DNA from: Trichosphaerium sp. ATCC 40318
Taxonomy: Eukaryota > Protista > Tubulinea
Direction of reading: 5' to 3'
Length of the DNA: 64,000 nt
Assembly (NCBI GenBank): GCA_038496445.1
Contig: JALMLS010000304.1
Span: 248,001 to 312,000 of the forward strand
The position numbers and the translations under genes were made by a program. The first letter of the stretch is position 1. Every line of letters begins with the position of its first letter. Shown here in pieces: positions 1 to 64,000 of the stretch. The notes beneath the pieces are model-generated. The model did no database searches, was not told where the DNA came from, and saw nothing but the letters and a program-made list of their open reading frames with translations.

Positions 1-313
1 ATTTGCAATGTGTTGTGCGTTTTTTTTAAAGAAGAGGCGAAAAAGTATGAGTTTTCTCGCCGAAAAGCGAAAACCTTGGCTCTAATGAAAATCGTCATTG
101 GAATGTGATGTTCAAACCTAATTTCCAAATCAAAGCTTAACATTGTATGCCTCCTTAACAACTAAGAACTTTGCTAAATAGTTGAAAACTGAAAACTATT
201 TTGTGTCACACAGCGCTTATTTGACTGATTATGACCGTTAACTAGTTCATCAAAATCATAAAAATTGGAACCTAACGGACGTAACAACAGTTCACGAACT
301 ACCTAAAGAATAA

Positions 314-1115
314 ATGGATACCCTACCACCTGAGGCACTGACGCATATTCTGTGCTATTCAGACAGGAAGACGCTCATTTCAGCCTCTGGAGCTTGTAAC
401 GTTATTAATGACATTATACGACAACGCATTGGGTTTAATAGTATCACGTTGAGAACGTCATCAGACTGTGCTATTCTTAAAGGAAGTCCATTGCTTAAAA
501 ACACAAAAGTTGTTTACGCGTGTAAAACACCATCAGAAAACGACTTTAAATGTCTACGTGGTGTAAAAAATATATGTGCAAGCCATACACCTATTCCAGA
601 TTCATGCATCCTTAGTCTAGTAAACGGAAGTCAAGAACCTATTCAAACTATAGATTTACGTTTTACGCGTGTAACTGATATCTCATTGAAGGCACTTAAA
701 TGTACATACAATTAGTATAGCTGATTGTAATGTTACAATAGAAGGAATGAAAGCACTAAAAAATGTTAAAGACATAACGCTAAAGACTCCTCAAGATGTG
801 TGGTTAAAACATCTTTGTAACGTTGATAAAATACATATTTACAATGATAGTGTGGCTATGGGGAAGTATGTAACAGATGAAGGGATCAAAGAATTGATTA
901 ATGTCAAAGAACTTATCCTTCACTATTGTGCTGGATTAACAGATGAATGTTTCAAGAAACTTGTCAATCTAGAACACCTCACAATTTATCGTAATGAGTT
1001 GATTACAAATGATTGCTTGAAGTATATGAAGTCTTTAAAAACAATACGGATTTATTGGAAGACCCAGATTACACAAGAGGCTGTTGAAGCATTGGGTATA
1101 AAATGGATTATATAA
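314..1115 (+). CDS. F-box plus leucine-rich-repeat protein, intronless, with one frameshift near 698-700
   Basis: N-terminal F-box-like LPPEALTHILCYSD. LRR units IDLRFTRVTDISLKAL, VTDEGIKELINVKELILHYCAGLTDECFKKL and ITNDCLKYM. The 747 ORF frame is open from 699 (NVHTISIADCNVTIEG), so the two ORFs join across an indel in ctt-aaa-tgt. Confidence 0.75.
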
Positions 1116-1329
1116 ACATTATAGTTTTTCCTCTTTCTTTTGTAGACGGACTTATCTCTTCATTATTAATAAACGTCCGCGTGGCTTTAATACTTTCCTA
1201 CTCGATTAGCAAAACTATCCTCATAAGGACTTTATCTGAATGAGAGTACATTGCTGTGGGAGATATTTAATATCTGAACTGTGGTATCGTTTTATTACAG
1301 TATTTACACGTGTTGGGAAAAAATGAGTT

Positions 1330-3957
1330 CTATTCGTTTGCTGACCTAAAGTACAGCATATTACCCGTAGGTTCTTCTACTTCCATATCATCTGTATTAG
1401 AAGACTGCTTCTGAGCCAAGCGTTCCAAAAAGTCAGCACCAAACAACATCTTAGCTGTATTAAATGCAACTTTTTCTCCGATTATGTTATGTTCGAATTG
1501 ATCCACAGAGTCAAGTCTTACTGACGCCTGCTTTGCAATATCATTCTTCTTTCTGGCCATTTCCAATTTAAGAGATATAAGTGCATCCTAGGAACATATG
1601 AACAAAGAAGATCCAAGAACGAAAAACCAATCCCAGTTGTCGGGAGTAAAATTTTCTGTTTTTTTCAGAAATGAACAGGTTTAAAAAGGGTTGGTTTGTT
1701 ATATTACTTACCGGTAAAAGACGGGAAAATTGTTTGTAACTGTTTCTGCCAACAGTGTACCGTTGACATTTTGCATTTTCAGCACGTTTTAACGTAGCAA
1801 AAAATCTTGATTTTTGCTTTCCATTAACAACAAAAGTATAAGCATTACCAGCTTTACCTGCACGTGCAGTACGTCCCACCTATAATAAAATAAAACTCAT
1901 GTCATAATAAAACCTTTTAAAAGCAATCTAAATCAAAAGGTGACATACTCTGTGAACATATTGCTGTAAACTAAAAAGACCATTAGATGAATGAAGAATA
2001 AACTTTTTTTTGAAATGTACCTGTAAGGCGGAGAATAATTGATGACGAAATCACAATCTATGACATCCAATCCTCTCATAAATACATCGGAACAAATAAG
2101 CCTTTTGATCATATTAATGAAGAGTATGATTTCGCTTGATTACGTACAAATGAGTTATGCCTTGCTTGAAATCTTCTAAAACTTTAGATCTTTCTTGAAA
2201 TTTTACTTTCCCTGTGTATTCTTGAATATTTTTGTCCGGTATGATACGTTGTAAGATAAACGTCAACCTATTTTAAAACACATATGATTAATAACAATCG
2301 GAAACAAAAAATAAAATCAATCGCTTGGTTTATCAAGCAGCAAGAACTCAAAAAAACTGTTTTTCTTCAAAAATTTATCAAAAAAAAAAAAAGACTGTAC
2401 CTGTGAACTTCATCGATTGAATTAACAAAGCATAATCCAGATCTACAATCAATATCTTGTAACAATCCAGCTATAATTGTTGGTTTATCTGGTGCGTCAG
2501 CTTCTACAATCCATTGCTAAAAAATTAATGTCAACGAAAATTCAGAGAAATAGAAAACGTACTTGAAGATTCTTTGGAATAGCGAATTGTCTTGCTTCTG
2601 AACCAGAAGTATAAAATGTTGGATTATTAAATCGTAGTTTCGCAATCAGTTCTAGAGGGTCAGAGTAAGATAATTGCTTAGTGTGGGTTTAAGGTACCTG
2701 GAGATTGCTCAAGAGTTGCAGAGAATAACAGTTTCAGACGTCTTGGGTACTGTGGGATATCAACACGACAGTCAATAACTGTTGACATTTTATCTATTTG
2801 CTGTGTCAATTTAGCAAAACTGTCTTTAGTTTTCATCAACATATCAGCTTCGTCAAGAACCTACACAAAAAACAAATAAGTTCTCACAACTCCAAAAAAA
2901 ACCATTTAAAAAAACAAGTCCTTCAAGAAGCTGTATCAACTCTATCATGCACGTGTTGTTTTCATAAAAACAATAACAAAAAATGCTATGATTTCAACAC
3001 GTGATAAGAAAAATAAAAGAGCTATGTTGCCATCACAACAACTCCATAAAAAACTTTTCCAGGTAATAATACGTACAAGGTATTCCACATTATCAAAGTT
3101 GAAGTTTGGTGTATTACATAGATGATCTACTATACGCAAAGGTGTTGCAACGACAATATCGCTTATAATATTACCATCTGAATCACATATCTGTTCTAAA
3201 TCATCTCCAAGCACAGTACCTCCGTACAACGCAGCAACATTCAAGTTTGTATTTTCTGTTAATTGTTTGAATACAGAAGCAATTTGTGCGACTAAATCTC
3301 TTCCTGGGGCGATGACTATACACCGAAGCCTGTTGCTACGGTAGTACCGAAGTGTGTCAACAACAGGGACAGCATAGGCGAGTGTCTTACCTTAAACTAG
3401 GCGTAAGATTCTCGCTTGGTGAAAAAAACGGTTTATTCGTACCTGAACCGGTTGGTGCACAAACCAATATGTCGCCTCCGCGATCTCTATTACGCATAAC
3501 AGAAGGAATGATAGTTCTTTGTACAGGGAAAAGTTCTGAACATGAAATGTCATTAGTTCGAGTGCGTGTGGTGCGTATTAAACGCTGTATGAGACGTACC
3601 AGAGAATCCAAAGCTTTCTGACAGTTCGTTCAGTACCCAATCGCTTACTACGCATCTACGCTTGAAATCTTTGATTGTGATTGGTTTTGGAGCTAGTTTT
3701 CTTGCGTTTGTAAAGAATGAAGGCACAATATCGACATCAAGCCTAGATTCTAATTGCGCTTTGGTACGACGCTCTGCTACGCGTTCTGTTTCTAATTGGA
3801 CGAGTTCTGGGTTTTTCTCGTCTTTATCAAAGAAATCATAAAGTTCTTCTATTTGCGTGTGTATTCTCCCCTCGTCGTTGGTACGAAGGACCCGTTCATG
3901 TTTTGCGCTTGAATAATTTCTTTTACCATTCTCACGTGTTTCTGTGATGATATCCAT
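1330..3957 (-). CDS. DDX51: DEAD-box RNA helicase, DDX51/Dbp6-like, multi-exon
   Basis: Spliced motifs: Q-motif LFPVQ, CAPTGSG|KTLAYA, VATPLRIVDHL, VLDEAD (about 2830-2860), LFSATL, HRVGRTARAG. Confidence 0.85.
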
Positions 3958-4327
3958 TACTAGGAATCAATAGGTGGTGTGTAGTGGTGCAAAACGTGAA
4001 AATAATGCAATTTTCTTGGTTACTATTTTACCAGTCAAAAAAAGCAACAATCTAAACTTCGCTTTAGTGCGCAGTAGGCGGGCTTAGCTTTGAAGAGAGC
4101 GTCACTGCGTTCAACTATACTCCACAAATACTAGATTTCGCCTAATACTAGCGTAGTGTAGTAAAACCGAATTACAATACGAGGGTACGCAGCAAAACCT
4201 CTTTTACAAGCGATAAACTGTAATCACACCTTTCCGACGCAATACAAACCGCAATGCTTGTAATTGCTTGGCTAAGTATTCCAAAGCGTATTTTTAACGG
4301 TATCCTATTTAGCCAAAGTGAAACTCG

Positions 4328-6825
4328 ATGATGAAAGGGCGTTTAGGTCTCAAAAAGAGTAAGAAAGACAAAACACAACAGTACGTTTTTACAGAGTGAT
4401 TTTGTATTAAAAAAACGCCAAGATCGACTACTGACGATGGTACACCAAAAAAACACCGTGGATGTACGAAGTTTGTGCCGCAGCGATGGTACGAAGCGGT
4501 TTTTTGTCACAACGTTTTTTTGGCACTAATTACCTTTAATCAGGCGCAAAACTAAATGTCAAACATGCTATTACTCAATAGACGAACATCCTAAATTAAA
4601 TACAACAGAAAAACAGTCTGTAAGTCCAATTTCAGCCAATTTATTTTTTACTGAAAAACTCATAAACCATTGTTTTCTCTTTTAGTTGACTATTCTCTAG
4701 AGCCCTAAATCAAAACCAAATACGCCTACTTCGCCTTTAAATATCGAGTTAAATGCTGTCAAATCTGTTGGTAAGACAAAGATTGCCAAGTGGGAGAATA
4801 TGGAGCAAAAAACAAGATCGCCACAAAAAGAATCAGCAACAAGCTGGATACGCGAAACTAATGATGATGCACCACCTTTAACATTAAACAAAACATGGGA
4901 CAGCTCTTCAAGTATGTTTCTAATGTATTTAAAAGCCAGACGTCTAAAACAGCTCTACAGAACAGAAGAAGACATCACCTGCTGCACGTCGTGCGCGAAG
5001 ACGTGCTGAAGGAGTAGGAGAAAGAAGGTAAACAAAGATACCATAGAATGTGGACTACCAGCCTTCTAACCGTTTTTTTGCAGAGAAATGCCAAAAGAGC
5101 AAAACGGAGCACCTATGAGCATGCGTATACGTTCAAAAAGAGAAGAGGCAGTGCGTTTAGAAACAGAAGAAATTAAGAAACTGGAAAGGACTCACAGCTC
5201 CATTGAAAAGCGTAGTTTGGAAGCCCAAGGTGATCACTCAGTAGTAGTTGTTTATCTAACCTATCTGTTATTAGTCGAAGAAAAAGATAGAAGACGTAAC
5301 CGTTTGAAGATGTTAGCAGGAGTTCAAAAGGAATGGGATAACCTTATTCCTTCTCCAAGTGGATCTATCAAAGGTTACATTTTTCTTTCTGTTTTTTTTT
5401 CTGCGTTTAGTATTTCTTTTTTGCTTACTCCTGTAAAGGTAAATCACGTCCAAAATCAGCTAAGCAAGAACTACAAACTGTAGAACAATTATGGAAGGAA
5501 TTGAAGAAAAGAGAAGAAGCAGAGATGGCTGGTGAAGTAGAAACACAACAAAACACTGAAAAGATGAAGATTTCAACAGCTCCTTTGAGCAGAAGACGTG
5601 GAGGGTAAGTGCACTTATCTACATAACTACTCTAGCTGCCAATGTTTGTGTTTAACAGTCTTTAACTAATATACGTGTACTTTACTAACAACATGAAGGA
5701 CGCTGGCACATACTAGAGTTAAGAATATTACAGGTGGAATGAAAGGATCAGATTCTGCTTTCAACGTTAAACTTGGTAGTAAGAGTGAGAGAAAAGCAAA
5801 GAATGATTTCATGTCACAAACTTGGTCTGCTGCTACTTTTAAACAGCATCAAAGAGAGGCAGAGATTCATAAATTAATGGAAATGGAGCAACAAATAAGG
5901 TAACTTGGTGCTACCAACTTTTTTTTGTTTTCTTTTTACACTAACGTGGTTACATTAGATCTCGGCGATTACAACTTGAAGAATTAGTTAGAAGTGAATC
6001 TAAGAATTCACTATACTCTGAGCATTCACCGTCTGGTGTGGACCGTGAGGATTCGTACACAACAGAACGTCAAAGTTCTTATAATACAACATACTCATTC
6101 CAAACTGATTTTTCAGTTGGATCTGAGCCACGTTCACGTAATACATCAACAACATCCAATGGATATGTCATGGGAAGCACGTACGTTATATGAAAATATA
6201 TTAAAGCTCTTAATACGTGCTAACATAATCTAATAGCCCTACAGATGATCTTACAGCATTTTTAAACAGCACTATTACAGACTTAGAATCAAGCGATGAG
6301 ATATCTTATGGAAGTCCTAGTTCTGCTGATTCAAAGGAACGAAGACTTCTGTCTATTACAGCAAAACCAAGAAAGCATTTAGAGAGATTATCAACACAAG
6401 GTTCTATAGCGTACGAATCACTAAAAAAAAGACATCAAAACGTGACATGTGCTTTCTTCTAAGGTTTTTTTAGTGCTCTGTTAGATGTTGAGTCTGAAAT
6501 ATCAAGCCGAAGATCATCTCGTCGGTTAAGTATTAATACGATTGGATCAGATGATGTTGACTCTGCTCTACAAGAGCTTAGTATGAGTCTAAAATCTGAA
6601 AAGAAATCAAAAGTCAAAGATGATAAGAAGGGTGATAGTCTTATGGAAGACTTTGATGATGTATTAAATATGAGCTACTCTTCTGATGAAGATAATCGTC
6701 TTAATGATGACAAAGAACAAGAATTACCTCCTGCTAGTAATGAAGCATTACTTCAAGATTTTAGTTCATTTTTAGATCAAGAACTAGAATCAGACTCTTG
6801 GAGCGACGAGGATTCAGAGTCCTAA
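4328..6825 (+). CDS. Multi-exon protein with an N-terminal MPRIP/PEAK1-type C3H motif and coiled-coil and acidic regions
   Basis: Spliced N-terminal region GCTKFVPQRW|RKTKCQTCYYSIDEH, followed by charged coiled-coil exons and an acidic C-terminus ending at 6825. GT-AG introns throughout. Confidence 0.6.
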
Positions 6826-7054
6826 AAAAACGATTGAGGTACCACTCAATCAAAAAGTAGAAAATAAAAGAAAAAAAATTAATACCACAAAACAAGTTAT
6901 TAGCGATAAGAGGCATAAGCTCTTTCAACAAAAAACAATGATATGAGGGTACAGAACTGTGCTTGTGTAGAATTATTTAGAAATAGTCGCACGTGTTGAA
7001 TGTTTTTTTTGTTTTTAATCTAGCTATTTATTTGAGGATGAAGACACGTTTGGT

Positions 7055-7679
7055 TTATTCAATCTTAATGTCGGTGGTCTTGGCTTCCTTCTTGGTAGGA
7101 ATATCAACCGTCAAGATACCGTGCTCGCATTTTGCAGAGATTTTGGAGGTGTCGGACATTGGTGGTAAGCGTGCTGATCTGACAAATTTTCCAGAGTATC
7201 TTTCGCTTCTGATGACTTCACCGCTGTCAGACTTTTCCTCAGTTTTAGAGGAGGTTTCTCCCTTGATCGTGAGCATGTTATCAGGATCCAAAGATAACGA
7301 GATATCCTCCTTCTGTAATCCAGGCACTAGAGGTAACAACATTAGCTGCGAAACACTTCACTGAGTTTTTTAAAAAAAGAATTCTCAAGCAAACGTACTT
7401 TCAACTGACATTCTGTAACCGTCGTCAGTTTTAACGATATCCATGGCAGGTCTTCTAGTATCCATCTAAACCAACTCTTAGCGAGACGACTTGTAAACGG
7501 TTTTTTGTTAAAGATTAATCCCAAGATGATGTTTGGCGTACGTCTTTCATTAGACTTGGCCAATGACGCCTATGTCTTGGGTACGGATCGAATACGTTGA
7601 GAGGGAAGTTAAAAAAGTCATCCATCCAGTATCCAAGTTCGTTTGGACGTCTGTGAGTTAGTTCGCGCTGTTGTGCCAT
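7055..7679 (-). CDS. Small heat shock protein (HSP20/alpha-crystallin), 2 introns
   Basis: PAMDIVKTDDGYRMSVE|MPGLQKEDI...LTIKGE...ERYSGKFVRSARLP...AKCEHGILTVDIP...IKIE. ATG at 7679. Confidence 0.92.
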
Positions 7680-7824
7680 TGTTGGTGGTTGTTTGATTTA
7701 AATGGGAGGAAAAGTCGGTTAAGATTTGCTAAGAAAGAATCACAGTGAATAAAATTTCGGAGAAATCTCACTTTTTTTTGATGTTTCTCATCCCTTCTTA
7801 CTCTTCCCGCTTTTTAGGTTACCA

Positions 7825-7839
7825 AGATAGTTCTGGAAC
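7825..7839. promoter_or_regulatory. Heat shock element upstream of the HSP20 gene
   Basis: aGATa-gTTCt-gGAAc (two perfect and one imperfect nGAAn pentamer) about 150 bp upstream of the HSP20 ATG. Confidence 0.5.
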
Positions 7840-8292
7840 ATACATGTAGTGTTGTGGAATAAGAAGTGTATGAATACAAGAGCAAGGTTGCAGTAAGCGT
7901 ACTAAAGTTTATAAAATGGCACACTCGTAACAATTAAAGACAAACACGTGTTGAGTTTCGGGTTAAAAATGCTGTACATGAAATGGGTTGTTCCCGTATA
8001 TTGTTTAAACGCATAGAGATAAACTAGGCGTATCAATAAGCGGTTCATACTTGTATTTGATCGACTAACGAAAAAGCAAGTTAGTGGCCAACACACTGAG
8101 TTTTAACGATTTGATCAATCGAGAGTATCGTAGGTGTAACACCAAGGAGTTACAGAATATGCACAAAACTCAAAGGATAATTACTTATGGACTTGGACTA
8201 CACGTGGACCTCTCAATGACAAATACAAAATAAACGAAATTTCAATCGGAACGATTTATTTTGGTTATTCCATTAAACTTTCTTGTACTTGT

Positions 8293-8838
8293 TTATCTCA
8301 GGCATTTAATACTCTCAAGATCAATAGGATCTCTTTCACGCTTTGTAATAGTCTCCATGATGTAGTCAAGTTCAAGATCACCCTTGTCATTTGCTTGAAG
8401 TTTGATGGCAGCATCATCAGTTGCACGTCCTTGTATTTTTTTGCCGAACATTACTCCACTTGACTTTACGCGTATTGTTTCTTTGTGACTTTCTCTACTT
8501 AGCGTATCTGGCACCCATCTGAGTACAGCGAACTTATCTCTAATGCCTCCGCCCTCTGTTTTGTAGCTAATGTTCAAAACACTCCAACGAAGTTGTTGGT
8601 CGTCAAAAAGAGCTATAAACTTCTTCCAAGGAGAAGGGTCGTTGTATGATACAGTTCCGATGAGTTTTATTTCTGTTTCGTCTTCGTTTAAACCAAAAAC
8701 GGCAGCTAGTTGCTTAGATTTACGGTTACGCACTACGCTTTCGTATGCAGTCCAAGATTCTTCCGTTACTTCTGGTGTTTTTATTAGGGTAGCCATTTTC
8801 AAAGTATTTTTAGCAGCAACGTTTAATTGTGTTGACAT
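8293..8838 (-). CDS. ADF-H (cofilin/coactosin-like) actin-binding domain protein, intronless
   Basis: WKKFIALFDDQQLRWSVLNISYKTEGGGIRDKFAVLRWVPD...IKLQANDKGDL matches the ADF-H pattern. Confidence 0.75.
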   Translation of the reverse strand: MSTQLNVAAKNTLKMATLIKTPEVTEESWTAYESVVRNRKSKQLAAVFGLNEDETEIKLIGTVSYNDPSPWKKFIALFDDQQLRWSVLNISYKTEGGGIRDKFAVLRWVPDTLSRESHKETIRVKSSGVMFGKKIQGRATDDAAIKLQANDKGDLELDYIMETITKRERDPIDLESIKCLR

Positions 8839-9032
8839 TTTTATACCTTTTTCAGCGTTGTTAGATCACTCGTGGCTCGCATGTGTTGTACTGTGCGGTA
8901 ACAAATACACTGAAATCAAGAGCATACAATACAGGTAAACAGACTTTACTAGTCAATATTGACGGAATGATGTAAAGAAAGAGCAAGTATGTTTTTATAG
9001 TGGTTCGTAAAGCAGTATCTGTGCTTCTTTGC

Positions 9033-12000
9033 TTACATGTTGAGAGTCACAAGGTAGTGTGGATACGCTCTGCTGTTCTCAAACACAGCATAGATTCTTC
9101 CTTTGCTAGATACTTTTGTACAAGAATCATATTCAGTACATACTGGGTAAGTAAAATCGGATGGCTCAGTGCTTGAGGTACCAATAATAACTAGAAGTGA
9201 TTAATCACAAGTACTACACGTGTAGTTTTAGTACCATCCACAATGAACATTTGAGAAGAGCTTCCAACATAGTCTTAGCAAAATGTTTAAGTGACAATGA
9301 AACATTTGACGAAACGTTGCGTACCAAGTGAGTACTCTGATTTTTCTGCAAAGTAGATACCTTTACCAAGAAGTCCATTTTTTGCCAACCTATATTTCAT
9401 GTGAGGAACAATATCAGTGAATGGTCACGTGATAAAAACTATTGTAAAAAGCCGTACCCTACATCGAACCCGACGTTTCCGTCATAGATTTTGTTTGGAC
9501 TATTTTTTCTTGTACCATGGAATAGTCGTTTGACATTCGCATCTCCTCCATTTCTCCCAGACACCAAATCACACTTTTTTTTGAACCTTTTCCAAAGATA
9601 CTTGTTTTGTATCCTTTGAATACTTGAAACACTGCAACCAGGCATCATTTTCACAAGATGTTGGTATTCATACGAGTAACTAAACGTATAAACTTCCAGG
9701 CTAAACAAAACCTCATATGTACCTTTGCAAAGTAACGAGTAATTGTGTATTTTTTGTAGTCCAATGAGCTGGGAAAATAGAAGCTAAAAAATGTTATATA
9801 GTATTTCAGAGTATGCTCTCGTACGTTTGTACTTTTTGAGTAGCTCAGTGATACACTTCTTTGCTCCAATAACATTCGTATCTGTTCCAACAATAGTTAA
9901 CTTGACCAAATCAGGTTTTGACTCTCGAACAGTGCACGTGATAGCGCGCTCTTTGTTTGTAGTTGTGTTACGTTGTGTCATTTTATCGAAATCAACTTCA
10001 TATGTATACTCATTCCTGATACCATCCATGTAGCCATTGACATTAACAAAATTAATCTCATTAGTACCCGTTTTAAGCCTTAAGAGCATTAGGTACAAAA
10101 CGAAATAACTCGCACCTCAGTAAGTGTTTTTCCTGTATAATTTTGTTTTGTGGTTCATCGTATTTGATATATGTACCACTGTCATCACACCACATCCACT
10201 GTGTGGGCTGGTGCAATAGTGAGTACTTCATAACAGCCTTTTCAAACTCTGCAACTGCTTTTTTGTTTGTATCTACCAAGTGTACGATATCAAACTTGTT
10301 GTCAAGCAAACATAAAGTACAAAGACGGACAATAGTATCACAGCAAAATTCAAGGGGGAATCCAGCTTTTCCTCCACCAAGGGCAAGTATAGAGAAGGAC
10401 TTATATCCACAAACATAAGCGGAACTGTAAATACAATTGTTTAATGGAAAGTATCTTTTAGCAGTAAGTACCTCAGAAGGCTTTTGATTGTTGACTCAAA
10501 TAGCCTTTTGCTCTGTTCGTCTTTACATGAAGGAATTGCAACTTCCATGACCTTATCTTTTTAACCTGGTGAATTATTAAGCAACGCACGTCATATCCGA
10601 GAACTCCTTTCACCACTGATATACTCCCATTCAATTTGTTCGTTTCTAGACCCAAGTCTTGGTAGTCTTTCAAATTTTCTGCTGCTTTGCTTCCTATACA
10701 GCCAGTTATAACGCGTACAAATCCAAACAAAGTCACCTGATGCCATAATCTTGCATTCTGTTGTTTCATCATATATGTCTCCACAACAAATTTCAAACTT
10801 GTTGTTATCAATAGGAGTATCAAAGGCAATCAAATTGTATTGTTCCCGCAATGTCTTCATCTCTAACTATAGTTTAGTTGTTAAAGGAAAGAGATGTACC
10901 TCCATCTCGGTAAAGAACCTCAGCAATGTCCGTCGAGAACTCAAAATGCTGTTCTTGTATGCACACCGGGATCAACGTACTGTCGAAGTATTTGCCATAC
11001 TTATTCACAGCACGTGAGAGGCCAGTGACAGTTATAGTAAATGGAGCTTAATAATCTATTAACATCAAAAATCTGTACAACAGCTCACGTGTTTCAAGAG
11101 AAAACTTGACTTGTACACATTGCACCAAAGCGAGTCTTTCAAGACTAGATAAGGAAACCTTAACTGAAAAGGCTTCAGCTGGTGAAAGGTTACAACTAGT
11201 GGTTGTAACTTGTAACAGCTTTTTTACAACCACAAGTGCTCCTTCTATGCGATAATTAGTACTAGATACACTAGAAATATGGAGGTACCAACTGCGTTGC
11301 CCAAACCAGTTATAACTAGACATTTTTTGTTTAAACTAAGTTTGACACGTGACATTTCTGAGTGAGTATTGTTTAGTTTTATTCTATTGTTAAGTACGTT
11401 CCACATCTCGAATGATTGATTGGGCATAAGAGCCATTTCATGAGAGCGTAAAGAATAATCCCTTCCTATAATGTTGCACACTACATCCGCTTGACCGATA
11501 ATTTCAATATGCCATGTATCTAGAAAGGTGTTAGCTTTCGCAAATCTTCTTTAGTACCTGTTGTAACCTTTTTTGAAAAGATAAGGTCTTCACTTCCATA
11601 AAGTTGTTCTTCAATACGCTCAAGCTCCTTTTATGAACAACTAAGCAGCATAACCACTATGTTGAAAGGTACCTTTAAAAGGAGTTGTTTATGAGATTCG
11701 CTTTGTATAGTTATATCAAAGCTTCTCTTGATTATCTCTTTCGTATACTGGTCAATAACTTTTTTTTGTGCAAGTACTTGTGACGAGGTGCCTTGAAGAA
11801 CTACATAGTCAGGGCCATATTTAACTATATCAGCACTCATAGGATACTTCCTTATAAAGTCTACTTCATAAGTGGTATATTTAACCTATTTACAGCTTAG
11901 CTAAAAGTTGTCAAAGTGTTTAGGTACCTTTACAGTTTTAATAATGCCTGCTAGTCTACTTGCTAAGATTTCTTTAACTAAATATACTTCCACACGAGAA

Positions 12001-13333
12001 AACCCTTGAGTACATTTTAACATTAAGTTATCACAAAGCGTAATTACCTTCTATCACTATGGTAGTATCCACAGTTGCCACGTGTACATCGAACTTTGTA
12101 ATGACATTGTCTACTTGCTGCAACTGTGAACCATTAGAAGTATTGCTGTACCAATGCGAAATAGCTTCAAGTTCTTGTTTGTTTGGCGTAAGTGTTTCTC
12201 TGATAATTATTGATTGAAAGTATTCCTGAATACTCTTCTTTGCTGCCGCAACACTGACCTTAATTCCTGCAAGAATAATTTTTGTACTCTTTGATTTCAA
12301 TGCAATTGTTACGCCTATACCTCATTACAATAATTGGATACGTGAGAATGTAATACCTGGATGTCTGTCGTTTATTTTTTGAATTTCATTCCTGTGCGAT
12401 AGTATTCTCTTCCCTCTCAACAAAGAATGAATCTAAGACTGTTATTTAGAATAAAAAACAGATCATTATTTATCACGTGCTTTTATAGACGCAGTATCCA
12501 ATTGTTCTTTGAAGCGAGATACATCTTTCTTGAAGCCTGACACTATCACTTCACCTTTGTTTGTGGCTGTTGTAACAACTGCATGAGCAAGAGCAAGGTA
12601 TTTTAAACTACAACGAACATAAAAATACTGTTTAGAAGACAATGCGCACTCAAGAATGGAAGTGTCTACAGAACGACCAAATTTAATAAGTTCAAACACT
12701 AAATGCTGTGCGAGTTGTTTCAATCCAGCCAACTTATTGTGTACTTCACTGCTTTTAGAGAGCACCTAAGCAATGTCAGATTCGATCGTTTCAAGTGTCA
12801 ATACCGTGCACGTATACTGTATCCCCTTAGTAAGTTTTCTAGGAATGAAGTGAGATACAGAAGAAACGTAAAAGCTATTACTGTTCTCTCATTCGAAAAT
12901 CACGTTTTGTACTGTACATCACTTCTTTTGCCTTAAATTTAAACACTGCTGATACTTGAGTGTCCAAATTAACACATACAGTCGATTTGAATACCGTTGT
13001 ATGTGGCAGTTGCTTTGCTATGGTCGTAGCGGCTAATATTGTTAGCGTGATATCACGCTGTACGGAAGATGTAACCTAGGCCATGCTTGAAATGGACGAT
13101 GCACAACTCTTCACGTTGAATGATATACTGAACAGTATCTAAACCTCTTCTTAGTTGTAAGTTTAGCACAGTTTATACCTATTTTACTCATTTCTATGTA
13201 ATCTTTACCACTCACAGAACTTTGAGGGTAGTACAGTGACGAGTTTGCGTATGTTCCGTTAATCTATTGAAATGAGTTATTTAGATTTTTTAACATACAA
13301 CAATCACTATACACTTACTATACGTGTTGCCAT
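9033..13333 (-). CDS. PARP14-like mono-ADP-ribosyltransferase copy 1 (RRM-like / KH-like repeats / degenerate Macro / WWE / KH-like / ART)
   Basis: ART motifs RIQNKYLWKRF, LFHGT, GKGIYFA, RIYAVFENSRAYPHYLV. WWE motifs QWMWCDDSGTYIKY and YEVDFDKMTQRN. Macro motifs GDIYDE and SFSILALGGGKAGFP. Repeated xxLxG...V..AK..I KH-like units. Confidence 0.85.
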
Positions 13334-13800
13334 ATCACTCAAAGCCTTAAAAAAGCAGATTGTATAAATTCAAATCTTTTCAAGTCTCTCAGAGATTATC
13401 ACAGCACTTTTGCGTCAGCACTAGAAATTACAAGATTTTAGCCAAGAATTTTGAAAAAATTGCGTTGACTCAGTACTTTTCCTCAGTTAACAGCATAAAC
13501 AAATCGCAAACTGGTTGTTAGACCTATAAATATAGCATCATAGATAAATGTTCAGAAATAAAGTTTGCAATGGTTCTGAGGTGAGTAAAACGTCGAAAAT
13601 TCCGTAATAGCAAAAAGCAAAAATTCATAGTTTTTTGAAACTGTCTCAAAAGCGATGCTGTCCCTGGTGAACTTTGATTGTTTTTAAAAATACAACAAAA
13701 ATCTAACGGTAAACACTCTATTGTCACCAACAAAACAAGTATATCTGAAGCAGAATCGTTTTAGTGTTTTTGTCTTTGTTACTACCACTCAGCAGGTACA

Positions 13801-16043
13801 CTAGTTTCTATCACGTGCGTTTACTTTTGCCAATTCTCTATCATACAACTTATCTTTAGAGTGACTACCTTCTCTTTAGTATACAAGTTATTCCAAAAAA
13901 TATAGACGTACGTTGTGTAGACCGTTATTACTACAACTACAATAACAAGAAGTATCGCTGCAAAAGCAACAACAGGCAACAGCCATATTAATACACTTGT
14001 TCCTTCATCTTCTGCGTTACAACTCCCACTGCGTTGTAATACTAATACACTTAATCCGAATTCTGATACTTTTCCTTGTCCTACTGTATTAACGCAACCG
14101 CCATCCTCAAAAACGTTCAGCACGTGTGATATTAACAACATCGAAGATTTTGTACATACCTGGGGATTAGTTCCTGTAAGCCCAACGGAGTGCGTGGGTG
14201 CTAGTTCAATACAATTTGTATTCACAAGTGGAACTTCCACTTGTTCGTCTTTCTTTGTCTCAACGGTACTAACATTAACGTTTATGTCTCCTGCTATTGT
14301 TGCGCAACCAGTAACGTTTATAGTTGTACCAGCATCAAGGGTCGTGATACCTTATGAATGAGTGGTGATCCAGATAGATGTTGGCTTACCTGTTTCTGAA
14401 AGAGTAAAATTTCCTTCGACAATGATGTTAGTAACAATAGTAACAGGCGATGCTATTTCCACATCATCGGGTATAACAATACTTGCGATGTTTCTGCAAT
14501 CAGCTTTATCACAACCTACGATTTACATGAGAGTTAGGTACAATGGTGAAAAGGTGATATTATCGTTACCTAGAGTATCTGAAATTTGATCAGTGAATTC
14601 TACTGGCTGAGATACCGTAACGTTTAAAGAATTCAAGCTGAATAATTGTTATCATGCTTAGCAGAACTATGTACTCTAATTGTACCGGAACTCCATATCT
14701 AACATATTCCTCTTTGCTCTGTTGTTAATCCTTGGAACAAGAAAACAAAAACCAACTTCCCAGAGAAACAAAGAAGTTAGTGGTAAACAAAACTGTAGGA
14801 AAATAACGTAGTATTACGTTAGCGATAAATAACACTAAAAAAAATGATAATGCTCTAGAGAACATAGATTGTGATGTAGTGTAAAGTACCTGAAGTAGCA
14901 TCTTGGCGAACAAGTCTTAGTGAATACACAGGTATTTTATCTACTGTAACCTCCGATGGTTTGTCATCTTGGGTTAATGACGGAATATCAGAGGTGCAAA
15001 GAGCGCACACGTGACTATAAACGAAAAGAGAATCTCGAATTTCATTCGAGAACGCTAATAAATAGTACATAAGACAAGCAATAAGAAGATAGCATCAATA
15101 CCTTCGTCAAAATAATATTTGCAATTGATAGTTGCTCTAGCTGTAGGCGATTGCACTGGTCCTAAAGGTGATTGTACTGGTCTTGGTGCTATTTCAACTA
15201 TTAGGTAAGGTCTTTCGGTTTCTATAGGACTATCACAGCTATAAAGGATATCGTTAGAGTAAAAAAGAAGCAGAAATTGTTACCTGCCAAGTTCTATCTC
15301 TAAAAGAATATTTCTCTTCGTGGTTTCATCATAAACGACCCATCCGTGGTTATTGTTCGCTTTCCAGTAGTCTATAAATGAAGTCACGTTTATCTCTAAA
15401 GTGTTATTCGAGATAGTGGCATTAGAGACTGGCCCCAAACCAGCTAGTCCATTCCAAGATGAAAAAGTTGTTTGCTCATCCCAAGCAACATCACCAGCGC
15501 TGAGTGTGATCTGATTATCGCCTGATAATCTACTTAAATACAATGTGGCACTTTCTATGGTGTCATTTCTTCTTATGACGCCGCCTGCAGCTATTAAATA
15601 TTTTTTTGGGTTTTTTTCGGGTAAATCACGTGATTAGCGTGACTAGCGCTAGAAAATGAATTTGTACCCTCATCTTCAAAGATATCAAATTTGAGCAGCG
15701 CAATACTCTCTCCAAATATAGTGGCTAGTCTCACTCTCAGATCGGTACTATTGCCAAACGACAACATAGGTTCATCTTCATCAACATAGGTGTCTATACA
15801 TTGATCGTATTCAATACGAACTACAAATCGTAAGTTTGTAATACAACACGAAAAAAGTCAAAATACAACGTAAGCGTAGTGCTGTTGAATAAGTGTACCG
15901 ACCTTAAAAGTCACGTTTTGTGTCTGAAACTTGTCGTAAAAAGATTGCGCTGATAGTATAGGGAATTGGTAGCGGTACGTACATTCTACAGACAATACAA
16001 AAGCAATCCCAATAAAAAATAAACAAGAGCGTTGTATCAACAT
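13801..16043 (-). CDS. Type I membrane/surface protein with a DNRLRE (CBM96-like) domain
   Basis: Signal peptide MLIQRSCLFFIGIAFVLSVEC. DTYVDEDEPMLSFG...LLKFDI, IESATLYL, INVTSFIDYW...NHGWVV, RPYLIVE. Cys-containing stalk and TM segment LIWLLPVVAFAAILLVIVVVVITV. Confidence 0.65.
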
Positions 16044-16189
16044 TTTACTCTAATCGATTACAAATGAACTTTGGCTTGACTTAATTGCTACATTGAATAT
16101 CCAAACATTCGTCATGAGGAAAGTTCACTTTGGTTAGTATTTACAGGCGGAAAGAGATAACACAAATACTAGTTGACTACATTGTTCTC

Positions 16190-19100
16190 TTATGTTTTAT
16201 TAAGCGTAACAAGGTAGTGTGGATATGCTCTACTATTCTCAAATACAGCGTAGATTCTCCCTTTTGGTGAGCCAGTGGTACAAGAGTCATATCTAGAACT
16301 AATTGCACTATTATAAGGAGGTCGCACAAGATCTTTTGAACCGTCACCAGCAACGCCAATAATAACTAAATAAAGTGTTTAGGTTACAACAATAACAACT
16401 TCAAAAAAAACCTACCATCAGCAATAAACATTTGCATAGAAGGTCCAACATAGTCTAAGCGACAAATATGGTTAATGTGATAAATAGCTTACAACAGCGT
16501 AAACTTACCAAGTGAGTAATCTGCTCTTTCTGCAAAGTAAATTCCTTTCCCAAGGAGCCCCTTGTTCGCTACCCTGTGTTTTGATATTAGAACTAAGCAA
16601 AACGTTTCAAGCACGTGACAGAAGAAGGTACCTTACATCAAATCCATCATCTCCTAGGAATATCCTTTTTGGATTGTTACTACTTGTACCATGGAATAGT
16701 CGTTTGACATTTGCATCTCCTCCATTTTTCTCAGAAACCAAATCACATTGGTTTTTGAATCTTTTCCAAAGATACTTGTTTTGTACCCTTTGAATACTTG
16801 AAACACTGCAACCATGCATCATTTTCATTAGGTTCTGATACTCATAAGAGTGCCTAAATACAGTAAGTTCTTTCATACTATGATGAGCACAATACCTATT
16901 CAATTCAACAAGGCTCAAAGACAAATTACTCCAATGGTGAGGAAACATATGTGCTGTCGTGCTTGATTTAACATGCAATGAGGTTGATTTATACCTTTCT
17001 TTTAGTGCATTAACGTCCATTTCAGCTGCTTTGACATTATCAATGTTACCAACCAACGTTACTCTGACCAATTCTTGGTTTGGTTCTTCATGGCGTTTGA
17101 AGCGAAAACTGGCTTTGTTATCTTTGTATTCAAACACTACAGTACGGTGCTTGTTTGTAGTTGTGTTACATTGTATCATCTTGGTAAAGTTGATATGATA
17201 CGTGAACTTGTTTGTGGCACCAGGCAAGGAGAATTTAAAGGTACTTGGATACATACCTAGTTTCATTCTATGATAGTCAGTCTGAGATAAGAAAAAAATA
17301 AAGAAACACTTACAATTTAAAGTGATGTTGAATATTGCTGTTTAGAGGTTCATCATAGTTTGTATATAGACCATCGTTGTCTTCCCATTTCCACTGCATT
17401 GGAAAAGGTACTACTGAATGCTTTTGAACGGCTTTTTTAAACGCTGATACTGCCTTCTGGTTTGTATCAACAAGGTGAATTATATCAAACTTGTTGCTAA
17501 GCAAGAAGAAAGTACAAACACGAACAATAACATCGCAACATGTCACATCATGGAAACCTCCTTTGCCAGCACCAAGAGCAAGTATAGACAAAGAGTAATA
17601 CTTACTACAAGCTTCCCTGTATTGGAAATTAATATCTTTGGAGAAGTGTAGCAACAAGTACCTCAGGAGGCTGTGGAACATTTGTTGAAAAGCTTCAATG
17701 GTGTTTGGAATGTCGATGACGATAACCTATGCGTTGTCATTCACTTCTACTCCACAGACTGTACGTGCATCATATCCGAGAACTCCTTTTACCAATAGAG
17801 CTCCTTCACTTATTTTACATGTTTCCAAGCCCAAGTCAATGTATCCTTTCAAATCCTCATGTGCAGTGCTTCCTATACGCAGTTATTATTAAACTTTTGT
17901 TTGTGATAAAGTACCAGATGCTATTATTTTGCAATCTGTTTGTTCATCAAAAATATCACCACGGTATACTTTAAACAGCAATTTATTCGGTTCTAAGTTC
18001 GATCTGACAGTGTCCAAAGCAGGTGTCACAAATGTTAATACTTTATATCCTTCCCATAGCTTCTTAAAATCTGCAAAACAAAGTGAATATGTAACAGCAT
18101 TAATTAATTTGTTCTAATACCTTTATTCTTTTGAAAAAGTTCAGCAGTTCCTTCTGTGACTTTTATATGCTGCTCAAGAATATCCCTTGATTTTAAAATA
18201 GTGTTGAGCTCTCTATTAAGCCGCTTGATGCCTTGTGATAAGCCTGTTATTGTTATGCGAAATGGTTCTAACTCAATCATTAACGTATAACATGTGAGTT
18301 AATTAATTAGTAGTCGCACGTGTTTCAAGGAAAAAAGATACATGTACACAATATTCTATAGCAATCTTCTCAAGAGATGCTTGAGAAACCTTCACTAAGA
18401 AAGCTTCTGTTGATAAAAGAGAACGCTTGCTAGTTTTAACAGATGTTAGTTTCTTTACTACTTCCACTGTGTTATCTATTAGGCAATTAAGTGAACCAAG
18501 CTATAAATAAATACGCTTGCATACCAACTGCTTTGCCTAGACCAGTTATTGTTAAGCCTTTACTCTCCAGAGCAAGGTTTACTTGCGAGAAATCAGGGCT
18601 GTTCTTATTTAATATTTTCCTATGTTTCATTAGACACCACATCTCGAAAGACTGATTCCGTGTAAGAGGGACTTGTTGTGAGCGAAAGGAGTAATCCTGT
18701 ATAACAAGCGAGGAAACAAGAACTACATTGCCTATTACTTCTACATGCCATGTATCTTGTTGACAATATTAGTGATTGTGAACGTTGTTTGCTGCGTACC
18801 TTTGGTCAAAGATTTTCTAATGATTACAGCTTCAGCACGTGCTAACACGTGCTTTTTTACACGTTTAAGCTCCTGGTAAGCAATTTCTTTAATACGCTAG
18901 CAATTACAAATTCCATACCTTTAAGATGAGTTTGTTGTGTAGGTCATTCCGTATTTTTATGTCAAGTGTCCTGAGCGTGGTGTTTTTGGAGAACTCATCA
19001 ATCTTCTTTTTTTTTTGTTGTATGTCTTTTTTAGTGCCATGAAGAACTAGATAATCACTACCATATCTTATAATATCAACACCCTTAAGATATTTCTTTA

Positions 19101-19962
19101 CAAACTTAACTTTGTAAGGAGGATAGTCATACTACAGACATAGTAAGCAAAAAAACAATATCCATTGAAAAGAAGTACTCTTCTAATTTGTGACATTCTT
19201 TTTTTATAATGTTTGACAGCTGAATCCACCTCCTGAGAAGAAAACCCTTGACAAAATCAGTGTCGCTGAACAAAAAAAGTAAGTAAATCGTATGGGGTAC
19301 CTTCTATCATTATGGTCTTATTTATAGTCACGTGTACATTAAACTTTGAAATGATAAATTCTAACAAACTTGTAAAGAAAACAGAATCATGTGCCCACAA
19401 AAAACGTACTATGAAAATAACAAGCAACTTCAAGTTCATGTTGGTTTGGTGTTATTATCGCTCTTGTAATCCTTGAATCTAAGTATTTTTCGATACTGTT
19501 CGTTGCTGCTGCGACACCAACCCTAAGTCCAACAAGAAACAGTTTTGTCTTCTTTAATTTCCAAGCAACTAGCATTGCTTTGTAAAGAATGAGATGTTTA
19601 CTAAATACCTTTGTTTTGTTGTATTATCTGTTTTATTGCATTCTTGAGCGACAATATTCTTTCACCTTGTAGCAAAATATGAATCTTACAAAAGAAAGTA
19701 AGTCAGTATCGTGATAAAAGTTAGCACGTGCTTTGATTGACGTTGTAACCATATTTGCTTCCAAATATTGTCTGCAGTGAGAAATATCTTTCTTAAAACC
19801 AGAGAGTATCAGAATAGCGATTTACCTTGGCCCTTTTTTTGTTTTACAACACGTGGGTCACGTTTTTTTACAGTAGACCGAGTATCTAAATCGTTCTGAA
19901 TTGATGTATTAAATACAATACGTACCTCCAGTTCCTTTTTTTTTGTACTCCCTACTACTCAT
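16190..19962 (-). CDS. PARP14-like mono-ADP-ribosyltransferase copy 2 (paralog with a shorter N-terminus)
   Basis: RVQNKYLWKRF, LFHGT, GKGIYFA, RIYAVFENSRAYPHYLV. WWE motif QWKWEDNDGLYTNY. Macro motifs GDIFDE and SLSILALGAGKGGF. Intron positions are shared with copy 1. Confidence 0.85.
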
Positions 19963-20141
19963 GAGGGTTACTGATACGAAAAGATTTTTGTTATCTAAAG
20001 ATATGTGAAGGGTAAGCAGCACATTGTCTTAGTTAAAGCAAAAATTGTTTTTATGAAAACGGAGAATGGATAGCTTGCCTAACCAGTGAGCTACGACCTT
20101 GCTCAATTATCTGCTTAACATTTGTGGCTTAAACTCGCAAC

Positions 20142-20335
20142 TAGAGATGGCAGAAATACCGGTCCGAACCGGTTCCGGACCGAAACGCAAAAGACCGGTC
20201 CGTAAACGGTCCAAACGGTCCGCTGTCAAAGGGAGTACCCTTGGAAAATCGGAAAAATAGCCGAAAAAGGGACTTTTGTCAAAGGGTACTACTCCCTTGG
20301 ATTTTTATCGGTCCAAACGGTCCCTGTCACAAAAT
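20142..20335 (+). mobile_element. Orphan hAT-like transposon terminus with subterminal CGGTCC repeats
   Basis: Begins TAGAGATGGCA, like Ac/hAT ends. About 7 CGGTCC/GGACCG motifs including AAACGG, and internal direct repeats (cggtccaaacggtcc and tgtcaaaggg...cccttgga). No partner TIR was seen. Confidence 0.55.
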
Positions 20336-20872
20336 CTCAGAACCCTCCATCTATTGACCTACTCACTGTGTGCATGCACATAAGGTGGCTGTACACTTTT
20401 TGTGGCAGGTTTGAATATCACCACTTTTTTTTTTTCATACACCTAAAATAGTTTAGATACTATTATTTCGCGTAAGTAATGCACTTGATATATTGCTCTA
20501 CGCGCACAAAGTGATAAAAAGATGTTTGGGTGAAAGTGTAGAAAGTAGCTAACAGCACGTGATTTTGTTCCAAATGTCAAAATAACGTCACCACAGGCAC
20601 ATTTTGACAAAAAAAGTAGCGGTTAGGCCAGCGTGACCTTTTTTTACCGCTAAACAGTAATTTTGTTAAAACGGGCTGATTGAGGGCATTGGATTCATTG
20701 AATACTTATAAGAGGACGTGTGAAGAGACTCCAAAATGCATATCTTGTTTTTAGCGATTATGCGAGTAGACTAACCTTTTTGTAACATTAACAAGCGTAG
20801 CTTGATCATTGCAGGGTTTATTACACTTAGTGCAAGGCGTAGTACTGAACGTAACAGTGTATTAAACATGAT

Positions 20873-22164
20873 TTATTGACCCAATGTCTTTTTAGGCTGG
20901 TTTATAGGGCTGTGACAATAATTTGGCCAAATAGATACTGGTTCGAACTCCATGGCTAGATCCAAACACGTGCTATCAAATTTGTGCTCCCGTATCATAT
21001 CGCCGTTTGCAGAGAACTCCTTGTAATCTCCATGTCTTCTGTCATTCGCATAATAGCAATGTAATGACAACTGACCATTAGCATGCCACTGTCTCGCCTC
21101 ACCATCAAATTTACCATTTTTGTAATTATAGAATGCAGCTATCTGTCCATTGGAATGCCACTCTTGGTACTCACCTTCGAGTTCATCATTGGCATAAGCA
21201 CTTTGTGAAGATAGCTGACCGTTCTTATGCCAGAGCTTACAATCTCCTTCTACTTCATCTCTAGCAACATAGTGAAGATACAACTGACCGTTATCATGCC
21301 ATGTTTTGTCCTCGATTAACTTCTTGTCAACATGTTTAACATAGCTCAACTGGTCACCGTTTTTATACCAGGTCTTGCTCTCGCCATCAAGCATGCCATT
21401 GACGTATATACTATGAAGCCTTAAAGCGCCATTTTCGTACCACTGCTTGCTCTCCCCGTCAAGTAAGTTGTTGGAATACAATTCAACACGACCCAGAGTG
21501 CCGTTTGCATGCCATTCCTTGAACTCACCATGTAATTCGTTGTTTACATAGTTAGACTCTTGAGACATCTGACCATTTTCATACCACTCCCTTACAGTTC
21601 CTTCTTTCTTTCCGTTGACATAACTATGCTCTTTTACACGTTTACCTCTTGCGTAAAAAGTGTGTTTCCCGTGCAGTTTATCATTTGAAAAGGAGGATTG
21701 CTCCCATAGTTTTCCATTCCTCTCAAACAGCTTATGTTCGCCGTCCTTTTTACCTTTGACATAAAACCATTGCTCTTGCAAGCGACCGTTGCTATAGAAC
21801 GACTTGTGCTCTCCGTCTAACTCACCGTCGAGGTAATTACACTGCACTTGTAATTTGCCCATTCTACTCCATTTTTTGAACACTCCGGTACGTTTACCAT
21901 GCTGCCAGTGTTGTTGCACAGATTTCGGTTTTTTCTGCCATTTGCCGTGTTTTTGTAGCTCCTCATCGAAACGGGTGGTTGTTGCTGTACGTTTGGACAA
22001 CAACGGCCACTTTAGAAAGACCTCGAAGTCGCAATCGGCAATATCGAGTTGTATTTCAAGCGGAAGGCGTATCAAGGCGCAATAGTCGGATTCATCGGTA
22101 CTAGGCTATTTCTATGCGTGAGCGAGTATTAAGTGTATAAAGCACGTACGTTTTGTGTTGACAT
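20873..22164 (-). CDS. F-box-like plus MORN-variant (YwqK-like) repeat protein
   Basis: About 12 repeats of the type GExKEWHxNGQLxxxxxYxNxxLD. N-terminal LPLEIQLDIA motif. Probable 5-codon first exon (ATG at 22164, MSTQN) and one intron before a 1.2-kb exon. Confidence 0.8.
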
Positions 22165-22784
22165 TGCTTTCCAGGCGTAAGTGAGACGTATCAGTCCGTA
22201 AAAAGTTAAAGTATGCCAGAGCTTCCTTCTCAGGAACTAGTTTTATATAAATGAAATTCACTATTTGGTAGTGTAAATCGTTAAGTGAATACTTTGCAAT
22301 TATTGTTGTCTACTGTGGGTTCTTGAGAATTATTTGCAACGAACGAATATCCTTTAAATCTGTACTAGAAGACTAAAGACGAGATCAAGTACTGGTTTGC
22401 GTACCTATTGAATTGATATAATTCACGTGAATAAGTAAATCACACATCGGGTCAATTCGACTTGCTGGTTTCAAACTTCTTAGGTAGTCGAACGAGTTTT
22501 GGATAAACAACAGCTTTTCAATGACGGTTTATTGATGAGTGCACAACATATGCTGAGACATGTTGATGTCTTCCCAGTCGTGTATGTTGAGATGAATGAG
22601 TTAGGGAACAAAAGGATTTAAACAGAAATGTTCTGCGCCAAGTATCTTAGTGCAGCACAAGACACGCGACCTTACGTAAATATAGTATTGAGTGTTTACG
22701 TGGTTATCAATAATTTATTGATAGTGTAGTTGACAAAGAAACTCTTTTTTTTTTTTGTACAGTTTTTGCCTCTTGAAAAGCAAT

Positions 22785-25012
22785 TTATTGTCTCCGCCGA
22801 ATAAACCCAGTGGAATCGCTCATCTTGAAATTTGTAAGTTCCTTCCTTGGATGGAACAGCCACCTACAAAAATCATTGAGAACATAAACAAAAAAAATCA
22901 TCCAAAGACTGGAGGAAAAGAAATAAAGTTCAAGGCATTTTTTGTCTGAGAAAAAAAAAAAAAAGAGAAACACCTCTTTCTAGTCGTACCCAACGTATAT
23001 ACAATAACAAAGAGTTCCTAACTCTTTGAATATATCTGATACCCACAAGTAATTGAAGGGAGAAAAAACATCAAAGAAAAAAGGGATAATACGAGTGAAC
23101 GTAACCCAAAAAGTAACAATAATAAACATATTCTTTACTATTGTAAAAGGAGCTAATGTCCCTATAATTTACGGTAAATAAGCAATACAAAAAATCTTTT
23201 TTATCATACCTCTACTATTAGGTGTTTTTGTTTTGTGTGCAATAGTAAAAGACCAATAAAAAGGACCTTTAATAAGCATGCAGCTGAAAAAATCAAAAAC
23301 TTGAAAAAGACTTCCCTGAAGAAGAAAAACGTCAGAAGATTGTTGTGTTAATGGCGTATCATCCACAAAAATATGGTACCACTACAATCCACCACATTGT
23401 GCTATGTCTTCCTCCACTTCCAGCAGTTTGTACAATGACCGTAAGGACCCTCATTATTATCACCTATCAGAAAAAAGTTAAAACCAAAACATGTTCAATG
23501 AAATCTGTCAAAGTTTGACACATTGTTTTTCTTATTTTTTTCTTACCAAAATGACATTTACTTTCTCGCGTAACCCCATTTTTTTCAAGTAAGTCCATCC
23601 GCAAGCCAATAGAACAACTAGCGAGAAGAAAAATATTTCATGAATCCTACAATACATAAATATCTATGAGTCAAAAATCCTATCATTAATGCTCAAGGCC
23701 GTACACTCAGTGTACCCAATGATGACTAAAAAAAGGCAAGAAACTCAGAATGCCAAAGAATTCTCAGTGCGTACATCAGTAGAAGAACGTTTAAAAAATC
23801 CCAGCCATACGCAGTACCATAAATCTCCAGAAAATAATAGTGTATCTAAAATTTCAACGTCAACAATATGTAATGCCAAAAAAAAGCTCATTACTGAAGC
23901 ACTAAGAAGCCAAGCTGTTTTAGAGTACATAACAGCAGTGAAGAGCCAATGCATTTTCATCATATCCTTACTTAGTTTAGAACTAAATGTAATCAGTCAA
24001 TAGAAACTATCGTAGGAATCCACAACAGTCATAAGTGACAGAAAAAATAAAATCATAAATTTGCTTTAGTACCTCATTGAGCACTTGTAAAAAATCGAAT
24101 ACCACACAGTCCACATGACCGACAATATAATAAACGTAGCAAAGAAAAAGAGGTTTAATCCAGTCGACTGGAATTTATCAGCTGACAAGTAATTGATGGA
24201 ACCATCACGCTATAAAAAAAAATACAATTAAAAAACAAACGCGTCTGACAGTCATACAAGATGATGATTATAATTGACATCAACCTAATAAATATAAGAA
24301 AAAATAAACAAACCATATAGCACGAAAATAGAAGCACTTGCAAGGTTGGAAGTACTATTAAAAAAAAACTTTCGAACCTGAAAAGAAACGCTTGTTTTCT
24401 CGCTATTACAATTTATAAAGTAAATCTCGCATATACCACCAAGATTATCGTTCTTGATAGTATCTATTACAGAGTAAACAGCTCTACAAGAAATGTTTAG
24501 TTGAATCATAGACGTCTTTATGGATGCTGAAGCCAAGACACTACGTACTTGTCTATAGTGTGTGTTAGCTCACAAGCTTCGTCATGCCCGCGAAACAAGT
24601 CATGCCATCTGTTAGTTTTAAAATAACGGACGGAGAACCCGTATTGTGAAGAGTTCGTCCAATCTTGTACATCGCTGGTTGTTTCTTTGTCAAATACCTA
24701 ATAAATTGTTTACGTGGTGTCACTTATTGTGGGTATCGGTAAAACTGGGCGTATCAGACATATTGGGTGATATTACAGGAGTATGCCCCAATAACAAGTC
24801 ATTTTTCACGTTTTAACAAATAAAACACTGGAAGGTACAATACTACGTACTGTCATGCCATTGAGCGATATTTCGTAACGTCCGCCTCTCCCCAAAGCGA
24901 ACTTACCTATAAATATACGCTCTCTCGAGTCCTGTGTAATCACAAGAGACGGCAGTTGAAGCGCCAACGCGTAGCACGCACAAAGTAATACTGCAACGTA
25001 GAATCGCCACAT
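22785..25012 (-). CDS. GOST / Lung seven-transmembrane receptor family protein (GPR107/108-like)
   Basis: Signal peptide MWRFYVAVLLCACYALA, lumenal DSRERIFIGKFALGRGG, and many hydrophobic exons (e.g. LVVLLACGWTYLK). Confidence 0.6.
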
Positions 25013-25313
25013 TTGGTTGTACAACAATCACCAGGCGTGTACAAAGCGAACCACAGCGTCAGAGTGAAGTCCATTAAGTCAGACCAAAACCTAACTAGAC
25101 ATGCCAGTTCAATACCAGCTGTAGTGAGTACTTCCAATTTCTGGAGCACTTTTGTGATGAGGATGGCGTTTTGGTGACGTTTGTTTAAGCCTTCCTTCTC
25201 GTTCCTCACATTTCTGACGACACAGACTGCTTTTTTTCGTTTGTTATTATTTATTTTAAAATACAAGCTTGACAAAATTGTGGATTTTTTTTTTTTCATT
25301 TCCTAGGTTCAGG

Positions 25314-27659
25314 TTATCTATCTTGTTGTGCTGAATACAACCCAAAGGTGCTAGTATACTGAACGATCTTACTTCCTTCAGTTTGTACACCAAACCTATC
25401 ACGTGGTCCAATCTCTCCACCACAAAACATGCTATAAAACTCATGAGTTAAATAAGTTGAACAAAAGAGAACATACCCAGCGAGTGGTACAGAGCCAAAA
25501 GCGCGATTAAAAGCGTGAGGATCAACATCTTTCTTGCCATAAAAGTGTTCACCACGTGCAGCACAGCAAAATAGGAGGCCTAGGGTAAGTGTTAAAGAAA
25601 TCAATAAACAGACTACTTTTGCTTACCACCAGTAACGTTTGGTAACTCTCGTCGTGCTTTAGATAGCTTGAAATCAAGGTCTTTTACTGACTGCTCAGGA
25701 GATAAAACATAGAATCTAATATAGTGATTGTTAAGGGTTCCAGGCGGTATCTCCTCCCTAAAAAGGTTAGCAAAAAATGTTTAAACAACCAAAGAACAAA
25801 ATGCAACATTATGAGATAATCTACTATTTTGCTTTTTGCTTTCTTACCATAGCTTCTTTATGCACATCAAGCCAAAAACAAAGTCAAAACGAACACAAAT
25901 ATAACCATGCTCAAACGTAGCGTCGCCCTTGAAAAACCTTAGAAAAAAAAGAAAAAAGTGTTGATAGTAAATCGTGTTGAAAGCATACCTCCTCGATAGA
26001 TATTGCTGCATAGCTTGCAATTCCTGGCGGTGGGTCATCTTCGTAGATAACATGAGTTTCAGGGTCTTCTAATTGTTGTACTACAAGGCTACAAATAGAG
26101 AATGAGCGCTTATAACTCGTACTACAAATAAACAAATATCCAAAAAGAGAAAACAACGCACTCGGCAGCTTTTATGATTTTATATGTTCCACGGCACTCC
26201 CAACCACGTGAAGATATCGCAACCGCTTTATCATGTTTTTGATTAACAAGTAAGCCTGTAATAAACAGTTTTACTAACACTTCACAAAAAAAAAAATATG
26301 ACAAAATTTCAAAAAAACAGTTCTGAAAAAAAAAAAAAAAAACTCCGTACAAACAACGCCATCATTTACACTAACCATCTCTCCGTTTCTCATAGCGAAA
26401 AGAGAGTCTTCTTCAGCTTCAACACCTACGAATCCACCAACTAAAAAATAATAAACAAGAGCACATGCCATCAAGTAGTCGTTTTACAAAAACAATTGGA
26501 CGAAGAAAAAAAAATCTCGAAACTAACCAATTGGTGTTGAAGGCGAAGATATTTGTAACTGCTTTACTAGATCATTTGTCTCTTCCCATTGGCTAAGAGT
26601 AGAAATAACAACAACACTACTACTCCAACCATCTCGTGCACACTCTAAATACAAATATTTTTAGTCATCTTTTTCATTTGGGTATGCTTTTCTGTTTTAC
26701 ACAATCGTGAGAGTTGTCACGTGCGCACTTGATACAAAAACGACTAAACGGAGAAAAGATAACGTACTGGTCAACATATCAGATGGAAGTTTTGATGAGG
26801 TACAAAACGTGCGGACATCAGCTCCAGGATTATTCGCAATATAGATAGAAAGACCATAGGTATCAAGATGTTCTTCTGAAACGTTGTTTGGACGTGTACC
26901 AATAATACCAAAACTGCAAGCTCCAATTATCCGTGTATCAGATGGAAAGTATGTAGCTAGTTCGTCTTGCCTATTATCAATCGTGTTAGGGCATTACAGG
27001 GACAGCAAAACGATTCACAATCGAAAAATAACATAAACTCCAAATCTTCGGTTCAAAATAAAAAACGAGAGCTTGGAAAGCAAGATTGACCAAAAAGTGT
27101 TTTTGTGTTCGAAATACGTACATTTCAGCAACGTCAGTGTAATGTGCAGTGTAGAACAATACTACAATATTTGGTTTCGCTCGAAACTTGCACTGTGTCA
27201 TTGCTTCGCGCAGTGCTTTAACTGCTGAAGTTGTAGTGGACAAACCAACGAAACACTCTTCGCGTGAGTTAAAAAGTAATCTCTATCATGCCAGCAGCGT
27301 ACCAGGTTGTTTGTTTACATCATCAACGCATTTGCGCCACGATTTACACACTAGCGTCTCGTAAATTTAAAAAACGTATTGGAGGCCAAAATTCGTTTTC
27401 GAATACTCGTCATATAGCGAGATTACTCTATTTGCGCTTATTTATAGCCATTGCGTACCTTGAGTGCTTACACAAAGCGTTTTGCATTGTACAAAATTAA
27501 GAATATGCGCAACTAGCTCTCGTGGTATCGTATTTATACTGGGTGCTAAAAGACAATTTGCGTTAGCGATATTTTTTTTCAATAAAACGTATCAGTACAA
27601 ACAGTACCCAGAGAATTAGGCGCAACGCTACGCTTACGTGACCCTGGAGTTGTATTCAT
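25314..27659 (-). CDS. F-box plus FIST domain protein (FBXO22-like)
   Basis: Spliced F-box INTIPRELVAHILNFV...VCKSWR. FIST-N motif IIGACSFGIIG. FIST-C motif GLLFCCAARG...PLAG|MFCGGEIGP...YTSTFG. Confidence 0.8.
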
Positions 27660-27942
27660 TACAAAACAGGCGATGCAGTAATTATGTAAAGGACTGACGC
27701 AGAATAAAAGAAAAAAACGGATAAACTTTCTACCCGGAGGATTGTTTGATGTATTTACGAAGTATAACAAATCCTAACAGGTAGCAAAAGAAAAGAAGGA
27801 TTATTTTGTTTGTTTTTGATTAAAAAATGATTAAAGCGTTGGCCAACGCTTAATAGAATTGTAATTGACTTGTTTTCTGCATTTTGGGATGAATCACGTG
27901 GAGTGTATTTAATTTAAAAGGTGTAGACTATTTTAAATGTTA

Positions 27943-30527
27943 TTAATACGTACTTGGCGCTAGTGAGATGTAACGCGATGATGTGGGTATAGACATATCG
28001 TTTTCTGCTTGGTCTTTTAGTTGTTGTTGGTCTTGATACACCCTCTGCGACAACGGCGAAGAAAACGAAACAAAAAGTAAGTTGACTGTTTGGTCTTCTG
28101 GAAAAATAAAGGAGAAGAAAACCACGTGGTATTCAATATTACTGTATTTGGTTTAATCAAGGGCGGACTTGGCTGGGAACAAAGAAGGCTCCAACTAGTC
28201 TTTTGTACGTACTGTGGCAACGTTGACTCACTATAGGTAGTGGTAATGGGGCGATTGAGATAGCAGTGGACGTGATACGAAAAAAGAAAACCAAAACGGT
28301 CGTTTGTTAGGTTTTTAATAGCACTTCAAGTGTTGTGACTGTTTGGTCTTTAGCTTGTGTAGGTTGTACTTCGCTCAAGCTTTTTTGTTGTTCCTCGCTC
28401 ATATACAATGGTGTGGGATATCTAATGGTACGTGGTACGTCTTTGTTTCCCAATAGTTTCTTAAGAAGAAGAATTTCTTCAAAAAGATAGAATGCGGCAA
28501 TTGGAATGCTTGGTCCAGTACTTTGTTCAATCACGTTGTATACCTCAATTACCAATGCTACCAATTATCAGGGTATAAATTTAGAGTTAATACTAACCAT
28601 CTAGTGTCATTCTAAGTTCTGTAAGCGTATTCTTGTCGTTGGATAACGGATTTTCAGATAGCCAAAATTCTCCAGGAACATTGTGAAAAAAGAAATCATC
28701 AATGACCTAAAAGTAATGTTCATTGAGATATCTGACGTGAAAGAAGTTTAATAAACGAACCTTAAAAAGTTTAGGAAAGTAAGGAAATCTTATTCCAAAC
28801 TCATGATCTCCAGTATTCTCAGGAGACCACCACAAAGTTTTTTCTCCTTTTTTGAAAGCAACAACAAAATTCGAAAATCCTGAGTAGCTATGAAGAAGAG
28901 CAATGTTTTTCTCTGCTAGAAGTTTGCTAACTTGTTCGAATTTTTGCATCATTATAGGGCCAGGTACCTCTAAGTATAAATGAGTAGAGACATATTAGTT
29001 TGGTACTTACCTGGAGCTTCTAGAGTTTCTAAGTAGTCGCAGAAATTCTCTGAAGTTATCCACATAGATGTTTCATCCTTGCTCCTTTCTACGAGTCGAA
29101 CGAATAACTTTTGACGTTTTATCTTACCAAAAAAACAGCGGTTACAAATGATCTGCGTACTAGTTTCTTTAAAACAGCTAACGATATGTTGTGCAACGTA
29201 GAATCGTGTATCTTGTACAGCGTTTATCATATTGGCCTTAAAAAGGCGGGTAAGAGTACCGAGTATACCTTGCTCAAACGTTAGGTTTAGAATGGAATCG
29301 TATAAGCACCTGATACATATAAATCTCTTGATTCCGTCAGATGTGTGCCAGTAAAACAACTACTAATACAAATGTTTGACCATCCTCTCTTCTTGCTCTC
29401 CAAGGCGAAAATACACTCAATGGCTTTGTGAGCAGTTTTTACATCATCTTTTACTCCAAAGGTATTAAACAGGTATTCTGGGTTGATCTTATATCGCTCT
29501 TTTGCACGTGACAAGTTGATTATAATCGTATGATGTTTTGGCATTGTCTTGTTCAAAAAATCAAATCTGTCGAGAATTTTTTCGATACATTCTTTGTTGA
29601 ACTCAAGCAAGGCATCAACATTATTTACCTTTATCAAGTCTTTTGCATTGATAAAATATATACTCTTACTCGCCTTTTGAAGCATTTGTATTGACCGTTC
29701 TTTAATATCCTGAACTTTACGATCAGTTGTACTTTCCACGTCCATAAGCAAGTCCATATGATCTCCACCAATTTCTATCCATTGTATGACAACATAGACT
29801 GTATCCTCTTTGTACAGTTAAAACTACAGTTTCACATAAAGCGCACATACCTGGTATTTTGCCTACAGGAATGCTGTGTTCCTCAGCGAAAAATAAAAAG
29901 TTCTCAAGTGTAACCAAGCAAGTCCCACGTCCAACATCAGTATCCTGCGCAACACTTAGTGAAAAAAAACCAACTAGACGTCACGTGATTAAAACGTTCT
30001 TCAACACGTGATCGAATTTTTAACTTACAATGAAAGGAAGCTCATCACGTGGGTTTTTGTTTGATCCATAACCTTAAATTCGACGTGAATAAAGGCGTAA
30101 GAGAGACTGAGTGACATACGCGTATTTACAAAGGTTGATGTAAGGATTGGAAAATCGCACATAAAGTCTGGCCAATTGACATCGTTATGATGGGTAAATG
30201 AGTGTACAAACCTGCGGAAACTTAGTTTTAGGTGGTTTCGGCGTTACCTACGTTGATTTACCCGCGTTTTGATCGCCAAGGAGTAAGAACGCGTATACTT
30301 GTGTGCCAGCTCTTACCTTTGGTTTTAAGCGCCATTTTTATGCTTGTTTTGTACCTTCATAGCAAATGGGCTGTCAAGTTCCACAACTTCTTCATGATAT
30401 AAGTCTGGCTGAACTAGTCAGCGTATTAACTGCATAAGGAGCGTACTTGGTGGTATGTATTTTGTTGAACATAACCAAAACTCGTTTTCTTGTATGGAAG
30501 TAGCTCCTCTTTCGAAGGGTACTCCAT
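27943..30527 (-). CDS. Divergent P-loop GTPase-like protein, multi-exon
   Basis: Spliced FLLLGDQNAGKST Walker A motif. VIQWIEIGGDH sits at the G3 position. The long C-terminal region is unrecognised and the last exon is uncertain. Confidence 0.55.
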
Positions 30528-30618
30528 TGCACTGCGTTATAACGGCTATTGTACAACCCTACAAATTTAACTGATTGGGTCATATTCCGGTCAACAGCCG
30601 TTGCTTTTAGCAAGAAAC

Positions 30619-31131
30619 ATGTCTCACGCTAATATAACACCTGATTACCTCGCTTTCAGCTTTGAAAAATGGACTCAAGACGTTTACGGCAAAGGTTTGC
30701 TAAATCTAATTATTATTTAGCGCTAACACCACCAGGTAAAATACTCGATGGTCTTGCGGTGTTTACAGCGAAAGTACCTGCAGAAGCTACATTCGATAAT
30801 TTCATGTTCGTATACGCCTGTATGGCATTATTTTAATCGATTTAGGCTCGGTAGAGCTGGTTTAGAAAGCCTCGATCCGGAAACAGCTAGAGACATTGTA
30901 TTGAAGACGTTAGCCGGTCAACTGCATAAAACGCTCGTCAGAGTCAACAATAATACATGTATGAGCAATCTCATTCAAACTAGTAACAAAACTAACTTAC
31001 AAATAGATGTAATAACGCGTGTGGACATGCTAGGATACTACGGTACAGCAATTGATGGAACACACGGCTTGATGGTATTACAATCGTTACACAAGGTATT
31101 TCTTTTGCAACTCCGTAGAGAACATACTTGA
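30619..31131 (+). CDS. Small hypothetical protein, 4 exons
   Basis: In-frame splicing gives MSHANITPDYLAFSFEKWTQDVYGK|GKILDGLAVF...|LGRAGLESLDPETARDIVLK...|...LRREHT. Confidence 0.5.
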
Positions 31132-31463
31132 GGGTAGCGTAAACTGTCTCTACGCTATATTTCAACGTTAAACTGACAAGTTTAGACACATGTCATATTT
31201 GCTACTTACCCAAGTACTTCATCTTCAATTCAAGCCATAAGGCTTGTAGAACAACGTGCGAAACCAATTTTATCAGGTCAATCATAGGAAAAACAAAAGC
31301 AAACAAAGGTGTAACATAAACAAAGAAATGAAAAAAAACAAGAAAGGCGTGTACAAACAAAATAAACCGAGAAATGTACTTTTTTTTCTTCGATGACAAC
31401 AATAAGCAATGTACACATAAACTAATTTGAATATCAAAAACACACATGTAATATACGTCTGTC

Positions 31464-32728
31464 TTATGAATAGACAGGGTTCTTGATATTTAGATCATCA
31501 TGTGTGGCTTGTGGATTGTATTCTTCAACTTCTTTTCTTGGTGGTAGGTCCTTTGGAGTTTTTATGTTCCATGCTAAGCCAACCTTTTTCATGGCTAGTA
31601 GCGTAAGGTATCCAATATCCAACTCGTTCTTCTTTAGTGCTAGGTTCGCTGATCCGGGGAAAGCGTGGTGGTTGTTATGGTAACACTCACCTGCTGTGAA
31701 GACAGCTTGAGACATCTGAGCCCATTTCAATGATCCTAAAAATGGCCATCCTTTAACGTTGTATCCTTGAATAGCTGCGCCTTTCACATGATACGATTTT
31801 TCTTGCAAGTCACCTTTGTTATGTGCGTACCATCCTACAAAGAAATGACCATGAACGCTTACTGAGACACGTGCACATATTCCCCAAACAACCCAACTCC
31901 AACCGCCCAAGGAGTAGAACAACATTGCCCAAGGCAATTGCTGTAGCATCCATGTTTTCTCCATCCAAGCATAAACAGGATCCTGTCCTATACGCTTTTC
32001 GGGTACGAATTTGGGTGGATTATCTAGTTTGAAACCGCAGTGCATCTGCCAGAATGCGTCAGTCCAGAAAGGTTGTTGTTGACCATAGTAATCATGACAT
32101 TGGTTTGGAGGTTGTCTTTGAGCCCAGTCTCGAAAATCGTGAGCACGAACCATACCTAGAGGTCCTGCTATACCGACAAGTGTGCCCAGATGAACAAGAA
32201 AATACTCAAGCCATTTAGGGCAATCATAGCTATTATGAATAAATTTTCTATGCATTCCAAGTGAGTGTCCAAAAAGTATTGTTGTTCCTGTTGTCCCAAA
32301 GAAAACTGCCATATCTGTTATAAATGTAGTCGGGTCAAACGTCGCTACTGCACCAACAGCAGCCATAGCAGTCATTCCAACGTACCAACCGGCACGTTTT
32401 ATATCGTAGCTAACTTTTCCATGTAGAGCGTTGCACTTTGGCGTTAGAGGGTGGACACGAGGAACACCTGAAATCTGTTAGTAAGTCGTTTTTTTTAAGT
32501 ACTTTCCGTGTGTACCTGGTTGATAGGTTGGGTGTTTTTTGTGTAAGTCAACAGCACCGGTATTAGCCTTTACTGTTGTAGCGCAATATCGCTTTGCTCT
32601 TCTACCACAAATAAGCACTTTTACAACAGAAAATGAAACTTATGATGAAAAAGTCAATAGTACCTTTTGCTCGGATGTGAGCATTTCGTGGTTGTTTGTA
32701 CTGACGAAAAACGTTGCAGCCGAATCAT
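31464..32728 (-). CDS. Bacterial-type acyl-CoA (delta-9-like) fatty acid desaturase with a putative mitochondrial presequence
   Basis: His boxes GHSLGMHRKFIH, HDFRD and YHNNHHAFP lie in one exon of about 1 kb. Two short 5' exons encode an Arg/Ser/Thr-rich leader. Confidence 0.85.
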
Positions 32729-33128
32729 TTGCGAGTGGTTAATGAGTTTATAGTATAGTAGCAACCTTGTTAAGTCACGCCATTCTGAGTTCAGACTTTC
32801 ACTGATCCTCGAGAAGGCCTGTTTCAGGGCTTTGAACAGGCAATTTATACAACATGCTCTAAAACACAGGTTTAATCTAAGCTAAATTTGAAACAATTCG
32901 TTCAGCAAAAACGTACCACGAGTGCACCGATGGAGATCTTCAACTTTCCCAAAATTTCACAGTCAAAATATCCATCACCATACACATCAAATTTTTAACT
33001 TCAGAGCAAAGCTTGTACATGTCAAACAACGCGAATTGTTACAATGGTTTTAATTTTTTATTTTATTACAAATAAAGTGGTCAGAAGCCTTTTTTTTGTG
33101 ATGGCATGATGGTACGAGCTTCAAAGAT

Positions 33129-34784
33129 TTATTTACCTTGTAGTAAATCTTGAATAGTAGCCATCAAGTCATTATTATTGCGATACAACAAAGCAGTGCA
33201 ACGCTCTTCATTAGTAAAGCCCATATCACCTAAAACACGCAAAGCATCTGTGATTGCTTGAGAAGCTACAGGGGCTGAAGGCTCCGCATCAACAGGAGCA
33301 CTTGGCTCAGCAACTTGAATAGGTTCTTCGGTAATAACTGGTTCAGGCGTAGCTGGCTCTGGTTGTTCTGGCTCAGGTTCAGGTTCAGGTTCTTCAACTG
33401 GTTCTGGTTCTGGTTCTTGTGGTTCTTCAGGTTCATCTCTTGGTTTAACAACGAGTACATCAACCCAAACGCGGTGGCCAAAGCGGGTACCGGTTGGTGT
33501 AATAAGTCGCCAGTAAGAGACATAACGACCTGGCTCTTGTGGGCTTGTCATGACGATAGAAATAGCAACTGAATCGCCTGGCTGTACTTCTTTACCAATA
33601 TCTTGGGTTTGGGAAGCGCATAAGACATCACCTGCGTCAAGAAGTGAGAAAGAAGATAATTTTTTTGAAATTCATTTAAAAAACGCCTAAAACAATTCAG
33701 GGTACGTACCACCGACATGAGCTAGTTGTGTGCCTACTGGCCATGCGTGTTCTCCATCATTGCGCATCTCCCAGATCTTCTCAAACGAGGTACAAGGGTT
33801 CATTTCAGTGGCATCAGGGATCGTAATATTTTTTACAAAACGAGCCAAGAATCGCTTTGGTGGCTTTGTTTTTACAGGTTCTTCAACTTTTTCAGGCTAA
33901 CGAGAAACATAAGTACGAGTTTTCTTTCGAAAACGGTTTAACAAAGAAAACGCACTTCTGGTGTTGGTTCAACGACAATTGGTTCTACTGATACTACAGA
34001 AGGTTCTTCAACAGGTACTACAGGTTCTGCAGGCTTTTGAATTGGTTCTGGTTCAGCAGGAGATTGATCTCCCTTCAGGTTAGCCAATTGCATTGCAACG
34101 TATTGTTGGGCAAGTTCAGGGTTGCTTTGTACCATCTACAATGCGTTAGTCTCCTCTAGGGTAATTTAAAGCTCTGAATTTACCTTCTTCCAAATCGCTA
34201 ACACTTCCGGGCTAGAACCTAGTGGAGGAGTGGGCGTAGACACCTCAGGTGTCTTAGGTGGCTGCGGTTCCACTGGAGCTGCTTGCGGCGCGATATTCAA
34301 TGAAGGACCAGTGCTTGGTGGAGAGGCCCATACCGGCATCGATAGTGAGGGTCCAGTTGGCATATTGAGAGACGAGGCATTAATTGCGGGCAGTAACGCT
34401 TCGTTTGGGTTCAAGGTTGATACTCCAAGTTTTGAGGCTGTTATCGTTGAGGATCTGGTTGACTCGACGAGGTACAAACGCAACAAGCCTGTCTTTTGAG
34501 AAATGGCTTCGTTCAATTCCATGTCAGAGGAGACTAAAATAATCAGTTAAACCAGTACAATGAATATTGCGTATAATAAACGATTTCGGTAAAGGTAGCG
34601 TACCAGTTACAAGATCTGATTCTTCATCCATGTATTTGATGACGTAGTCATCCAAATTGAGGTACGTGAATAGTTTCTGTAATGTTGTATTGAGTTTTGC
34701 GTAACCAGGTTTATTTTTGAACGAGATCCTCCTAACGTCATCCTGGAACTTTATTTTAACGACCAAGGCGCGTTGAGCCGCCAT
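33129..34784 (-). CDS. NBR1: NBR1-like selective autophagy receptor (PB1 - NBR1/FW - UBA)
   Basis: PB1 VVKIKFQDDVRRI...YMDEESDLVT. FW domain FVKNITIPD...KIWEMRNDG...PGRYVSYWRL...FGHRVWVDV. UBA LGDMGFTNEERC...LYRNNNDL. EP-rich linker. Confidence 0.88.
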
Positions 34785-35111
34785 TACAAGCGAAAGAGCA
34801 CGTCCTAGTGGATTAAATGCTGCCTTGCTCGAATTTCTTGTGCTTTTTTGAATTTTCAGGCCAAAAACCGCGCATCAAAGAACGTAATTCTCTCTTGCTT
34901 TGCAATTTAACATAATAAAAACACTCCACAAAGGACAACCGATTTAATACTAGCATTCACCTTTCTACAAATTATTAGTGGAGAGTTGTGTACAACGAAA
35001 CTGTCAGTCAGTTCCTTGCATTTCATAACGTACAGAAAAACATTCATCGAACCTGTGGGTCATACTAAATGACTCAGCAGATATTTCTTCTCCAAAAAAA
35101 ATTGAAATAAT

Positions 35112-36361
35112 TTATTGAGTTTTAACAATACATGGTGACCCTGTTATTGGTTGGCCATCTTTTTTAACGTGAAATTCGTATTCACTATTAGCTAGAAGTA
35201 GTGATGTTGCAATTGTCCACGTGCCATTCTTGTTATCAGTTATTGTTGGTGCAGTAGCGCCGTTCTACAACAGAAGTGTGTTAATAGTTTTGACACGTGA
35301 AATATTAAAGCACTACCTCTGGGCCTGCTAACTCTACTCCAAATTGCTCATTGCCTGCACATAAACGTCTACCCTCTGAATCAATACCACTAATTTCAGC
35401 TTGGAAACTACCAACTGGGACTGTGGAAGGTGCTGTTATAACACTACGTGTTGAAGCAGCTACATTAATAAATTAATTTAATAACTTCTTTAAAAGCAGA
35501 TCAAAGGTACCTCCGGTGATTGTTACGCTCGCTTGTGTTAAATTCTGTCCACGGAATTGCACTTGGATATTGTATGTTCCAGGTTGAGATACTACGTATT
35601 GTGCAAGATAAGTTGCACCGCCACCACTTACGTTGGCAGTAGTTGTACTAGGTCCGCTAACAAATACTTAATTAAATCCATTGGGAAGAATTGTACGGCT
35701 TACTTAACGTTGACAACAAAATCTCCTGGGCTTACATTGGCAGGTTTCATTGTATCAGCGTGATACGTTTGTATTTGAAAGGAGATTGGAATACCAATTT
35801 TTCCACCTTTCTCTATACCTGGACCACTACATTTCGCTTGTACTGACGCATTCTTTTTTACTGGTGCACATGTTAACAAGTTCGGCCAAAACATTCGCTA
35901 AAAACGGTACCTAAAAATTCGTTTCCGCCACCGAAGTTTTCTACAGCACTTGAAGCTAGTACTCTGCAAAAGTAAGCAATGTATGGTGAAAATTGAACGT
36001 ACTCAAATTGCGATTTGAATAGAGCCTTGCCAGAGCGTTGAATTTCAATTTGGTGCGCTCCTGGCTTTGTAGGAGTGACTTTGAATGAATATTTACCTAA
36101 AACGGTTATTATGGCTGCATAACTAGCGCTGAAGCACCTGGTTGCTCGGAATACGCTGATAGATTGCTATTTGAGGGTCCTGTAACATAAGCTGTAAATT
36201 GGTTACTGTCAACTGTAACTGGGTTTCCAGTATCTTTACTAGCGACCAGAACAGAGAATACGCCAATTTGGTTAACGCCAATCTGGCGTGGGCCAGCAAG
36301 GTTAAATCGAACAGACTACAAGCATTTTAGTAAGTTAAAACAACAGTATATGCCATACCAT
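35112..36361 (-). CDS. Small filamin (Ig-like) repeat protein
   Basis: AKCSGPGIEKG...ISFQIQT, YVTGP, DNKNGTWTI and GQPITGSP motifs across exons. Confidence 0.75.
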
Positions 36362-36714
36362 GGCTATGGCAGTGAGTTAGTGACTGTAATGTTACTTAGC
36401 ATGAACAAGTTGCTAAGTCAAGTACCTCCAAAGATATGTTTTGGTCTAAGTTTAACAATACTACAATTTTACGAAATGGCCCGATCGCTGGCTAACTGAA
36501 ATACACAATGCGATCGTGCTTCGGCTAAATTCGCGAGTTAAGTGTTGCACAAAAAAAACGTGATTGTAGCGAATTGTACTATCTTTGCTAAAGAGTTCTT
36601 TTTAACTACTAGAGAAGCTTTGTAGCGTCATCGGGTAACAGATAAAATCACTGAAATTCAAGGGAGTTCTGATTCCTTAGCCGAGAGATTGAGGAAGTAA
36701 CTCTAACAAATAAA

Positions 36715-39700
36715 ATGGCGTACAACGGCTCCTTCCAACAAATTGCTCGGTGGACAGTATGTACCACTCTGTACAGTATGAATTATTTAAAACTAAATTG
36801 TAGGGATCCATGCCTGTCAAATTAAAGCAAAAAGTGGGTGAAGGAAGCTTTGGAGAGGTGTTTGTAGGGTACGTAGTTAAATTTAAACAAAAAAAAGATA
36901 CCAAGCTTGGTGACGATATTCTTAAAACAAACCTTACGCCGTTTCGTTCTTATACACGTTTAACACGTGGAAATAGTGAAATGGTATCAGATGGTAAGCA
37001 AGTTGCTATTAAAGTCATAGAACTCGAAGAAACAAGCAATGTTGAGCAAGTACAACGTGAAATAACATTCCTGGCGCAATGCGCATGCGAAAATATAACA
37101 AAATATTTCAGCAGGTGAGCTTGAAAAAAAAAACTACCAATAGCCAGAAAAACGTGCTATATTTGAGTCTTTTCTACAACCACACTTACGGAGTTACTAG
37201 TTTTATGAAGGAAAGTCAGCTGTTTATTGTGATGGAGTATTGTAATGGTGGTTCGGTGATGGACTTGGTATGCACGCCAAAAACGTTTGAAGAAAAAAAA
37301 ACCAAAAAAAAAAAACTTTGAAGCGTTTTTATCTTATTGGTTGTTTTAGTTAAATCTTGGTCCAATACCAGGTATGTGTATGCTTTTAGATTACAGAACC
37401 CTTTTTACCCAGCTAAGAACTTCTCTCATCCACCAAAATCGTGAACGCGTTTCTATCTTGCGTAGTGATCCTCCGAAACATATTATTTCAGAAAGCCATT
37501 ACCCCTGTCGTTTCACTTTTTTTTGTCGCTGTACTTTTTGTGTGACGCTTTCTACTACTAACACTTACCACGTATAGAGCCCGAAGTTGCTATTATTATG
37601 CGCGAAGTGCTAAAAGGTACCTGATGAACACGTCAAAGTCAGAAAATCTTAACATATTTTTTTAGGTCTCAATTACCTTCACAGTGAACAAGTACGAACA
37701 AGACAGAAAAGATCACGTTTTTTTTGAGAAACGTCACGTGTTCGTTCAAATTTTTTTTTTCATCAATTCGTTGTTCTTTTGAATACCAAGGTATTCAGCG
37801 TATGCACCAAGAACCAAACGAACGAGTTGCTCGTATTAGAATTGTAATTCTTTTTTTAGAAAATACATAGGGACATAAAGGCAGCTAATATTTGTAAGTC
37901 TGACGATAACTTCTACAATTCTTTAGTTTTTTCTTATCGCTCACGGTGTATAGTATTATCATTGACGGGAGAAGTAAAATTAGCAGATTTTGGAGTTAGT
38001 TCTCATCTTATAAGTGCTTCTAAGAGGTTTACTGTTGTTGGTACACCGTACTGGCACGTGATAAATTGATTAAATGCTCTTCCTATTTTTATTAATTTTG
38101 TTTTATGTAGGATGGCTCCAGAAGTTGTTGCTGGAGGAAGTGGATATGATTTATCGGCGGATATATGGTCTTTGGGTATTACAGCAATTGAATGCGCACA
38201 TGGTCGGGTACCCAGAATTCATGAGTCACCTTTACAAGTACTTGCAACGCTTCTTCGGTACAAACTATTTATTTAGCTTATTTAGCTTTGTAATTCTAAC
38301 GAATTTTTAGTGTACCACCGCCACGGTTATCTCAAGAGAGTGGTTTCTCAAAGTATTTTCATGCATTTGTTACAATGTGTTTACGGAAAAAACCACGTGA
38401 GGTAAAGAGCTCTAACACATACAATAAATCAGATTTTTCATAATTTTTTTCTAGAGAGCTAGTGCAGAAAGATGTCTTTTGTTTCCTTTTATTAAAAGAG
38501 CTAAAAGAGTGAGTACATTGATACCACGTATTAAAAGTTACACAAAATGGAGAAGAGTAAATCCACTCGAAGACAAGCAGTCTCAATCAGGGTCAGGGTA
38601 AGTCAAAAACTATGTTGATTAATAAATACTTAACAAATAAAATTAGAAATTTGGGGACAGAGATTGGAACATGGGACCTTGACACTATTTCAAAAGTACG
38701 TCTTGCTAAATAGTAATTCCATATAAACTATTTTACTCACTATTAAAACAGGTTAATTCTATAAAACCAACATACACAGAGGACAATCTTTTTGCTTTAA
38801 AGTGCAAGTAAGTCAAAGACCTTTTTTACAAGTAAAAAAACAAACAAAAATAAAAGTTCTAACGCCACCAAGATTATGTAATAAACGAATACCACTGGAA
38901 GACTTGGAGACGCATTCTAGTAAGTGTGAGTCTGTAGAAACGAGAAGAACGACAGCAACAACTACTGCAACAACAAGAAATACATCAGGACGCTCAACAG
39001 GACCTTCTTTAGATTCTCCTAAACAAATATTACCAAAATCGTCATCAAAGTCGCCAAGATCATCTCCAAAATCGTCAACAAAAGGATCCCCATCAACACC
39101 TAAAAGTGCATCAAAGAAACGCATGCCAAAGGTATAGTTACATACATCAATTATAGTATTTAGCCTAACAAAACATGTAGAAACATAGCCCATTTTCCAA
39201 GAGCGTTGATGTTTTACCTTCACAAGTGAAATCTCCTGCTGCACAAAAAAGAAGAAGAAGGCGGTCTTCTCAGTATTCTAAACCACGTATAGCAATGCAT
39301 GGTAATAAAAAGAATGATGAGAAAGGATCTCCTTCTTCCACTAAAGAACTTGGTGCAACTGATGCCGGAGGTGATTTACCTTTGGCCAATGGTGTTATTG
39401 ATATTGACACAACAATGAACAAAAAAAAGAAAAAACATCGCTCTGGTAAATCTACAAGTAGTCATGAAAGTAAGTCAGGTGGATCTGCTGGATCAGGTAT
39501 TAGACGCGGACGTACAAATAAAAGAAGACAGAAAGGGTCAAAGGGTAGATCTACATCACGATCAAAATCTCGACACAAGTACGTTACATTTTTTCTTTCA
39601 AGTTCGCTTGTCTCTACACCGTTCTGAGTCGAAATTTTATTGTCGATAATTTAGCTGCTCTGTTAAAAAAGCAACCAACTTCCAATGCCATTCATAAATT

Positions 39701-40080
39701 CTACTTTCAATACGTTTTAGAAGAAGGACACGTGAAAAATTATATTGACATTTTGTTAAAGGAGACGAATAAATGGAGATAGTCCAAAGCATAATAGAAC
39801 TCCCAATGAATCAAATAAGGGATGGCAACCAGATCCAGAACTTGGATATAAAATGATATCTGCTATTAATAATGCACAAAGAAATAGCAACACAGCGCAT
39901 AATTTAGTACTTCAATTGGAACACTTAAAAGACGGCATAAGGTTCGTTCTTGTTTATCATCTTTTTCTTTGCTTTTCTAGATGATTGACATGTCTGATTT
40001 TTGACGTATATTTTAGGGCTATAGAGAACCTTCATGAAGGAATGTTTCATATGTTATTAAAACAAGCACAGAGCATGTAA
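36715..40080 (+). CDS. STE20/MST-family Ser/Thr protein kinase
   Basis: [50 protein letters not shown]|[18 protein letters not shown]-rich C-terminal region. Confidence 0.92.
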
Positions 40081-40133
40081 TAATACATCATTTTTTTGGG
40101 TTGCGTGAAATTTTTTATTGATTTTATCAACTG

Positions 40134-40852
40134 TCACGTGTTCTTACAATTTCTTTGCAATAATATAAAACGATCATTGTCGCTCATTTCATTGTATACA
40201 ACAGATTCAAGCACTTTTAACCCTACCTTTTCATAGAGCGCTTTGATCTCATCAACGGTGTTGTATGTGAAAAGCATACCATGCATTGATTCTTCCCTCT
40301 TACCGTCAACAACAGCCCAAAAAGTGTGGAAAAGTACTCCACTTTTCGAAAGTCTTTTCTTTTGATTTTCAACAGAAATCTGCAAGTCAGACCTTTAAAA
40401 TGATATATGAGGTCAGGAAACAATAGTAAAGGACTGATTCGTACCGCTTAAGGTGATGCAGGACTTTGTTGGAGTAGATGCAGTCAAAAGCGCGAGGCGT
40501 GTCTAAAAGGACCGCATCAACTCCAATTAGGTCAGCTTGCGGGTTTTTAGCCTTGTAACGGTTCATAAACTCTTTAGATACGTCAGATCCTTAGCCAACG
40601 TTAACCCCAGCGTTGTAGTAATCAATGGAAGCAAATAGGGACCTAAAACGTACCTGTCACTTTGTAAGTTGCCTTCAGCAAGTCCAGGTCCTTTCCAAGG
40701 CCCATGCCAAGCTCAAGAAGTGTTGAGCCTTCAGGTAGATGCTTTTTTAAAGCTGTGATGAGAAACCCGCCATCATAGCCTTCACACATCTTTTCATACT
40801 CCTCAACGTTCTCTTTTTTATTGTACCACGCTACTGTAGTATTTGATGCCAT
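40134..40852 (-). CDS. Class I SAM-dependent methyltransferase, bacterial-like
   Basis: LLELGMGLGKDLDLL, YKVTGSD, FDCIYSNKVLHHL, GVLFHTFW. 2 introns. Possible 1-nt deletion near 40172. Confidence 0.8.
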
Positions 40853-41091
40853 TGTAGTGTAAGAACGAACTAAATACTGCATGTGGTAAGTCCACAAAAA
40901 TAACGGACGAAAACTCACTAACTTTTCACGTTTTATGAAGCGATCACATCTTCATACTTATAGCTTCTATTCCACAGATTAAGAGTGAGGACTTGTCGCT
41001 ACAAATTTCGGTCCGGTTACAAGATGACAGAGAAAGGAAAGGAGTGACAGGTTTGAAACAAATCTTTAAGAAGTTTTTTAATACTTTATTT

Positions 41092-41477
41092 TTAGAGACG
41101 CCTAAGGCCTTCATTGTTGTCTTTGAGTAAAGTCTTGTTACAACATACGCAGTACATAGTCCTTGAGCATGATTTACCGAACGACATCTTGAAATCTAGA
41201 CAATTGAAACACTTTGAAAGTGGGTACAAGCAACAGCAAAAAAGCCATGGAATGAGCCTAAAACAAGTACAACACTCCGCTTTACCTGATTCTAGATCAC
41301 CTGCAGCCAAAGTAAGAAAAAACGAGCGCTAAAGCGGAACAACGCTTTATTACGCCTATGCGACGCATAGTTTAGCGTATTAGAGTGATATATACCTTCT
41401 AAATTGCTGTCATCGTATTGCTGTGTTTCAACGCAACTGAGGATGGGGTAACAGCAACAATTAATACAGCATGCCAT
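41092..41477 (-). CDS. Small cysteine-rich protein with an internal repeat
   Basis: MACCINCCCYPILSC...|...CCTCFRLIPWLFCCCLYPLSKCFNC. One intron. Confidence 0.55.
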
Positions 41478-41940
41478 TCTTCTTGTGAGGCTCGGATTAA
41501 TTACAACACAATAAATAATAAAACTTAAAAAAACTGCTACACAAATAGTTGAAAACAGTTTAATTAACCTAAATCGTTGGTCATTTTCAATGAATGAATT
41601 ACACAACTACCCAATACTTTATGTAAATACTACTTATGGGCACATGTAAAGAAAAGGTTTATAAACCATACGTTAGAATACCAATCTAGTTCAAAGCAAA
41701 TGTAAATACACGTGACCAAGCAGTTTCAGAGTTATCAACTTCACTTTCAATAATGAACGTAGAAAATCTTGTATGTAATTTTAAACCATGTACCCTCCCG
41801 TAGTAGTGATACATAAGGTATGCCTTTCGAGAACGTGCGCTAACAGTTAGGAAATGAAGCAGTTGACTTGATAAACATTCTCCACAAGGTTGGTTGATTC
41901 ATACGTGGCATATAGGTTTTTTTAGACACTATTCTTACCA

Positions 41941-42471
41941 ATGCTAAAGCCACTGCTCTTCGTGGTAGTTTCAATACTAGTAGCGGCACTATTACTAGCC
42001 AACCAGCAATCAACAAAGACACAAAACCACTACAAAGTAAGCTTCAGTCATGTATCTATTTGTTCCAATTACGCTAGGTACTTGGGGTATCACGAGACGC
42101 AACGTTTAAGCAAATTAAAAAAGTACATTGATTTTATCCCTCTATTGATGCTAATTTAGCTCTAGGCTTACCGTAAATTATCCATGAAGTTATTTCCAGA
42201 CAAGATTGCTGGGCTTAGCCCAGAAAAGCGAAAAGCTGCGACTGAATACTACAGAGCAGTCTATCAAGGTACAGCATGGCACTGCGTTTAGTTCTGTGTG
42301 TTATTTATAACATGCGTAGCCTATGGCGTGCTTCATGACGAGGAGAAAAGGCAGTACTATGATGAACATGGATTTGACCCTCCTGTGGATACTGGTAAAC
42401 AGTTATCGTTTGATAAGTTTTTCAGTGGTTGTATGGGCTCTACTTGTGATACAAAGTCAAAAGAGAAGTAG
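41941..42471 (+). CDS. Signal-peptide J-domain protein with HPD replaced by FPD
   Basis: Spliced NHYK|VLGVSRDATFKQIKK|AYRKLSMKLFPDK...YQ|AYGVLHDEEKRQYYD. Confidence 0.85.
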
Positions 42472-42938
42472 TTGGCGGTAACGAAGATATAGTCTGTGCC
42501 ACAGATTTCGTAATTTTTTATTTCCTTATGTCTTTTGGTCGTACGAATTCAGCTTGTTTCGTACCGTGTTTTTGTTGCCAAAATAAAATAGCTATTGTAA
42601 AATAAAATAGCTACTGGAGACTTTCAACTTTGTACACATAGTTTATTGTACACACATAGTTTACAGAGGAACCAAGTTTCAAAAGCCGTTCAGAACAAAA
42701 AAAAGAGCTTATTGACTTGGTCGACTGTTTTTTTTCTGAAAATGTACGAGTTTTCTTTACGGTAAAAAAATGTCGATCCGTCGACAAATTAGCATTTTTG
42801 TATTTACGTTTATTTCCCCGTTACATGATGTACCTGATCAAACAAGACAATGTACGAAACTAAGCCGTTCGGAACGAATTCATTGAACAGAAGAGTTAAG
42901 GCCACACTTCACATTTTTTAAAACCCACACCAACAACA

Positions 42939-43793
42939 ATGGAGCGCAACAACAAAGCAAAGAAGCCAACAATATTTGAAACATTTTTACAAATGGCACA
43001 GAAATATATACGCCACGCGTACAAATGCCAAGTAAGTACATTGTTTTACTTTAATTTTCTACTAGAATTTACAAATCTACTAGGTTCATTTCAAAAGTGG
43101 AAGAAGACAAAACGGTTTCGTTGTTTTCATCGACCAAACGGATTTCAACCGATTATGGACTTGCGGTAAAAGTACAGAGTCAATAAGTAAGAACCTTCTA
43201 CAGTTCTGTATTAGATCAACCATTCCAGTACGTATAATCAAAAAACAGTGAACCACGTGAAAATCAACTCATATCTTTTTTTTTAAAGCGACAGCGACTT
43301 AGATTCAAAACTAGACTCATCGAGGGTACATTACTCTATGAGTTCACAATATTTCATCCTGGAGCACCTAAAATGAATAATCACTTTGTTCCTCATTGCT
43401 ACAATCACATCAAACAAGACCACGAATGTAGTATTGGTACACTTAATTATGACCTGTTTTAGAACAAACAATATTATTATCGTATACTTACTACGTCCTG
43501 CAGGCTTTGATAAAGTCTGTAAAAGTAATGTGGCTACTCCTGACAGCCCATTATCCTTCGATTCTTTTATACCCACAAATCACGATACCGCAATGGATAT
43601 AGACTTCGGCGACCCACATTCGCCTGCCACAGAAGAGTTTCAATACGACGATAAGCCAGCCACTCCACAACAGGAAATGTGTGGGTATTGTGGCATGTGC
43701 TTGGATATGATTGAGCGCCTCAATGCAGCTCTAGCAGAAAACAAAAGGTTGAGAGGAATTATTGACGACGGTGAAGGTTTCTTAGCTGATTGA
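42939..43793 (+). CDS. Hypothetical multi-exon protein, possible frameshift near 43240
   Basis: GT-AG-bounded open segments ending in CGYCGMC plus a coiled coil. One indel in an A-run is needed to keep the frame. Confidence 0.4.
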
Positions 43794-43945
43794 TCATAAA
43801 GGATGCCTGTAGAGACTGTAAAGTGTATAATAAAACTCAACGATAGTTTATTTGTTAACATGATTTGAGTTACAGATGTAGGCGTGGTGTTTCTTGTTTC
43901 ATGCCAAACAAAGTGAAAAACTCAAACAAAAGTTGTTTTCCCTTC

Positions 43946-46900
43946 CTATTGCTTTGGTTTTGATGCTTCCTTTATCAATGATCCACATTTTTCTGTCATG
44001 ACGAGTATAGAGAACCTCTGTACGGTATTCAAGTCGTTTGTCATTATAGCGGTGTAATCAAAAGCACCCGTTAAATCAGTATAGCCATCCTAAAGTACAA
44101 AGTAAGAAACAATGAAGGCCTTCAAGGATCATTCAATGAACCTAAACAGTACCTTGAAAAATCTGATGTTTCCTCCGTTGTGACGAGCAAATACTTTTAC
44201 GTATGCTTTTGATATTGGCCTACCAGTCTTCTTGTTGATTACTTTAAGTTGTCCATAGTTCTCTATAACGTTGACAAACAGAGAATTTGAGAAATACGCT
44301 TGCGATTTTCTAACGCCTGCTGAAACAACGTCAATCTATTACGAGTTAGCGTTCGTTATTCTAAATATAGATTATAAAAATAAACACGTGCCATGATGTT
44401 ACTATTGTGGTACTCTTCAGGTAGGTCAATAGAGTGTACAGAGACATCGCCAGGTAGATCTACAGTGAGACTACTGTTGGACATGATGTAACTGAATTGT
44501 CCTGTCTCCTTTTGAACAAAAGGCGATGTGGAGAATAGTAATTCAATGTCCATCTTGAAAAACTTGATAGTTACAGCCTAATATTAAGTGTATTAGATTT
44601 ATCGATACGAGAAAACGTTGTCCTTTACCTTAACATTTTGGTAGTTGATTTGGATTTTTTTGGATTCAACAGAAAAGTCAAAGTTTGGCTCAGCAGCAGC
44701 TAGTTTGGCTTGTTTTTGGTCACGTGAGTCCTTATCGACAACATCAACTTGTGCTCCTTAAAACTTAAGTTAGGAAAAAACCTGCACATCACGTGACAAG
44801 ATATAAATCTAAAAACAATCCAGCGGTGTATTTTTCAAAAAAAAAAAACAATACGGCTTGGCGTGTTTCCGAACGCTACCAGAGAAACCAAAACGTAGAT
44901 TACCTGTATCTATCTCAGCAAGCTTTTGTCTAACTTGTTTGAAGAGTTTTGCCCATCGAGGTACTGGGTAAGAAACATATCTACATTAAAAACACACGTT
45001 AAACTTCATACATAACATAGTATATGCGTACTTTTTAGAAATCTCCCTGGCTATTACTGGGTCTTCAGAGTAAAAGTCCAAGTACGCAGCAAGGTAATCA
45101 TATTGTAGTTTAGCTTGGTTTTCGTCCTTTTCGTTAAGCTTGACACGTTTGAACATTGCCTGCGCTTCTTCGATTCTATCTTGAAGCAACAAGTAGTAAG
45201 TTGCTGCCATCAAATCAGAAGGTTCCATTGTGGATCTGTAGCACATATTATCAAGGAACTAAAAGTACAAAGGTAAGCTTATTCCAAAGAACAAAAGATG
45301 ATGGTGCTGAAAGGTTATTACCTTGTCATAATGTGCTTTGAAACGGTCGTTCAAAATTTCACGTTTTGAACCAATAGCATGAGCTCTTGCGTTAACAAAT
45401 GGCTTATACTCAAGATGCTCGTATTGCCTATCATTACAAGGATCCGTGGATATTAAAGGAGATGATAGATAAGGACCAGAAAGGTATTTAATGTTATCAT
45501 CGAGCTATCGTTTTTGGTTAGACCAAAAAAAAGAAGACCAAGAAAAATCTTACTTGTAGGTATTCCTTGGCAATACGGATATTCTTATGCACTATACCAA
45601 ATGCCCACACATTCCTATTGAATTTTTTACGTGCACCCAAGATAGACACAGCAGTAGAGAAGAACTTTTTATCAGTGCAACGCCAAGCGATCCTAAAAAA
45701 AAAATCAATGAATTTGAACTCTTAGCCAAGGTTTTTTGTTGATAATACGTACTGGTAAATGTCTACGTTATGAATATTCTCGTTTTTCAAGTATGCTATT
45801 ACTTGCTCTTCTGTACCGTTCTGGCTCAACCAAGACCAAGATTGCTTATCTACAGTTGTAGGTTCTTCTACAACATTGAGAACAAAAGGCTGTGCAAAAG
45901 CGACAACTAAAGAAATAAGTGAGAACAAAAGAAGTAACAATTAAGAATAAAATAAACAACGTTTACCTTTCTCAGATCTTGACACGTGCACAGGGAAGTG
46001 ATTGTACTTTCCAACTTGTGGGAAGTAGAATAGATATTCCAAAGTACGTGTAGAGTAAGCAGACAATGTAATATACTTTGACTTTGTAAAGAAGCCATTT
46101 TTAACAGGGATAGCGCCTACTGGTATTTGCATCAAAACATCAACTTTCTGGTTACTGCAAGAGACATTTGTAATGACAAGCTGACACCCATATACTTTCT
46201 TGTATAAGAATTCTTCAGATACATATCGCTCTACTCTATCGCCGTCAACTGTATCATATCTTCTTTGAGGATCGTAAAACGTTTGTCCAACAAGAACTGG
46301 TTTCCTGTTGATGATTACGTTAGTTCAAACTTAATTGTTTTAACCGAAACTTGTACCTTTCGACAGGAGATTCGTTTATCTGTTGATGGAATACAATAAC
46401 ATCATCTTTAGGTGTAAATGCCATTGAGTAGTCTTTGAATACAACATCGTGCTCGGAAGAAGCGAAAGGTAAGTCAAGAACTAAGAAGAAAGGTTAAATA
46501 CAAGAAAAAATAAAACCAAGTAAAATCTTCAGAGTACCTGAAAAAGCAAACATCATTTCAGGGAAGGAACTACATGCAAAACCAACGTTTGACGATACAA
46601 ATGGAACCTTTCTATCACGTGTAGCATAATCACTCCAGAATGGATTTATCTTAACAAGACCACTTGTATCAGCACTGTTCGAATGCTTATAGTAGTTCAT
46701 CTCGGCATATTCCTAACATTTCATATTATTACTTAAATCATATGAAGTAGAAGGCTTGTAAATCTCAATAAGTTACTGATTTATAAATACCTTTGTTTGC
46801 TCTAAAGGAGCGTAGTACTGTTTCTGTGTCATTCTTGCTCCCATTAGGGACTTTTTCCTACCAAAATCTTGGTCTGGTATGCTCTGCAGGCATTCTTCCT

Positions 46901-49900
46901 CCATGAAATCACAATCATCGAAATCGCATTCTTCTTCTTGTTCCTTGAGCATCTATAGAAATTAAGGTTTATAAGAATCAAGTTCATTCTAACCATTCCA
47001 CCACCGCCAAGTGCTGGAAGCTCTTGTGGAAGCAAACCTCCTTCAGTATCCAAATCGCCTGTTTTAATAGCAGTATCGAATATGCGATTAAATGCGTCGA
47101 CATTTGATGGAAGCAATGCGTTGACATCACCGATGTAACCAGCCTATTAGTTGAACATTAGAAAATAAGTACAAAAAAGACTTATTATCAATACAGTTTC
47201 ATCGTCTTCCAGAGCTTCACCAAGTAATATCTTCTCAAAGGCATTCAACTTCATAAACTCATTAGGTGCGGTATAGTCTTTGAGATTACGATGAGACAAT
47301 AAGAAGTAATCAATGAATGTCTTTTCCTTCTTGTTTGCAATGTATGGTTTAACAACATCACTAAAGAATTTTGCATCCTAAAACATGTCTTAGTCTCAAA
47401 GGGTAGTAAAAGAAGAATATTTAGAGTCACCTTTCGATAAATAAAGTAATTGAGTTCATGACAAGCAAACTCAGAGTACTTTTCTTGTTTATCTTCTTGA
47501 GACATCGTATTCCATTTCAAGATAAATTTGAATGTTTCAAGTGAAGGAACACTTGTTAATGAACCATACAGCTTAAAGATCTTTGGTAATGAATCATATA
47601 CTTCAACCTTTGAGGAGTACACATCTCGTAAATTGAAAGTGTCTCCTTTTTTGAGTGTATCAATCTTTTTTTGCTCTGTGAAGTGTGCTAAACCGTGTGA
47701 TTAATTATGATACAGAACCTTTGAAAATAAAGTACCATCAGATGCAAGAGCAGTTGCTTTGCCGAGACGTAAATCTTTATAAGCGACAGATGATCGAGGA
47801 AGAGATACTTGAGTGAAACAAGCACTAGTGACATCCATAGCAAACACTCGCACGTGACTAACACCACCCAAGCTTCTATAAGGGCAAGAGTTAATACTAT
47901 GGAGAAGGTTTGTAGTATATCTTACGCTAAAGGCACTTTGATACAACCATTCTTGTCTGGCTTCAAGTTTGATAGAAGAACAGACGGTTTTGTCAAAAAG
48001 TCAAAGTTGTGTTCTCCACTGCTATTCATTTCAATTACTGCACGACGTCTAGATCTAGCTCCATAACCACCGCCGCCAAGTCCACTTGACATACTGTCAT
48101 CACATAATTTCCCTGCGGCTTTTAGATGCTGTAGTGCTGTTGAAGTATCACTTATTGCCCCTTTAGCAGTACTTAACAACATGTTTTCTTACTGGTAAAA
48201 AAAAATAGAAATGATTGCGCACAAGGATTCAATAGTAAAGATGGACGCTCGAGGGTATTTCCTAGTACAGATTAGGTTTAAAATCAAGAAAGGATTATAC
48301 AAAATGTGCTCATTTTGAGCTGACATACCAGGGTAAGGTTTTGCGTATTTTCTATCCAAAATATATCTCTGCTCGTCCCCAAGTTTACGGCCTGATAAGT
48401 ACATGCATAAAATCTTTGATAGCTTGGTAGATTCTGGACCGTAAATACTAAAATTAAGCTTCGATACTATATCATAAGATGGCATAAAGTGAGAGGCTAA
48501 AACGTGAACACGTGTAGCAGCAGTGTGGTTTTGAACTTTAATTTCTAAGCCTTCCTTTGTTTTTTTGGTGCCAACCTGAATACCAACGCGTTGAGATCCT
48601 GATACCGACATAAGCCTAAAGAAAGGAGAGAGGAAGTGCTTACCTTGAAGAACACGAACTTTTCCAATCGCGTTGTTACCTTCTCTCTTGCCTTTTGCTA
48701 TCTTAATTGATATTGAAATTTCGTGTTCTTTTAAAGCAAGACGATAATCTCCTTGTGTCAATCCCTTTATATGTAGGTACCCATCAACAAGTTCGATATT
48801 CTTAAAGCAATTTCTTAATGGCAAAGAGTTTCTATACTCAATAAGAGAAACAGTGTAAACACTCAACCCCTCTAAACAACACATCAGGAGTCAATTTCTT
48901 AAAGCTCAATAAAACAAAACTAACCAGTGTATTTTGCCGTGAATGGTACTTTAACTACTTCTCCTTCCAAAGCATGTCTTTCAGTAGTATATGTACGCCA
49001 GTTACATGGTAATTTCCAACTTGTAAACAAGTTAGAACTTATAAACAAGGAGAGTTTGGAAAGAAAAAAGAGATCTATCACGCACGTGTAGTTACATTTA
49101 ATACTATCAACATCTTTAAGTTCACCAAGGTAAACCATACCCTTGTCATCTGTTTGTAGGGTTTGACTGAGACCAGTAGTCCCATTACGGAATCTTGAAC
49201 CCACATCGATAGCCGTAATCTTGTTGGCCTAATCAAACCATAAGAAACTGTGTTTAAAGCGAAAAGGTGTACAATTGGTTCTCCAGTTCTTCCAAGAACC
49301 TCAAGAGTGTATCCTTGATCGTTTTTACCCAAGATGTAATCCTCAATCTTAGATCCTGCATCGATATTGTTCAACTGGTAAAGTTCTGACACGCTGAACT
49401 GTTGACGAACACCATCCGAAATTCTCTTAATGAAAGCTTGGACTTCAAAGCGAATGGACCTTAATCAATTTTAGCAACGTTACCAACAAAAGAAAAACAA
49501 GAGATCAATCTTATTACCTTAGGTTTTCTGGCACTTGGAACTCAAAGACTGAATCTTTATCGTTGAAAAGTTCAAAGTTTGGTATATCCTTAACAGACTC
49601 AATGCCTTCACCATCTTGAGTAACAATAGAAAGCTTTATGTCCTCAAGTAATTCAACAGAAGATTCTCTGTTGTTAAGAAATAGCTTAGGTGAGATGATA
49701 ACACTTGCTTTAGCGCCTTTAAGAAGGGACTCTCTACAGTAACTGTCAATACTTGTTTTGTAGTGAGTTGATGCATCTTACTTGTCAACATAGATACCAG
49801 CTTCTAGAGTGTATGACTCGGTCTCATGCTTGAAGTGGGATAAAGTAGAAAATCCATCGTATGTGAGAACAATAGGCTGTGGTTTACTTGACTTTGTAAA

Positions 49901-52253
49901 TGGAACAAGAATCTCACCATTATCATCAGTGTCGTAAGCATGTCCAGAGAGTATCATCTTGACTGGCTATAGAACGTTGAGTAAGAGGTAAATGAAAACC
50001 TGCTACTGAAACCATACCTTAATAAGTTCACCGCTTTCATTCAGAAATTTGAATTGATGACCAGCAATAGTCATTGTATTAATAGGCTTGATTTGGCCTT
50101 TTACTACAATTGCTCTACTGCTCATACCGCCCCCAATGAGTTCGATAACATACATACCACGATCTTTAATCTTATCGAATTCAAAAGTCTTGAGCAAACG
50201 CTGAATAGGCGGATCCTAGAAGAACAAAACGATCAACTTCTTGTAAAGTCAATTTCGAAAGAAAACGTACGGTGTACTTGACCACAAACTCATGATTAGC
50301 TACAAGACCATCAAGATTAATATCAGAAGATATTTCAGTCTTCTTGTCAAGGTAGTAATTGAGTGTATTGATGTGGAATACTTTCACAAGCATAGTTTGT
50401 ACGTTCTTTACCCAAACTGATAAATTCACTTTATCATCAACTTTAAACTCTGTTGGATTTGTTTGAGCAAACGCAATATCAACTTCTGTCTTTAATGTTT
50501 CTAGTGGCACTCGATTAGATAACATTCGAGAATTAATCCAAGTACCGAGATCGCCCTTATTTGTAAGTATACCATACCACTTTTCAGCGTCACCAGTACC
50601 AGATAATAGGTTTGCTGTAGCCCATAGTTGTTCAAGGAAATTCTCTTTAAAGTAAGGAGCGAATTCTTTGTAGTTTTTCGCTCCTTTTAGGTAATGAGTC
50701 AATAATTGTTTACCTATAACAAGGATAAGTATTAATAGAACTGAAAAAATGTAATGATATTATGCCACGTGTCCAAAGGCGTTTGAAAAAGACGTACACA
50801 ATGTGATGTCTGAAGAGGCTGTAACACAAACTAATGAACCAACAGAGCCAACAGGCCAACTGTTCACTAATGTCACTCTCTTTGTTCTGAAACCAGTAAT
50901 GCGTTCTTCATTTTGAAATTGTCTTGTTGAAGGAAGCTTAAGGTACTCAATAAAGTCAGCCTTGTTGTATTTTCCACTTTCACACTGTAGCTCTAATACG
51001 TTATACAATACGTTAACCTTGAGGAACATAAGTAAACAACAAGACAATACGATCAATAAAAGAAATACCTTGTAACTTGCGAAGGCTCCTCCTAAAGTGC
51101 TAACAAAGCTACGCAAGCGCTTAACATAATCTTCTTTGATATCTTTATCATTAGGATCGCAATCAGGGTTAATACTCAAGCGATTAATGTAAGCAGACAC
51201 CCAACTAGCACTGTTTGGTAAATCCTTCACTCCTTTTGTTCTTTTGGCGAGTTCCTCGAGTTGAGCAAGAGTAAGCCGGTTAAAAACAGTAAACTCTTCA
51301 GGATTCTTTTTAGTCCTCTTAATAACCTCTACAAAGAGATCTATTGTTTTGGGATGATCAGCGCATGTTAACCTACAAACACATCACAAAACAAACACAA
51401 CCACGCAAGAAAAAAGGGAGATATCGTACCGTTGTAGCAACTCTGTTCTTTGGTTTGTTTGGAGGTCCGAATGCATATCCAAAAGCTTGTCATTTACAGC
51501 AACACTTCTGCGTAGGTGATTAATGTTATGTTTGGCTCCAAGAAATTGAGTCTCCCATGAGAATCGTTCTGTTTTAATAACAACGTGTTAGAACAAAAAA
51601 AATTGGTATTATGAGGTAGAACCTTGATCTAATTTGCACGGGTGCGTTGCTGGAGTGGCAACACGACTAGGAGCGGAGCGAGAAACATTGGGTTTTTTGT
51701 ATTTTTTTTGTAGCCAGTCCCAGACTTCTTCTTGGTCATCAGTACGAGCAAAACGCGACAAGTTGAACCTAGTGATATTGAGACCTTGTTTGAGTTTTTA
51801 TTGTTTTATGTACCTCGCGTCCATTTTATCGTACAACTGCTTTGGATTATGTGGTTCGGAGGAACAGGTTTTCAAGTACTACATAAACGGTTTTTTTAGA
51901 TGAAAGACATTACAGGCCTAAATGGTCTTCGCGTACCTCGGCGAGAAGTTCTTTGATGGCAGAAGTGTTGGCACCATCTATAAATGAGTTTAAGAAAAGT
52001 TTGTTGGTTTATTATTTTTATCACCTTTATTTGTGTTTATAAGATGAAGTAACGTGTATTTGTAATAGTCAACAGATCCCTAGCGCTAAAGTAAATTTTT
52101 CGACGGTTTAAAGCAATTTTTACCTTTAATAGCTCTTTTAGCGTCTCACTACGGTCTGTCGATAGCGCATATTTCTCAGCAAACGAAATATACTCGTTTC
52201 TATTTACGTCAGTCTAAACACACAATACTACAACAAGAAGCTTACCCAGACAT
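43946..52253 (-). CDS. Giant (about 2000 aa) alpha-2-macroglobulin-like conserved hypothetical protein
   Basis: N-terminus ISFAEKYALSTDR...|GSVDYYKY. Internal motifs ISSDINLDGLVAN, YSEFACHELN, QIPVGAIPV, FYFPQVGKYNHFP, LEYKPFVNARAH. C-terminus YVKVFAR...FFK|DGYTDLTGAFDY. Many introns. Confidence 0.7.
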
Positions 52254-52529
52254 ATTGTAGTGTTATAACTATAAAATGTAGATCAACACAATAGTTTTCA
52301 TAAAATACAATTAAGCCACAACCGAAAACCGCTTCGCAAAATTTTTCACAGAGTCCTAGCCCAAAAACCTTTGTGTTGCACCATCTACAAAACCCAGTAC
52401 TTTTCCCAACAAGAGCTTTAACTCGCTCTCTATCGTATATCGGAGTGAATGGAACCACAAAAGTAATTTTGTGCTCAACAAAAAATTTTATTTACATAAG
52501 TTGGTTTTTCTTTTAGTATTGTAGTGCCC

Positions 52530-55500
52530 TTATTGTTTGCCCTTGTTAAAGCGCAACAATAAATATATGCCTACTTCCAATACAAACCAAATAGCAGCTG
52601 TAATGCCAACTGTCATCCAGAAGTTATCTTCTTCAAAATTGAGTCTCATAATTTGTTGATCACCAGTCTAGACAAACATAATTAATATCTACGAATAGAC
52701 ACTATGATGTTGACGTACGGTAATAGGACAAACAACAGTATCATTTGGATTTAACGTAAAACCACTGCAAGATAATGGAGAACCACCATTGAAATCAGAT
52801 GGTAATGTAAAGGCACCAGAAGGGATTGTACAGTTCATAACTTCAGTAATTGTCGAATTAACCGCATTCATTGTAGTATTCAGCATGTCCGTCATAGTTG
52901 TGTTTTCTACAATAAGTGTTAGTCACGTAACATACAACAATATCATAAAACGTTTGATTACTTACGTGTATCACAAGGGATACGGAAGTCGCACTCTACA
53001 CATTTGAAATTTTCACCTCTAAAACCTGCAATAACCAATCCTTCGAAAGCCCATCGGAAGAATGATATCTTCTCTAACCATATAAAGTATACTGGAATAT
53101 TATCAGCGTTCAAAAAGAAACCAGAGAACAACATGCATGGAATCTAAGAGCAAAATGTAAGAAAATTGTAAACGCTTAAAAATCTTGAAGTACCAAGATC
53201 ATAGGCTGAATGCGCGTTGCAAGAGCTACATCATGAATAGCAGCTGAGAGGATCATTCCAATAGCGAAAGCAGTATTAACAGTCATAAAAATTACAACGT
53301 TGAACATGAGGAAGTTTGTAAAACTGTTACTCCATCCAATCATCCACTAATTCAAAAAAAAGTTAGAAAACAAGAACTACACGAGTATATAATAACGTAC
53401 GTAAGAAATAGCGGCAGTAATAACGGGAACAATAAAGTTTACAGGTAGTTCACTAAAAAACTTTGCAAAAAAGTACGAAGCAGTGCCATACAATCCTGAA
53501 CCTTGTTCTCTAAACACCACACCTCTAAAAAAGAAGATCAACAAATGTTACAACTACTTTCTTCATTATCATACCTTTCAGCAGGGAAGATATAGGTTGG
53601 ACCATTGATACCAGCAAAAGCAGTAGATACGGTAACGAAAAATAGAGCAGATGTTCTATCACGAATACCAGTCTGATCGTTATCAAGACGCAAGTAAATT
53701 AAGCCTGCAAGCACAGACGAAAAAATAGCTTGAACAATACGTGTCTTGAACAGTAAAGGTTCGCGCCAAACATTACGCAATGAACGGCTATAGAAACAAA
53801 AAATTAATACAAGCTGAATATCAGTACAAGGAAGCCCATTAAACGTACATGAAAAGTAACCAAAATTTAGTCAAGTCAGACACTCTATCAGCTTTGCTTT
53901 CGCGGTGAATTGGGTGCTCGTGCTTTGGTGGTTTCGTGGCTTGTTTACTAAGCTTCGATTTTTTATACTTTTTGATCATGCCATCAACTTGATCAGTTGT
54001 AACGTGTCTTTAAAAGAACATCCATTAATACAAAAATCCAAGAAAAATTGTTGTTCTCTTAACGTACTTGAGCAAGGTTTCTTCTTCCGCATCAACCTCA
54101 TCTGTTGGAGTCACGTGCAAGATTTTCACTAAAATGAATAAGCACAATCAAACATGTAAGTCTATTAATGAACGTACTGAGGTAATCAGCAGGATTCTTG
54201 AAAGGTGGGCATTTGTAGCCAATACCTGCGAAGTAAGGTACAGTTTTTGGTAAATCTCCGTAGTAAACTGTCTGACCCTCAGCGAGAATCATCAGTTTAT
54301 CAAACAATCTATAGATATCTGCTGAAGGCTAACACAAAGCATAAGTCACTAAATTACAAAAAAGTCGCACTTGATGGATAGTACAGATAATGGTTCTACC
54401 ATGGAAAGCAAGATTACGTAACCCGTCCATGACTGCTTTAGCTGCGAAGGAATCAAGTCCCGATGTTGGTTCATCCAAGAACAAGATTTTAGGATCAGTA
54501 ATCAACTCAATAGCAACAGAAACTAAAATAAACTCGTTAGCCTTTTTTTACAAAAAAAGATTCACATAAACTGTGATTTCACACACCTCGCTTCTTTTCT
54601 CCACCGGACAAACCGCGCTTGATTCCGGAATTTCTCGCTGTAGCACCAGAAAATCCAATGTAGTTATTACGAACATGATAGAGGCCAAGTTGAGTCAGCA
54701 ATTTATCAACTTTCTGTTTCTTCTCAGCTTGTGATGTATGTTTTGGTAGTTTAAGATTTGCAGCGAACATGAGTGCTTCTCTAGCAGTCAAAGAGCCCAT
54801 GAGTACATCCTCTTGACTTACAAAACCAGATATTTGGCGAAGTAATGCAGAATCAGCTTTTTGACCGTTGATTTTAACAGAACCAGTAACATGCTTGCCA
54901 GTGATACGATGAGCAAGAATATTTAGAAAAGTTCTGCGTGATAGATGTCAATACATTACAATAAATAATGACATCGCTACGTACGTTTTACCAGCACCAG
55001 ATGGTCCAATAATACCCTAATAAGAAAAAAAGTTAAACCGGGCAAATTAAACAAATAACTACTTTTGTTCCCGAAGTGTTTTTTTAAATCGGATCACTGC
55101 TAGTTTTGTCGACAAGATCAAAATAAGAATTGGTTGAATACGTACCAATAAACAACCTGGAGGAACATATCCTGTCATTCCCTTTATGATGTGCTTGTCA
55201 ATTTGCTTCTTTTCACCTCTCTTAACGCATCCCAAGAAGTATTTTTCAGCATCCGGGTTTGGTACTTTAACACGATACTTTATATCTGTCCACACCATTT
55301 GCACGCGATCAGTGTCTTTAATTAAGTGGCGTTCGTCCACGGTTCTCATAAAATCTTCTCTAATTATAAAACGTTTAGGATTGCGTGTTAGTACGGACAC
55401 GAACCGTAGCAATTCTGCGAATGGTACTTCGTCGTCTGCTCCACTTGATACTTGTCCGTCGTCGCCATTTACCTGTGACAGATTAGTTTTGGCGTAGTGA

Positions 55501-56002
55501 GCGTCAATGCCGTACGTCTAAGGTTTCTTTGGAGGAAGAACTGCTTTTTGAGGATTTGCTTTTCTTAGATTTCTTCTTCTTGCTTTTCTTTGGCTTTACA
55601 ACAGCGCTGGCATCAAGAGTGACAGCAATAGATGCTTTTCTACCGAAATCGGCTTGAGGCACTGTTTCGACGCGTGCACCAACGTTGTCGCTGTAAGATT
55701 CTACAACTTGGTTAGTACAAGGAGAAATACAATTTACGCACCTTCTTCACTTTGTTTGTCCTCTTCATCTGTTAGAGGTTGTTTCACGCCAGAGGAATCA
55801 CCATCCGTGAGGTCTTAATACAATTAGAGTCATTTTACATTGCTTTTTTCGTACCAGCTGAAATAGTGCTGTTGCTTTCGTTGCCTACGTCTAGAGTTGC
55901 GTTTGCAGACACTCCTACATTAATTGCTGGCGATGAGTGCGAATCCGAGCTACTACTCGAACTTGACACTTGGTCAGACGAGGAGGTTGAAGTTGAGCTC
56001 AT
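52530..56002 (-). CDS. ABCG (White-family) half transporter
   Basis: [34 protein letters not shown]|[14 protein letters not shown] domain LFSGFFLN. Confidence 0.95.
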
Positions 56003-56680
56003 GTGTTACTTCAGTTTGGTCTTTTATGAAAATCGGATCAAAATATTAAGCGGCTCGGGCAAAAAATTGGGGCGAGAGATTTAGAAATTTTTGAATGAGA
56101 AATCAGTGTAATGCGTGCTAATAAAGATTTAAGAGCGTTTTTCGCTGTATTGATTTCCCGTGTACAGTAAACAATTTGTGAAGTTAAGTACACGCGCATT
56201 GTGGACAACACGCCAACTCGCTAGTGACGTTTATAGAAAGCACAAAGCGTTCACCCTTGTTTCTCAGAGCGTATTAACTCGTTTGATACCACGGAGAATT
56301 ATTTACACCTACTTCAGTAACGACATTGTACGCTAGTGTACAGCATGATATGAGACGAACGCAAGCGTAGTATTGCCTTTTAGGCTGTTATAACGGTATT
56401 GATTAATAAAGGCTTTTTTGACCAAACGCAACAAAGCGGTTTCCCAATCATTACATGAAATAGGTTATTAACAAAGTACTATCTGGCTGATCATGCAGGA
56501 AAACGTTTACGGTCTACAAAGTTATTAGTACAAGGGTGTTTCATTACACTCTTCGTAGAAGCGCGTTAGCAATAAATAGCACTTCCTTGTAGAGGTTAAG
56601 GTAGTTTTATTTTTGGTAGTTCAAGTTGTAGTTTTTTCCAAAACCCTGCATTCAGAAGTAGAATCAAGTACTAATAACCA

Positions 56681-58898
56681 ATGACAGAACCTGCTACGGA
56701 CTTTAATATAAGGATAACGCGGGCATCGAAGGACTTGCACTCATCATGCAAGATAATTGTTGCAAAAGCGGTGTTGAACGCCATACAAAGCAGCGAACTT
56801 CTAACACTCGCTAAAGCTTCGGTAAGTACTTAAAAAATGCTGTGCGCTCTAATAGTACTCAGACTGCTGCGTTGAGGTTGATGTTCGACATTATTCGCGA
56901 AGCGCAACTCAAGTATACTTCCGGTATTCACCAACGCATTTTCGACGCTGTGGACGTAGTTAAAGACAAACTACGTCAACAAGTTGGCGCACTAGTAAGC
57001 AGCGCAAAAGCAGTCGCCGAGCGCAAAGGTATGTACTAACAGTGTTTAAACGCAGCTTTAACAACAATATAACAAGGTGTCAATGAACAAGCGCTACAAT
57101 CGTCATTGAAACATATTGAAGCGATTATAGCAAAGCTAGTATCTGTTAGCAAAATGATAGTTTCACAAAAAGGTACCACAAGTTCTTAGCGCACAACCAC
57201 AATAAGGAAAAATAAACTCCGAACGTTTTTGCTTCATGAAGGAGTGCCATTTTCGCGTATGTGTTCACCAACTAATCCATACAAGGTGGCAAGAGGCATT
57301 CAAGACATTCTACTCCTACATCAAAGCGTACACGTTCTCGGTCAACGCCAACCAAGTACAAAGCCTGTTCACATTTATTCAGTGTCATAACTATCTTTCA
57401 GAAAAGTGCACAGACGATCTTTTAAAGTTGGTTCTAACTCACCAATAATGGGTCCTAAAGACGAATATGTACTATTTAAGATGACTAGATATCAGGTTTT
57501 CTTAGACAAATATGTAGGTTTGCTCTGGTTGGGTATTAGAAAAGCATGCTTCTGTTCCTAAAACAGGATTACCCAATTGGATAAATCTTAACCGAAAATG
57601 GTTTGAAACTTTTTTCATTGGAAAGGATTATGGACATGTTACAGCACACACTAAATCAGCTGGACAACTAGCCATATCTCTTTGTACTGAAAGGGTACGG
57701 TTTGCTTGTTATAAATTGTTTAAGAAGTACTAAATGCGTATATAGAAGCCACAACCAGGAGGAGTTATTGCGCTTATTTTCCGAATAATAATTCGAAGCA
57801 AAAATGTGCGTGGTAAACAAAAAAACCCAACACATTTTGACATTTTATTAGGGAGTCAAAAAGACTCTTGTTCGCGCAGCACAAAGAACAGAGGGAAAAG
57901 CTTGGGAGAGTCAAGTAAAATCAGTTTTGTTGAGTATCATACCAGATATGGAGAGGGTGTATATTATCCCAAAAGAACACAACCGTGAGCTTGAGCAGTA
58001 TTTTATCAATTACGAAATGAAGGACCTACGTGTAACCAAACAATTCAAGTTTGGCGTATTATACATGAAGAGAGGTCAAAGCAATGAAGAGCAAATATTT
58101 AGTAATAACCACAGTATGTTATAGCGAGTATTCAGTTACCCAATACTAATGTATGAAAATAGAGAGCGGTAGTAAAGACTATGGAGAACTGCTGCGAATA
58201 CTTGGTAACAAGGTGCAAATGAAAGGCCTAACAAAGTTCACAGGTGGCCTTGATACCGTAGGTAAGTGCTTGTATACATATGAATGCGTACGGATAGTGT
58301 TTCTAACTTGTGTGGCTTGTAGATGATGCCACTGGTAAATATTCTGTTTATACCAAATTCCGACACTATGAAATCATGTTCCATGTAGGAACTTTGTTGC
58401 CTACAGAAAAGAACCCTCAACAAGTACGTCATAAGAAAGGCTAAGTGCATTCTTTCATTTGCTTATTACGTCCATAGCTGGCTAAAAAGAGACATATTGG
58501 TAACGATATTGTTGTTATTGTATTTAGAGAGGAAGATGCTGACGAGTTTATGCCGTGCTGGGTTAAATCAAATTATATCCAAATCTACGTTGTTGTTACA
58601 CTAAAAAAGAGAGGGTTAGTCTCATTAAGACATTGATACAGTGACTAACTAAAGACTATTTAGACGTGCTACTACGGGGTATTCAGTGCAAGTAATGCGT
58701 CACCAGGATGTACCAGCATTCGCACCAGCGATAAAAGTCGAATTCGACCATGATGAAAAATTCCGTATTTGGTTGCTTGAAAAAGTAGTCAATGGTGAAC
58801 TTGCTGCATATCACAGTAAATTATTCGAGACACAATTTAGACGTACATTTGTAACATTATTAGATGATTTATTGACAAAACTACCAAAAAAGAAATGA
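56681..58898 (+). CDS. Rap/Ran-GAP domain protein
   Basis: FKFGVLYMKRGQSNEEQIFSN, FTGGLDT, YEIMFHV, KKRHIGNDIVVIVF, KVVNGELAAY. Confidence 0.92.
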
Positions 58899-58955
58899 GC
58901 ACGTTTTTGTGTTAAAAAAAAAATCAAAATGTAAATAAAAACAAATTGAAAGCAC

Positions 58956-58974
58956 GGGGACGCATAGGTTTTCA
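58956..58974 (+). repeat. Left terminal inverted repeat
   Basis: ggggacgcataggttttca is the exact reverse complement of 61982-62000. Confidence 0.95.
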
Positions 58975-59082
58975 AAATTCCAGAATTCTGAGAAATGCGA
59001 CAACTTCCAGAACTTTCTGGTAATTTCGAACGTTTCAAAAAGTTACAGAACTTTGATGCCAATAAAGCAAAAAAACATTTAT

Positions 59083-60034
59083 TTAATTGTGTGTCCATGG
59101 ACCATAAGGTAAATACCTGACTCTTGTCTTCAGTACAATATTACTAGCATGTGCAGTCAAGTACAATGCACTAGCTAGTGTTTGAGGAGTGCCTCTAAAG
59201 CTTTGACGAAACATGCTGTGGCTTTTAAAGAAAGCATTTATCTGCTCCACTCTACTTCTGTAATGTGAGATCACTTTGTTGGTATAGTGTTGGTGCAAAG
59301 TCAGGTTTCCATTGGGTGGGTATTTAGTGGTACATAAGCAATCTCTGTTTGCTATGTAATGTCCATCACCTAAGATACGCTCCCATGGTTGAGTTGGGTG
59401 GTATGCTGCAGTATCAAGCCAGATATGCCCATCATACTTTGAACCTAAAATTGAACTGTAAAAAAAAACAAAAAAAAATTTCCACGTGAACAAAAGAACT
59501 AACCAATGTGTGGTCCCGTGAACACAATAATGTCACCTAAAAATGAACAACCTAGCTGCACTTTCCAACAACAGCGTTTATATTTGCCGTTGTAAAGGCA
59601 AGAATGCATAAATGGATCTGTAGGTGCCTGCACATAGATTGGCATTGTGTCGACCATCCCAGTTACATATTTAGGAAAGTGCGGCGTGTGGTTATAAGGA
59701 TCTAGACGTGAGTTCCACTGAATTTCGTCCATAACATCAGCCAAAGCCTTCATTTTTGGTAGAATCCGCGTAGATAGGGCGTACTGAGTAATGCCAAGGA
59801 CATTTGAGCTTCGCCATGTTGTATAAAGATGAATGTAGCTAAAATAGATTGTTAGCTAACAACAATACCTTATACGCACCTAAACATTTGAAAAACATCT
59901 AGTTCGTACAAGTTAGGAACCAAAGGTTCATATTTCGCATGAATATAGCGTAGAACCTCTTTATCATAACCAGACTGAGACTTACAATTAAAGTCTGAAA
60001 CAGCGTCAAATGTCCAGTCCACTAAACGAGGCAT
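59083..60034 (-). CDS. DDE transposase (DDE_Tnp_4 / HARBI1-like), 2 introns
   Basis: GMVDTMPIYV (D1), YNGKYK...KVQ, G|SKYDGHIW, ILGDGHY (D2), RSRVEQINAFFK (E). The frame is intact after splicing. Confidence 0.9.
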
Positions 60035-60387
60035 TGATAGTAATTGTAACCTAAAACACCAGCTTGTTAATATTTTCGGGCACCAATTAAACAATGCAAA
60101 ATGAACTTTCATAGCATATAACAACAAGGAAATTAAAGGTTGACATGGCGTCAAATGACAAGTCCGCTAACAAGACATTTTTAGATTTTTGGCTTTTCGG
60201 GTACTAACTAAAACACCATGTTTTGGACATTGTAGTATCCATTTGGCAATTAAATGAAGGTATCTACAAGTGTTATTTTTGACGGCAGTTTGATAATAGG
60301 TTTATTTCATTTACTCTTCGGGCAATATTTTAAACCCGAAAAGTTGTTAAAGTTCAAAATTTCTTAGTTCGAAACCAATCACAACAC

Positions 60388-61649
60388 ATGAGCAATATAA
60401 CTAAAGAAGGTATTAGAAGGGCGCTTACACCTGCAGAGTATGAGGTGTTGGTTGAGCGCATGTGGTCCATGCGCTACCCACCAAGTAACTACTGGCAAGT
60501 TTTAAACACCAAGTTATGCATCAACAACTTGAAATACCAATTCAAGATGGCTCACCTTCGAGCTGAACGCCGAAACAGGGCACAAGATCTTCCCCAATGG
60601 CTCACGGACAAGAACTCCACTTTTGTACGTATTTTTAGACCACCTATTATTGGTTGCACCTAATAAAAGTTAGACAACAAGAGATCGTTACACCAAGCCC
60701 ATGGATCATCGACGTAGATCAAACACTTTTGGTGACATTTCAATCGACCCAGAAGAGCATCAAGCTTTTCAACGCAATCCTTTTGTTTCACCTAAGCGAG
60801 TAAAGAGACAACAGCGCATAATTAATTTAGTTGATGAGGATGAACGTAAGCTTGTAAATTTAACTGTTTTTTTACCTTTTAACATTTTTCGTAGCTTTGA
60901 ATCCAAGTTCATCTCTAGAGCAGGTTCTGGCAGTGTTAAGGCAACAGAATTACCCTCGTGACGTTGTTGAGTTTGTTCGCGCTAATCATATTGATGGTGA
61001 TGTTTTGTTTAACTTCACTTCTGATGATAAGAGCGTGGTTGAACCACTTAGTGTAGGACACGCTAGCAAACTTTGGAGATTTTTTACTAGTATCAATACT
61101 GCTTTAGGCACGTGTGCTTTTTTTTTCTGACATTTTCTCTCGCTGACTTTTTTTTTCAGAATCAGCACCTCAAATACGTCACAAGGCTGTTTTGACTCCT
61201 CGTGATGTGAACCAAGCTATTGCCAATAATATGAGCCTTCCTCGTTCGTATGTGGGTGCAAAACTGTGGCCAGATGATCATGAGCTTGTGGAAAAGGCTG
61301 AAAAGAGAAGGTATGAACCGTTTTGTTGTACTCAAAGTAATTAGATTTTTTTGTAATTGATTTATGTAGGAAAAGGCGTAAACGCTCTTTAGAGCGCCGT
61401 GAAAAGAAAAGGGCCAAAACCGCTACAAAGGAGAAAGATCCACCATTGGAGAGAATACAAACAACTCTCCGTGTACGTGACACCAGAGTTCATACTTTAG
61501 GCAAAAGTGAAACTGCCTTGCACCTGCAAGCCATTCAAGCTGGTGCCTCTCAAACTGGTCCAATTCAACGCGCAAGAAAAGAGAAAAAGAAGGATCCTGA
61601 CTACGAATACGCAGTAGTTGAAGAAGAAGAAATCAGTTTTGATGAATAA
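60388..61649 (+). CDS. Transposon partner protein: divergent Myb/SANT-like N-terminus, SAM domain and basic tail, 5 exons
   Basis: LTPAEYEVLVERM...YWQVLNTKL...LKYQFKMAHLR (Myb/trihelix-like spacing). SLEQVLAVLRQQNY...FVRANHIDGDVLFNFTSDD...LSVGHASKLW (SAM). KRRKRRKR NLS-like stretch. Confidence 0.7.
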
Positions 61650-61806
61650 ATACTTTTTTTTTTATTGTAAGTGTTTTAATGTCACGTGATTGTGTTTGTT
61701 AAGTGTGTTTTTTGTTGTTTCTTTTCCTTGTATATGTGTGACTAGTTTTGAGATGTTGTTTATGTAATAAGGTTGTCAACCATCAGACTTGTTCTTACAC
61801 TTGCAT

Positions 61807-61975
61807 TGAAAATTCCAGAAGATTCTCTAGAAACACGGAACACTCCAAAAGGAGCTTCAAAAATTGCTGTAATATTCTTTCAGTACACCTTGAAATATTC
61901 CAGAAGATTCCAGAAGGTTCCTTTGCTTGAATTCTAGAAGGTTTTGAAACTTCCAGAATTTCAAGAACTTCTGTA
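61807..61975. promoter_or_regulatory. Subterminal array of nGAAn/nTTCn pentamers (HSE-like)
   Basis: Perfect alternating runs: 4 units at 61807-61826, 5 units at 61897-61921, 3 units at 61945-61959. A similar but weaker array lies at the left end (58977-59050). Confidence 0.75.
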
Positions 61976-61981
61976 ATATTA

Positions 61982-62000
61982 TGAAAACCTATGCGTCCCC
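61982..62000 (-). repeat. Right terminal inverted repeat
   Basis: tgaaaacctatgcgtcccc. Confidence 0.95.
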
Positions 62001-62191
62001 CTCAACTCGCAAACGGTGTTTGTGGTTTTTACAAAGACTAGAAGTTCGTTCAGTGGTAAGTTATTTCGATGTTAATCGCGTTCCGTGGGTTACAAAATGA
62101 TCAGGCTGATTTTCTCGTAGTTTGTAATTTCTCGTTTTGTCTGCCTATGAGATTATCGTAAAACGCGTCTAGAGAACACAATACGCTTGTT

Positions 62192-63982
62192 ATGGCGGCT
62201 CCGAGTACTGATGAAGCTAAAAGCGTAGAAAAAGATGATATTAACACAGTACTGATTATATACACCGGAGGTACGATAGGGATGGCGAGGAACGCAAACG
62301 TACGCTAGTCGTTGGTTTTATAACCGTAAACAAATTCGGTATATAATCTAAACTGTGTTATACGCTTTTAGGGCGCTCTAGCACCCAAACCGAATTACTT
62401 GGAACAGAAATTAGCTTCTTTGCCTCAGTTTCATGATCCAGCATACCCAAAGCTTACAACTCCTCTGACACGCTTTGGAAATCGCACAAGATACCAGTTG
62501 AAAGAGTATGATCAATTAATGGATTCTGCGACAAGTCAGTTTGACACTTGCCACAATGTCGTCTAAATTTGTTCGTAGTGGACATGGGAGATTGGCTGGT
62601 TATTGTTAATGACATCGCATCAAACTATGACAAATACGACGGTTTTGTGTGCGTAAACAATCTATAAACCATGTCATTAAATTCTCTATCTAGTGTGCTT
62701 CACGGGACAGATACTATGGCGTATACATCTTCGGCACTGTCGTTTTTCTTAGAGAATCTTTCCAAACCGGTTATTGTCACTGGCTCGCAAGTACCATTAG
62801 GCGTACGTACAACGTAATGTGACTTTATTAACGTTGCGCGTAGGAGGATCCGAATGATGCGACTGGCACGTGCTGTTTGAAATAAACTTAGTCAACTACA
62901 TTCTTTTTTTTCCAAAGTCAATAGACTTAGACTAACGTTATGTTTAGATAATTTACTGGCGTCAATAATCATTGCCGGTAACTTTAGCTTACCAGAGGTG
63001 ATGTTGTTTTTTAACAACAAATTACTCAGAGGCAATAGATGGTACAGCAATTGAATCGTACATGATGTAATTAACTTCTGCCTGTTAGTATTAAAGCAGA
63101 TGCTGCCGGGTATAACGCCTTTTCATCACCAAACTATACTACTCTTGGATCACTAGGTACTTAAAATTAATGTTAGCCTTTAACAATACGGCAGGCATAC
63201 GAATAGAGATAAACTGGGGCTACATTAGGTGAGTGTCACGTGCAAAATACTATCAAATTGTTTTGTGCTATTAGCTCACACTAAATCAAGGCCACCTCCA
63301 TCTTCAAATATGTCGTTAGTTGCTCACAATGAAGTATGTCGTAACGTTGGTGTATTGAAGATATTTCCGGGAATACCAGCAATGTAAATTTATTCAGTAC
63401 ACTGTATCCGTCTGCTAACTTTTGTATAGGATTATTAAGAATTTTTTGAGAGAGCCTTTACAAGGTAATTTTGCTGATAGTATCTTTTCACAATGTTCCA
63501 CTTATAATGCTATGAAGGTTGTGTCTTAGAGACGTTTGGTTCCGGAAATGCTCCTACTAACCGTAAAGACTTTTGTGATGCGTTAAAAGAAGCATGTGAT
63601 CGAGGTGTTATCATTGTATGTTTTTTGCTTGTTGTTTTTTTTAAAGAGTAAGTGATGTTTAGGTTGCAATTACACAATGTAGTAAAGGTTCTGTTAGCGC
63701 AACGTATGCTTCAGGTACTCAATTTTAGTTATTTGTAAGTTGTTCATCGCGTTCACAAACCAAAAGGATCTCTTCTTTATGAACAAGGGGTAATTTCTGG
63801 CGGAGATATGACAACTGAAGCTGCACTAACAAAACTCGCGTACGCTGTTAATACTAAATGCTAATGTTTTTGAGAAAGTAACATGTCATAGATACTTATG
63901 TGGTTGTGATTACTTAACAAACGATGAAATTAAACGCTACATGTCAATGAACATGAGAGGCGAACTTACAAATCGAGGTTAG
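62192..63982 (+). CDS. Type I (cytosolic) L-asparaginase, multi-exon; may continue past the window
   Basis: [64 protein letters not shown]. The TAG at 63980 could instead lie inside an intron. Confidence 0.92.
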
Positions 63983-64000
63983 ATTGGAAATTTTAGCTAT

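Follow-up and report, generated by a model that had tools for sequence, protein, structure and literature searches.

The Harbinger-type cut-and-paste transposon at positions 58956-62000 of the window (the whole 64-kb stretch of DNA analysed) carries in both ends arrays of the palindrome TTCYRGAA, repeated at 10-bp spacing, that read as heat-shock elements (HSEs). The arrays are probably family-specific sites for an element-encoded protein that are HSE-like through their geometry, a reading we prefer with somewhat better than even confidence. The transposon is expressed and is a single full copy, the only one in the 70-Mb genome.

Structure of the element and its two genes

The left terminal inverted repeat (TIR; GGGGACGCATAGGTTTTCA, 58956..58974, + strand) is the perfect 19-nt complement of the right TIR (61982..62000, - strand), with 19/19 positions matching and 22/23 when the comparison is extended past 19 bp, and GGGGACGCATAGGTTTTCA has no further occurrence in the 64-kb window (0.02 expected). 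The flanking triplets, CAC on the left (58953..58955) and CTC on the right (62001-62003), match at two of three positions and form an imperfect 3-bp target duplication unlike TWA, the 3-bp duplication typical of the PIF/Harbinger superfamily. Two genes run outward from a 275-bp central spacer (60113..60387) that separates their start codons and is presumed to act as a bidirectional promoter.

The transposase gene (59083..60112, - strand) has an open frame of 309 codons in exons 60112-59880, 59838-59504 and 59444-59083 (stop included), which are defined by spliced RNA contigs of run X1, with the start codon, as we infer, at 60112. Its introns (59879-59839, 41 nt; 59503-59445, 59 nt) are both GT..AG. 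Comparison of the exons with Pfam identifies DDE_Tnp_4 above the cut-off (E 2.7e-10, profile positions 42-152), and the preceding exon covers positions 1-49, the two exons together spanning 1-152. The protein aligns colinearly with the intronless transposase of a sister Harbinger family in the same genome, with D (MVDTMP), D (KYDGHIW) and E (SRVEQIN) all conserved, and so possesses the IS5-like DDE transposase with intact D-D-E that is a trait of PIF/Harbinger elements. The sequence-only reading, which described an intact Harbinger-type element with perfect 19-bp TIRs and an intact DDE triad, is borne out on each of these points.

The partner gene, ORF2 (60388..61649, + strand, 350 codons), is composed of exons 60388-60624, 60674-60845, 60895-61107, 61160-61310 and 61370-61649 separated by four introns, of which that at 61108-61159 is GC..AG. 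One spliced RNA contig (run X1) crosses all four junctions and the frame is open. The protein has an orphan helical N-terminal region encoded by exon 1, basic linkers and an acidic tail. In domain and homologue searches run exon by exon, exon 1 has no match in Pfam, PDB sequences or the ESM Atlas, and HMMER over 1.84 billion representatives yielded two proteins, both repetitive and unrelated, and no others. Exon 3 bears a weak likeness to SAM domains, with Pfam SAM_1 (E 0.095) and SAM_2 (E 0.15) below the cut-off, the top three ESM Atlas clusters being SAM (score 0.87-0.88) and a PDB match (2dkz) only at E 0.33. Single-sequence AlphaFold models are poor (pLDDT 67 for exon 1 and 62 for exon 3), the helical fold of exon 1 is of low confidence, and Foldseek against the PDB gives nothing at E <2. 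A Myb-like character had been attributed to ORF2 from the letters alone; no tool recognised a Myb-type domain in the exon-by-exon searches of Pfam (E up to 10), PDB sequences and the 1.84 billion representatives. The element's own genome, the sister element and degraded copies yielded no homologue of ORF2.

The transposase and ORF2 are both spliced and expressed, as seen in RNA contigs. A further spliced transcript (60289..60903, - strand; runs X2 and X5) is antisense to ORF2 exons 1-3, with introns at 60555-60401 and ~60875-60792 that are GT..AG on the minus strand. It contains stop codons in all frames and is thus non-coding, which leaves a separate antisense RNA or a long 5' leader belonging to the transposase mRNA.

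Palindrome arrays in the element and its relatives

Arrays are defined here as perfect alternating GAA/TTC units at 5-bp phase, and three or more alternating nGAAn units constitute the canonical HSF site. The left subterminal region (58975..59060) has three copies of the 15-nt unit AAnTTCCAGAAnTTT, inside which lies a perfect 3-unit array (59005-59017) whose continuation is a 10-bp tandem in decayed form (TTCCAGAA ct TTCTGGTA at TTCGAACG). The right subterminal region (61806..61981) has four copies of a 15-17-nt unit, GAAAnTTCCAGAAGATTC, with perfect arrays of four units (61808-61825), five units (61898-61920, a 10-bp tandem) and three units (61946-61958), as well as TTCTAGAA at 61932 and TTCAAGAA at 61960. 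The sequence-only reading had placed phased nTTCn/nGAAn arrays of three, four, five and three units here, and each is confirmed as a run of at least three contiguous inverted nGAAn units. The motif TTCnnGAAnnTTC has eight matches in the 64 kb against 0.81 expected, seven of them inside the element's ends. The terminal 2 x 200 bp hold eight copies of the 8-mer TTCnnGAA where the rest of the window predicts 0.13 (Poisson P ~1e-12), and the 2.6-kb interior, the central spacer included, has none.

A related MITE family with sizes of 46, 64 and ~695 bp has an inverted end closely related to the element's TIR, with GGAGATGCAYAGGTTT matching the TIR at 14 of its first 16 positions, and this is followed directly by TTCYGGAA-nn-TTCYRGAA. 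The element thus shows the PIF/Harbinger trait of short TIRs common to Tourist-like MITEs. The mini-MITEs of 46 bp (L044, 1487-1532) and 64 bp (L034, 1487-1550) contain nothing but a pair of TIRs with two or three 8-mers, and pairs of TIR words 89 bp apart occur in three places. The genome has at least 69 TIR-like ends. Among the 10 family ends read at the sequence level (the remaining TIR-like words being known by coordinate only), eight have a 13-nt TIR core and then immediately two 8-mers at 10-bp spacing, giving the end module GGAGATGCAYAGGT-TTCYGGAA-nn-TTCYRGAA. The centre of the 8-mer is a pyrimidine-purine step in 33/34 cases, and the unit that repeats, 15-17 nt long and in direct orientation, exceeds nGAAn in both length and specificity. 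Relatives carry arrays of up to 6-7 units, and the copy in L028 (CTGGAACGTTCCAG) is an exact classical 14-nt CTnGAAnnTTCnAG box. At a constant distance from the TIR, the same 8-mer is present in a diverged relative, the C485 fragment (77% amino-acid identity), and in MITE families whose TIRs are variant. The MITE flanks are GCT/GCT, AAA/AAC, GAC/GTT, TTA/AAA and AGT/CTA; a consistent target-site duplication is absent and TWA is not seen in the copies read of the element's family, for which a 3-bp duplication length is plausible.

The whole genome contains 53 four-unit arrays compared with 26 in a reversed-pattern control. Nineteen of the genomic arrays start 14-16 bp from a TIR-like word and at least 29 of the 53 are held in family ends, so the family supplies about the whole excess, with the qualification that many family ends share ancestry and the counts are not independent events. 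The phased pentamers thus recur in other family copies and MITEs, as the sequence-only reading would require, and its proposal that the element spreads HSF sites holds at the level of sequence, HSF binding to these sites being a prediction from the motif.

Proteins that may bind the arrays

The element would be the sole surviving autonomous member of a PIF/Harbinger-like family in which the TTCYRGAA palindromes beside the TIRs, at their 10-bp spacing, may serve as the cis-acting transposition signals, most likely bound by a dimeric or higher-order oligomeric protein that the element encodes. For this role the 350-aa ORF2 protein is the best candidate, by analogy with Harbinger3_DR and Ping/Pong, where ORF1 binds the ends and recruits the DDE transposase; we infer both the identity of the binding protein and the need of its binding for transposition. 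TTC/GAA half-sites with a 2-nt centre, placed once per helical turn, produce an array of alternating nGAAn units. Site geometry alone therefore yields such arrays, and the likeness to HSEs reflects architecture and does not prove control by HSF.

The arrays abut the TIRs and are the sole content between those of the mini-MITEs, which favours putative sites for an element protein, and their observed location 3' of both genes and not at the central spacer favours the same reading. The length and specificity of the repeat unit with its YR centre would also be in keeping with such sites; however, HSF prefers a YR centre too, so this feature does not discriminate between the two proteins. The sister family (4739 bp; L012, 2787-7525) is like the element in having a transposase 46% identical, TIRs and palindromes beside each TIR. 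In a clear difference, TTCYRGAA repeats are absent and two copies per end of the palindromic 8-10-mer TATCGATA occupy the same place, while the accessory genes are its own and differ, with no ORF2 homologue among them. Its target duplications are clean at AAA/AAA and ATT/ATT, and ATT/ATC is also seen. This apparent covariation, another palindrome with another partner gene, favours an element-encoded binder, for which precedents by analogy are the Harbinger3_DR accessory protein, which binds a 9-bp subterminal motif and recruits the transposase (PMC9710019, PMC2836001), and ORF1, for which binding to the ends and positioning of the transposase are described (PMC2836001). The alternative offered in the sequence-only reading, convergence of the element's own protein on TTCnnGAA as its end-binding site, is favoured by the TIR-abutting arrays, the mini-MITEs, the location 3' of both genes and the sister palindrome with its different partner gene; its Myb-like part was not confirmed. 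Several features count against binding by an element-encoded protein. No DNA-binding domain is recognised in ORF2 or in the transposase N terminus, and the predicted single-sequence folds are poor. The autonomous copy has a degenerate TIR-adjacent 8-mer pair, its best arrays being 40-190 bp inside, and the shared ancestry of the family ends weakens the counts. Finally, the unit spans three to four pentamers, with some exact CTnGAAnnTTCnAG boxes, and would fit an HSF trimer very well.

A more tentative and distinctly less probable explanation is that the arrays are genuine HSEs at which HSF trimers would bind on heat and enhance the element and neighbour genes, the family spreading heat-responsive sites. 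HSF responsiveness is kept in play because the host has a canonical HSF, encoding an HSF-type DNA-binding domain with a conserved recognition helix (KYFKHSNFCSFVR / QLNTYGF), and perfect arrays of 3-7 units, some with the full classical HSE box, are consistent with it, as is the origin of the genomic four-unit excess in one family, which parallels the Caenorhabditis Helitron HSEs (PMC6927752). The next host gene, which is asparaginase-like, has its start codon (ATG 62192) 234-384 bp downstream of the right-end arrays and is reached by RNA contigs that run across the right end, and F-box-LRR and MORN genes have MITE copies within 0.1-0.7 kb upstream. However, the placement upstream of the regulated gene that characterises HSEs is not found for the transposase or ORF2, where the arrays are 3' of both because the two genes diverge from the centre, and a purely transcriptional role would not predict the tight coupling to TIRs or retention in 46-bp MITEs. 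In the 700 bp upstream of four intronless HSP70 genes, and of the window's HSP20 gene, perfect 3-unit HSEs are absent and only near-matches plus one TTCCAGAA at ~-155 of HSP20 occur, so these promoters neither establish canonical arrays as the host heat-shock signal nor define the host's own HSE.

If HSF were itself an end-recognition or architectural host factor of transposition at the TIRs, alone or with ORF2, this would account for the perfect HSE match together with the retention of the TIR-adjacent position in mini-MITEs. The lack of a recognisable DNA-binding domain in ORF2 would agree with this, but we consider it unlikely since the sister family gets by on another palindrome and literature searches found no precedent; we know of none for HSF in such a role. 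It is similarly doubtful that, in detail, the ends evolved as HSEs that HSF would open or bend, so that stress gates excision of the element and its MITEs, and we give little weight to the corollary that the family would have seeded most of the strongest HSF sites in the genome. Already disfavoured, and very improbable, is a functionless by-product of chance 10-bp tandem duplication in AT-rich subterminal DNA, for although the array at 61897-61921 is a plain 2.5-copy 10-bp tandem repeat, the same 8-mer is at both ends and in diverged relatives at a fixed distance from the TIR, the enrichment has P ~1e-12, and the differing internal sequences of the family ends argue against recent copying from one another.

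If the arrays are, as preferred, binding sites of the element's own protein only, they would be a clean natural example of a transposon recognition signal mimicking a host regulatory element, with dozens of strong HSF-type sites scattered without selection for heat response, and would call for care with motif-based claims that transposons provide regulatory "wiring". Should HSF bind, this would be the first PIF/Harbinger cut-and-paste family found reported with HSEs and the first with HSEs at the TIRs, linking stress sensing directly to the transposition machinery. On either reading the mini-MITEs of 46-64 bp offer a very small candidate cis-requirement.

Comparison with known systems

The Caenorhabditis Helitrons (Garrigues et al. 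2019, PMC6927752) share with the present family the feature that one DNA-transposon family holds most of the strong HSE-type sequences, scattered near genes. HSF-1 binding and heat induction were shown experimentally for the Helitrons, whose HSEs are internal to rolling-circle elements, whereas here the element is cut-and-paste, the arrays abut the TIRs and they are known from sequence. ONSEN (Arabidopsis Copia) and other LTR elements with HSEs, such as TCN3 of Cryptococcus (PMC7329337, PMC12810828), are likewise transposable elements with HSF-type motifs, but their HSEs are in the LTR promoter upstream of the transcript and not, as here, at both ends and downstream of both genes. Literature searches found no natural PIF/Harbinger element or MITE with HSEs, in agreement with the sequence-only reading, which knew of none. 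The synthetic mPing_HSE, a PIF/Harbinger MITE with six HSEs, still excises and inserts (PMC11254759), so HSEs are mechanically compatible with such a MITE; there they are engineered cargo inside mPing, compared with a natural subterminal repeat here.

In organisation the element resembles Harbinger3_DR of zebrafish and rice Ping/Pong with the MITE mPing, which are likewise cut-and-paste elements of two genes, one for a DDE_Tnp_4-type transposase and one for a further protein, and likewise have short TIRs, motifs repeated in the subterminal regions and Tourist-like MITEs derived from them. The element differs in that no Myb/SANT/MADF domain is detectable in its partner protein, whose middle domain is weakly SAM-like, and in that its flanking triplets lack TWA and most of the copies read have imperfect ones. 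A further difference is that the subterminal motif here coincides with the HSF consensus.

Anatomy and transcription of the element

The Harbinger-type element (window 58956-62000, 3045 bp) is bounded by perfect 19-nt inverted repeats (TIRs), GGGGACGCATAGGTTTTCA, which match at 22 of 23 positions when extended. The ends contain alternating GAA/TTC trinucleotides in 5-bp phase, with three units at 59005-59017, four at 61808-61825, five at 61898-61920 and three at 61946-61958, so that both the TIRs and the four arrays of the sequence-only reading are recovered. The underlying repeat is a unit of 15-17 nt, GAAAnTTCCAGAAGATTC. TTCnnGAAnnTTC has eight matches in the 64-kb window compared with 0.81 expected from shuffles, seven of them inside the element's ends, and TTCnnGAA occurs eight times in the outer 2 x 200 bp compared with 0.13 expected (P ~1e-12) and nowhere in the 2.6-kb interior. 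The triplets on either side, CAC and CTC, make an imperfect target duplication without the TWA sequence. The element occupies a would-be spacer of ~250 bp behind a RapGAP gene (stop at 58898).

The transposase gene lies on the minus strand (exons 60112-59880, 59838-59504 and 59444-59083; 309 codons) with two introns of 41 and 59 nt, both GT..AG, and its exons match Pfam DDE_Tnp_4. It aligns colinearly with the intronless transposase of a second Harbinger family in this genome, termed the sister family, with D, D and E conserved, in agreement with the intact DDE triad noted earlier. The partner gene, ORF2, extends on the plus strand from the ATG at 60388 to the stop at 61649 (five exons, four introns, 350 codons); its third intron (61108-61159) is GC..AG, not GT..AG, and is backed by a spliced contig. 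The two genes point away from each other across a central spacer of 275 bp, which places both repeat-rich ends downstream of the stop codons of both genes. Spliced forms of both are present in contigs of public runs from two studies, and the window element is therefore transcribed. A spliced, non-coding minus-strand RNA (60289-60903, introns 60555-60401 and ~60875-60792), seen in two runs of one study, overlaps ORF2 exons 1-3 in antisense orientation. Possibly it forms an extended leader of the transposase mRNA; alternatively, the overlap with ORF2 could feed into RNA silencing. RNA contigs at 61663-62102 and 62143-62500 run almost continuously from the ORF2 3' end across the right TIR and into an asparaginase-like host gene (ATG 62192), representing either read-through or a start within the element.

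Related ends and MITEs in the genome

The full element is a single copy in the 70-Mb assembly. A truncated relative on contig C485, with 77% amino acid identity, retains the TIR GGAGATGCATAGGTTTCCA followed by three TTCTGGAA. A genome-wide search for long arrays led to MITEs of ~695 bp (genome piece L020 902-1596, at least four copies), 64 bp (L034 1487-1550) and 46 bp (L044 1487-1532), the latter two made up of a pair of TIRs with two or three TTCYRGAA units and nothing else; further single ends of the family were also found. Pairs of TIR words identified from coordinates alone mark putative 89-bp MITEs at C167:132569-132657, C167:138490-138578 and C229:3118-3206. The TIR core GGAGATGCAYAGG is followed directly by TTCYGGAA-nn-TTCYRGAA, a perfect four-unit array, in eight of ten ends read, extending the pentamer phasing to other copies. 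The 8-mer is centered on a pyrimidine-purine step in 33 of 34 perfect cases, and close neighbors are spaced by exactly 10 bp in 10 of 12, with the longer spacings (18, 19, 24, 26 and 27 bp) out of phase.

All MITEs seen have the GGAGATGC TIR variant, so they may have been mobilized by the extinct C485 lineage and not by the window copy. The TIR type of the autonomous element itself, GGGGACGCATAGGTTC, recurs as a word at a single other place, G000:C93:161235-161250. MITE copies or degenerate ends adjoin F-box-LRR genes at four loci and MORN-repeat genes at two (L019/L020 on C3, L038 on C70, L041 on C96 and L043 on C148), the C70 MITE separating an F-box from an LRR reading frame that apparently belong to one gene.

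Genome-wide, TTCnnGAAnnTTCnnGAA occurs 53 times compared with 26 for a reversed-pattern control and TIR-like words (GGRGAYGCAYARGTTT, at most one mismatch) 69 times compared with 18, most of these words being located by coordinate alone with 10 ends read, and the counts overstate independent evidence because many family ends are related by descent. Among 50 arrays listed, 29 lie beside a TIR-like word (19 of these at 14-16 bp) and several of the rest can be recognized as decayed ends of this type (L041, L043), so the family accounts for roughly the entire excess of four-unit HSE-type arrays in the genome.

Proteins that may bind the repeats

In cut-and-paste elements, subterminal repeats normally serve to bind the element's proteins, and on balance the TTCYRGAA repeats seem to be sites for a protein of the element itself. 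This is favored by that normal role, by the coupling of the repeats to the TIRs and their retention in 46-bp MITEs, by their position 3' of both genes and by the sister family, which combines another palindrome with another partner gene. The sister element (L012 2787-7525, also L013 and L014; three identical copies of 4739 bp) has a transposase 46% identical to that of the window element, different TIRs and clean 3-bp target duplications (AAA/AAA and ATT/ATT). At the equivalent place beside the TIR each end has two copies of TATCGATA, which is also the 8-mer of the DRE promoter element of Drosophila, and the family has no TTCYRGAA and no ORF2 homologue. The end palindrome changes in step with the partner gene, with a transposase core common to both families. 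Also in favor of this reading is the accessory protein described in the PIF/Harbinger superfamily, which attaches to a subterminal motif and recruits the transposase (PMC9710019; PMC2836001). A TTC/GAA palindrome with a 2-nt center that recurs at every helical turn will by construction form an HSE.

The protein itself, proposed to be Myb-like in the sequence-only reading, was searched exon by exon, as was the transposase. ORF2 exon 1, presumably the DNA-binding part, has no recognized domain in Pfam up to E 10, no match among PDB sequences, in Atlas or in the organism's own genome, and two spurious matches only among 1.84 billion representative proteins. Its single-sequence model is helical, of low confidence and matched no fold, so that a Myb-like protein is not confirmed. 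Three independent but weak signals give exon 3 a slight resemblance to SAM domains, and its fold model is poor.

Caution is called for since the repeats fit the HSF consensus very well, with a full CTnGAAnnTTCnAG box in some copies, since the repeat unit is three to four pentamers long and since neither element protein shows a DNA-binding domain. The YR center does not settle the matter because HSF also prefers it. True HSF responsiveness of the arrays is a possible, if doubtful, alternative. The host has an HSF-type DNA-binding domain with a conserved recognition helix, so perfect arrays could be bound; no perfect three-unit array is present within 700 bp upstream of four intronless HSP70 genes or of the window HSP20 gene (7061-7679, minus strand, ATG 7679), whose one TTCCAGAA lies at about -155. 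The only such domain found in the genome (L017 ~1400-1640, G000:C8:686.7 kb) is intron-split with a canonical helix. The HSP70 genes (L047-L050) have a conserved GGAAATTCCACAGAAAT box ~95 bp upstream and no canonical three-unit HSE. A dual role, with HSF acting as a host factor of transposition, is improbable, and arrays without any function are very improbable indeed.

Comparison with known HSE-carrying elements

A literature search turned up no description of HSE-type ends in a natural PIF/Harbinger element or MITE, just as the sequence-only reading was aware of none. Transposable elements carrying HSEs are already known in ONSEN, Caenorhabditis Helitrons, Alu and TCN3 (PMC7329337, PMC6927752, PMC12810828). 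mPing has been engineered with six HSEs (PMC11254759), whereas the HSE-type ends of the window family are natural; such ends on a natural PIF/Harbinger element are a variation on known kinds and not a new kind.
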